The notes below the pieces were generated by a model that saw only the letters and a list, made by a program, of their open reading frames with translations, was not told the origin of the DNA and made no database searches. DNA of 58,638 nt, filler included, from Sphacelaria rigidula (taxonomy: Eukaryota), in the NCBI GenBank assembly GCA_964200075.2. It is 9 parts of 9 records of this genome, joined end to end, with 100 filler letters (N's around TTAATTAATTAA, not from the genome) between each part and the next. Parts side by side here need not be neighbours in the genome. Positions count along the whole stretch, not along the records: positions 45,687 to 52,112 come from CAXNAA020020143.1; 8 more parts are not named here. One strand, 5' to 3'. Below are positions 1 through 58,638 of this stretch, in pieces. Both the position numbers and the translations under genes were made by a program. How positions within the stretch are numbered: position 1 is the stretch's first letter; every line of letters starts with the position of its first letter.

Positions 1-1160
1 CGAAGAAAAAATAAGAAATACAAAAGAGAGGACGGAAAATATTGCGGCTCATCTACTACGGCCGCACTATTTGGGGTATGAACCCTCACATCCATGAACA
101 AACACAATGAATCGAGGCATCAAGCTGCTCTTGCATACTCCGGCAGGAAAGAACACACACATATTATATAGAAAGATGAGGGAAAGGGAGAGCAGAGAAA
201 GAGGAGACTACCGTATAATAGTGGTGAAGCCAATAATTCAGGGTTGCGGCAGATCCTGACACACACCGGGGGGCACCGCAGAACGATCGACCAAGGGGCA
301 TAATCAACAACCGATAGGGGCAGACAGGATTATTCGATTGGCGGCTCTCGCCGCAGTAGCCCCTCGTTTGTGACGGCGGTCCGATTCTCGTTCGTCTTCG
401 CGTCGCCACTCGTCCTCAAAATTTTCCGCTCCCTTCTCAACTCCAATATGCCATTTGCCCGTGTTCTTCGCCGCAGTGATCGAATCGTATGCGCCCTCAA
501 CCTCTACACCGTAGACGCACCATTTACGTCGTGCTCCCTTGTGCGGAATAACCCCTAGTGCACATAGGTTCTACTAGAGGTTTTCCTCCCATCATTTGGG
601 GGACCCGTTAGCCTCCCTGAGCCCTCGTGCGACTAATCGTCCGTTATTGATGCGTTCAGGGAGGCGTGTTTCCTTCTGCCGGACAAGGGCTCCCGCGAAC
701 CAGAGTTGACGTTTGCGGATAGTCGTCTCGATGCGTTCGCAGTTGGTCATCTCGAGCATCGTTCTGTACGAAAGAGTCTTGGAGTCATTCGATCTTTCCT
801 GCGGAGAGCAACCACTCGCAACAATAACTTGTGATGAGCAGTGCGTAGACTGTCGGAGTCCTCGGAACGTAACGTCCATGTGACACATCCGTACAGCAGA
901 ACTACCACTACCTCCACTTCAAGCAGCCGGACTTTCGAGGATAGCTGGTCGTTGGGTCGATCACGGTTGATAGTTGTACAAGATGTTTGTTTTGGGCCGA
1001 TTATATCTCAGGAAATGCTTGGGTCTTCTTTTTTGCCATGAGGGGGGGGAGAACTGCATACGTAGAGCTCTCCAGTTTTGGAGCAAGGGCAGCGAAACAA
1101 GGGAGTGCCTGCATGCTGTTCAGTGTTCGATGCAGCGTACTATTATAGTCCTTCGCTGTT
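1..1160 (-). mobile_element. Degenerate LINE (RTE-like) 3' portion: ORF2 C-terminus plus 3' region, in an intron of the epimerase gene
   Basis: Minus strand reads LKVRLLEVEVVVVLLYGCVTWTLRSEDSDSLRTAHHKLLLRVV and, after a frameshift, SYRTMLEMTNCERIETTIRKRQLWFAGALVRQKETRLPERI, typical of the post-RT region of RTE-type LINEs. Bases ~260-530 are the reverse complement of a related copy at ~57800-58080. Confidence 0.8.
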
Positions 1161-1257
1161 GTCCTCGCATTATTGGAATACTAAAAACGGACTCCCTCTC
1201 TTGACCCGGTTCTTTTCTGTTTGATGTTTTCTTGCTGATCGAACCGCATGGGTGCAG

Positions 1258-1405
1258 ATTACAATCTCTGCGGAGACAGACCAGGTGTTCAAGGGCGTGA
1301 GCGGCGACATCGCCATCGATGACGCGGGGAACAGCCGCAAGCTTACTGTAAGCAACCTGGGTGGCTGGGCGGACACTGTCGTATGGAACCCATATGGCAG
1401 CGAAG
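1258..1405 (+). CDS. Glucose-6-phosphate 1-epimerase / aldose 1-epimerase family (YeaD-like), penultimate exon
   Basis: cag|ATT...GAAG|gtgag. Translates ITISAETDQVFKGVSGDIAIDDAGNSRKLTVSNLGGWADTVVWNPYGSE, with the D-x-V-V-W-N-P motif of D-hexose-6-phosphate mutarotases. 148 nt, ends in phase 1. Confidence 0.85.
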
Positions 1406-2309
1406 GTGAGAAATGAGACACGGCAAAAGATTACCGTCGGGAATCGGACGTCGCGGCACAGGTCGACGACGCAATGTGTCTAGGCTTGAACGGGCGCACC
1501 TGTCAACGAACGAGTCGGCGGTATATCAAACCTGCTTTTCTTACCCTCTCTACCTATCGTGGGATATGATGTTTGTGGCCGCGCCCCAGTGATGAAACTG
1601 ACACACCAACTGTCAGTTGGGGTAGACTTCCTGAGATGGAATCTCAACATGTATGGTTATCATGGCATTCTTGTCGAGACTCTGGTTTCCGTCGTTGGAA
1701 GCGTTGAGGATGTGAGTTGCAAATGTGAACTCGATAGACGTTGAAGGCGGTCTGCGGGGATGCTCACCCATATGGCTCGATAAGAAATTGGTAAAAAAGC
1801 ACCGAGGGGGGCAAACATGGGCCGGTGCCTTATGGGCTACGGAGTCGTCCCGAGATAGGGTTTGGGGTGAAGGAGTTCGATGGAAGAGAAGCAGAAAGAG
1901 CGAAGAGTGTCTTCTATTATATCCTGCCTGTGATGAAACTATGGTGACTGCAAAAATGCTTCTGCAAGTATCGTGGCACATGGACCGTGCCCGCTGGCTG
2001 CGCCTCGCCAGTTGCGTACTCACATCACAAGCGGGGATCGAGGTGCAGTGATCGTTCTACATGGCGTTTGATCAAGGTGCCGAGCTTTGCCGTGGGCTAA
2101 CGTGTCGCCACCACACCTCGACCGACAACTCCTATTGCTCGATAAATCATTTATCGATTTTCCTTCAATTGCCTCGATGGCTACGCCGGCAGCTCTCTTC
2201 GATCCTGATAATCAAAGGCATCGCTCCAATCGCATCTTTCCCTCCTGTTGGCGCTCCCTGCTTTCGTCCCGTGTGTTTGTGTGTGTGTTTGCTTCTTGTG
2301 AAAAAATAG

Positions 2310-2416
2310 CAATGGGGGCGGACCACTTTGTGTGCGTCGAGAGTGCCAAAGTTGATGCGACCGTGCTGAACGCGGGGGAGACATGGACAGGAAAGATGAA
2401 GTTATTGCCTGCGTAG
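2310..2416 (+). CDS. Glucose-6-phosphate 1-epimerase family, terminal exon
   Basis: tag|CA ATG..., phase 1, matching the previous exon. Reads (A)MGADHFVCVESAKVDATVLNAGETWTGKMKLLPA*, containing the family's FVCVE catalytic Glu motif and L-x-x-G-E-x-W. Confidence 0.85.
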
Positions 2417-3025
2417 TTCAATGGACGAACGAGGATGATGAAGCGGACGAGCCCATCGCTCGGGGGGGGAAGGGGAGGGGGGATGAAGAAAGCGTGGGTA
2501 GAGGGGTACGTACGACGGTGGGAATTTCTTTTCGGGTTATTCTACGGTACGGTTTAGTGATGCCGCCACGATAATCATGAAGCAGATGGTGGTGCGGTGA
2601 TGAATGTGTGCACAAGTTTTGTTTCGTAGTTGGGGGATTCCATCTTTTTCGTCACAACGTTTGTTTAGGAATGTTTGAATAACGTATAGCTGATCCTCAA
2701 ACCTTGCGTGTCTCCATAATAGCTCGAGCAAGGGACTACAAAAATGACTTGGAGTACGAGGAGACGGGCCTCTTCCCTTATGCCACCATGTGCCAGAAAT
2801 TCCGATGTTTTTTTTTTTTTGTGATGGGCGTGTCGTACGCTCACGACCCCGGGGAACCCGTTTGAAGTCTCGATAACAGAGCCAAGATACATCCTGCGCG
2901 GCGGTGAGTATCTCCCGAGAACATCGTATCCTCGAATTTTTCATGCGCCCGAAGCAACTCCTGAACATGATTTCTCCATCTCAGAGCATCGTTCCCGTCA
3001 AGGAGTCTATTGTACCTCTAAGGCG

Positions 3026-3319
3026 TCAAGGTATTCCCCAGGCGGGTGCAGCCACCTCCCTTCCACAGGAGGATGGCCACAGCCACTCGTTCGTACTTCC
3101 TGATGGCGAGTCCTTGTCGAGTCGCGTTGATCGTTGACTGCTATTCGCGGCTGTTTGTGCCTCACCAAAACCATTGCTCCTGCGGCTTCTGATGTGTTTG
3201 GTGGCCGTTTTCGCCCTGCGTCTTTCGTTCGTGTCGTTCTCCGCCGGTGGCCATATCCATGCCTGGTGTTTATGCCATTTTTTATTGTGTTGTCGTTGTT
3301 GTTGTCGTCGTGAACTGTG

Positions 3320-3355
<36 letters not shown>

Positions 3356-3529
3356 TAGCCGGTGCCAGATAGCATGTAATGGTGTCTGCTTCGTGAACAA
3401 GTGGACCTGCTGCTGTTGCTGTAGCTCTTTGCTCAGTCTTTCGCACTTGGACTCCAGCCGGTCTCTGTCTCTCAAAACCCGGAAGAACTTTCTGCGAAGG
3501 TTCTTGATTGCGTCGCTGGTCCGACTCAG
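3026..3529 (-). CDS. Probable terminal exon of an unknown gene (coiled-coil plus polyQ), convergent with the epimerase
   Basis: Acceptor ggccag| followed by 168 open codons: LSRTSDAIKNLRRKFFRVLRDRDRLESKCERLSKELQQQQQ...polyQ...WGIP*. No recognisable family. Confidence 0.5.
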
Positions 3530-3668
3530 CTGGCCAACGTCGGATAAGAATTTGCGCCGAGCACGTTACATCATCATCGTAGAATGGCGTTATAATTCAG
3601 GCGACATTTGGTTCGTTTCCCTCATCGATACGAGCTGGACCAGCCTAGAAGCAAATTTGTAGTTTGCA

Positions 3669-3918
3669 GGCCCATCCTCAGCTCAATTTCTAGAGTTGGA
3701 CCCTGAAATTTGGCATATAAAATGAATAGGGTATATGAAAAAAAATGTATGCATGGACGCAGAGTTTTTTTCTTTTTCATGAGTTGACGGCGTTAACCTG
3801 AAAACTTATTGTTGTGAAAAAAAGTTTGGGTCCAGGTATACGTTCTTTAATTATGCCCTATTCATTGTACATGCCGAATTTTAGGGACCGACTCTAAGAT
3901 TCGAGGTGAGAATGGGCC
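3669..3918. mobile_element. MITE with ~65-bp imperfect TIRs starting GGCCC
   Basis: Left GGCCCATCCTCAGCTCAATTTCTAGAGTTGGACCCTGAAATTTGGCATAT vs reverse complement of right end GGCCCATTCTCACCTCGAATCTTAGAGTCGGTCCCTAAAATTCGGCATGT. No clear TSD. Confidence 0.65.
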
Positions 3919-5609
3919 GATTAAAAACCAGGCCGGTAGAAATTCGAAACAGTATTTTGCAGGCCACTTACCGGCCCAGGTTTGGTACTTGTGTATTGAA
4001 AGTCGTGTGGAACCTCGCTAGGGCATAAATATGCAGAAAAAGTGGGTCAGGTTGATTCGTATCTTATTTTTATTGGTTCAGGACGTGTTGGCATGGTAGA
4101 GACCATTTTTTCACGAGAACACCCGAACCTTTCTAATAAAAAAATGAAGGGCCATTCTTTTACTTCAGCATGCCTTTGCGATTCTCAATTCTAAGTTTCA
4201 AATCAGTCCTGAAAATTGAGCTAATAAACTGAGATGGGGTCCAAGAGCAGTGTTTCGTTTTCCCTCAAACCTCCTCGCTATACATATTTTAATGAAGAAA
4301 ATGAAAAAAAATGCTCAATTATTTCATCTTTCTATGCTTGAGCGATTCTCCATACCAATTTTTAAATCACACAACTCTCGAAAACTGAGATGCGATATCC
4401 AGATAAAGTGTATTCAGTGCCTATGCTCGTAATATATTTATTTTAGTATTGAATATTGTATGCACCATACCTCGAGATAAATAACGAAGTAGGTGAAGCT
4501 GAGGGTATCTGTCGTTTCCCCGTGCTCCAGGGAATGTTCACGTAAAGAACCGTCACCATCCGCTGTTTACATCGCTCGGGATTTCATGCAGACTCTAGTA
4601 TGGACGCTATCTCCGTACGGTAGAGGAACTACTGATATGGGGTTATGTCAAAGAGGAAAAAATGGCCCAGACGTTTGAGCGGATGGGCACTTTCCCCTTG
4701 ATTAGACGACTAACACGTTATGCGGATCACGGCCCAACTCATCTGTGTCCATGAGATTTTGCTTTGAGAGCTTGAACCCGTTTCTAGGCTGAACCAGCCT
4801 GTATTTTTGACGAGTACAGTCCAGAGGTTTGTCCACAGAAGTGTTTCACGCTCAAAAAGCTGAGGAACATTCAGATTTTCTTTTTTGCTTTGCTTGGGAA
4901 AGTCTCAGGAGAGCAACACAAGATCCTGACATCAACAAAGCGCAGACACGAAGACACGCATCTCACGACAACGACCTCTCGGACTGCTAAACTAGGCGAC
5001 TGGGCGTGACCACTTTTTTACCTAGCCGATTACAACGATATTCTCAGCTTGCCCTGACGGATCAATGCCGTCCAAAATATACCAACATGTGGTACAATTT
5101 GTTTCTCTTGGCTGGCGTAGCTTGTAGGCTTTTTATTGTTGTCGGTTTCGCAAATGACCACGTGCTAAAAATCTAGCTGGAAGCGTAAAGTGTAAAGACG
5201 AAGCGGAAATCGCATGAACAACCCAAAAGTCCCCAGATTTTATGTTCAGTTGGAGTTTTGGAAAATGTCCGTTAGTAAAACCAAGGAGAATCATCGAAAA
5301 TAGGTGGGACTCCTCTCCGTGAGATGACGCACAGTGTCAAAGATGTGTGGAGGCAATATTCCCTGTTTCGAGGCTAAAAATATTGGCAAATATCCTCAAA
5401 CTCGATTCCCAGTTCAAAATTTTGTATGTCCATCAGAAGGGGCGTGTAGTCCGGCATTTTCCCACATGTTTCGACAGTTATGCCAGTGTTCACCCCGAAT
5501 CTCACGTTTGTTGGTTCAAATTAGGACGGCTTCTCCCCCTCACCCGTGCCACTTTCCATTTTTCCCTACGGAGAACGTGCACCCCCTTGAATAATCGGTA
5601 CCGTTGCTT

Positions 5610-5780
5610 GCCAGAGTAATGCTACGGTAGGGGTGCACTTTTTGCGCGGAATCTTGTCTGGTTCAGGAGCTCCTAACGGTTCTAGATGCACAAGAATATG
5701 GGTCAGGACATCCCCGTTTACAAATTCATTTGGGATGTCCCCAGCTCATTGGAATAGTAATCCGGGCGTACTCTCACATA
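5610..5780 (+). repeat. Dispersed repeat shared with ~36120-36290
   Basis: TACGGTAGGGGTGCACTTTTT...AGATGCACAAGAATATGGGTCAGG occurs in both contig 1 and contig 6. Confidence 0.7.
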
Positions 5781-6427
5781 TTTTCATAAGTCGTGTTTTG
5801 GATTAGATGAAGGGCTCATAACAATTCTCACGTACACACACGTACACGGTATGATGATACGAGCTGGGCCGGCTGACAGTGATTTTAAAACGGAGAGTGG
5901 AGATGCCATTAGTAATTCGAAGCGTTAGGCGCTGAAATTCTGACACCACACTTTTATCATCAACCCGCGCAATCCCATTGGGGGTGCGGAGGAAAAAATC
6001 GAAACAGGAACTTAGATCGAGTCGAAGTTTGAGCAAAAACGGGGAAAATGCTCTAACTTCCTTAAAAAAATCATGAAAACAACGACAACGCTCCAACATA
6101 TACGAACACTCGCGTCAACGACATTCTGGTAAGGTTTCGGCCGAAAATACCTCAATTTGGGCACGGCATCGCACTTTTCGTGTGACACGGCCGCGCCCCT
6201 TTAATCCAAGTGGCACAGGAAGCTCCAACTAACAGCGGATCCTGAAAAATGAGGTCCATCTAAAAAATGAGGTTGAAGCGGCATTTCCTTTTTGCAGGGG
6301 TGACGCGAAACACTTACGACCGAGCGAAGCCATCTTCCCCCCCAAATATCCGCAGCACTTAGGCAGCTGTGGCTAGGTGCACCAAACGAATGCGGAGTAC
6401 ACGCGTGTCGATGACAATATCACAAGA

Positions 6428-6527
6428 NNNNNNNNNNNNNNNNNNNNNNNNNNNNNNNNNNNNNNNNNNNNTTAATTAATTAANNNNNNNNNNNNNNNNN
6501 NNNNNNNNNNNNNNNNNNNNNNNNNNN
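6428..6527. other. Artificial contig linker (N44-TTAATTAATTAA-N44); also at 12955, 19482, 26009, 32535, 39061, 45587, 52113
   Basis: Eight identical 100-bp spacers with a six-frame stop linker. The intervening contigs are 6427,6427,6427,6427,6426,6426,6426,6426,6426 bp. Confidence 0.97.
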
Positions 6528-6723
6528 CAAGCGCGAAGCGCCGTGGTGTGTTCGGCGAGTCGCATGAAGGGTGAGCTGCATCCTGCTGACATTGTTCGGC
6601 CCGAGGCCTACTGATTATATTGCATTTGGATGACAGCCTACGATGCGTTGCTTCATTTGGTATCGCCACTTCCCGAGACAGCCACGGCTTATACACTGCC
6701 TCGTGGGTGCCTCACCATTTAAA
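6528..6723 (+). repeat. ~310-bp dispersed SINE-like repeat, 5'-truncated copy
   Basis: GCGCGAAGCGCCGT...GGCGAGTCGCATGAAGGGTGAGCTGCATCC...CTCACCATT matches 42031-42344 and the reverse complement of 54017-54334. Confidence 0.8.
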
Positions 6724-7954
6724 CACTACATGGAACTTCGCTTTGTCTGCTCGAAATTCGAAATTCACTTAGCAAGCGAGTGCTTCTGTTCTCACTTGTC
6801 TCGTTGGCGGTACGGTCCTGCACGTTTTCTTTTGTCTGTTCAGTTGTCCTGCGCACATATATCACAGCCCCTCCCTTTTCCGCGCCGTTGACACCAATTT
6901 TCTCCGTAAATCTATCTCCTTCTCTCGTTCGTTGCTGCTGCAAAAAATACGTGTTTTTTATATGTTTTGTTGGTGGTATTGTGTCATGATGTGATCATGT
7001 CATGATGTGATCATGTCATGATGCGATCGATGTTCTATGGCGCCATGCACCACAATTGTCGTTGGCGGTACGATCCTGCACGTTTTTTCTTGTCTTAGTT
7101 GAATGATGGCTGTATTAACGGTGGAGCGGTTTCCGCGTTACAAGAGCGTATCAATTCGATTCAATTCAAACCCAGCCAATCGAGTCATAACCCATTCGAA
7201 CTTTCCAAGGGTCGGACAAATAATGATTCGTTTGGAAATTACTTGGTTTTAGTATGATGAGTCGACTCGNNNNNNNNNGCCCAGACACGTGGAATGGCGC
7301 AAAAGCTGCGTGGATACCCCTCGGACCAGCGATCAACTTATTTCTACCTTTTGGGCAATCAGGCCGAAGACATCGTGAATTCGGTGATTTTGAATCGTGA
7401 TGATTTGTCCTAACCGCGGAACTTTCCCACTCAAAGCTTCAAAAACAGGAGAAGCTGCTCCGTTTCATTTTGTTTTTGCTTTTTCAGTCGTTTCGTCCCT
7501 GACTTCCTCCCATGAGGAAAAGTTACACTGTAAGGCGTGTTATAGGTGATGTGTAACACCGGACAGTGTCCAAAGTCCAAATCCCACTGTCTCTTGGGGG
7601 AAAGAGAGTTGATGTTGACTCGAACTCACAGCAGCTACTGTACGGCGGGGAGCCCATGGTTAATGCATTATGATGCCGACATAAAGTGGTCCTTTTTCGA
7701 GAACAAGCCTACGATACGATTTTATCCATCCCAACAGTTTTGGTATCTGTTATAGCATCATGTAACAGATGGAGCACAAAAGCTCGTGTCTGGCCCGTTC
7801 AGCTGGTGCAAACGGGTACTTGTTTAGAAACTATCTATTTCATAAAGTGTAAATCGTCTCATCATGTCGCACATTGGTGGACGTATTTTTTTGGCGGCTG
7901 TGCTGCTTGGTTGGCCGCTCTTGCCTGCGGCCTGTGGTAAATGAACTAAAAAAG

Positions 7955-8122
7955 GGAGTTGAGTTCTGCGTGGAGTACGTTCACGAGAACAGGGGAAATC
8001 CGACCAGTGAGGGTGCTGCTGACATGACAGTGCATCATGATTCGTTTGGTCTCGTCACAGTCGGCAACGGCATCCGATACGTGTATGACGTGTGGAGTAT
8101 GTGTGTTTTATGTTCGCCCCCT

Positions 8123-8154
<32 letters not shown>

Positions 8155-10110
8155 GGTGGTGGTGGTGCAGGAGATAATGGACTTCTGCAAAGAAAATGAG
8201 GTCGGGCTCGAGCTTGTACCGACCGGGCGGAATCTGCAGCCCCCAGGCGTGAATATGGCCGACCTGTGAGTATTGCGTGTTGGTAAACCTTGGAGGGGAG
8301 GAGGGGTGGGGAGGGGAGGGGGTACTCATTCGCTACTTGACTTAGCCATTCGACCATTGACCACGCGTCCCTTTCGAGACGGAGCACCGTTCCTTCCTAT
8401 CATAGCGACACCTTGAGCATTTTGGTGCCCGTTACGTTTCTTCCATGCATTACGCAAGAACTTGTCACATACCTTATCCCCTTCCTCTTGCGCCGGCTGT
8501 GGCCACCATCTATCTCCTGGTACAGTGATCATTTTCTCTTCATAGTACTACTAATGTACCATTTTTTTTAATGTCGCATTCGTCTATTTTCCCCGTCTCC
8601 TCTAACACGTCCCGGTCCTCCCTTCGCATCTCAGTTATCCCACTCTGAGCTCTCCTCTCTGTTGCTTTGCCACAAGGATTGCCATTGTGAAGGGCGGGGG
8701 AGTGCCGGTATTATGCCACACATACCCCACGCAAGTATGACATCCTGTTCGTGTGTGTTGGCCAAATGACTGCACGGTCGTTGACCGTAACATACGCGTT
8801 TTTGTGTTAATAGTAGTTGTTTTTGAAACAAAAAGAAAGGGTAATAATTAAAATGTGGTGGTGGTCGTTGTGGGGGATTGTAAATATGTCTACTACATAC
8901 AACAGTAAACGCACACATGAACGCCGCTGTTTGATTTTTCGTGTAACAAAATTTTATCCTATACCCCTCCCTGTCTTTGGTACCCCAATGCAGTACTGCA
9001 AATACCAACATGATGCCAAAAATAGCGGACATTTGATCACCCCGGTATATTATAATCAAAAGGGGGTGGTACACTATCTCCTTCGGTACGCAGGGATATT
9101 GTTCCGATTTACCATGATTTTGCTGTTTTCTCTTTTATGCTCCTTAAATGATTGCTCCCTCGTCCCCCCTCCCCCTCCCCCTCCCCGCCTCCTCGTCGTT
9201 CCCTTGTGGGAAATGACCTAGCACACTATTCAAAGCCCTAGTGTATATGGTGTCCACGTTTACATACACAGGTCCGGATAATGTGCTTTCAAATAGTATC
9301 GCAGCTATGACGCTCCATGTATATGTATATGCACATGAAAGATACCCTGATTGATTTGATTAACTGATGGTCGCACTTTAACGGACCCCTCAGGGATCCA
9401 ACCGTGGTCACAGAATACACGTGCCCGAGACAAGACAAGACTGAAGCATTCGTTCGAGAAAAAATAATAAACAGAAAAGGTAGAACAGAAGAACAGAGTA
9501 GACTACGAATAAAAATAAAAATAAAAATAAAAAGAGAAAACCTGCTGCAAATTCAACGAACAAACGAATCGTACCCCTCCGAAAACCTCATGTGGCATAA
9601 AGAGCTCCACACCTCTCCTTCCTTCCTTCCTTCCTTCCTTCCTTTTTTTTTGTTCCTGTCTGCATTTTTGTTCTTGCTGAACCCTTTGAACGGAGTAGAA
9701 AAGAGTCTCGGATTTTTTTTTTTCTAGCCAAAAACCCAGGGATAAGTTGCGTCTTCTTACTTGAATTTCAATCGAGCGATAATTATCCCCGAGTTTTTTC
9801 TGGTCTATTTTTGTTTTCCGAAACTTTCTAGTGTGTCTACCTGTTGTTTCGGCACTATTTTCGACCATAAGTAGCTGTTCGTCAACAGACAATCACAGGG
9901 TTGAATCACCCTTCTCCCGCCCCCTGACGCCGCTCGTTGTGTTTGTTATTATCCAGGGGCCTCGAACAGGAGTTTGATCCAACCAAGACGGAGGATGGAC
10001 GCCCTCGGCCGCAGGCGAATAAAAAAGATACGTCCCTCTTTACGCCACAGGAGTTGGCCCGAATAAAGAGTCAGTTGGAGAATTCGCTGGGTCAGGGTGA
10101 AGAAGAGTAA
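7955..10110 (+). CDS. DUF3110-like protein, last three exons (7955-8029, 8171-8265, 9957-10110)
   Basis: Phase-compatible GT-AG exons give GVEFCVEYVHENRGNPTSEGAADMT-EIMDFCKENEVGLELVPTGRNLQPPGVNMADL-GLEQEFDPTKTEDGRPRPQANKKDTSLFTPQELARIKSQLENSLGQGEEE*. The E-I-x-x-F-C...V-P-x-G-x-x-L-x-P-P-x-x-N pattern and the C-terminal EL-x-x-I-x-x-x-LE-x-x-L helix resemble cyanobacterial/plastid DUF3110 proteins (recognised by eye). Confidence 0.6.
9350..9725 (-). mobile_element. LINE/SINE 3' end fragment with (AATC)n-type tail
   Basis: GTCGCACTTTAACGGACCCCTCAGGGATCCAACCGTGGTC next to GATTGATT; reverse complement of the terminus at 58450-58520, also seen at 40820-40885. Confidence 0.7.
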
Positions 10111-11041
10111 CCGTAGAAAGGCGCTGTGATGTATGCAGTACGATGAGCTTGAACATCATGATACTTTCAGGGGATTGTGCTGTAGGTAGAATCAATTTGA
10201 CGTATCCTTCGATTACACATACAGACACAGACGCAAAAGGACCCATCATATACTACCGACTTGTTTATTTTATTTTATTATATTTTATTTTTTCTAGGAA
10301 AGAAATTCGATTCCCCCGTTCCTATGTAGAGGTAAGTTGTAATAGTGCACTATCGTACCATACAGTACAGTGCAGTGCTTCTTCCAATCCAAGGATTGAT
10401 GCGACGAATTTAATTGAGTGACTGATTGATGAATTTGTGAGTCTGTGTGCTTTTTTTTTAATTTAGAAGTCAGTCAGTCTTTTCCATTGTGTTCATTCAT
10501 CGTTTATTGCTTGGTTGCGTCAATTCGTAGGGCTGGAAGGAACCCTAGATTCGTGTCTAGCTGAAACTAGAGAGCCGTACGATAGTCTAGATCGCGAATA
10601 ACGCGGACTTCCGTTTGCGGGTCCTGCTGAAGAGGGAATGGGGGCACGGTAAAATACTGGGCGTAAAGGGGGAAGCAGGTAGGGAGACATGAAACCTCGA
10701 AATGCCGCGCGGATCGAGGGAGGAGACTCGAGCACATCCGTACTAACCAGATGCTGAGACCATGTGGCGAATTCAACACAACCCCAATAATAGCTCTTCG
10801 GGGCCGCATGTTTTTTTTTTCGGAAAGTTCGTCCGCTCGACTGTGTTTCTTTCGGAGACCAGCACTGTGTTACCTTTGACGCACATGGGAGTTGTAGAGC
10901 TCCAATGACAGGATTTCAGGGGGTTATCACCTTCTTTTATTTGACCTTCTTTTATTTGACCTTCTTTGATGCATCCAAATAGTACGGTCATCACGCATTT
11001 TGCGCACGCGTCTCTGCAGAACTTGCCCGCTACACTAAATA

Positions 11042-12531
11042 CTCCCTCTGATCGTGAATATAAGCAAGGTAAGGACAACATGCGGTATAACCCGGGCCCA
11101 GGATAGTTTGTTCGCGAACCGTTTTTTTTTTTTTCGAGCGGTTTCTCCGTGTTCCCGCAGAACGCCAAGAACCAGTCTTTTTCAAAATTCCACACTCCGG
11201 ACAGATCATGATCTGTCTGAAACAACCAATAAAAAAAGACTGTTGAATCTGTGTGGTCCAAAAACACAAAGTATGTAACCGCGGAGTCAGAAAAGCCAAA
11301 GCGCAACCTTTGCGCTACTCGGCGTGCTCGGCGTCCGGCGCTGTAAGGAGCAAACATGAGAAAGGGGAGCCAACTGATCTGATCTGGATCATGATGCGGA
11401 TCAGTACACTGAGAAAAATCAATTTCAGGCGGATCATGATCTGTCCGACGTGTGCAAAATTCCCTCCAAAACGGGTTCTCCTACTCCACCAGAAGTAGCT
11501 CGAAATTACTACCCGCTCTTTGAGCCTCGGGACAAAGGCCTTCCCACTGTGTCTGTGTGATGAGGTATGCCTGCTGCTGGGAGTGCAGTCCGAGGGCCAT
11601 CGCGCAAGAATATCGCGCAAGAATATCAACAATTTAGAGAAAGACAAAGTGATTAGGTACCTCCTTGCTGCTGGGGGGGGGGGCGTACTCCTTGCTGCTG
11701 GGGTAGGAGAACTCTGTTTGGAGGGAATTTTGGAAAAGACCGGTTCTCGGCGTTCTGCGAGAACGCGGAGGAACCGCGAAAAAAAACGGTCCGCGCAAAA
11801 ACTATTCTGGGCCTGAGTTAGACCGCATTTTGTCTTCACCTTGACTTGACTAAGGGGCATTTTTCACTTGAACACGCCCGGAAAGACGTTTTTTCAACCT
11901 CGGGGACGCATCACTATCACCCGCAGTTCGTTTTTCCCGTACCAGGGCAGAACTAAGATGGATTTTCCACGTGTCACGAACCAGGGGATGATACCGAACC
12001 CCCCCCCCCCCTTGGATGTTTTCTTGTTTTTGTTTTTTCCATCAAGTCGTAAATCAAACTCATCCGACGTCCAATAATGCCTACATGACCTGCTTTGAAG
12101 TATATTGTCTTTCCCTTGTCCAAAAAATAAAATAAAATCCACCCATCCATCCTCAAACTATTATTACACTAAAACCTTCTACATACCCGTTGTCTTTCCC
12201 TTGTCCAAAAATATATAATCCAAAAAATAAATCCAACCAACCACCCAACCATCCCATCCCCAAACAATCATTAATTAATTATTTTTTATAATAATAATGA
12301 TAATAATAGACCTCTCGGGTAATCGACACACGATCTCGCTTCGCGAGGTGAGTGTTGGGTTGGGTTCCCTCCTTCCGTAAAAAAAAAAAAGCAAAGTCGG
12401 AATGTGCACGTGCACGCCCTGGGCGTCTGAAGGAATGACGTCCACCAGACAAGAATCACCAGTATGGCGTACACCCCCCTTGCTTATATCACGAATTTCC
12501 TCACCTTGCTTATATTCGCGATCAGAGGGGG
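11042..12531. mobile_element. Tc1/mariner-type (Stowaway-like) non-autonomous element with TA TSD and internal inverted repeat
   Basis: TA|CTCCCTCTGATCGTGAATATAAGCAAGG ... CCTTGCTTATATTCGCGATCAGAGGGGG|TA. In addition ~11060-11195 is inverted-repeated at ~11715-11850. Confidence 0.7.
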
Positions 12532-13959
12532 TAGAAGAAAAAATACATTGTGTATTTTTCCTTCCTTTCATCTTAGGATGTATGTGCTGTTGTTCTGCGT
12601 TTTCAAGCGTATAGTAGCTACGTGCACTACACACGCGAGCGACCCGGAGATCACGAGGAGTTTAGCAGTATAACTACTCATCATCAGATGAACCCCTTTA
12701 TTTAGCGCGGAGAACGGTGACCGGATGTTGAATCGGCATAACTTTCACTTGTGGAATGAATGACTGCATGGTCCAGATTTTCCATTTGTCGGCGGTGAAA
12801 GGGTTGCCCTTTGACTGCCCGGGTGGGTCATCTGATCTGTTCTTCTATCGGTATCAATTTCACTGGTAAAATGATAGGAACAAATGTTTTCGTGAGATTG
12901 AGAGTAGAGGATACGATTGAGAGTGAAAGGCGGTCAAGTAGTGAATGAATTGTTNNNNNNNNNNNNNNNNNNNNNNNNNNNNNNNNNNNNNNNNNNNNTT
13001 AATTAATTAANNNNNNNNNNNNNNNNNNNNNNNNNNNNNNNNNNNNNNNNNNNNGCCACAGCGCCTCTTCCTCACGCAAGTCTCACCACGTGTTTGAAGT
13101 CCTTAGACTCCTCTTCCTGACCGTACCTGGCCAAGCGTGGAACAAGAAACTCTCGCTGGCCCTACCAGGCAGTAATTTCGCCGCTCTTTTGGAACGTGCA
13201 CAGGCTCGCCAGCTGTCCGTCAACCCCCCGCACCTCTCGCACGAGCGATACCACAGCCCACCCCAGCACTGCCTAAGAACCTCCTCGGCTCTACTTCTTC
13301 AATTCCTCGCGACGTTAACACGCCTAGAGCTGGTCTTGTTTGCTGCAAACAGATCAGGCCTGCAGACTTCCCTATCTTGAAGTGTCAGCTGCTTTTCAGC
13401 GGATCTACCGCTAGTCAGCGGACTTAATGAACGTTCATTGTAGACTTCTGTCACTCAAGATCAGATTTCCATGTGTACTCCTCCCATCACGGGCACATGG
13501 ACTTCAGCAGCTTTAGTTTTTCATATATTAGCCCTCAGCATAGTACAGGAGAACAGGACCATAGCCTCTCCCCAACAGAGTGGCAAAATCGGCTCTGCTC
13601 GTCATGGAGGTCACCATCATAGAGTCCAGCAATCAGACCCGCAACTCCACCTACAATGTCCCTGGCCTCAGGTAACAACGGTGGCTATGTCTACAGATCA
13701 CACAATCCAGTGTTGTACCAGGGACAGGCGTGTCAGAAGACCCACATCGGCTTGGGCACCTGTGAAAAGCTGAAGGGTTCAGCTGGACCTGTCGTGAGCA
13801 CGAAGGCCACTCCAGAACATCATGTGATGTTAAGTGGTACATGTGTACCGTTCCAGCGTGGCACGTAACGTTTCGCCCACGAGCCATGTCACTGCCCCAC
13901 TGGGGAATCCAGCAGCAGAGAGAGACAAGGAGATAGCTTTCCTAAGAGCACGGAACGGT

Positions 13960-14255
13960 GAAATGGATAGGAGTTCGACGGGGGAAGGAGAAGCACTAGC
14001 TGAAAACTAGGAACACCAACAATTGACGAGAGGTTCGACGCGAAATTCGAGAAAGAAATCAACGCGTGGGCAGAGGCAAATGTAGAGGCATCCAAACGGG
14101 AAGATAGTGACTCAACGTAATGTCAGAGAGAGTTCATAATTGAGGGAGTAAAGGAGTATGTAGCTCAACTTGAGAATAGAAAGATCGGAGGGGCAAACAA
14201 AACAGTAAACGACTTCCTGAAGTACCAGGAAGAGGGAATGATTACCATGATGTTA
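13960..14255 (+). mobile_element. LINE ORF2 fragment (pre-RT region)
   Basis: FDAKFEKEINAWAEANVEASKRED...; homologous at the DNA level to the minus-strand copy at ~27770-27985. Confidence 0.7.
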
Positions 14256-15030
14256 CACTATATATGTTGGAAATATTGGCTCGTGGTGTTTGGTACTGTC
14301 CTCGAAACAGACGGACCACTGTCACGTGGACGCAGTAGTATGGCAGAAGTTGCACAGTGGTAGTAAAACCACTTGCTTCTACAGCGGATAGAAAGTCAAA
14401 AAACAAATGGTGCTTAGGGCCCTTCACGCGGCCGAAAAAAGTCAAGCAGCCTCTTTCACAAGCAGAGGGCTGAGGAAACGAAGGAGAGCTGGGAAACCTT
14501 GGGAGAGCGATTGCAAGGGCCGTAGAGAGCACCGATTCCAAGCACACTCAATTCTGGAACAAAAAGCAAAGACATGTAAACGTACGTAGGATCAAATCGT
14601 ATAATCCAGTTCAATCTCGCTACTGCTGACGCGGTAGCCTTGCTAGTTCTTCCGCTCGGATCAACTGCAAACTTGCACACAAGATATCTTACAGCTTACC
14701 TGACCTTGATATTCTGCCAAAGTATCTTTCATTGACAAATCATGGCGACACGCCTACTCCGGCATTATCCTACTTGAAACCTCATTCAAACAAGTAGACT
14801 AAAAATCAACAAAAAAAGGTACTCTCCGTGAAAGATACGAGCGAAATGATACTACATGGTTCGTAGTTGCGCTGGACCGGAAAATATTGTACCGCTGTCT
14901 GTTGTTGCAACGACTTCATTCAAACACAATGGATATAGACTGTTGTAATAATGCGTGAGAGGACCGCGTGCTTAGAGGACCGCATCGTAATTTGAATATC
15001 CCTATGGTTAGGGTTAGGGTTAAGGTTAGG

Positions 15031-16113
15031 TGCTCGACGGATTCCTCGCCGAGATGGATCCGGATCGTTCCCAAGGGAACTGGCCCGCAATTACTCTCTG
15101 ATTTGGAAAGGCGTCTCATAGGTTACTTTGACAAAAGTGATCAAGCCAGCGTCATCCAGAGGCTGAGCTCTTTTGTTGTCGCATCTCATGTCCCCTTCGC
15201 GGATTATCTTCGCGAATTTAAGCTTTCGGTTTCGGGTACGACGGGTGTCGGACGTCAGAATGGACCGAGCGATGCAATTTGTCAGACTTACGTTCGCAAT
15301 AGCGTTGCTCAACAGTATCCGGCTCTGATGCCGTCGTTGTTTCCGGGTGTCTTGGCGTATCGCGAGGTGCCTTACACCTCCGTTGATACTATGTGGTCCC
15401 ACTTTGTACACCAGGAGAGTAATCTCACACCTGCCATACGTGGCAAACTTTCAACGTCTGTGCGTTCACAACCTACAACTGTGTCCTCGGCCCATGCCCA
15501 AGGGGCTCGCGCCAGGAATTCGAGCTCGTCTCGCGCTGTATGGACCCCCGACTTAGTCGCCGGTTCAGTTATGCATGTTCGGAGTACCAGAGATGCATTT
15601 AATGCGAGTTTTGACGGCTGGCCGTTTTCCGAGGAAACTTGGGATGATGTTTATCTTACTTCAACCACGGCATTCATAACCTGTGACCCCCATTTGTGGA
15701 ACCCACTTATTTCATCTTCCGCTAGACGCAATGCCTTCAGCAGTCATGCCAAGAGTTGCATCAACTGTGGTGTTCAAGGCCACAGCATGCGCGACTGTGA
15801 CAGTCCATGCATCAATGCCTTTGATCTCATGAACCCTGAATTGCAGGACAATGAACCCGCGTGGCGCCGATGGCAAAAACGCATGCGTGATTATCGTCCA
15901 CCAACTCGAAATTACCGCAGCAATTTGAACCAACGTGGCAACAAAAACTCTGATCGCGGTCGCCGACACACCAACAATCACGGAAACCCTCGCCAGAACG
16001 ATCAAAATTCTCGCGAAACAAACATTCCGCTGATGGACACCAGCGGACGGGACCGACACAAAGCTCTAATCCCAACACCAGAAACCCTGGTACCTTCACT
16101 ACGGATCACTTAG
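15031..16113 (+). CDS. gag: Gypsy gag (5'-truncated) with CX2CX4HX4C zinc knuckle
   Basis: Within ORF 14968..16113; CINCGVQGHSMRDC followed by an N/R-rich tail. Confidence 0.8.
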   Translation, partial: CSTDSSPRWIRIVPKGTGPQLLSDLERRLIGYFDKSDQASVIQRLSSFVVASHVPFADYLREFKLSVSGTTGVGRQNGPSDAICQTYVRNSVAQQYPALMPSLFPGVLAYREVPYTSVDTMWSHFVHQESNLTPAIRGKLSTSVRSQPTTVSSAHAQGARARNSSSSRAVWTPDLVAGSVMHVRSTRDAFNASFDGWPFSEETWDDVYLTSTTAFITCDPHLWNPLISSSARRNAFSSHAKSCINCGVQGHSMRDCDSPCINAFDLMNPELQDNEPAWRRWQKRMRDYRPPTRNYRSNLNQRGNKNSDRGRRHTNNHGNPRQNDQNSRETNIPLMDTSGRDRHKALIPTPETLVPSLRIT

Positions 16114-17264
16114 ATCCATGACGTGCCGACGCCGGCGTTCTTCGGTCTTCCACGCCGTCGATAGCACGAGCGAAGACTTTTTTTCAACACAGCCCGCGGA
16201 GTCCGTGTCAAAAATTGCTGACTCGACTGCCCCGGCACTATCCAGGAGGGTAACTGACGGCCGTTCATATCGACCCCCGCCTCGAACCTCCACACAATTT
16301 TCAACACAGCCCACAGAGCCCGCGACCAAGATTGTCCGCGCGGCTCTCCCGGCACTATGCAGGAGTGCATCGGACGGCCGTTCAAACCGACCCGCGTCTT
16401 CATCCCTCCACACGCCGCGTAACAGTTGTGTCACCCCGCGACTCAGATCTACACCCGGCACTAAACTTGGTCCTTCAGTACCGAGTATAAGTCTGAGGTG
16501 TGGGAAGACCAACCGCCAGTCCCTGAGGCAAAGGCTTCCTTCAGCGTCCGCACGCACTGGTAGCAGCAAGCCCTTTTCAGCTGACCCAAGCGTTGCTGAT
16601 TTGAACCTGACCACATCGGATCATGTGATTCCCAATCAGTTCGATCGGGCTCCTTCCCGGCGCTTTTTAAAACGCACGGACCTTCCTTCGGCCGGTTTTA
16701 CTAACAACCGCCCCAACATATCTTCGGCTATGCCCCAACAGCCAAACTTGCCTACGGAAAGCAGCCCACAAGTTTCGCTCCGTCATGCCCCGATGCTGAC
16801 CCCATCCACACAACTAGACGCAGTTGTGGTATCATCCCCAAATGTTTTGGAAGTTCCCCGACCTTTGTCACGGCGAAAGAGAAAGACCCGTAAAACATGC
16901 TCCCAAGGACGCGCGCGCATCACTATGTACACCTTTTTCGAGGGGAAATCCTCGACCTCAATCTCTCCAAAATGCAACGAATTTGAGCTCGACGGCTCTA
17001 TCAAGTGTCCCGGAAGAAGCAAAATCACATGATTCTGACGGCACTACTTCTTGAATCGACGACTCCAGCCCTGCACATCCTGGATCCCCCTTTGACGGTG
17101 ATCCCTGTCAACCAAAGACGATAATTTACGAAATCGCCCATGACCGTGCCACCCCTAGAAATAGTATACCGTCCAATCCCTTCTCTGGTGAGACATCTGA
17201 CCTACCGGCGGATCATCCGCCGTGCGTTTTTGCTATCAGCCCCGCTGATCCTGACCAGTATACC

Positions 17265-19481
17265 TTGCCGGAACACGGTCCGGATCTTGTCGGCGGCAAA
17301 GTGTCTGTCGATCCGGCCACTTTTACTACTCGCGTTGCGATCCATGCCGGTCCAAACGCTATCACGCCTACGAAATGCGTATCCTTGTTGGACAGCGGCA
17401 GCCCGCAAACGTTTATTCGAGAATCAACATGGAAACACATGAAACACACTGGCGCTGCTACTGCAGCTTGCGAAACCACCACCAAGCCTCGAGTGTGGGG
17501 CGGTTTCGGTGACTCGGCCGCGCCACTGACGACCCGTAAATCCGTACGTCTCAGTGTGCAATTCTTTCACAACACCACTCGATCTGCCAGCCTGGCAGTC
17601 TAGGCATACGTTGTCCCCGATAGCACCATGCATCACGCCATATTATTGGACAGAGATAGCTGTATGCGGTTTAATAAACGCACCTACCGCACGCTTCCAC
17701 CATTAACGCCACATTCCCCGCCGCGTGGAGAATTCAACCTCGAACACTTCGGTACTCTCCATGGCGCCCTGGCTTATCAGAAGAATCCTCAAGCAACCGG
17801 AGCTGCGTACCACCTACGATATAACTGTAGTGTGGGTATAACACTCTTCGACGGCCCGCAACTTCTTGAAGTTGCACTAGTTCGCCGGAATGGCATGCCA
17901 GCACTTACGGGCCATTATCTTGCCGAAATGTTACCCCGTATTGGCGCACCAGCCGACACAGAATATTTTGTCTCGGCGGGACAACAACTCCTCCCTCTCA
18001 CGGGAGATGCTAACTTGGAACCCGGCGATGTTGTAGGAATCGCCGCTGCTCCCCTGATGCACATCCCCCTCGAGACGTGCGTCACAGAGCCTGCCGCACC
18101 AACTACTATATCCCCGGCGGAGTCAGTACATTGTGTCGATGAACCTTATTTCGATCTCGCCTCTGCTACTCCACCCCAGGTTCACACCGTGGATCCTGCC
18201 CAATCAAATTCCGATCCTCCTGCTGAAGTGCTTCAACGCTCATCACCAGATTCTCGGAATAGCTTCTTGCACAAGTGGGACCAACTATCGCCACACATGG
18301 GCGACATCAATTTTGACCTTCATGGGCCCGGCTGGGAACCGGCAGTCATCCAAGAACTCAGTGATGTCCTGCTACAGTACCAAGACAGATTTTCCCGATC
18401 CAAGACGGATCTTGGGCATTGCAAAACACTGCCCTTTGAAGTTACCCTCCAACCCGGTGTCTCGCCGATTTCTTCTCGGCCATACCGTCCCAACCCAATC
18501 CTTACCAAGAAAGTTGACGCCATCTTGGATGCGTATTTGGGAGCGGGACTTATACAACATTCCTCCTCTCCTTGGGCCTCGACACTTGTAGTCGTCCCCA
18601 AAAAGGATGGAAACATACGCATCACCGTGAGTTATCAACGGTTGAACCGCGTCACTGTCGTCGGTAAAGTTCCGATTCCCCGCATTGATGAAGTCTTCGA
18701 CTCCTTAGGCGAAGGCAAAATATTTAGCACCTTCGACCTCGCTTCTGGATTTTTCCAGAATGCTATACACCCTGACACAGTCCCGCTGACGGCTTTTTGC
18801 ACCTCGTCCGGACTCTATGAGTGGCTTCGCATGCCACAACGCGCCGCCACTGCCCCGGGATGCGTTCAACGCTTAATGCAACGCGTCACCGAGGGCCTCG
18901 AGCACATCATCATGTACTTGGATGACGCTATCGCTTTCGATGCCTCACCTATTGCACACATACGCACCCTACGAGAATTTCTCTCTCGCCTACGTACGCA
19001 CGATTTGAAACTGTCTCCATCCAAAGCTCGCCTTGGTGCGACTGACTTGGATTTCTTGGGGCATTCCATTTCGCCAGCAGGCCTGCATCAGGATACAAAC
19101 AAAGTCAAGGCGATGACTGATTTGCCGATGCCAACTGACATTTCTCAACTTCGCTCATTGTTGGGTGGGCTATCCTACTACCGCAAATTTTTGACGAATT
19201 TATCGAAACGGATTCGCCCTCTTACTGAGCTACTCAAGAAAGGAGCCGTGTTTTCTTTCACCATAGAAATGGAGACTATCACCCGCGAATTACTCAAGAC
19301 GCTTAAAGCCCATACTTTGCTTTCCTGATTGGGAGGCAGTACAAGATGGCTCCCGCCTTTTCCAACTCCACACTGACGCCAGCACAAATGGATTTGGAGG
19401 AGTTTTGAATCAACCTCAGCTTGATGGCTCTGTCCGACCCATCCTTTATATCAGCCGCGCTACCCTGCCCAACGAGGCCAA
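17265..19481 (+). pseudogene. pol: Gypsy pol pseudogene (aspartic protease, reverse transcriptase, RNase H start)
   Basis: ORFs 17265..17603 and 17628..19328 share a frame and are separated by one TAG (probably from TGG). RNase H continues in another frame (ILAFPDWEAVQDGSRLFQLHTDASTNGFGGVL). Confidence 0.9.
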
Positions 19482-19731
19482 NNNNNNNNNNNNNNNNNNN
19501 NNNNNNNNNNNNNNNNNNNNNNNNNTTAATTAATTAANNNNNNNNNNNNNNNNNNNNNNNNNNNNNNNNNNNNNNNNNNNNAAAATCGGACATCACCGGC
19601 GGCTGCGGCCCCGCCCTGGGCGTCGTGGTGGGTCGGGGGGGGGGGGGGGGGGGGGGGGGTGGGGGGGGGGGGGGGGGGGGGGGGGGCTATCCCGACATCA
19701 TTGATAAACTTCTAGAAAAAAAACCTGACAT

Positions 19732-19815
19732 ACCTGCCGGGAATCGAACCGGCGTTTTTTTGATCTGATGGCGACGTCGTACATGTTGTACCATTAGACC
19801 GTTAGACAGACCGCC
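19732..19815 (-). mobile_element. tRNA-derived SINE head or tRNA pseudogene
   Basis: Minus strand has A-box-like CGGTCTAATGG and a canonical B-box GGTTCGATTCCC about 35 nt later. No convincing cloverleaf or acceptor stem. Confidence 0.5.
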
Positions 19816-21085
19816 GGCGCCCGGCGGCAGCGCAGGCGAAAAAATCCACCAACACTCAAAAGTCGTCCCTTACAACACAAACATTACGAATTCAATCGGG
19901 TCAGTTGACAAGACTTCTATCGAACATAAACATAAACATAACATATAGCAATATAATCGACATTTGCGGGGTAGGCACGCAGCAGCACACTATTTTCATG
20001 TTGTAGCATCCGATTTAAACCCATTACCAACACTTCAGCCTGTCAAAAACGTGTCTCCGTGACGAAATACGGGCATCTCTGCAACGAAATACGAGCAGCT
20101 GTCAGGACAATGTATTGTGTACCTTCGTGGTTTTCCGCGACTTGAGGGTACCATTATCAGCGAGTATCACCCATGCGAATATTACCGGAGGCACACATTT
20201 CGCTACCCTCCCAAGAGGTCACCAGTGACGGGGTGATCTTTCTTTAAGAACCATCACCACATGTACGTGTTTCTATAAGTCCAAATTTGGCGCGTGCGAG
20301 GGGGGAAGGGGGGTGGTGCTCAAAATCCAAGAAATTAGGCTGCAAGACGCGGTCAGACGTCAGAAGATGCAGCCGGCTCACATCTAGAACGTACTTTTCC
20401 GGAGTCGGAGCAAGGGTTTACAGTAGTGGCCGGTCTAACTAACCATTTTGTGGCTTTGGTGATTTTTTCGTATTTGACGATTTTCTTGAGTTCTTTTCGC
20501 TTGCCACTGGTAATCACATTGGACATCTGAAGATATTTGTTTCCGCTCCACGTTCCAAAAAAAAAGTCACACGTGCTCAATATTGAGTTGACTCACGGAC
20601 TGACCGGTCATCGGGGGTCCTGCCACCTTTCAGCCCAGATTCTCACACTTCAGTATTTTCGGTCGATCGAGCCTGTCCCGGTGTTTGTGTACGTTGGGAC
20701 ACTCCTGCACCTAGTGAACGGCTTGCAGAGGCCTTCCGACTGCGTCAAGAGTGGATGCCCGAAAACATGTATCGTTCCTCCCATGAGATAAAAAATTAGG
20801 GGGGGGGGGCGCGGGGGGGAAAGCTAGACTGAAAGATTCCTACCCACTTCCAATCGAAGACATAGTCACGTCTACTGTTCTTGCTGCTGCTGCTACTACT
20901 ACTACCACCACTTCTGCCAGAGCATCAAAGGTGCCGACGCAAAAAAGAAAACAAAAACAACTCAAACCAGGGAACGGGAAAGACGTACAAGCCACAAAAC
21001 AGGCGTATTTTGACACCCAACGCGCCCACCCACCCCCTCACTCACTACACATCGTTCCTGCCGACAGCACGACCCAACTTCTTAC

Positions 21086-21702
21086 CATCAACGCCCGAAG
21101 CGCTACCCTCCGTTGTCCGCTGCCCATCCTCCGCAACCGCCATCCCTACTGCTAATCCCTTGAGTGGAGAGCCAGAACGGTCGCCCTCAGTGTCTATAGC
21201 TTCAGCGATCGTCTCGTTCGTCCGCGCGCCTGCTTTGTCGTTGTTGACGGCGGATAGATCTCTCGGTGAGGTGAGAGGCTTTTGGTCCATGGTGCAGGGC
21301 GGTGAAAAGCTTTCGGTATTGTCGTCGTCGTCGTCGTCGTTGTTCTTGTTCGCTGTTGCATCTGTTGGTCGGGGGGGGGAGAGCGGCGGCGGAGGCGGCA
21401 GTAGCATGACGGCGGAGACTGACCGTTGTTGTTGTTGTTGCTTCTGATGCTGCTGTTGCCGCTGCTCCGCTAGTGTTTGGACTATGGCTGCTGGCGCTGA
21501 TGTGGCTGACAAAGATGGCGTCACCGCTTCAGTACCAGTAGTCTTGCGAGTCAACACTCTTGTCGAATTTTTTTCTTCATTCGCAGGGCTTCCTGCTTCC
21601 CTGCCGCCATGCTTGTTCCTGTCTTCGCCCTTGTCGCCCTCGCCGTCGCTATCGTTGTTGGCGGCGCTGTGGCTGTTGTTTTCGTTCTCTCTCCTCCTTC
21701 TT

Positions 21703-21779
<77 letters not shown>

Positions 21780-21784
21780 CTTAC

Positions 21785-21817
<33 letters not shown>

Positions 21818-24800
21818 CGTTGTCGTTGCTGCCGTTCTTAAAACTGCTGCCATTGCTTCTCTCGCCCTTACTTTCAAGCCGTTGCTTGTTCTCCCGAAAG
21901 ACCGTCGTCCAGTCGTAGATGTTGTCGTGAACGAACCGCAGCCGGTCAAACAAGTCTGTGAATATTCTCTGGGCGACGACGAACCCCCCCCGAAAAAAGT
22001 TGAAAAAAGTGATCAAAATTAATATTCACGAAGCAGTCAATGTTTTGGATTTCAAAGATAACTGTAGTATCCGCGGTTCTGGTCACAAAAAAAAAAAGAA
22101 GTCGACTTCATTACGCAGGTCACTTCTCGCAGTAATATGAATCGGAAAATGACCATAGGATGGCAGGTAAAATGTTGAAACATGGCGAATCACAATCGTC
22201 ATATCTAGCGATTTCGGCGGAGGGAAGCAAGGAAAGGATGGCAACATCACACAGCACTAGTGCTCGAGGAGTCTCGTACTACATTACGAGCTATGTGCGG
22301 AGGTAGCATATGCTTGCCAGAGCACAAGCATGACTTACTGTCACACATATGGTACAGAGCCAATGGAAGACCCGTAGATATCATACGCAACGGTTAGGGA
22401 TGCTAACCGGGCTCCAAAACACGCCCGGGCTGTGCGATGACACCATTCCAACCAGAGACAACTCATCCATTTTTTTCTTTTTTCTTTCCTAGGATACTTC
22501 GCCCGAGTGCACTTGAGTTCACAGTCTACCCTTGTCACGGGTGAGTCACGAGTTCAGGCGACGCCCTCCCTGTCCACACGCTACAGACTCCCTGCACACC
22601 ATTCACAACCAACCTAAAGCTGTGGCCTTGTGCTGGTGCTTTGGACACGTACCCTCTAAACCTGAAAAAAAAAAAAAACTTCTTCCGGCGACGTTCCCGG
22701 GAAAAGCCCCTGCTTCATGATGCATACGGGTCTGAAGCACCCGGCGCAATCAGCGCTCGAATCGCACAGGTAGCCGTCGAGAACCGGGCGGGGAAAGTCT
22801 ATCTCTCGATGGAGTGTCCCCAGCAACGCGCCGTTCCCAATAAGTGCAAATGAAAAACAAGCACAGAGAGAAGGGGCTGGGGGGGAAACGTCTTGGAGGA
22901 GAGGTCTGAAGCGGAGGGACTTTGTTTCGTTCCGTGCGCATTTCCAAATGTAATTGATGCCCTCCGATATATTCTGCTGAGAGAAGCGCCGCCGTTTGTG
23001 TACCTAGCTGCACAGGCAACCCCAAGGTAAAAAGTATGGCTCGGACTGAAACAACAGAACCATGGTGACTGAATTATGTTCTTCCCTCGGTCCGTCATGT
23101 TGATATATCGGTACCTCCATGTGCGCCGTACCGTCACTACAGTCTCCGTCCGCTGCGACTTGAGCTTATACCTCGGGAATACACCGAACAAGTATGACTC
23201 ACCCCAGGATCGATAATATGTTGTATCGGAATACTTTTCACTTGAAAATAACGCAAAACCTACAAGACCCACCCTCGCGGTCGAAGGGTGCAACATCAGA
23301 GCCGCTTGTAGGAAGAGGTGGCCCTCTCCACAGATTTCGACTTGAACAATGAATTCCAGACGCAGATAGCGCACCCTGGTGATCAAGAGTCACTTTTTAC
23401 AGCTGGCAGGAGGAAGAGGTGACGCCCTCCGAAGGAATCATTCGACACATGGTGATACCCATGTACGATGGTAAGGAGTGCAGCGGGGGGCACAGAGAAG
23501 GTAACACTGTGCTAGTACTACGCTGCACTGCACTGCAATGTAGTATGCTGTACGGTGTAATTGGGCTTTGTCTATCTACAGAGATAACACCCACCCTCGG
23601 GGTGGGTCATTTGTGTTGCATGTACATGACATTTCATGACAAATGCACGACCTAGATGGCTCTCCGGGGTGGTCGAAGGCGTAATTTTGCAACTGGCAGC
23701 AGAAAGAAGTAACGCTCTCGAACGGTTTGGTGAAATCTGATCCTTGGGGATACCCATGGACAAGGGGAACGAACGCAGCGGGGGGGCAGGGAGGAGGCAA
23801 CACCGTACCGTACTGAAGAGCATTGTACTTTGGCGCTGTGCGTTGTTGTTCGGCATTGTCTCGACCTATACAGTCACACCCAGGGTGGGTCATCTGTGTT
23901 GCATTGCCACAGTATTGCCGTGAAGATGACTGACGAACAGACACTTCGGCCGACGTAGTGCAGCAGGGAGGTGTGTATGTGTCATGGATGCAGAAGGCCT
24001 CCTGCGTTTCGTTTCGGGACGATCGGAAGGATTATTTGCATCTCATCGACGTGCGCGATTTTTTCTTCAGGAAGATCCGGGACACTTTTGTGAGAAAATA
24101 TCCCTTATGCTTTGGGTCCGATTAGCATCCCTAACGGTGGTGAGCCATTCCTGCATCCGACCATACACAATAACGTTGACCTCATGCCACTAACCCGTAC
24201 ATATGAGGAGGTGCACAACCCCTGTTATCAGAAGTACACCGCACGGTACAGTACAGTACCCAAATTTGTTTTTTCCCAGAAATACCCCGTACGCTACTAC
24301 TATACATACGGTGCTGCGTTTTCCTAGCAGTTTTCCATACAGGGGATAATCGCGTTGATCATAAAATGGGGCTACACGCGTGGCGCGACGATGTAGAACG
24401 AATGCGGTGCTGTCGGTGACGTACAACCCTGCACAACAGCGTACACTAAGATGGACACAAGGACAACCGTACAGTCACTTATTTTTTCTCTTTTGGGGGG
24501 GGGAGGGAGAAGGGAGAAGAAGCAACCGTCAACATTTTCTGTTTCGGGGTATTTTTCACTACTTTTCCAAAACTTTCGTCTTTTCAAAAGTCACAAACAC
24601 AACTTATCGCATGCAGGATCCAACGATTTACAAGCTTGTCGCACAAGTCACACTACACCATGGCTTCATCAACGTCCTCCGCCGCGAGACTGTCATTTCG
24701 ATCACGACCCTGGTTGTTCGTTCCGACATACCATACAATCCTACCTACCTACCACCCTTATCCTGTGAACAGGAAAGCAACACATCTCTAGGTGCAAGTA

Positions 24801-25409
24801 CTAATGCTGCAGAGAATGACCATCACACGTACACGTATGCCAACACCAAAATATGTCATGCTCCGCCGAAACCTACCCTCGTCTTCAAAACCACCCTGAA
24901 GCCCCCCCTAGTGCAGCAAATCATCCTTCAAAAGGGCATGCCGCTATCCTAGCTTAGACGGTGCGTACCAACCTCCCAACTCCTCCTCACCCGCTCCCAC
25001 TTTCGAAGCGAACCACATTTCAAGCGTACCTTCATGAACTTGTAGTCCGGCGTATCTTCGAAGCGCAGATCTCGAACGTACTCGAAGAACGCAAGGAACT
25101 CCGCTGAAACACACAACACACACACATTTAGTTAGCGAAGGTAGCAAACGTGCGCGGAGAGCAAAAGTCAGCAGTACAAGCATAGCAGTCTGCGATCAGT
25201 CTGTAGCTCATCGTGTACGGATTACGAGTAGCACTTGAAACCACTCAGCGTTAGCTTGCCACCATCTCTCACCCGGGTGTCCTCTGCAGAGTTCCTGCGA
25301 AGGCGTGGTGGTTTTACACACTTCGATCATGCGGCATTTTTGCTTCTTGGTGTGGGCCTTGAGTCCCTGCCACGGCAAGCTCCCGCGCAGGAAGTACAGC
25401 AGCACGTAA
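21086..25409 (-). CDS. CK1: Casein kinase 1-like protein kinase, 3' exons (25409-25273, 25103-25030, 21968-~21086)
   Basis: Phase-consistent exons: (G)YVLLYFLRGSLPWQGLKAHTKKQKCRMIEVCKTTTPSQELCRGHP-AEFLAFFEYVRDLRFEDTPDYKFMK-RIFTDLFDRLRFVHDNIYDW. LPWQGLKA, LRF-x-x-x-PDY and the YDW end match CK1 subdomains IX-XI. A long N/S/Q/D-rich tail follows. Confidence 0.9.
21705..21830. repeat. Coding (CTG)n/(TTG)n trinucleotide repeats (poly-Ser, poly-Asn in the CK1 tail)
   Basis: Directly visible runs of ctg and ttg. Confidence 0.9.
23440..23905 (+). repeat. Diverged direct duplication (~165-bp units at ~23455 and ~23748)
   Basis: Both units run GATACCCATG...GCAGCGGGGGG...GGGTGGGTCAT(T/C)TGTGTTGCAT. 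Confidence 0.65.
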
Positions 25410-26275
25410 CTGCGACCCGTATTTTTGTTGTTGCGTGCATACGAGAGCAACAGACGCGTGCGCATCGAGATAAAGTCACCGGGGCATATGCATGAGGTTT
25501 ACCCTGTACCACACGCATGCATACGCTGTACACCGATAGACCACGAGACGGACGCCTCACATATAAAACACGGTTTACGCTTAATAAACGCCTGCAATTA
25601 GGTTGATTTCCGTGTGCAGTGCAAACGCACCTACGGAGCCATGAGGAGCAGTGTCTGCTGAGCTGCAGTGTGCAAACGAGCCATCGGCGGCACAGAAAAT
25701 AAAACCAGCGAGCGAACAAAACATTGAGAAAAAACGGTCGCCGGAAGTGAACTGCCTTTGACACAGAGTGCGCTTGTAACCCGTAATCTCAAGAAGAGGG
25801 CCATTCTGTACTTCCACCGTTGAACAAAAGACACAAGAGACACAAGAGAGACACTAGTTTCTTCTCTGCCAGCCCAGCACCAAACTCGATGGGACAAAAT
25901 TGCACCCACGAAGGATAAGCGAACACGCAAGAAATAATTTGAGGGAAAAAAAAAAAAAACATCCACCAGACGAGGCAATACAGGGTCCACCCCCCCCCAC
26001 TACTTGTGNNNNNNNNNNNNNNNNNNNNNNNNNNNNNNNNNNNNNNNNNNNNTTAATTAATTAANNNNNNNNNNNNNNNNNNNNNNNNNNNNNNNNNNNN
26101 NNNNNNNNGGGTTCGAGAGATCGAGCTAATGTGATGGATATAATAATAATAATAATAACTGGCTTACAGCAAGGCGATATGTCTCGTGATCTCGAACAAG
26201 CATCCACTTGAGTTAACTTGTGCACATACGAATACGTGGTGACTACTGTAATATACACCATGTTGTTTGTGCACT

Positions 26276-26533
26276 GGCACTTTCTACGATAGCCCCCCCC
26301 CCAAACCAGCCCAAAGGTGTCACGAAAAAAATGGCCATACAGCGCCTGATGTTTGGGTTCAGGCTGCATGAAGCGCCTCGAATTGGCAATATTGGCGAGA
26401 ACGAGCCCAAGCGTGGGAATCCCCAGCTGCTCGTTGTGCTCGGCTTTTCCCATTCCGACTTACGTCAAGATTTTGCCTCCCAAAACCATGCACATTTTTT
26501 TTTTGGGGGGGGGGGGCTATCGTAGGAAGTGTC
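26276..26533. mobile_element. MITE with TIRs and 3-bp TSD (ACT)
   Basis: act|GGCACTTTCTACGATAGCCCCCCCCCAAA ... TTTGGGGGGGGGGGGCTATCGTAGGAAGTGTC|act. Related copies at ~43147-43310, ~30436-30670 and ~19680. Confidence 0.8.
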
Positions 26534-26999
26534 ACTGAAATTTATTATAATATCATGTCGACCATATTTCACACACTGACGTTCCGTTCATGAATCAGGC
26601 ATCCGTACTGTATTGTCTCATCGCTGTTCAGCAACGAATCAGCAAAAAGCATAGCAAGAGAGAATACGTCCGACGTAGTACAGTTCACACGGAACGGCAA
26701 GGATCTTGATCACAGCTTCAGAAGCGATTCAGTTTCTCTTTTCTTCTTGATGGCGTTTATCTTTGCACTCAGAAAGGAGTGAACACCAGGGTTTTTAGTA
26801 TCCAACTGAATTCCGACCGAAGCCAACCGTATACAAAGAGGCATGTTTATGCATTCCGTCTCCCACGGATGCAAACATCCTCACCCCTGACTGCGGTACT
26901 CGCCAGTTCCTGCAGTCAGCCCTCCAGGACTTTCAACCTTCGGATCGACGGGTCCATCATCGTATTGCCCTACCACCACTTACGCCGCGATCCATAGCA

Positions 27000-27985
27000 G
27001 TAGTACTCGTCGTTTTTGAGCATCGAAGTATTTCTGAGCTGCTGCCATCTGTACTGCTTCTAGCGTTTCCACCAACTTCACGTTCTCCTCTCATACTTCT
27101 CCTGCATATTCATCAGGATACATATCTTAATCCTAGCGTTTAGGTGCGAGTCAGAGAGGATCTCGTCCATCCTTCCTATCTGTACCTTACCCTTTTTTAT
27201 TACTTTATTTATGTGTGCGTCCCAAGAACAGTGTTTTGAAATCCCTACGCCAAAGGATGCATACTCGTCTACGATCAGCAGTTCCTCTTCTCCCCACTTC
27301 CACTTCGACTCCACCGGATGTGAACACTTTTGGCGCATTCTATTATCTTATTCACCATTAGCAACACCTTTTCTCCGATCCCAGTTTTCCACAACGTTTT
27401 CCACAGCCCATTTCTCCATACTGTCGTAAGCCTTTTGCATGTTGTCTAGAAAGAAACAATACGTTGTCAACTCGGCACTTTCCTACCTTGAATGATCTCA
27501 CCTAGTGTGTTCACATGATCTGCGCAACTACGGTTTGGTCTGAAATCTGCTTGTCCTCGCGGATTTTCTCCTATTTCTAGCATCGTTCCTACTCTATAAT
27601 TTAGAATCTTACGGAAAGTTTTCCCTACTGTGCTGAGTAACGTTATCCCTTTATAGTTCCCTGGGTCAGCCTTGTCTCCCTGTTTGAAAAGGTTGACGAC
27701 CACTCCTTCCCTCCATCTCTTGGGCGCGTACTGGTTTTCCCATATCCAGTTATGCATCGTAACCATCATGGTAATCATTCCTCCCCCCGTGCTTTATAAA
27801 TGAATTCACTATCCTGCCTGCCCTTGCTGCCTTTTGTTCTTGAGCTTAGCCGCGCACTTCTTTGCTTCATCTCTGGTAAAACCTCTCTGCAATTCTTTCG
27901 AGCCCCCATCCTGCCGTTTTGACGCCTCTACATTTGCCTCTGCCCACTCGTTGATCTCTTTTTCGAATTCCGTGTCGAACTCGCC
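27000..27985 (-). mobile_element. Degenerate LINE reverse transcriptase fragment
   Basis: PKRWREGVVVNLFKQGDKADPGNYKGITLLSTVGKTF and QADFRPNRSCADHVNTL (RT domains 0-2), then WKWGEEELLIVDEYASFGVGISKHCSWDAHINKV; internal deletion and frameshifts. Confidence 0.9.
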
Positions 27986-29299
27986 ACATGCCGTATGATG
28001 TTAATAATACAATAATGAGCGCGGTACAACGCCTCGCGGAACCCAGGATCTACTAGCAGACCCGCACATCCTGAAATATCTCGCTAAGCTTCTGAGCCCC
28101 ATGACATTTGCGGTGGAGCTGGAATTGCGGTAAGATAAGTTACGGTTCGTGCAGTACACTGGTAAAGCTAACTATATATCCGGGATGTACGGAGCGCATA
28201 ATAAAAAACCATTCTTCTCAGGAACCATCAACAATACAAATATCATCACCGTCTCTCGCTTTCTACGTGGTTCACCTAAAAGCTACCAACACCAACTCTG
28301 CAACACACCAGGGTGTACACAGCAAAATTCCTGACAGGTTTACCAGCCCTGTGTCTCCGTACGGTGAGAAGCGTGGGACGATATCGTACTCGTTGGATCG
28401 CCCGGTTTGAGTCACTCTCGGGCCTCGGTTCAAGCCCGACCACTTTCGATCTTGTTGTGTACCAGGGAGGTCTAAAGCCCCCATCCGTGCTTTTAGAATA
28501 TGTCCCGACTTGATCCTTGTGCATGTGCACGTGTACAGATGCATGTACAATGTGGTGGATATTGAATACCGATCGATATATGGTCCACTACAAGGCTTGT
28601 CCAATCAGGCGTAGGGGACTGTGTCATGATATTTGTACCGCATATGTCACGAGACACCCACGGCGTCACCTTTACTTTTGGGACATATTTGGGGACTACA
28701 TAAGCAGCTCTGGTGGAGCATGCGTGTGGAGTGTGTGTAATTGGTGAGTGAAGAGTGTAAGAGAGATTGTTACAAGAAAAGAGTACACTTTCCTCTCTGT
28801 CAAGAGTACCTGGTGCAAGTGACAATCAATTACGCTAGCGGGAAGAGACCTTCGCAGCACGTTTGACAAGCGTTGATTAAAATCAGGAGGGCATTCGAAG
28901 GAATACCTCACGTGAAGCATTGAGTACAGGCTACAAGAATCAGGGACACATTTGAGAAGAATTGAGTACAGGCAATAAGCCTCAGAGAGACATTTGAGCA
29001 ATGGCTACCCAAAAGGATGTGAACCCTGAAGAGATGTTCACCAATAATTTACGGCTATTGGAAGCTAAGCAGAAATAGTTGATAGAAACTGCGAAACAGT
29101 AGACGAGACGAGACGCAACTGCGGCTTATGAAAGACAGAGAGTTGCGCATTTTGACAGCAGTGGTACACAGAACAATCCGTTGGATACTGATACAGCGAG
29201 CAGAGGTCGATTGGGTAACCCGCGGGTTTTCCATGAGACTAGGCACGATATCTACATGGAGCAACATAGAGCACAAGCAAGTATAGGCAGGGTACGTAA

Positions 29300-30120
29300 T
29301 CGCATTAGTATTCCCCCTTGGGATGGCTCTGTAAAGACTGAGGACTCTTGAGGCCAAGTTCCGCGTATTCGAATTTCAGATGACTACTTATTTCCGCCAG
29401 GGGAGATGTTACGATTCGCTTTTCAGTGAAACGCCGATTAAAGTATTCACCGAGTTGGAGCATACACTGCGAAGGCAGTTCAGCAGTGTGGCAGGAGCAG
29501 ACATAGCATAGAGAGCTTGGGACATCATCGTGGAAACAATCACCATACCGGAACTAGTTGAACATCTGGTAGTGTATGAGAGCCAAAGCGAAGCGTGGGA
29601 GTATTGAGTACACTACTCTAACGTATCCCTCTGGCACTCAAGGCCCGTCTCGAGCAGGGATGGTAGACTCTTGGGGTGGATCTGCGCGGGTCATCTTTAG
29701 TCCCCCTGCGCAGGGCTGACCTGATCAGACACAAGAGACAGGCTTTCGCTTTTGTTTTGACCGATTCGGATGCCAGTCGTCATACTTTCATCAGATTATG
29801 ACATCTAGTGCAGTGCGCTTCTGGCAATGCCAGAGATCGACACTGAAACCTTTCAACGTACTATAAAAATGCGCATGCTGAGTTGGAGTTGGCAAGGAGC
29901 AGGGTAGGATCGTCATTGAATCATAATCTAGCCGCTGCAGGACAGCGAAATGGCGAGGGGGGGGCAAAGCGCGCAACCACCTCGTCAACCCCCCCCCAAT
30001 CGCACTACAACTGTCCCAAGTCCTTCCGCCAGCATTGTGACTATTGTTGCGATCGTGGGGGTTCACATACCCCAAATCATCCCGACAGCCACACATTATG
30101 ACGAGCATAATCAAGGTATG
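29300..30120 (+). mobile_element. Copia-type gag relic
   Basis: Broken frames read FRVFEFQMTTYFRQ...RAWDIIVETITIPELVEHLVVYESQSEAWEY*VHY...LKARLEQGW, resembling Copia gag helices, followed by a Cys/His-rich stretch (HYNCPKSFRQHCDYC). Many stops. Confidence 0.5.
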
Positions 30121-30434
30121 GTGGATGTGACGGAGATAGGATAAGCAGTCGTTCCTCTACATTATCCCAACCACGTCGATTCCGCGGTGCGGCACAGCAA
30201 TCACATCACACTTCAGAGCAGGATCGGTATTGCAGTCCCGATCCATGCCGTGAATACTGTGAGAGGGGTAGGAATACTCCAAGGAACTACAATCGAAGAA
30301 GTGTTCATCGCCGAATAGTAGATCGAGATTCCAGAGTCCAACCCACACCCACTCTTCGGCAGAGCGCTCTTCATTGCATCACGGGGGGTACCACCCCCAT
30401 CAAAAGTCCTCTCCAAGAACTCATATCGGACTAA

Positions 30435-30671
30435 TGCCGAGATAGCCCCCCCACGAAAAGTGCATCGGAGACCGTCCGACAAACCGGCTACGATCCCACT
30501 TTTGGGCTCATTTGCCGATATTCCACCCACATGAGAGGCGTGTAGCAGTCCAAAATAAGCTTTTACGCCCGAATGAGTCGCGTCGTGCAGCCCAATACCA
30601 ACTCTGACGGCATTTATGCTCATCGCCTCCGTGCACTTTTTTGGCCGGTTCGGGGGGGGGCTATCTCGGCA
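30435..30671. mobile_element. MITE related to the 26276 family
   Basis: TIRs TGCCGAGATAGCCCCCCC ... GGGGGGGGCTATCTCGGCA; internal sequence resembles 26300-26420 in inverted orientation. Confidence 0.7.
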
Positions 30672-31475
30672 GCAGTCATCGGTACATGTCCCCATGCCAA
30701 CTCGGTACAACAGTACGAAGGTTATGCCGACGGAGTTAAATTCACGTACAACGACGTGAATGCTTTCGATGGCAACTGGTATGCTTGTTACGCTCATTAT
30801 CCTCCCTCAACATAACATCAACCACTGCAACTTCCGTACTCACCAAATTATCCACAACATACATACCTACCTCCATTCAACTACCACTCTACCCAAATCA
30901 CCCACCAGCCTACCATTACTGCATCACACAACAGCATTACCAACAAGCCGCAGCCCCCCCCACTGCTCCAGCACCTACTGCCGATGGATCTCAACAGCCG
31001 GAGCATCTGCAGTTATGCATGGCGCTTTCCATGCCCGAGGGCGAGTTTCGTTTTCGGCTTGGTATTTTTTATTTGCGTTGGTGTGCCTTGTTGACTTGGC
31101 AGGATCTATCGAGTACGGGTGACGAAAAAGAGGAGTGAATCACAGATACCGGTGCCTCGAACCGTGTTGGGAAACATGCAAAATGTTTTTGATTCATAAC
31201 CTCCGCCTCACGATATCGAGAACGCTATTATGGTGACGGAACCTCATTTTCAGTCAACACACGTGTACAGATAGCGCGCTGTAGGACGTGCTGCACAGGG
31301 TTCGTCGCAGTCTTCGTGAAAATCCCTGTACAGCATTTGCAAACCCTCGCACCTTTTACCAGCATTTTGTGTAGCATTTTTCTCGAGATCCTGTAAGCAA
31401 CCCTGTGAAGAGGCACTCCCAATTTGAAAATTCCAAATTATTTTGTCACAGAACCTGTGAATTTATTTATGCAGA

Positions 31476-31915
31476 GAAGCTGTTCGAAATTCATCTCTTG
31501 CCCAATTTCCAATTATTGGGCAATCGGGCAAAAAGAGGATTTATTTCGGACAGCAGATGAAGCTGTTCAAAATAGATCCCTTCTTTGCCCAATAAATGGG
31601 TAATTCGGCAAAAAGAGGATTTATTCTGAACGGCTTCATCTGGTCCACAAACCCTGTACACACTGGCAGATTTGAAATGTGCACCGGAGAAGAAGCTCGA
31701 AATACATCCTCACTTTGCCCGCTAATTCATCCGGAAATTGGGCAAAAAGATAACTTATTGCGAACAGCCTCAACTGCGCAAGTTCCGCACAGTGCACCGT
31801 AATCAGCGGATGGGACCCGAGATGTAGCAAATGATTGTTGAAAATAATTCATCCTCTTGGCCCCCAATTAATATATCAATTGGGCTGAAGTATAGAATTC
31901 TCAACAGCTTTTGCT
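31476..31915. repeat. Cluster of four related ~80-90-nt palindromic (hairpin) units
   Basis: Units at ~31476-31554, 31556-31640, 31691-31771 and 31826-31915 share arms like AGCTGTTC..AAT..ATCC..TTTGCCC / GGGCAAAAAGAGGATTTAT..GAAC.GCT. Confidence 0.75.
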
Positions 31916-33036
31916 GAATACAAATCTCAAACACTGTTTACGAGTGTATGTCCACACGCCGGAGCTTAGATACGATGCTTCGGCTTCAGGCGTGGATGCT
32001 GCAATGAAGGCGTATACCTCGCATATGTATCCAAACAGTTCATAAAAAAACATATTTTCAATGTCTACCAATAAGACAAGTCAAATAATATTTAGAAAAA
32101 AATCACTCATTTGATCATGCTTTTGGTTATGGAGGTTTTTCCTTGATATTTATTAGAGGCACAAATATTTGCACATCGTTAATAACGAACCATGATTGGC
32201 TCAGTGTATATCTTGAAGCATTCCTGAGCACAAACTGGTGAGTTCAATACCTACTGCTGTTATATCTAGACCTTTTTTCTCTGTCAGTACAATACCCATG
32301 CTGTAAGGTGGAGTATATTGTATGTGCGCTATAAATACTGTACAGTATATTAACAATAATGAACAGTTCTCGGGGTGACGAAACTCTGTGAAGCGTACTG
32401 TGCGCGCTGGAAAAACCCCTACAGCCGAACCCCGCGAGAAACACTGCACAGAGTCCCTGAAACCCTGTGAAGCGTCCTGTGTGGCGAGTCATCCTACGAT
32501 AGAGGGGGGGGGTATTTGGTTGCACGAAAAAAGANNNNNNNNNNNNNNNNNNNNNNNNNNNNNNNNNNNNNNNNNNNNTTAATTAATTAANNNNNNNNNN
32601 NNNNNNNNNNNNNNNNNNNNNNNNNNNNNNNNNNGTGGGGAAAGCACTGTTTTAGGCTTGAACCTCATCTGGGAGTTAAACCTCAATTCGCACAATTTGT
32701 TGTTATTTCACTCTGACTTCGGCACTGTGTTCCGACGATGATCCGTTCATTGCGCCAAAATCTAGGCACGCTGGCAATTTCGACTTGTATCGAAGAGTAG
32801 TACGCGAAAAAACCCTGGGACACCCCAAGACTGTTGCACCACCCAGTACTACATGCAACATTTCAACGCGAAATATGGGAATGTCGGCAGGACGACAGAG
32901 CTTGGCGAAAGCACTTGACTTGAGGACTGGGGTTTGTTCGCCGTTACTGGTTACAAATGTGAAGTGGGTCTGCTATCGCGCCGACATGTCTGAGAAAATG
33001 AACGGGCAACAAATATGTACAGAGTGTTGGCTTTAG

Positions 33037-34980
33037 GGGTCAGTCCAACCTGGGAAGTGGGCACGGCAACGGGAGGGGGCGTCTGACAATGCTCCAATGC
33101 GTGCGCTTCGCAGGTGGCAGCAGCAAATTGGGGGGTTCGAATCGGTGTGCGACTGACTGGCGGTCGGACGAAGAGGACTCGGACTCAGGTGCAGGGCATG
33201 TGCCGCTACTGGGATCGGTTGGCATCCAGCTTACGTGGGGAGGGTGTACGTCCGGCTGTACGGGTGTGCAACACTAACGGTAGTTACCGATTTACCCCTG
33301 CCTGTTCGATTGGGGCCAAAAACGTAATCGCGGGATTGAGAGTAGAGCGCGGATCGAGAGTGGCTTTGATCATTCGCTTTTACTTAGCCAATCTTTCGTT
33401 CGTGTGTACTCTCCTTTATGTCCATCACTGCCGTGTGCTTACAGCTACACGCCGCGATATCCTACTCAAGGATTTCAAGCGCGTCGGTGGCAAGCTACTA
33501 CAGGAAGACTATCGGACCTCGTGGAGGGGCATTTTGGAACTGAAACGATTCACTCACTGATTCACCGCTTTTCACTCTCAATCGTACTTTGAAGCATACA
33601 TATGTCGATTGGCGCCCGATAACACGGAATATGGCCAATGAAATGGGCTTCACCGCTACGCGACCCCTTCTCCCAATGTCCTCACCGTGTTGGCGGTGAA
33701 ACCAGATGGTAGCGCGGCAGACAGTGAGGAGGAGTCGGATGCAGAGAGCTTGCCGGAGCCCGGGGACTTCTGAGCGGACAAAAGCAACCACGTGCAGCGT
33801 AGCGGTGAGCACTCGATGCTTTCTGCTTTTTGCAACATGTATACGGAGCTAGAATGGAATCAACGTACATGCTGGGAGCGCGACGCCACAGAGCATACCC
33901 CGATGAATCACAGGCCGTGTCCGCATCACCCGGCATACAATAATCGAGGATTGCGTCCTGTTCCCCACCTGCTTCTTGGAATAACTGCCGCCCGTAGGAC
34001 TCCCGGATGCTGTCGAGGCGTTAATATTTTTGGATGCAACAAAGAAAATCACGGTGGAAAAATCAGCACCAGTACCGTTTTTGTTTGCGTTATCACCACC
34101 AGTAGTATTTCCGCGCTTCATGCGCTTGTCTCCAAATTGTGGTCACAGGCGTATGGCGTTATGTCCATATCATGCCCCGGCACCCATGGCAAGGGATGAC
34201 ACTGGCGGAGTATATTCATAGACTCCGATGCACCTCAAAATGAAAACATGCGAGCAGAAAATGAAATGAAGATGATGGCCGTCAACATACAGAGGGAGGC
34301 GCATCCCCCCGCGGTCATCTCTCTGACGTATCGCAGATACTAACACCTGAGTCATATTCCGATGAAGTGTAGCGGAAAATAAGGAAATCGAATAATATCT
34401 TGCGTAACTGTCGGGCAAGGGCGTGGGAGGCGAAACTCATGGACATTGTCTGGCAGGATATGGAGGCTGCACAGCAAACCGTACCCCCAACCGGATGTGA
34501 TATCATGAGCGTACCGTTTTCTGGTAACGGTACGGGACGCTTGAAGCAGTCTTGCAATTATCGGATGAGGGTATGAAAATGTTCCAGAGTTATCTGAGTT
34601 GTCGGGTACCAGTATGAAGTTGTCGGGCGCCGTAAATTGTTGTTTGATTGATCTGACTGTCGCGCTTGAAGTGACCCTCCATGCATTCGGCGGTGGTCGC
34701 ATGATGGACGCGCCGAAGCCACAAGAAAAGTCAAAATTGACCCTGAAAACCGCGAGAAACAGCAAAAACATTAGAACATGACGATAAAATAGACGGAGAC
34801 GTAAAAAATGAGTGATAAAAAATAACAAACGGTAGCACATAATAAGCGGGAAAATGCCTCGGGTACACAGAAAACCGCACGCTACTTGTAGTACAGCACG
34901 GCGACAGGAGGAGGCGCGCGCGCAAGTCGTGGAAAATCATCGCAGATGGGAGTATTTCCAAACATTCCCTACAGTAGTGA
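33037..34980 (+). pseudogene. Degenerate spliced pseudogene, possibly Ulp1/C48 peptidase-like transposon cargo
   Basis: Exon-like AG/GT-bounded segments with stops: IIEDCVLFPTCFLE*L, GVMSISCPGTHGKG*HWRSIFIDS, HSKPYPQPDVIS*AYRFLVT. Motif order is reminiscent of Ulp1 (F-x-x-x-F, HW, Q...C). Confidence 0.3.
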
Positions 34981-37044
34981 GCTTTGCGTCTGACATTGCA
35001 TCTTCATGCTGAAATATCGCCGGAATTGAAGACGCCATACCACTGTCGTGCGCTCTTGTAACTGGGACTGGCGCAGGTATGCCCGTCGGGCGGGCCCAAC
35101 GTTTTACTGGTTGTCCATGGGACAGAGGGCGCCGCAGGATGGCAGGCCGTGACCGTTGACGGGAGGAAGTGCGGGGGCGGATCAAGTGATGCTGTCGTAG
35201 TAATGCCGGTCACCCGGTAATTCTGCCGCTCAGATTCCAACATCGGGACCCGGCGGCGAGTTCACTTGACGGCCGTGCTGAATGTGTTACGGTCCGCCCG
35301 TCGACTGTGATGCCCAGCTAATTGTTGGGTGATATGGTGGTGGCGATTGGTGACGACAGACAAGGACAAATTGAGTGGAAGCGCCCAGAGTTGCGGGCCG
35401 TACGGTGCGACGGCATTTGGGCGGGGGCCAGGGTGGGTATAGGGGAGAGTTTTCATATAGCGCAATGGCGCCGCCGTGCAGGGGCGTCGTCAGTATTTTT
35501 GGCGCAGTGCTGTACGGTAACACTCATTCCAGATTGTATCAGTCATCGAGCGGTGCGATGCATTAAATTATTGCGGTACGTTTTCACTGCACGCAGCGAT
35601 TGGGAGATAAGCGCGAGGGACGGCGGGGCACGCAAAACCTCTGTCGCGTTCTGCGACATGTATGCTCGTACGGTGTGCACGGCTTGCTACCGCCAAGTGA
35701 TCGCGTGCGCGTCGACGATCCCCTCCTTTCTTTCCTCCTTCGTTCTCGTTGTATTGTTACCACTTTAATTCCATTTCTTTCAGTTTTGGTATCGCATCTG
35801 TGTGATTAATTTTTCGTACGATTGGTTATTATAATTACGTTTGTCCCATGATTGAGTTATTTGTCTCTTGTCACGGTAAGCGCGTTAGTGACATGCCCGG
35901 TAGAGAGCAATGTCCTGATGTCGGAACGGTTTAAACAATGAAAGACAACAACAACATCTACAACTGCAACTTTAACATCCAACTAGGCACATGGACCGTG
36001 CTTTCCAAACAATCCACATCCCCGCGAGTATACAAATACCCATCAAGATGTTGATCGCCACAAATATTGAGTCCCGAGCATTGGGGTTCATGATAACGCG
36101 AGAGGCCAACGTTCCCCCCGGGAGCAATGATACGGTAGGGGTGCACTTTTTACGCAGAGTCTTGTCCGCTTCAGGGGGTCCTAACGATTGTAGATGCACA
36201 AGAATATGGGTCAGGGCATCCCCGCCTGTAAATTCATTCGGGCTATCCCTAACATATTGGGAAATATTCCTGGTGTACCCTCACGTACAGGTAGCGACAT
36301 GTTAAGTAGCGACATGTTTAGAAACTCTTATTTGAAGCGAGGCTCGGGTTCATATTTCCTCCCCGATTGCTGCAGAAATGCTTAAATCCAAGTTCTTATC
36401 GTTCGAAGAGGTGCGAAAAAACGCCAGATGCTTAATTTTGAATTTCTTATTTTGCACAGGTATCCAAAACGGCATTTTTTTCCCTGAGCGCTTTTCAAGA
36501 ATCATATGTGGCACATTGTATCCATCACGCATACTGTGTTCCACCAGATTTTCATTATATGACGAAGCTCTCTAGGACTGCAGGGAGTTCATGTTGCCCA
36601 CCTCCGACGACTACAAAACTGCTGTAGCACCAAGGGTCTGTCGAGCGAAAATATTCGGACACGCAGACTCCCCCCCCCCACTCCCGGATGCCATTTTTTC
36701 GAAAATTTTCATCACTTTTTTTATTTCTTTGTCAAGTTTCTCGCAAGGAATTGATCAATAAACACTGTTTTGATTGTTTCTGTTCAATTCGTTACAGTAA
36801 ATTGATCATTAAACGCTGACAAAAACCGAAAAGTCTGCTGGGCTTTGTGGGGTTCGTTTATCTGCTTCTGCTCCTTGCCCGTTCTGTCCCGATGACCTCA
36901 GATGCCGGAGAGCATTTTCCGACAATTAAAATTGTCCTGTTTTTGTTTTTCTGTTGACTTTGTTGCAAGAAATTGATCAATGAACATTGACAAAATCCGA
37001 AGAGTTTGGTGGGCTTTGCCGGGTATATGTTCGCTTCTGCTCAT

Positions 37045-37215
37045 CTACATGTTTTTTAATATATTTATAATATATACATACATATAATATATATATAATA
37101 TATAAGGATCATATGCTATATATTTTATAGCATATATATTAATATACAATAATGTAATATAGTGTATGCTACCCCTTGATGAATATTCATATATATATAT
37201 AATTCTATGATATAC
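37045..37215. repeat. AT-rich (TA)n-like low-complexity tract
   Basis: Directly visible. Confidence 0.85.
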
Positions 37216-38093
37216 AAGGTCCCCCTTCGGCCCTTCGGGAGGTTGGTACTTGCCTCCCGGGGGTGACGCAAGTCTAGAATATACCAATGTTTTTCCTTTT
37301 TCATATTATGAAGGCGATTGTGTGGGAGAATATGTATCTTCCAGTCGATACTCGTACTGTCACATTTTGCAGTTTCGAATGTCTCAGACCAAGAGTGCCG
37401 GGAAGAGCGGTGAACACTTCCAGCATGAAGAGCACGCTTCACGGGCGGTGTGCGGAGGTGGAAAAAACACCATCACGCACGAGACACGTCACAGCACACA
37501 TCGCAAGTAATTGCTACTGAAATAAGATCGCGTCCCGGTAGAACACGGCGAACTTGTGCAGGGTTCTATAAATGCCGGCCCGACCCCGCGCGCACGGATT
37601 TCGAATCACACTTGTGTACAGTATATATGTATGATATTGCTTGCTGTCTGTGTGTACGTGGTGTACCACCCCTCGCTCTGCCACATCTAGTACAGCGGTC
37701 GGTGTCGCAGCTAAGTGTGCATTTGTCCGAGGTGGCGCACGCAAGAGTAATAGGCCGCCTCTGGTGCTGTAGTTCCTTCCTGTATCTTGAGCGGATGGTA
37801 ACATAGCCGCTATGGCGCGCAAGCCGGCTGTAACAACTCATACCGCGCGGAGATTTCTACGCTGTCTTGAAGTCATACTGCGCGCAGTTCCCACGCTTGT
37901 ACGAGTATTATGCATGTCGCAGAAGGCAATAGCTTCTACACTGTGTACAGTACATGTTTTTGAATTGTATACTGACTATAGAAAGCTCTTGTCTAGGGTG
38001 TAATACATTTCCACACTGTACATATCAGGCGGTGAGATCGTGAAATAATCAAATAATCTACAGCACATGGCCGAAGTGGAAATGAGGCAATCA

Positions 38094-38535
38094 ACACGGG
38101 ATCTTACAAATTGGGGATGGATCTTTTATTGGGGAAGGGAAACCCGGAGAATTAAAATCTTCGTAGCCACATCAAATTTTTGAAATATGATTCAATTTCT
38201 TCACCTACTGAGAGCTATTGACAATTGCTCTACGCCACAGAAGTTTGGATTTTGATCACAGAAATGTTGGGGTCCTGGGTGAAAAACCAATTATAGGGAA
38301 TTCCGGGCGTCCGAACGGACGCCAAAATGGTTTCGAAATTGGTTTTTCACCCAGGGCCCCAACATTTCTGTGATCGAAATCCATATTTCTATGACGTGTA
38401 GCAGTTGTCAATAGCTATCAGCAGGTGAAGAAATGGAACCATATTTCAAAGATTTGGGGTGGATACGAAGATTTTATTTCTCCGGGTTTCCCATCCCCAA
38501 TTACAGATCCATCCCCAATTTGTAAGATCCCGTGT
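38094..38535. mobile_element. ~440-bp foldback element (near-complete palindrome)
   Basis: ACACGGGATCTTACAAATTGGGGATGGATC... pairs with ...GATCCATCCCCAATTTGTAAGATCCCGTGT over ~200-bp arms, with an inner GGCGTCCG-AA-CGGACGCC hairpin at the centre. Confidence 0.85.
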
Positions 38536-39485
38536 GAATCACCGAAATGTTCGCGTGCAAAGCCTGTGTGGCCGTACTCTACGTTGATAAAGCTAGAAGA
38601 ACACCAGTGCAACGGCCATTCCGGCTGCCGGCCTGTGCACGGCCGTCCCGGTAGTGTTGGGACTGTCTGTACCGGGATGTCGCCCCCAGTGCCAGGAACG
38701 CCGGCAAGGGTCCGCAGCACTACCCACTGGTCGCGCGACAGGAGCTCAATCTTCGACTGTCGAGATTTTTCAAGCGGAAATGTTCAGCTCCCAACCCTCA
38801 CATATATAGCGGACCATAAACGATGCTTATTTGCTGGGTTTCTTCGAGCGTTCGTCTATAACTGGGCGAAGATTAATGATGAGACTGGCAGGATCCGTCT
38901 CAGCCGGCGGGATCAACTATCACACACGCGACCATTCGGCTCCTGTTTGGAAATCCTCTATCGCGATTTTCATCCTCTGGAGGGTAAATGACCCTGTGGA
39001 GGGTAAAATACCCTCTAGAGGTGTTTCATCCCTGTGGAATGGACATAAACGAATCCTCTGNNNNNNNNNNNNNNNNNNNNNNNNNNNNNNNNNNNNNNNN
39101 NNNNTTAATTAATTAANNNNNNNNNNNNNNNNNNNNNNNNNNNNNNNNNNNNNNNNNNNNCACTCATTTGTTGCTTGCCTTGTCGTTTGACCATTGACCA
39201 CGCATCCCTTTCGAGACGGAGCAGGATGGAGGGGGGCATATGCAACATGGCAAACCTCAAAAAGTAGAGTAGGTCACTCATGTTGAAGACCAAGAGTTGT
39301 TTTTAGGGAAGACGGAGAAGTACTTCAGTGCACAACATCGTGATATTTAACACGAATACATGCCAGCGTCTTCTCGTGCAAGCATGGCTGTAATTTCCTC
39401 AGCCTTCCCCACGAGACTGTGATTGAATCATGACCCTGGGTATTCTCTCACTACTTTGGTACTATACCTACCCCATATCCTGAAA

Positions 39486-39618
39486 GGGGGTGTACTCATG
39501 ATCATGCATACCATAGTCATAAGACCATTGACCTCGCATCTTTACAAAGCCGGGACGGAGCACGCCGGGTTTTCGTCGGACCAGGCTCGCACTCAAACCC
39601 CCAAGCGCGAAGCGCCGT
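39486..39618 (+). repeat. ~310-bp SINE-like repeat, 5' part
   Basis: GGGGGTGTACTCATGATCATGCATACCATAGTCATAAGACCATTGACCTCGCATC...; matches 42031 and the reverse complement of 54334. Confidence 0.8.
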
Positions 39619-40096
39619 ATCTTGCAAGGGGGGTATGATGTGCTGTCTAATACAGTTCTACCGTTGAAACAAGCTGGCATTTGCAACGCCTTTGTTCGTA
39701 CTGTACTCCTTACCCATCACTATCAACCGGTCTACGGTAACCTCCACCCCTTCCCCCCGCCGCCGCCGCCGCCGCCTGCGCGAACGTTCGAGTCCTTGCC
39801 ATCACTTCCGGAACACAAAATGGCATTCGCCTGGCGTAAACCATCTGCTGCAGTATATAGATACTGTGGCTATAACTACACGCTTCTCGCCGAGGTGGTC
39901 TGGACCAAGACTTTCAACGTGTCACTTGTCTCGATTCTTGTCCTTATTAACATTGAAGGTAACTAATTCATCTATTGCCGCTTGCAGGGGACGAGTGGGG
40001 ATTCCGATTCCGGCAAACGCAGTTTTCATCTGGGCGTTATCTGCTTTTCCGTCGTTGAATCAAAAGTATTAGGACCCCATTAGCAAAATAAGTTAC

Positions 40097-40302
40097 CAAG
40101 GGCGGGTCGAGTAGAGTATACTCAATTGTGGGGTATTTTGAAACTCGTACTTGAAGTACACAAATGCGGGGTAGGGTTTTGAGGATCGCTTTTCCCGTCA
40201 TTTTTTGGGTACGACTCCTAACACTCTACCCTAATTTGAGTACCTCACTAACGTCTTTCAAAATACCCCGCAATTGAGTATACTCTACTCGACCTGCTCT
40301 TG
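40097..40302. mobile_element. hAT-like MITE with 8-bp TSD
   Basis: taagttac|CAAGGGCGGGTCGAGTAGAGTATACTCAATTGTGGGGTATTTTGAAA ... TTTCAAAATACCCCGCAATTGAGTATACTCTACTCGACCTGCTCTTG|gaagttac (7/8 TSD match). Confidence 0.8.
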
Positions 40303-40310
40303 GAAGTTAC

Positions 40311-40543
40311 CAAGGTTATGTTCTGTAGGGCATACCGGCTGAAATTGGGGTATTTACAGAAGGACAAAAGAGATACTTTATCGGTAAATACCCTTCCGAA
40401 CCATACCGGATCGTTCGCAACGTGGCTCGGTACTCTGCCAGACCAAACCGGAATATTCGGTACATATTTCGGTATGGTTTACTGCAGTGAACCAACCAAA
40501 CCATCCCCCACTTCCGGGTACACCCTACAGAAACAAAACCCTG
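40311..40543. mobile_element. Second hAT-like MITE abutting the first
   Basis: CAAGGTTATGTTCTGTAGGGCATACCGG ... CCGGGTACACCCTACAGAAACAAAACCCTG imperfect TIRs. Confidence 0.6.
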
Positions 40544-40817
40544 GAAATTTGGTGAGGGTCGACACGGCGCGGGAGCGAGAACGTCCAAATCCGCGATATC
40601 TTAATTTCAGGTGTATACTATACGTGGTACATATTTCGTCTATTGTAACAATTGACCATATATTGTTCAAGGTCTACTCTTCTCTCACGATGTACGATTT
40701 CCCACGTTGAGAGCGTGATGACGTGCGTGACGTACGTGACGCACGTGAGTGGCAAAAGGAGTATGATTGGCTAAGTTTGTTGGATGACAGTCGACGCGGT
40801 GCGGGAGTGTTAGTCAT

Positions 40818-41576
40818 GATTGATTGATCTTTTTTATTGATTGTCGCACTTTAACTGACCCCCCAGGGGTCCAGCCGTGGTCTAATGATAGACGTACCTA
40901 GGAAAAACGAAACTGATTGCGACGAGAAAAAAAAAACGTTTCAACCGTGGGTTAATGACGACGGACTCGCGCCCTTACCTCGTCACGACTAGACGACACC
41001 GTCCCCTTGGGAGGTACAGCGCCAACAACTCCGGCACCATCGCTGCCGGACGTACGTTGCCCAGACCCACCACCGCCACTCCCGCTGCTGTCATCTCTAC
41101 CGTGGTCGCGGGAGTCACTCGACTGTCCCTCTGGGGAAAGAAACAAAATGGATGGGAGATCCGTTTAGCGTTACAACTCTTTGACCAGGTCTTTGACCAG
41201 GCACACCTCTGGGATCTAGACTCAAGAGCGTTCTTTTGGAGTCTTTTCATCATACTTTTAATCTCACCCGGCTCCGCCGCGGGTCCCGTAGTCGAAGGGG
41301 ATTCAATCGAGATTCCTCCGTCCTGGGCCCTACCCAGCCCCCCCCCCCCCCTCGACATTTTGCTGCCGGGAACTCGGGTCAGCACTCCCGCGCCCCCCAT
41401 CGATTCTCGTCGATTTTTTTTTTATTTTCCATTCGCGTCCTCACGCTTTCGACGACGGAAGCCAGATTTCTGTTCCGAAAGAATGTATGTGTCGGCGTTC
41501 ATACCCGCGACCTCCCGCCCTATCTGGCTTTTTAGTGCTGTATCGTTTTAGTTTAGACCACCAGGACGCAGTGGCC
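40818..41576 (-). mobile_element. Putative SINE with degenerate tRNA-like head and LINE-type 3' tail
   Basis: 5' end GCGTCCTGGTGGTCTAAAC...GGTCGCGGGTATGAACGCCG (A/B-box-like). 3' end GACCACGGCTGGACCCCTGGGGGGGTCAGTTAAAGTGCGACAATCAAT is nearly identical to the LINE terminus at 58450-58495. Confidence 0.55.
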
Positions 41577-42030
41577 TATTTATACGTCAAAATCAAGGTC
41601 AAAACCCATCGTTTGCATTGCCCTAATATATAAATATAGACAAGCCGAACGGGACCCGGGGCTACACCCCGGTCCCATCCGTCTTTTTCGAGGGTCTCGG
41701 TGTTCTTGCCTTGCCAAGCTCTCGTGAAAATAGATCCTCTCTCGGAATGTTCATGCCCGCCGGAAACATTGCAGGACCACCGCGATCGTGCGTCTGTTCG
41801 AACGGTCACGAACGCATGTGTACCCCCACACAAAGTAAAGCACGAATCCGCTAACCGAGCCCCTAGCATTGGCATTGGCCCGAACAGTCATCTCCCGGGG
41901 CGGGGGCGGAGGAACTTGCACACTAAAATCAGCATTGAATCTCGTGGACGCCTCGTTACAAAGTATGCTTCACGATCGTGAGTTCGAAATATTCTATATA
42001 TATATATATATATATATTGTATATATGGTA

Positions 42031-42344
42031 GGGGGTGTACTCATGATATTGCACACGGTCGTCATAAGACCATTGACCTCGCATCCCTACAAAGCCCGGA
42101 CGGAGCACGCCGCGTTTTCGGCGGACCAGGCTCGAGAAATCAATCTCCAAGCGCAAAGCGCCGTGATATTTCGGCGAGTCGCATGAAGGGTGAGCTGCAT
42201 CCTGCTAAGATTGTTCGGCCCGAGGCCTACTGATTATCTTACATGGGGATGACAACCGCCAATGAGTCGCTTCATCTTTTGGTATCGCCACTTCCAGAGA
42301 CAGCAGCGACTTACACACTGCCTCATGGGCGTCTCACCATTCAA
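42031..42344 (+). repeat. ~310-bp SINE-like repeat, near full-length copy
   Basis: Aligns end to end with the reverse complement of 54017-54334; partial copies at 6528, 39486, 42591 and ~53910. Confidence 0.85.
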
Positions 42345-44167
42345 TACTGCGTAGTACGACCATCCTCTTTGCGCGGGGTTGAGGTTCTCCCACCCCGCAC
42401 AATATGATCTAGCTTAACCACCATCATGGTAACCGACAAAAAAACGCAAGCGAGAGGACAAAAAGGTACTCTGGTTGCCTAGCTTACGCAGTGAGCACCA
42501 TGGTCGCCAGCCGACGCCGGCGTGCTATACAGCGTCCTTGCCAACCGACGCCAACCCCTAGAAGGGAAACGTATACAGTAGGTCGCGGAAGGGGGATGTA
42601 ATCATGATCTTGCATATCATAGTCATAAGACCGTTGACGGGGGTGCACTTGAAGGTGGTATATAGTGCAAGCAAAAACCGACCTCCCTGAAACGGGACTC
42701 AGCCTTGAAGTCGATTGGACCCTACCTGCCGTAGGAACAGCGGTAGTAGCGCAAGCCGATTTTCACCGTAATCTGGGGGTCCATTCCGAAAAGGACTACG
42801 TCGTAGTGGGGAAACCACAGTTCCTTGTCTTTCCGTAGCCCTTTCTGTCCAATCCCTATGCTTCCCTCGGACGAGTCTGTGGGGTCTCATGGGATCAACT
42901 CATCTCTCTCCCGGTATCGACACTGGAAAATGACTATACAAGGAAATGCGGGTGTCTCGTACGAGAATTTTCTCGTTGCGAAAACCTCCTGCGCGCTTCG
43001 TGATCTCCCACGTCGCTGTTCTTGAAATTAGGGATGGTCGGCCATGTGCTCTACTTGCGTCCGCTCGTGGATAGCAGCATCAAGAACTGTTTGAGAGCTC
43101 GGATACAGAAGATGACCAACATTAAAAAAAAAACATACTAGGTCAAGACACTTCTACGATAGCCCCCCCCCAAAAAACGTCCCTGGTTTGGGGAGGCAAA
43201 ATCCTCACGTGAATCGAAATGGTAAAAGCCGAGCACAACGAGCGGCTCGGAATTTCCACGCTTGGGTTCGTTCCCGCTAATGTCGCCCATATGAGGCGCT
43301 CCATGCAATTCCGACCGCTCACTCCGTCGAAACTCAAAGAGCAAAGAACGTCAGGTCATGCGATAGTCCAGCATGTCTTGTTTTAAACGTGTATCTAAAG
43401 TGCTCACTCAAAATACTGTGGGTGTAGTTGTATAGGATGAGAATGACATACACACGAAGTACGTTGAATGCATGAGTACCGATTGACAAAAAAAGTTGTA
43501 CTTACTGTATTGATTTCGTATTGACTTCGTACCACAAATAACACGTGGCCTGAACCCGTACATCAGGCGCCGTATGACCGGTTTTTTCGAGACACGTTTT
43601 GAGCTATTTTTATCGGGGTGGGGGATTACCGTACAAAGTGTCGTCAGCCATTTTCTTTGTGTACTGCCGAATAGCCAACACTTGCTGGTTGCGCCGCAGT
43701 TCTGGCACCGTGAAATCACGCAGTCACTACATGAACATTGTATATTTTCAAGGGTATGTCGGGTAGGGTGAATACCCCGGTATTTGCTCTCCCGAAGTTT
43801 GGTGCTGCGATGGTCCGATATCCAAAATCCACCCAAATATTGGGTACGCGGTTAGGTACGATCGCAATATTCTACCCAACATACGGATATTGTTGAGTAC
43901 GATCTCAATACTCCACCCAAGCTTCGGGTACTTGGAGTGTACGGTTTTTCAAAATGCCCAAAATGTGCGAAATACCCTACGCAACCTTGCACGGTTAGGA
44001 GGAATCATCACGGGTTCGAATCACCGAATCTACGTCTTCTTGGGCCCGATTGCCCGAAAGGGAGAGAGAATAGGAGACCGCTGGTCCAAGGGGTATCCAC
44101 GCAACTTTTGCGCCATTCCACGTGTCTGGGCTGCGTGTACCTGGGTTGCAACGCTGAAAACAAAGCC

Positions 44168-44249
44168 CAGGGATTGATTCGTACGATTCGAAGCAATTAC
44201 ACTAAAACCAAGTAATTTTCAGATGAATCATTGATTTGTCCGACCCTTG
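44168..44249. repeat. Short dispersed element (CAAGGGTCGGACAAAT family)
   Basis: Reverse complement of 45515-45586; also at 7207-7255. Confidence 0.75.
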
Positions 44250-44607
44250 CAACCTTGTACCTTATGTTTTTCTCGAAGTTACACCTAGGGCTCTGGTGCC
44301 ACCCCGCGGGACTCTTCTACCGTGTCCGGTGACGGCATCTGAGTGAACGATATTCATCATATTTCCTGGAAATACATTCGGGGGAACATCTGGTCCAACC
44401 TTATGCGGAATACCTGATAACCTTGCTGATAATTGCTGCGATTATTTGATTTTCCTTTCCACACCAAGGTTAGCGTCCTCATCGAACAAACACCGAATAT
44501 TTTCAATCGCTGTCTGCTGGCTCTTCCACCGGTGGACGAGAAAGCTCAATACAAATACCCTCGCGGTGGATGCCAGACGTTGAGCGACATGCAATCCGAA
44601 ACTTTTT

Positions 44608-44795
44608 TGTAGTGCAGTGCAGTGTGGTGTAGTGCAGTGCAGTGCAGTGCAGTGCAGTGCAGTGCAGTGCAGTGCAGTGCAGTGCAGTGCAGTGCAGTGC
44701 AGTGCAGTGCAGTGCAGTGCAGTGTAGTGCAGTGTAGTGTAGTCAAGCGTAGTGCAGTGTGACGTAGTGTAGTGTAGTGTAGTGTAGGGTAGTGC
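44608..44795. repeat. (AGTGC)n/(AGTGT)n pentanucleotide microsatellite
   Basis: Directly visible; it produces the spurious HCTAL ORF. Confidence 0.95.
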
Positions 44796-46111
44796 AGTAT
44801 AGCAGGGTATAGGGTAGGGAAGGGTTAGGTAGGGTACTCTAGTGTACTAGAGCGTACTACAGAACAACATAGTATAGTTCGGTGCTGCACAGGGCGGCGT
44901 GTTTTACCTGAATCTTCACCGATCAGCTTGGGTATTGTCGGGATATACTCCAGCGCGTCTGGATTGCACGGTCTATACAGCACTACGTAGCAGCACGTCC
45001 TATATGCGCACCCGCAGCAGTACAGCGAGCGCAGCACCGGCCGGCCGTCGCGCTGCTGCCCAACGGTAAGCCAGATATTCGCCGTTTGCCTACGGGCTGC
45101 GGACACACGTTCTGGGTCCTCCTGAAAAAAAATGAAACAAACACGCATGCACGTCGGCACACGAGCCCGTCAGGAGGGAAAGTGTTGGATGAGGTTTCCC
45201 CCTTCCTTGAAGAAAAATAAGGGAAAAAAAAGAGAGAGAGGAAGGGAGGAAGGGAAAAAAACATGGCCAAATCGCGAGCGAGGCTTCTTGAACAAACAGG
45301 AACGAAAGGTGAAGTGAGTAAGATAGAATTCTGGTCCTTCGTTACTCCACTCGGAACTGTAAGGTGTCCTTTCTAATCGAAAAAAACTGGTGCATTTTGA
45401 CACTACTTGGAAACGGAGTCTTTGGGGGTCCGAACAAAGGAACCCCGGCAGTGCTGTCGATTCATTGTATCAATTTGATCTCCCGTCCTCCCGGGGGGCG
45501 AGGCAGAAAGTTGCAAGGGTCGGACAAATCAATGATTCGTCTGGAAATTACTTGGTTTTAGAATAATTGCTTCGAATCGTACGAATNNNNNNNNNNNNNN
45601 NNNNNNNNNNNNNNNNNNNNNNNNNNNNNNTTAATTAATTAANNNNNNNNNNNNNNNNNNNNNNNNNNNNNNNNNNNNNNNNNNNNACCTGGTGTCGGCC
45701 GACACATATATCGTGCGCTTCATCGATGACCCTGGACCCATACAGCTCAAGCTTCGGCCAGCACTTTACACCACCAGCCCATCTGCACCCCGCGGATCCT
45801 GGTGTCTCCAGCGTCTCCAGTCCAAAGGACTTCGCCGCGGTCTCCAGCGCAACATCGACCACACCCATGACGTCCACGCCCCGCTTTGAACCACGCTTCT
45901 TGTCGCGACAGTTGCCCCACCCCCATTTTTTCCCGTAAGCATTGTGTGCCCCCCCGTTCTCCACCAGGACCCTCTTCTACTATACCACGATAGCACGACC
46001 TACACCGAACAACGATCAAGAACTGCTGACACGACCTCTACCTACGATTACTGGAGCCATAGTATCCCCTCCATCTAGCGCTCGATCTTGTTGGATCACC
46101 GATTTTAAGCA

Positions 46112-46237
46112 CCTTTGGATTCCCCCAGGTTGACGCTCTTCTCCCTGTTGTACCTTTGGATTCTCCCAGGTTGAAGCTCTGCTCCCTGTTGTATCTTTGG
46201 GATTCCCCCAGGTTGAAGCTCTGCTCCCTGTTGTACC
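46112..46237. repeat. Three tandem ~41-42-bp units
   Basis: CTTTGGATTC(C/T)CCCAGGTTGA(C/A)GCTC(T/TG)...CTCCCTGTTGTA(C/T) repeated three times. Confidence 0.85.
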
Positions 46238-47529
46238 TCCCTGTTTTCCCCCCTGACTTTTGCTACGACGCCCAAGCAATTTGTGCTTCTTCGTTGATCG
46301 CTAGCACGGCGAAGCAGTTTGTGCTTCCGCGTTTCGGAGCAGTTTTTCTTTTCTACTCCTCGCACCAGTCTATGCTTCCGTTCTTTTGAGGTGTGGGAGT
46401 AGGGTACAGGATTGTTGGCACGGGAATGCCAGGTACGGGAGTGTTCCTTTAGGTATGCTTTAGTCGCTCATGACTTTACGAGTGAAGAAAAACCTTAGTT
46501 TTCGCCGCTTTGAGGATAAATCCTCGCAGCTGTAATAAAGGATTGTCTGGGTGGGTTAGTGTCATGAAGACGCATATTAGTCTGTTGATGCCGCTCCAGA
46601 CCGTTGTCGATTCTAGCCATGGCGTGCTTTTGTTCCGTAGACTACAAGTCTGTTCAGACTTCATCGGGTACGAATGTGAACCTGTATAATCACGGGAATA
46701 ATACGGGCTTTGTTCGCTGTAGCCACGAACAAACCCCCCTGATGAGCACTACCAACTGCTCCCATCTGCTAGCCAGCAAAAGGAAGTCTAACCATCGGTA
46801 AGAGATATTGGCTGGTCTGGGTTGGATTGATTGAGTGGTATCGGGGATATAATCAAGATAATTAAGAGAGAAGTCCAAGAACCTATTTGCGTGAACCTCG
46901 GCTAACATTTGGATATTGAGCAGGTTATACAGCCTTCTACACGGTGTAACAGTCTGACGATTGTGCACTTGCCGGACAAGCTTGTGCCTTAGGTTGCAAG
47001 GTATGTCCTTGCATTATACAGCCCCCTGCTATTTATTACACTGCATCAACGCTTGCAGAAAAACAACAATATCTTGCTCAAGAAAACGACAATTTTAAGG
47101 CTACGTTTTTTTAAACCTTGACCGCCTGTTATTGAAAATGCAAGTTTGGTCAAATACGGAATTGTGGCCTACGGAAAACACAGCGGTGCTCTGGAAGGGT
47201 CTCAACGAGTACAGCAAATCATTCCAAGGTGTCGAGCCCCGCCTAACCCTCTTTGCGGGCGAAAAACGATGGAGAAGGATCAAAAATGTACTTTTTGAAA
47301 AGGTTTATTTCTTTATACATGAGATGTAGTCTAAATCGTCACTCGTCCATCAACGGGTGCATATTTTCGTCGTTAATTTCATCCACTTTTCCCTGGTTTG
47401 CACGAGCTCGCCAATAACATTCTTCGTGTAATCTCGCTGCACTACCTTGAAGTTACTTTGCTAGATGCTCCCGCCGCCTGCGAGTGACAAGCCTTGTACG
47501 CGTCTATCATAAATGCTACCCTTGTGCAG

Positions 47530-50500
47530 GAACAAAAGAAGGTACCCGAATCATTCAGGGCGTGGGACCCCGCGGTCTTGACCCAGCTTCCCATTTACGT
47601 GCAGGAGAGTTTTCCTTTCATCCTTACGAAGAAGTCAGCGGTGCACAAGGATATCGTTAACGACTTGCGTGACAACGTCGTTAGAGGGGGGAAGAGTATT
47701 AGAGCGTGTTCATACGGGATCAGGCAAATGCATTTAGTGCGGTACCACGACCAGGAAAGTACTACAGCAAGCTGTTGTGGGATAGGAAATTCCCCTCGGT
47801 GGGTATACCGGTGAAGGAGGAAATATTCAGCGAGTTTGGAAACCGTAAGTATTACAATGGTTTCTCTCCGTCTGCGCACTACCTGAGGTCTTTGTGGACT
47901 GAAGTCCAGGAGAGGCGACCAGTGGCCAAGCTCGACAAATATGTGAAAGGAGGGGAGGGCGAGGTGCGTTGACAGAATATTCACGACTCTGCTAATACAT
48001 TGGGTAATCTTGGTCTCTATGTACAAGTAGAATGTTTTTGTTCGTGTCCTCAAACTGTTACTGACTACTTCGTTGCGATGTCGATTTCTTTACATATCGA
48101 TACTTCCTCCTGACCCCACGCACTTGCAGGAGGGTTGGACTCGTGAATATTTCTTGCAGCGACGCCAACAACAGATTGATGGGACTGTGCTAAGCATGGA
48201 CGGCTCATACAAATTCGTCAAATTGGTTCGTGTACGGGATGGAAAAGGTGCTGACGCACGGCCTATCTACTGTGTAATAACCGATTTCAACGAGTTCGAG
48301 CAGGTGGGTCATGCTCTGCGATCAGTCAGCGCGGCGATGATAGACCGAAGGCCATTCTGAGGCTATGCCACATTGATGGAACCATGTGATCTGAACTCGT
48401 CATGCTTGCAGCGCACTGCAGCGCAGTATGGTACCCCGGTATGTACATCGTTTCGATTGTGTAGTGCCCGCCTCACCTGCTTTCTCTGTTTTTTTCCAGT
48501 GAAGGGGTCGTGTGTGTGTGTGTGTTTTTTTTTTCGAGTTACAGGTGGCCATGCAGAAGGGTTTGGGTGGCGCATCAGTAAGAGAGATCAAGGAAGACCT
48601 GAAGCTGCTGCTGAGGGCTCGCTACAGAGACAGCGGATTCAAGCTCCCTCGAGTAGTGTACACGGATTTGTGTTGTGACGACCGACAGCTGCTTCGCGAG
48701 ATTCTCAACGAACTTCGGGACGAAGGGTGGGAGTATCACCTCGCAGACCCCGAGCCAACGGGACCAGAACAGCCGCTTTACAAGATTCCGGATGATGTTG
48801 ACGTTGTTTGCGTTCGGGCGAGCCAGCAGAATACTGTCTCGGAAGGTTTGTGCTCAAAACTTGAGAGCGAGATCGCTGCAAACGGCCACGTCATGGGCCT
48901 GGACATCGAGTGGGAGCTACCGAGGGTCGGCAGCTCTCCAAATCCTCCTGCCATCATTCAGCTGGTTGCAGGAAAACTCGTGGTGATATTTCAAGTCTTG
49001 CACGGCCAAAGGTTGGCACCCAAGGCGCTTCCATCGTCACTGCAGAACATTTTGGAGAACTCCAAGATCGTTAAGGCCGGTGTTGCGATTTCTGCCGAAT
49101 GTATACGGCTACGGAATTTATACAACGTGGAAGTCGCGAACGCAGTCAACTTGGTTAGGCTCGGCCGTGACCGCCAGGTAAAGTTGGGAAGAAACGGTCT
49201 CGCAGATCTATGTGCTGATCTTCTAGGAAAGCGCCTAGAGAAGGAGCAACATCTACGAGTGTCAAAATGGAACACGCCACATCTTTCGGACGCCCAGAAG
49301 GGGTGGGTGCCTGTGTAGCTGCAGTTGACTGTTGTGAGGATTTAGGTGCTTTGTGTTGTTCTTCTTGCTGCCGAAAGACTGTACGCGTCGACGTTTTATC
49401 AGCTTTGTTTTCGGTTTTCCTGAATTGTCATGGGCCTCTATTGTTGGATTCTTAGAGAGGGACGTCTGAGTTGCTGTCAAGTTCTCCACTTGCGCAGAGA
49501 AGGAAAATTGTACGTTTGAACAAGCCGACTGCACACGTGTCATCCTCTTGCATACTGACATTTTGTTGGCGTGGCTTCCACCCCTAGTGTTGCTGTCATT
49601 TCTCGTGCCGACGCATTTCCTACTGCTAACTAAAAATCGTCGTTCTTGATTACTGCCCCGCACATTTGCGTACGTCGCCCCTGCACTGCGCAGGTATGCT
49701 GCACGAGATGCGCACGCATCGTTCGCGCTTTATGGCCGTATTGTGGAGCTGTCTGATCCCATCTTTGGGGAGCCGGACGGTCTCGAGGCGGGGGATCGTG
49801 CCCGCCTCTACATGGAGACAGGTCCCATTTGTATTGCGGAAGATGTTTTGCAGGAGTACCCGCATCGCACGTGGGGTAATTCGGAACTGGTGGTCGGCAA
49901 ACGAGCCACTCGAAGCAAAGCGCAACGGTGGGTTGTGCGTATTGATTGGGCGTTGGTGAATCGAGCGCACGTCATGTACCAAGACAGCGACCAAGGTAAA
50001 ATACAAGGGAGAGCGAAGGTCGTGGACAGAGTGGGCGAGCTCGTGCTGTGGGACAGCCATCGTATGCGAAAAGCTATCAACAGCGAGGGTACGAAAGCGG
50101 GCGCTGCCAGCAGCGTGGGTGCAGAGACGGGCACAGACAGCGAGAAGGCTGCAGGAGCTAGTGCTGTCGACAGCGGAGGTTTAGTAGCGAGCGCCGCCAG
50201 TACCGCGGGCGCGGAGGCGAGCGCCGCCAACAGTGCGGGCGCAGGGTTGAGCGCCGCCAACAGCGCGGGCCAAGGGACGGACACAGGGACGGACACCGCC
50301 AGCAGTGGGAGCGCAGGGGTGAGCGCCGTCGGCAGCACGCATGCAGGAGCGGGCGCTGGGGCCCGGATCGCTGGGCGTCATGAGGACTCCACTGTTGAGA
50401 GTCTGTTCGTGAGCCCATCAGAGTCTTTCTTTCAAGGAGAGCTGTGCGGGCTCGAGAAACTAAGCGCGGCCGCGGTTGATCTGCTCGGCGAGGCTTTCGG

Positions 50501-52112
50501 TGCATCTATCTCTGTCGAGGAGCGGGCGGCGGCAGAGCTGGATCATTCAGCGTTCGAAGTCGAGGATGCACAAGAGAACTTCCGCGAGGCTTGTGGCTTC
50601 GACAGTTCAGACCCTATTGTTGTGGACGTACTTGATGAACTCCTGACAGGACAACAAGAGCACGACCCTCTGCAGATGACCGTTGTTGGCGGAGTGAATG
50701 GGACTTTGCACTACATTGTCACTGGTGAGGGGCAGTCATTCAGCTGTAGTATTTTACCTTTCATACACCGTGCACACCACGTTTAAACTGCTTTCTGGTT
50801 TCTCGTGTGCACACGATGGTCGCTCCAATGCTTCGCAGACAGCTCAGGTTGAACTCAAGCTAGATGGCTATCATGCTATCCAACGGGTGACCAAGCTGGT
50901 CCCCAAAGCTCACGGCGGCGCAGCTCTGTATACTGCACGGTTTCGGGATGCGATCTTCCGAGTACATAAGAAGGACTTCGACGCCGCAGTTGAACCTTTA
51001 CGGCACTCGGGTCACTCGGAGGAAGAAATCGAGGAGAGGAAGAGGAAGGGTTGGAGATATTTCCTCTCGAAGTGTCGAAGGTTGGGCAGGGTTTGTACTT
51101 GATATCGGTTATGCAGTCCCTTCACAGCGTGAATTTTGGTTGACTTTACGTTTGAGCAGTGTCGGGTGTTCGACTCTTAGTTGAGCTAGAATGCACACCT
51201 GTGCGTACTCTCTTGTCCCGTTACTCCAATGTCCCCGTCAGCCATTTCCTTGTTTCTTGTTTCCTGTTTCTCTCAATATACAGGTTCATTCCTCCTCCAG
51301 CTGAGCTGGTGAAGCGGTTCGATCTCCTTCACCGGGTGTACGGCAACGTCATCGACAAGAAGACCAAGCAACCTCTACTGCGACCTGAGGCATGGGAAGC
51401 GGTGAAACGGCTCCGGCAGCATATTATCGCTGGGTCCATCAGCGATCCTACTGGGGTTCCTCTGTACTTTGAGACTGGGAAGGACCCAGAGACGGGGGCG
51501 CCGCAATACCGATGCGTACGCGGGACAAATGACCTCGAGGGCTACCACCTGCGCATGCGAATGCTCACGTCGTGGGTTGTGTCGCCGCGCTTGGCCAACG
51601 GTGTGCTCCTTGAACACAACTGTCAGTGGAACATGCGACAAGGCGACAAGAACAGGCGTTTTGATCCTGCGGTGGCTGGCTTCTTCGACCAACCGGTCAT
51701 CGAAGCTATTCAGGTATTGCGTTTTTATGTACACAACAGTAGTTACGGGGTACAAAGAATCGCGTCCGATCTTTCTTTTCCCGTTTATGGTAAGATTACG
51801 ATGGATCTTCCTGATGTTATCAGGTGGGCGGATTTGGTAGTAATGTTTGCTCGCCGTATTGTGATCAGTCCGGTATTATGTGAGGTTGACTTTCCTCCTG
51901 CTGGTCAATCAACCTTTGATGCAATATCCCTCCATACGCCTTGCCCATCTGCAGAGAATGACTCACGTTCTATTCGGAGAGGTACAGTACCCCGGCTGGG
52001 TTCCTACGGGTGCTTACCGCGACACGGGAGAGAGAAGTGGCTTCGTGTCCAGTATCCTTTCGGCAAATAATGGTTGTGACTACGACGCCGCCGATGAAAT
52101 CTACTCGGGGGG
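47530..52112 (+). CDS. Dada-type (DUF6729-associated, MULE/IS256-related) DDE transposase with an embedded DEDDy 3'-5' exonuclease; 7 exons, one frameshift, 3' end cut by gap
   Basis: Exons 47530-47963, 48130-48303, 48545-49302, 49694-50724, 50843-51080, 51284-51713 and 51955->52112 join with GT-AG introns in consistent phases (0,0,2,1,2,0). Motifs: LP..VQESFPFILTKKSAV; LSMDGSYK (D1); NEFEQV; VYTDLCCDDR (D2); LKLDGYHAIQR (DxxH); ISDPTGVPLY; YRCVRGTNDLEGYH (E). Exonuclease motifs GLDIEW, KAGVAISAECIRL, SKWNTPHLSDAQKGYAARDA. Frameshift at ~47755-47759. Confidence 0.85.
48850..49735 (+). other. WRN/Mut-7-like DEDDy 3'-5' exonuclease domain (split by intron 49303-49693)
   Basis: ExoI GLDIEW, AIIQL, LP..L..ILEN..I.KAGV, GLADLC..LLGK.L.K....RVSKW, ExoIII YAARDA. 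Confidence 0.9.
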
Positions 52113-54016
52113 NNNNNNNNNNNNNNNNNNNNNNNNNNNNNNNNNNNNNNNNNNNNTTAATTAATTAANNNNNNNNNNNNNNNNNNNNNNNNNNNNNNNN
52201 NNNNNNNNNNNNCACACACACCTCCGCTAGTCTTTTTACAACTACTAATAGGTGTGGTTGTCATCAGCGGCCGAGAAATTGAAAACGTTCTGTATCGTGC
52301 CGCCGTAGGTCCTGCCTGAAGAAGCTTAGTTTGGTGGCTATGATTTGGGGTCCTTGCAGCTGTTGCATCATACCATGCGCCGTACTAAGTACTCCGAGTA
52401 TCCAAGTAAGACCATTTTTTTATGGGGACCAATCCCGAATCTGGCGGGACCCCAATCTGTGCCAGATCGGGGGGGTTCAGATTCTCGAAACTCAGATTCG
52501 TGTGTACCCCTTCATGGTTTCATAGATTTATGGAAATTGTTGTGTACAAGGAGGGTCAATTTTTGTTGTGGTGTGGTATCACAGTGAAGCCGACAAACAG
52601 GCAGGTGGTGAATCATCCTTCAAGAGCACCGTCGTACCGTGGTACCCTAGGGTATAATGCAGTGTAGTACGCTCCACAATCACAGTACACGGTAATGCCG
52701 TGTGGTAATACATGATGGTACAGTCGGTATGGCGAGAACAGTGCACAACAACAGTGTGCGACGAGAGTTCACGATCGTAGTGCTAGTCGTCACCCTGCAA
52801 GTACAGCGGCAGCAGCAGCGCGGCAAATATATACCACCAATCGCCGCAGGGTACAGCGTCAACACTTTTCAATCCGCCCGTCAAATCCCGTGCGAAGCTG
52901 CTCCAGCAGCTGGCCTGTCACGAGACTGTCTTCTGCTGCGGTTGCAAAATATCAAGCGCCTGTTGCCCTATAACCGGACGTCTATGTACGTACGTCACTT
53001 CCTGTAGATTCGGGGGATCTCGATTTTCTCCCGATATGCGCTCGGATTCGGGGAGCACTGTTCTCAGATCGTGACATACGAATATGAGCTTCCCCGATTC
53101 GGGCCGGCTTGAGTTCCCCCGATCTGTGTACAGATTGAGCATAAAAAATGTTCCAAGGGCGTGTCTTAGCACGTTTCTTTTCGATCGATGAAAGGGGTGC
53201 TGGAATTATCATGAAAGAAATTCGCTCGTTTTCGTCCAGTAGGGTTCAGGCGAACTTTCGAGCTTCTGAGGAGGCAGTAAAATTCGTGAACCGTGCTTGG
53301 TCCCTTGTGTGCAGTACAGTCTGTACTGCCTGCACTCCTTGTATGCAGTATGTTTGTGTGTGTGTATGCATGTTTCGCACTGTAGGGTGTGAACGAGAAG
53401 TGGGCAATGTGCAGCACAGACAGCGCAGGACCATCTGCCCTCTCTGCTTGCAATGCGACGTGAAAGGGACTTGTACAACGTGCAGCTTTGTACTGCCTGC
53501 TCTGTCCGTGAGGGTGTACGCAAGCCGGTTGCCCACCCCACCAAGCAGTTCCGTTGCTGATCCGTAACATAAAAGAAGGTGCTCAAGTTCTCGCCAACAT
53601 AAAATCAACAAAGCATACCCAACTACTGCAGTGTATCCATCCCCGTGCTCACTCGTGCTATATGCTGCAGGGTCGCGGTGGCGGCTGAGAATGATTCGGA
53701 TGGATTTCAGAGTTTCATCGTTTTGTGAACTGGTGGTGCACGATGTGGAGGTCTGATAAGATAGAAATCGAGTGCCGCTTCGTGCCTTTCGACCGTATGT
53801 TTTGGATCGAAAAAGCATAGCTTCATTGGTTTTTACTTCCTCTCCGTGCGCCCCTGATAATGAAGGCGAGTTGAAGCCTTCTAGGAGCGGAAATACGGTG
53901 GACCCATCAGATGATGTCATGACTATGGCATGCATGATCATGAGACCCCCCACCCTCCTCTGCGTTGAAGAACCTCAACGCTGCACAATGAGGATGATCG
54001 TAACACGTAGTGTTTG

Positions 54017-54334
54017 TTGAAATGGTTGGACACCCATGAGGCAGTGTATAAGCCGTGGCTGTCTCTATGAGTGGCGATACCATAAAAAAAAGCAACTCAT
54101 TGCAGGCTGTCATCCAAATGCAAGATAATCACTAGGCTTCGGGCCGAACAATCTTAGCCGGATGCAGCTCACCCTTCCCTCCATGCGACTCGCCGAACAC
54201 AGCATGGCGGTTCGCGCTTGGTGATGCAGTGCGAGCCTGGTCCGGCGAAAACCCGGCGTGCTCCGTCCCGGCTTTGTAGGGATGCGAGATCAATGGTCTC
54301 ATGATTATGGCAGGCATGATCATGAGTACACCCC
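54017..54334 (-). repeat. ~310-bp SINE-like repeat, near full-length copy
   Basis: Reverse complement of 42031-42344. Confidence 0.85.
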
Positions 54335-57300
54335 TCTCCCTCTCCCTCCCCCTCCTCCCCCCCCTTCTCCGTCGGAGGGTCAGGAAAAAAAAACGTTTAT
54401 ATTTTCTTTCCTCTGCGTTTCCCCTCTCACTTCGTGTGTTTGCTTAACGTTACCCCTCAAACACGTGCTAAATACCTACATGTTGGAAACACCTACATGC
54501 TGCACGGGTGGCCACTGGCACACGTTACGGCACGTCGTCCACATTTTGGAACTTCTCTATGCTATGAACAAATTGAATAGCATGCGTACAACATGGATCA
54601 GTTAGGAAAGCATATGCCCCAGCCTATAGGCGGGTTTGCTAAGTTTACACAAAGGGACAACACGTTCGATAACACTTCGATTTGCGCTGTACAAAAGTCT
54701 TTCCAAAACCTAGATTTCTCTTTCAAGTGCTGGTGGCCGGCTTGGCTTTATTTTATGGTCGTGGTTGGAGACGATCCCTACCCTAAACCATCCCTTGCGA
54801 TAACCTCCGACAAAAGCTACCAAAAACAACAACCGCAACTTCCGTCTAAGCTTGTGCAAACAGGTGATACGGGGAAGTGGTGGTAATATATAGAGTGTTT
54901 CGACATAATATATCATCCACAACACCTGCAATGCCCACTATATTTGTCCGTTATTTACGCCTCCACCAAATGACTACAAGACGCGGATATATTTTTCTGT
55001 AGGATGAGCCCTGGGGACATTCATATGCACCGAGATGTTCTCCAAAACAAGTGCATGTGTACTCTCCGGCCGTAATGCTTGGTCTCATTGACCCTAAAAA
55101 ACAACTTTATCCGCGATGTATACAATCCCGTGTCAACGAGAGATTCTGTCAAATAAGGACAACTGGTTTGTACGGCAATGACGGGGCTCGAAATTGCCCG
55201 ATATTAACGCGGGGTTTCACAAATTGTGGCTAATATCTTCTAAGGATGAGCGAGGCTACACGTAGCCTTCTTTATATATATATATATATATACCACTAGT
55301 CCCGCTCGCAGCTGGTGCACTACGACTTTTGCGGCCATGGTCGTAGTCCTCCTACACCGACATATCTTACAGAGTTTATGTCAAAAGGTGATTTCTAGAT
55401 GGACACTTGTACACTTGTGGTATTTTTTTCCCCTTTTCCAAACTAGGAAAATGTCTTGAGTGCTCCAGCAGCCTGCACCCGGCCCTTTCCCTTAGTCGTA
55501 ACTGTAAAATATTGTTGCATTCCCGCAAGATACTACTGCTGTCGTCATGTCCACGTGATTCAAAAATTGGAGGTGTGAAAATTGAACTATTTTCGGGCAC
55601 CTGCCGGTGACATGCTACTGAGTGTAGCATAACGATATGGTGTGACAGTCGAAGTATGTTTCTCGTCTGCTACGGAGCTGTTTGCACCGTACGATGGCTT
55701 GAGCAGTGGTGAGGGATTGTGTGAGTACACACACTTGACAACATATTCGTGATATTCAGAGCGTAATATCGGATTCAGAGTGGATGCTCTAGCATTCCTC
55801 ACAGGCATTTGTGTTTTTGCTTGAGCGCACGTCCTGTGCATGCAGCAACCGTACAGTACCCCATTCGAGGAATTCGGCGGTCTGGTTGGTGAGATACCGC
55901 ACAAAGCATTATTACGCCTGGGGGGGCATTTCAGAACTGAAACTGTTTCAGGCACTAATCGGTTTTTCCTGAAAGAGGGGATATTTTGTTGCAATGGACT
56001 GACTACGTCGTTGCGATCGAGTGATGTGTCAAATTGATCGTGTGGGTGACAGCTTTCATTGAAGCCATCGCTTCACCAGCTGGGCGCATTACTCCTCGAA
56101 CTGTGGCGCTGTCATAATCGACGGGAAAGTCCATTGAATCGGGTCTCACTCTGAATCCGATGTTACATTCTGAATCTCACGAATATAGTGTTACCTGTTG
56201 CTGTGTCCATACAAGGCTCATGGGACAAACGCGGCGAAGAAACTGTGAAAAATCGCGACCTGAAAATTGTTATGTCTATGTCGCAGTATTTCTTCGCACC
56301 GTTTCCGGCAAGCACGTTTCTCGACCGCTACGGACTGTGCGAGCGTACTTTCGAGTGTTGTTGCAGTGCCCACACGAGGCCCGTGGGACGAACGCTGAAA
56401 GGTACCCAAATCGCGACTCGCTTGGATGTGACTGAATCGCAAATCCGAGTCGCCACTCAGATTTATAGCATTACTCTCAAAAGAAGTACCAAACATTAAA
56501 TCAGAAGACTGTTCGGGCCCAACTTACTTTATATCTCAGGTTGCACACTAGGAGAGCGCGTGTTTTATCTGTATCAGTACACTACAATATAATATAGGCA
56601 GCGTGCTACACACACAGGTGAATACCAAAGACGCAAGCACGCGGCCGATAGAGAAGTACTCGACTGGGAAGATAGCTCGCAATGATGCAGGAGCCAGGCG
56701 TTAAATTCCTGCGAGATGTTTTGAGAATAGCAAGTTGGCGTATCAAGCGTAGTAGCTTCTAGCGTCATGCTTTTAACAACGTTTTTGCAACATTGAAAGT
56801 GTAGCTTCTGATTGAGGGTTTTGTTAACCTTGTGTGGAATCGGCATCATTTTCACATTTGACGTTTCTGCGTGACCCTGATCAGCAACCCTGAACGAAAG
56901 GAAATCCTGGAAAATGGGAACGACTTCTTTTCATAGGAATAAAAAAAATAATACAGTGCTCAGAATTGTGCGAAATGACACCCCTCTATGGTACCGAGAG
57001 ACTGTAGACGCCCAAAAGATTGAAGAACCGAGCCCAGAGGTTGTGATACTATTTTTACAATGAAATGCGGGTCGTTTGCCTCTAGACTATTGCGCTTCGT
57101 ACTCGGGTCTGTTTTTTTCTTCTTCAAAAACTCCAAATATACTGTTCCTGAAATTCCAGAACAGCGAACAATTGGTTCGTACCATTTAGATAGGTCTCAT
57201 GTGCCTTTTTTTTCTTTGTGGTCGCTGGGGAAGCGTTGAGCTTGATGAGATTTTGGGAATGGTTCGCCGAATGACTTGTCGGCAAGTGACAAGAGCCACA

Positions 57301-57729
57301 AACAGCTGCTTGGAACCTTTCGGGCTATCGGACGTTGGGCATATTTATTCACCTATTTTTACGTCAGCGTAGGGCATATTCTATTTCGCACAATTCTGAT
57401 ACTATTTTTTTCTCGTTGTCATATACATAAGTCGTTCCCATTTTTCAAGATGCCCTGTTCCTCGCGGTCACAGGGTCAACATTCCAAAACGTTTTTCGTC
57501 AAATATAAAATCCGAAAGCAAACAAACGCCGACATACGATTATTTGAAATCGCGACAGGTTGCGACTCCACACTCGCATTCGCACTCAATATATCAGCCA
57601 GAAAAAAAAATATGAAACGCGGTGCGTAATCTGCCAACTGTAATCATAACTTGCCGAATGTAGAGCGGTATACTAACGAGACGAGCGTTTCGATGGCTGA
57701 TATCGGCATTCTCATTTATTTTACTACTA

Positions 57730-58522
57730 CTCGGCCGCCCCCCAAGCAATGGGAGGATACCCTAAAGGACAACCTACGTGCGTTAGGGGCTGTCCCGCAC
57801 AAAGGAGCCCGACGAAAGTGGTTCGTGTACGGTGTAGACGTCAACGATGCATACGATTGGATCACTGTGGCGAAGGACCTGGGCAAATGGCATATTGGAG
57901 TCGAAAAGGGGGCGGAAGAGTTTGAGGACACGTAGCGACGGGCGGACAAGCGAGAATCAGACCGATGTCACAAGCGAAAGGCTGCTACGTCGAGGGCTGC
58001 CAGTCGGAAAATCCTGTCCTCTCATATCGGTTGTTGATTATGTCCTTGGTCGGTGGCTCCGCGGTGCCCACTGGTGTGTGCGTGCATCTACTCTGCTGCC
58101 ATGAATCACTTGGGCCTTTTTTCTTTTCTTTTTCTTTCCTTTTATTTTCTTTCTTTTTTTCCCATCGTTTCATTATTTTATTTTATTTTATTTTATTTTT
58201 GCTTCGTACTTTCCTCTTGTTTTCCTTTTTCTTCCTTTGCTTTAGGTTGGCCATTTCTTTCTGTGCTTTGCTCGTGTTGACTTTTTACTACTTTTTTGTC
58301 ACGACCTAGTCTGCTATGTCGTTCTTTTTTACCACTCTTTTTTTTTGTTTTTTGTTCCTAGTCTTCTCTACTTCTGTTAGTTTTTTCCCTTCTATTCTTT
58401 TCGAGCGTGTTTAAGTTTCGTTTTTCTTGGGTACGTACGTCTATCATGAGACCACGGCTGGATCCCGGGGGGGTCAGTTAAAGTGCGACAATCAATCAGT
58501 CGAATCAATCAGTCAATCAATT
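57730..58522 (+). mobile_element. 5'-truncated LINE (RTE-like) 3' end with (AATC)n tail
   Basis: RPPPKQWEDTLKDNLRALG...WITVAKDLGKWHIGVEKGAEEF (RTE ORF2 C-terminus), T-rich 3' UTR, terminal GTTAAAGTGCGAC(AATC)n. Same family as 1-1160. Confidence 0.85.
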
Positions 58523-58638
58523 CTAGCGCCTTGTCTATCTGTGTCTGTAGTCCATCTGGTGTTCCTGAAATCCCCGCGAAATCATCCGCGAACATCAATC
58601 CTAATACCATATCTTCACCCACCTGAACCCCTTGCTCT

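What the first reader, a model, noticed from the sequence alone, without database searches (positions are those of the whole stretch)
47530..52112. Spliced Dada-type DDE transposase carrying a complete 3'-5' exonuclease inside its catalytic core
Seen in sequence: seven AG/GT-bounded exons join in perfect phase into one protein of over 1000 aa. Its motifs run D1 (SMDGS, codon 48199), D2 (YTDLCC, 48665), [DEDDy exonuclease + extra domain + linker], DxxH (LDGYH, 50863), E (RGTNDLEGYH, 51537). Established knowledge, recalled from memory: D-D-DxxH-E with an insertion between D2 and DxxH fits the Dada superfamily (Kojima & Jurka 2013). Dada elements are TIR-less DNA transposons related to MuDR/IS256, several of which insert site-specifically into U6/U1 snRNA or tRNA genes. 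I recall that exonuclease-bearing members were noted in fungi and Ectocarpus, so the architecture may not be wholly new, but I know of no characterisation of its function. Inference: a transposase with a built-in WRN-like nuclease could trim or process its own transposon or target 3' ends, and might be a sequence-specific integrase of biotechnological interest.
Basis: partly seen in the sequence, partly recalled or inferred. Interest (0 to 1): 0.85.

Follow-up and report, generated by a model that had tools for sequence, protein, structure and literature searches.

The report
Partial Dada transposase with built-in exonuclease
This is a broken, incomplete copy of a known type of jumping gene (Dada) in a brown alga, whose DNA-cutting enzyme carries a DNA-trimming exonuclease inside it; that design was first reported in 2013, so this is a new example and not a new kind.

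Summary
The motifs are real and sit at the stated codons. Six exons (48130-52112) join in frame through GT..AG introns. They are colinear with an intronless 1409-aa relative (P0165). The order DUF6729, D1, D2, WRN-like exonuclease, small beta-barrel, linker, DxxH, E recurs in relatives from brown algae, fungi and protists.

- The window is nine ~6.4-kb contigs joined by N linkers. The gene sits on one 6426-bp contig and is cut at both ends, so the N-terminal CCCC and C-terminal CCHC zinc fingers seen in full-length relatives are missing.
- The first exon (47530-47963) has a frame break between 47758 and 47825. "Perfect phase" therefore fails there.
- The ExoII aspartate of the exonuclease is glutamate in this copy (D in 35 of 37 aligned rows).

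Kojima & Jurka 2013 already described Dada elements of Ectocarpus and Laccaria with a DEDDy exonuclease between the second D and DxxH. This is therefore a new, decayed member of a known kind.

New here:
- A predicted structure of a relative has an IS256-like (ISCth4, Z 13.6) RNase H core split by the exonuclease.
- The "extra domain" is an SH3-like barrel.

Element ends, target site and splicing could not be tested.

The parts
45687..47233 (.). Unrelated repeated DNA upstream of the gene. It includes a 41-bp tandem repeat x3.1 at 46111-46238. It occupies the place where the N-terminal exons would be expected.
   Evidence: In run X1, 2-58 distinct contigs cover single positions in 45805-46939, against 1-2 in 47511-51436. 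35 loose ends lie behind 47233 (tables 3 and 7). Tandem repeat. No homolog HSP at E<=1e-3 in this stretch.
47530..47963 (+). Exon 1 as present: the C-terminal half of the DUF6729 region (FRAWDPAVLTQLP... then ...FSEFGNRKYYNGFSPSAHYL). It follows an AG acceptor at 47528-47529 and has a frame break between 47758 and 47825.
   Evidence: Pfam DUF6729, E 2.9e-06. tblastn HSPs lie in two frames, with P0165 residues 156-230 on 47530-47757 and residues 261-295 on 47826-47930. Stop at 47812 in the first frame.
48130..48303 (+). Exon 2, carrying the first catalytic Asp (D1, LSMDGSYKF; gac at 48199-48201).
   Evidence: D in 22 of 22 aligned rows. P0165 residues 300-366.
48545..49302 (+). Exon 3: second catalytic Asp (D2, VVYTDLCC; gat at 48665-48667), then exonuclease motifs ExoI (GLDIEW; D at 48902-48904, E at 48908-48910) and ExoII (ISAECI; Glu instead of Asp at 49097-49099).
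   Evidence: Pfam PF01612, E 1.9e-06. WRN exonuclease, E 1e-09, with residue alignment. Column counts. P0165 residues 365-620, 35% identity, E 5e-40.
49694..50724 (+). Exon 4: ExoIII (YAARDA; Y at 49695-49697, D at 49707-49709), an SH3-like beta-barrel (49752-50090), and a low-complexity Ala/Gly/Ser linker that includes a 30-bp repeat x2.8 at 50187-50270.
   Evidence: Fold of 49752-50090: pLDDT 85.3. Only weak Tudor/PWWP/KOW-type matches, Z<=5.6. Tandem repeat.
50843..51080 (+). Exon 5, with the DxxH motif (LKLDGYH; D at 50863-50865, H at 50872-50874) that opens the helical insertion domain.
   Evidence: D and H in 39 of 39 rows. P0165 residues 839-931. Part of the public model P0002.
51284..51713 (+). 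Exon 6: the most conserved core block (FIPPPAEL... SDPTG... YRCVRGTNDLEGYH), with the catalytic Glu at 51537-51539.
   Evidence: 971 library proteins at E<=1e-3. E in 40 of 40 rows. P0165 residues 924-1084, 42% identity, E 7e-37.
51955..52112 (+). Exon 7, open to the contig end. The remaining ~300 C-terminal residues, including the CCHC finger of relatives, are not on the contig.
   Evidence: HSPs of P0014, P0016, P0034 and P0011 on 51940-52101. In phase with exon 6. N linker from 52113.

Best explanation
The locus is a partial, decaying copy of a Dada-superfamily DNA transposon gene from a brown alga. It lies on a 6.4-kb unplaced contig.

The protein family has the following layout:
- An N-terminal CCCC zinc-finger/DUF6729 region.
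- An RNase H-like DDE core of the IS256/MuDR/hAT type, with a helical insertion domain that begins at DxxH.
- A conserved module spliced into that core between the second Asp and DxxH. The module is a WRN-like DEDDy 3'-5' exonuclease, an SH3-like beta-barrel and a variable linker.
- A C-terminal CCHC finger.

Likely mechanism for intact family members, which is inferred and not shown: the DDE site cuts the element ends and joins their 3'-OH to staggered target phosphates (6-7-bp duplications in Dada). The exonuclease, tethered beside the active site, trims 3' ends generated at the element/donor junction or at the target gap.

This copy is very probably inactive. Its N- and C-terminal parts are absent from the contig, exon 1 has a frame break, and the ExoII Asp is Glu.
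For: Motifs, exons and phases.

Colinearity with the intronless single ORF P0165 (1409 aa, locus L001), with junctions exactly at my splice sites.

Conserved architecture:
- Of the 150 best of 971 library hits to exon 6, I scanned all 65 that are 500 aa or longer.
- 44 of 65 carry PF01612, always N-terminal to the core match. 19 of 65 carry DUF6729, and where an exonuclease is also present DUF6729 lies N-terminal to it.
- MMETSP transcripts P0154 and P0155 belong to the 90%-identity cluster of P0058, which carries PHD, DUF6729, exonuclease and core on one protein.

Catalytic columns in alignment A1 (rows with a residue): D1 22/22, D2 29/29, ExoI D 33/33, ExoI E 33/34, ExoII D 35/37, ExoIII Y 39/39, ExoIII D 39/39, DxxH D 39/39, DxxH H 39/39, E 40/40.

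AlphaFold2 model of relative P0141 (pLDDT 77.3):
- b1 (D49), b2, b3, a1, b4 (D118), a2.
- Then the exonuclease (153-357), the beta domain (371-439) and a disordered linker.
- Then a strand at 490-492, DxxH at 493-496, helices, and E658 on helix 655-671.

Structure search: WRN exonuclease Z 24.8. The only non-exonuclease entry in the top 50 is the IS256-family transposase ISCth4, 6xg8_A, with Z 13.6, rmsd 3.9, 250 residues aligned, model range 6..906 and chain range 131..398. ISCth4 has D175/D241/E348 and C262xxH265 at the start of its insertion domain (PMC7780238, passages read).

Zinc fingers in full-length relatives.

Literature: PMC3706591 describes exactly this exonuclease position in Ectocarpus and Laccaria Dada.

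Transposon-like state: run X1 holds exact contigs and contigs about 6-7% different over the same intervals (15 of 219, 14 of 229 and 16 of 240 letters, table 8). P0003 is a 92%-identical fragment on another contig.
Against: - No direct comparison with a Repbase Dada sequence was possible. Membership therefore rests on motif pattern, architecture, host taxa and the paper's text.
- Element ends, target-site duplications and target genes are not on the contig.
- No tRNA or Rfam family was found in the window or in 18 related metagenome loci totalling 86,663 bases. The hallmark small-RNA-gene targeting is therefore unsupported for this lineage.
- The model's coordinates are not exposed, so convergence of D49/D118/E658 was not measured.
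- The 929-codon open frame downstream of the break shows that decay is slight. The frame break could be an assembly error.
- Any role of the exonuclease is inference.
Confidence: 0.85

Rival explanations
1. A domesticated, Dada-derived host gene of brown algae, comparable to dDada of cyprinoid fish, and not a transposon copy.
For: - The frame is open over 929 codons after exon 1.
- All DDE and DxxH residues and 4 of 5 exonuclease residues are kept.
- Only 1-2 contig variants cover the gene in run X1.
- Domestication of Dada is on record (PMC8869645, passage on dDada read).
Against: - Frame break in exon 1.
- ExoII Asp to Glu, against D in 35 of 37 rows.
- N- and C-terminal fingers are absent from the contig.
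- The gene lies on a small unplaced contig next to repeated DNA.
- At least two variants about 6-7% apart occur in one run.
- Many diverged fragments (92%, 61%, 60% and 52% identity) are in the library.
Confidence: 0.07
2. A member of another C/DxxH transposase group (a MULE/IS256-like or as yet unnamed superfamily) that acquired an exonuclease independently, and not Dada.
For: - The best non-exonuclease structural match is an IS256-family transposase.
- No Repbase comparison was possible.
- The Atlas's nearest cluster that carries any Pfam family has Mutator on 14% of members, at a score of 0.76, which the tool calls often chance.
Against: - No MULE or Transposase_mut Pfam hit at E<=1 on any of the 6 window pieces, and none at E<=1e-3 on the 70 relatives scanned.
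- The combination of an N-terminal CCCC finger, a C-terminal CCHC finger, introns and an exonuclease exactly between D2 and DxxH, in brown algae and Agaricales, is what PMC3706591 gives for Dada.
- Dada itself was described as distantly similar to IS256/MuDR.
Confidence: 0.05
3. A gene-model artefact: a host WRN/EXD2-like exonuclease gene lying next to, or inside an intron of, a transposase gene, with the two joined only on paper.
For: No RNA evidence for the junctions could be obtained. The exonuclease's closest solved relatives are host enzymes, WRN and EXD2.
Against: - D2 and ExoI/ExoII lie in one uninterrupted exon, 48545-49302.
- Intronless relatives encode the whole series in one ORF (P0165).
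- 44 of 65 long relatives have the exonuclease upstream of the core.
- The fungal protein P0001 is colinear with both halves.
- The architecture is published.
Confidence: 0.02

Closest known systems
Dada-1_ES (Ectocarpus siliculosus) and Dada-1_LB / Dada-2_LB (Laccaria bicolor), Dada superfamily; Kojima & Jurka 2013, PLoS One 8:e68260
   Same: - DDE plus DxxH transposase with introns.
[quoted passage not shown]
- Brown-algal host.
- N-terminal CCCC and C-terminal CCHC fingers, seen here in relatives.
   Different: - This copy lacks both fingers because the contig is cut.
- It has a frame break in exon 1 and Glu for the ExoII Asp.
- Its ends and target are unknown.
Target-specific Dada families of animals and Perkinsus (Dada-U6, Dada-U1, Dada-tA, Dada-tL and others)
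   Same: Same superfamily motifs (D, D, DxxH, E), as described in PMC3706591.
   Different: - PMC3706591 reports the exonuclease only for the Laccaria and Ectocarpus elements.
- Those families insert into snRNA or tRNA genes. No small RNA gene was found in the window or in 18 related loci.
IS256-family transposase ISCth4 TnpA (PDB 6xg8) and eukaryotic MULE, hAT and P transposases that have a C/DxxH helical insertion domain
   Same: [quoted passage not shown] The model of relative P0141 matches 6xg8_A at Z 13.6 over 250 residues.
   Different: - No detectable sequence similarity.
- In ISCth4, D2 and CxxH are 21 residues apart (D241, C262). In the modelled relative P0141 they are 375 residues apart (D118, D493), because the exonuclease, barrel and linker are inserted there.
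WRN exonuclease domain, EXD2 and Mut-7/Nibbler (DEDDy, Pfam PF01612)
   Same: Fold and motifs. The window exon matches WRN at E 1e-09, the family profile at E 4.6e-52, and the model at Z 24.8, rmsd 1.9 over 186 residues.
   Different: - Here the domain is embedded inside a transposase core.
- It has no helicase or HRDC partner.
- It is followed by an SH3-like barrel.
- This copy has Glu at the ExoII position.
Other transposases with exonucleases, for example KolobokD (DEDDh) and KolobokE (lambda-exonuclease-like); PMC9587614
   Same: A DDE transposon lineage that has recruited an exonuclease thought to act on DNA intermediates (passages read).
   Different: The superfamily and the exonuclease class differ. 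[quoted passage not shown] The passages read do not say where the KolobokD nuclease sits.

Membership tests
Dada superfamily (Kojima & Jurka 2013) | Conserved D, D, E catalytic triad in an RNase H-like transposase core | tested here: met
   - D1 at 48199, D2 at 48665 and E at 51537.
- Invariant in 22/22, 29/29 and 40/40 aligned rows.
- The model of a relative has b1-b2-b3-a1-b4 with the two Asp, and Glu on a later helix.
- ISCth4 transposase match, Z 13.6.
- The active-site geometry itself was not measured.
Dada superfamily (Kojima & Jurka 2013) | DxxH motif after the second D | tested here: met
   LDGYH at 50860-50874. D and H are present in 39 of 39 rows.
Dada superfamily (Kojima & Jurka 2013) | N-terminal CCCC zinc finger | tested here: inconclusive
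   Not on the contig. P0165 residues 1-155 have no counterpart, and exon 1 begins at an acceptor site. A CPxC...CxxC-type cluster is present in 9 of the 12 printed relatives that carry the neighbouring F..WD..VL-type motif; 6 further relatives did not match my pattern. This copy is truncated, so absence here does not reflect the family.
Dada superfamily (Kojima & Jurka 2013) | C-terminal CCHC zinc finger | tested here: inconclusive
   The ORF runs off the contig at 52112. CxxCG[HK]...H...C motifs occur near the C-terminus of P0165, P0063, P0066, P0133 and P0123 among the 18 relatives printed. The A3 consensus ends in CxxCxxxxxxHxC.
Dada superfamily (Kojima & Jurka 2013) | 6-7-bp target-site duplications, no TIRs, short subterminal inverted repeats | not testable with these tools
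   Neither element end is on the 6426-bp contig. No genome is held for the window.
Dada superfamily (Kojima & Jurka 2013) | Insertion into multicopy small RNA genes (snRNA, tRNA) | tested here: inconclusive
   - 0 tRNA genes and 0 Rfam matches in the window.
- 0 tRNA genes and 0 Rfam matches in 18 related loci totalling 86,663 bases.
- Those contigs are about the size of the element, and split RNA genes would escape both scans.
Dada superfamily (Kojima & Jurka 2013) | Significant sequence similarity to a curated Dada transposase (Repbase) | not testable with these tools
   No Repbase or Dfam library is held. The paper's Dataset S1 could not be opened.
Exonuclease-bearing Dada subgroup (Laccaria / Ectocarpus type) | [quoted passage not shown] | tested here: met
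   D2 and ExoI/ExoII share exon 48545-49302. ExoIII lies at 49695-49709 and DxxH at 50863. The same order holds in 44 of 65 long relatives.
DEDDy 3'-5' exonucleases (Pfam PF01612, WRN/EXD2/Mut-7 type) | All four acidic residues (ExoI D and E, ExoII D, ExoIII D) plus the ExoIII Tyr | tested here: not met
   ExoI D and E and ExoIII Y and D are present. The ExoII Asp is Glu at 49097-49099 (aligned with the Asp of the WRN 'GIEGDQW' motif). D occurs in 35 of 37 rows; E occurs only in the window and P0063. The domain is a family member by Pfam score (28.2 bits against a cut-off of 23.6). This copy's active site is non-canonical.
IS256 / MULE (Mutator-like) transposases | Match to Pfam Transposase_mut / MULE-type profiles | tested here: not met
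   No such family at E<=1 on the 6 window pieces, nor at E<=1e-3 on 70 relatives. The likeness is structural only.

The most novel reading that the evidence does not exclude
The exonuclease-bearing Dada elements form a large, old, cross-kingdom lineage in brown algae, chytrids, Mucoromycota, Agaricomycetes and other protists. In this lineage a fixed cassette of WRN-like exonuclease plus SH3-like barrel is built into the RNase H core between b4/a2 and the strand before DxxH.

The cassette would be an obligatory catalytic partner. The enzyme would define its TIR-less ends by exonucleolytic 3' trimming next to the DDE site, a 'cut, trim and paste' chemistry not yet seen in any characterised transposase.

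A still bolder variant, not excluded, starts from the observation that the nearest folds include Mut-7/Nibbler and EXD1. On that reading, the domain acts on small RNAs to blunt host silencing.
Probability: 0.2. Interest if true: 0.6.

Novelty: new member of a known kind. Interest (0 to 1): 0.25.

Why it matters
For this locus the importance is small. It is a truncated, probably dead copy of a transposon type whose unusual architecture was published in 2013.

The family is a better subject:
- The exonuclease catalytic residues are almost invariant across 37-39 diverged relatives. This argues that nuclease activity is selected.
- No paper found in my two Dada searches, nor the passages I read in four of them, tests what it does.
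- An intact intronless relative such as the 1409-aa ORF in L001 would be a tractable protein for asking how a 3'-5' exonuclease cooperates with a DDE active site.
- The same protein could show whether Dada-type site-specific integration depends on the exonuclease.

The structural link to IS256 (ISCth4) and the SH3-like barrel are modest additions to the published description.

Tried and rejected
- **RNA evidence.** The look-up of sequencing runs listed no RNA holder. I laid X1 and three runs guessed to be RNA, X6, X7 and X10. No joint was listed in the gene. Contigs of X6 and X7 run unspliced through my introns (49076-49534, 49163-49656, 50935-51234) at about 96% identity. The RNA label is only a guess and these may be DNA, so this says nothing about splicing or expression.
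- **Whole genome.** None is held, so copies, ends and target duplications could not be collected.
- **Supplementary Dada alignment of PMC3706591.** It may hold the Dada-1_ES protein that would settle membership directly.
- **The search for related loci with the 43-row alignment A1.** I repeated it with the narrower alignment A2, which returned 18 loci.
- **Small RNA targets.** No tRNA or Rfam match in the window or in the 18 loci.
- **Sequence-profile search of PDB with A1.** It found only exonucleases and no transposase.
- **Foldseek with the 1023-residue model.** All rows shown were exonucleases or exonuclease domains of polymerases.
- **The beta domain.** No Foldseek match at E<=0.001. VIA best Z was 5.6 (ZapC, then Tudor, PWWP and KOW types), so only 'SH3-like small barrel' can be said.
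- **A mini-intron to rescue exon 1.** Many GT..AG intervals of 23-344 nt formally restore the frame. The short ones (for example 47737-47816, 80 nt, AAG acceptor) would delete the 19-35 residues that all relatives have there, and they are shorter than the six accepted introns (118-391 nt). I favour a frameshift or an assembly error.
- **Other copies in the window.** None.
- **Earlier scan notes.** None for this genome. A word search gave only other transposase-exonuclease fusions.
- **Atlas search.** The nearest clusters are unnamed eukaryotic proteins, commonest in Mollusca and Chordata, at scores 0.95-0.96. This is a lead only.
- **DUF6729.** A full-text search for the term found 0 papers.

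Full report
**Setting.** The window is not one stretch of chromosome. It holds eight N44-TTAATTAATTAA-N44 linkers about 6526-6527 bases apart, so it is a chain of ~6.43-kb contigs. The finding lies on the contig 45687-52112 (6426 bases). A 220-aa library protein that is 100% identical to the window's exon 6 (P0002) is named by NCBI as 'unnamed protein product, partial [Sphacelaria rigidula]' and sits on a 6426-base contig. The organism is therefore a brown alga. No whole genome is held for the window.

**The observation.**
- The four transposase motifs are at the stated codons: D1 gac at 48199, D2 gat at 48665, DxxH gat at 50863, E gag at 51537.
- Pfam finds DUF6729 (E 2.9e-06, only profile positions 114-183 of 229) in 47539-47754, and DNA_pol_A_exo1 (E 1.9e-06) in the D2 exon.
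- The other four of the six ORF pieces gave nothing, apart from a chance low-complexity hit.
- Exons 48130-48303, 48545-49302, 49694-50724, 50843-51080, 51284-51713 and 51955-52112 join in frame into 929 codons without a stop.
- Donors are GTGGGT, GTGGGT, GTGAGG, GTTGGG and GTATTG. All acceptors are CAG. Introns are 118-391 nt.

**Independent support for the junctions.**
- A metagenome locus, L001, encodes an intronless 1409-aa relative, P0165.
- Its tblastn segments abut exactly at my splice sites: residues 300-366, 365-620, 619-752, 839-931 and 924-1084. E-values reach 5e-40.
- The public model P0002 is an exact substring of my spliced protein across the 51080|51284 junction.

- *Exon 1 (47530-47963) is not in one phase.* Its first frame stops at 47812, and the donor at 47963 is in another frame. 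The seven-exon join read in one frame has 29 stops.
  - Relatives match the first frame up to 47757-47775 and the second frame from 47811-47826.
  - The number of their residues between the two blocks (19-35) is close to the DNA gap, so there is no room for an ordinary intron.
  - GT..AG intervals that formally restore the frame exist, but they would delete residues that all relatives keep.
  - I read this as a frameshift, either real or an assembly error.
- *The gene is cut at both ends.* Exon 7 runs into the contig end. P0165 residues 1-155 have no counterpart upstream.
  - The stretch 45687-47233 is instead repeated DNA. In run X1, 2-58 distinct contigs cover single positions there, against 1-2 in the gene, and 35 loose ends lie behind 47233.
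- *The exonuclease is not canonical in this copy.* Against WRN, GLDIEW aligns with GFDMEW, but AGVAISAECIRL aligns with AGVGIEGDQWKL. The ExoII Asp is therefore Glu at 49097-49099.
  - In alignment A1, D occupies that column in 35 of 37 rows. E occurs only here and in P0063.

**The architecture is a family trait.**
- Exon 6 alone finds 971 proteins at E<=1e-3, 258 at E<=1e-10 and 11 at E<=1e-30 among 1.84 billion representatives.
- Of the 150 listed, 65 are 500 aa or longer. I scanned all 65, plus 5 short ones, against Pfam.
- 14 of 30 and 30 of 35, so 44 of 65, carry PF01612. It always lies N-terminal to the core match.
- 19 of 65 carry DUF6729, and where an exonuclease is also present DUF6729 lies N-terminal to it.
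- Most of the 21 without an exonuclease are fragments that start near the core match. P0148 (DUF6729, no exonuclease detected) and P0035 are exceptions.
- Named members come from Ectocarpus sp., chytrids, a mucoromycote and Agaricomycetes. The cluster of P0058 (PHD-DUF6729-exonuclease-core) also contains two MMETSP transcripts.
- Column counts in A1: D1 22/22, D2 29/29, ExoI D 33/33, ExoI E 33/34, ExoIII Y 39/39, ExoIII D 39/39, DxxH D 39/39, DxxH H 39/39, E 40/40.
- A CPxC...CxxC-type cluster lies before the DUF6729 middle motif in 9 of the 12 printed relatives that carry that motif. A CxxCG[HK]...H...C motif lies near the C-terminus in 5 of the 18 printed relatives (consensus).

**Structure.**
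- An AlphaFold2 model of relative P0141 (1023 aa, 43-row alignment, mean pLDDT 77.3, pTM 0.58) shows this order:
  - b1 (45-51, D49), b2, b3, a1, b4 (114-117, followed by D118), a2.
  - The exonuclease, 153-357.
  - A beta domain, 371-439.
  - A disordered linker, 451-480.
  - A strand at 490-492, DxxH at 493-496, and a helical domain.
  - E658 on helix 655-671.
- Searching about 48,000 PDB representatives, WRN exonuclease is first (Z 24.8, rmsd 1.9, 186 residues aligned).
- The only non-exonuclease entry in the 50 rows is the IS256-family transposase ISCth4 (6xg8_A): Z 13.6, rmsd 3.9, 250 residues aligned, model range 6..906, chain range 131..398.
- The ISCth4 paper (PMC7780238, passages read) gives D175/D241/E348 and a helical insertion domain that opens with C262xxH265.
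- The exonuclease module therefore sits inside the RNase H-like core, between D2 and the C/DxxH. The two are 21 residues apart in ISCth4 and 375 apart in P0141.
- I could not measure active-site distances, because the model's coordinates are not exposed.
- The window's own 'extra domain' (49752-50090) folds confidently (pLDDT 85.3). It resembles only generic SH3-like barrels of the Tudor, PWWP and KOW types, with best Z 5.6 and no Foldseek hit at E<=0.001.

**Comparison with what is known.**
- Kojima & Jurka 2013 (PMC3706591; passages and section 5 read) defined Dada by these features:
  - a DDE triad plus DxxH;
  - an N-terminal CCCC finger and a C-terminal CCHC finger;
  - introns;
  - 6-7-bp duplications;
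  - no TIRs;
  - insertion into snRNA or tRNA genes.
- They state that the Laccaria bicolor and Ectocarpus siliculosus elements carry a DEDDy exonuclease between the second D and DxxH that 'likely process[es] the cleaved 3' ends'.
- The passages I read in later papers did not describe any experimental work on the Dada exonuclease: PMC8869645 (0 occurrences of 'exonuclease'), PMC5751038 (0 occurrences) and PMC9587614 (Kolobok exonucleases only). A search for 'DUF6729' found 0 papers.
- Direct comparison with Repbase sequences was impossible. The supplementary alignment was closed and may bear on membership.

**Mechanism and state of this copy.**
- What is shown: the domain order, the conservation of both active sites in the family, and the fold relations.
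- What is inferred: intact members cut and join DNA at the DDE site, while the tethered exonuclease trims 3' ends at the element/donor junction or at the target gap. The SH3-like barrel may hold nucleic acid.
- This copy lacks the finger regions, has a frame break and has an altered ExoII residue. It is most likely a relic.
- Run X1 holds both exact contigs and contigs 6-7% different over the same intervals (table 8). P0003 is a 92%-identical fragment. More than one copy or variant therefore exists.
- No tRNA or Rfam family was found in the window or in 18 related loci. Target specificity for this lineage is untested.

**Verdict.** The element is partial and decayed, and its architecture has been in print since 2013. 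It is a new member of a known kind, of low interest for the locus itself. The uncharacterised role of the conserved exonuclease cassette in the family is of moderate interest.

Noticed in passing
window 6428-6527, 12955-13054, 19482-19581, 26009-26108, 32535-32634, 39061-39160, 45587-45686, 52113-52212: Eight N44-TTAATTAATTAA-N44 linkers split the window into nine contigs of about 6.43 kb each, apparently sorted by size. Adjacency across these points is artificial. There is also a 9-N gap at 7270-7278.
   Followed up: yes
window 45687-47233: Repeated DNA next to the gene. Up to 58 distinct contigs of one run cover single positions, and many loose ends lie at 47233. It contains a 41-bp tandem repeat x3.1 at 46111-46238. 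Its family is not identified. It may have displaced the transposase's 5' exons.
   Followed up: partly
window 50187-50270: A 30-bp minisatellite (x2.8, 83% matches) lies inside the open reading frame and encodes an Ala/Ser/Gly-rich linker. This linker is longer than in most of the relatives aligned.
   Followed up: partly
relatives P0114, P0076, P0142, P0058, P0017: Extra domains on family members:
- P0114, a 3352-aa chytrid protein, carries three tandem units, each with OTU protease, DUF6729, exonuclease and core.
- P0076 carries a Ulp1 (C48) protease.
- P0142 carries a SAP domain just after the exonuclease.
- P0058 carries an N-terminal PHD finger.
- P0017 is fused to a UAA/TPT transporter, probably a chimeric gene model.
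   Followed up: no
L001:910-5139: An intact, intronless 1409-aa relative fills almost the whole of a 5275-bp metagenome contig. It has CCCC and CCHC fingers and all DEDDy and DDE residues. It is a good candidate for expression and biochemistry.
   Followed up: partly
window 48501-48540: A (TG)n run followed by a T run lies at the 3' end of intron 2. The read-laying tool skipped it as a repeat.
   Followed up: no
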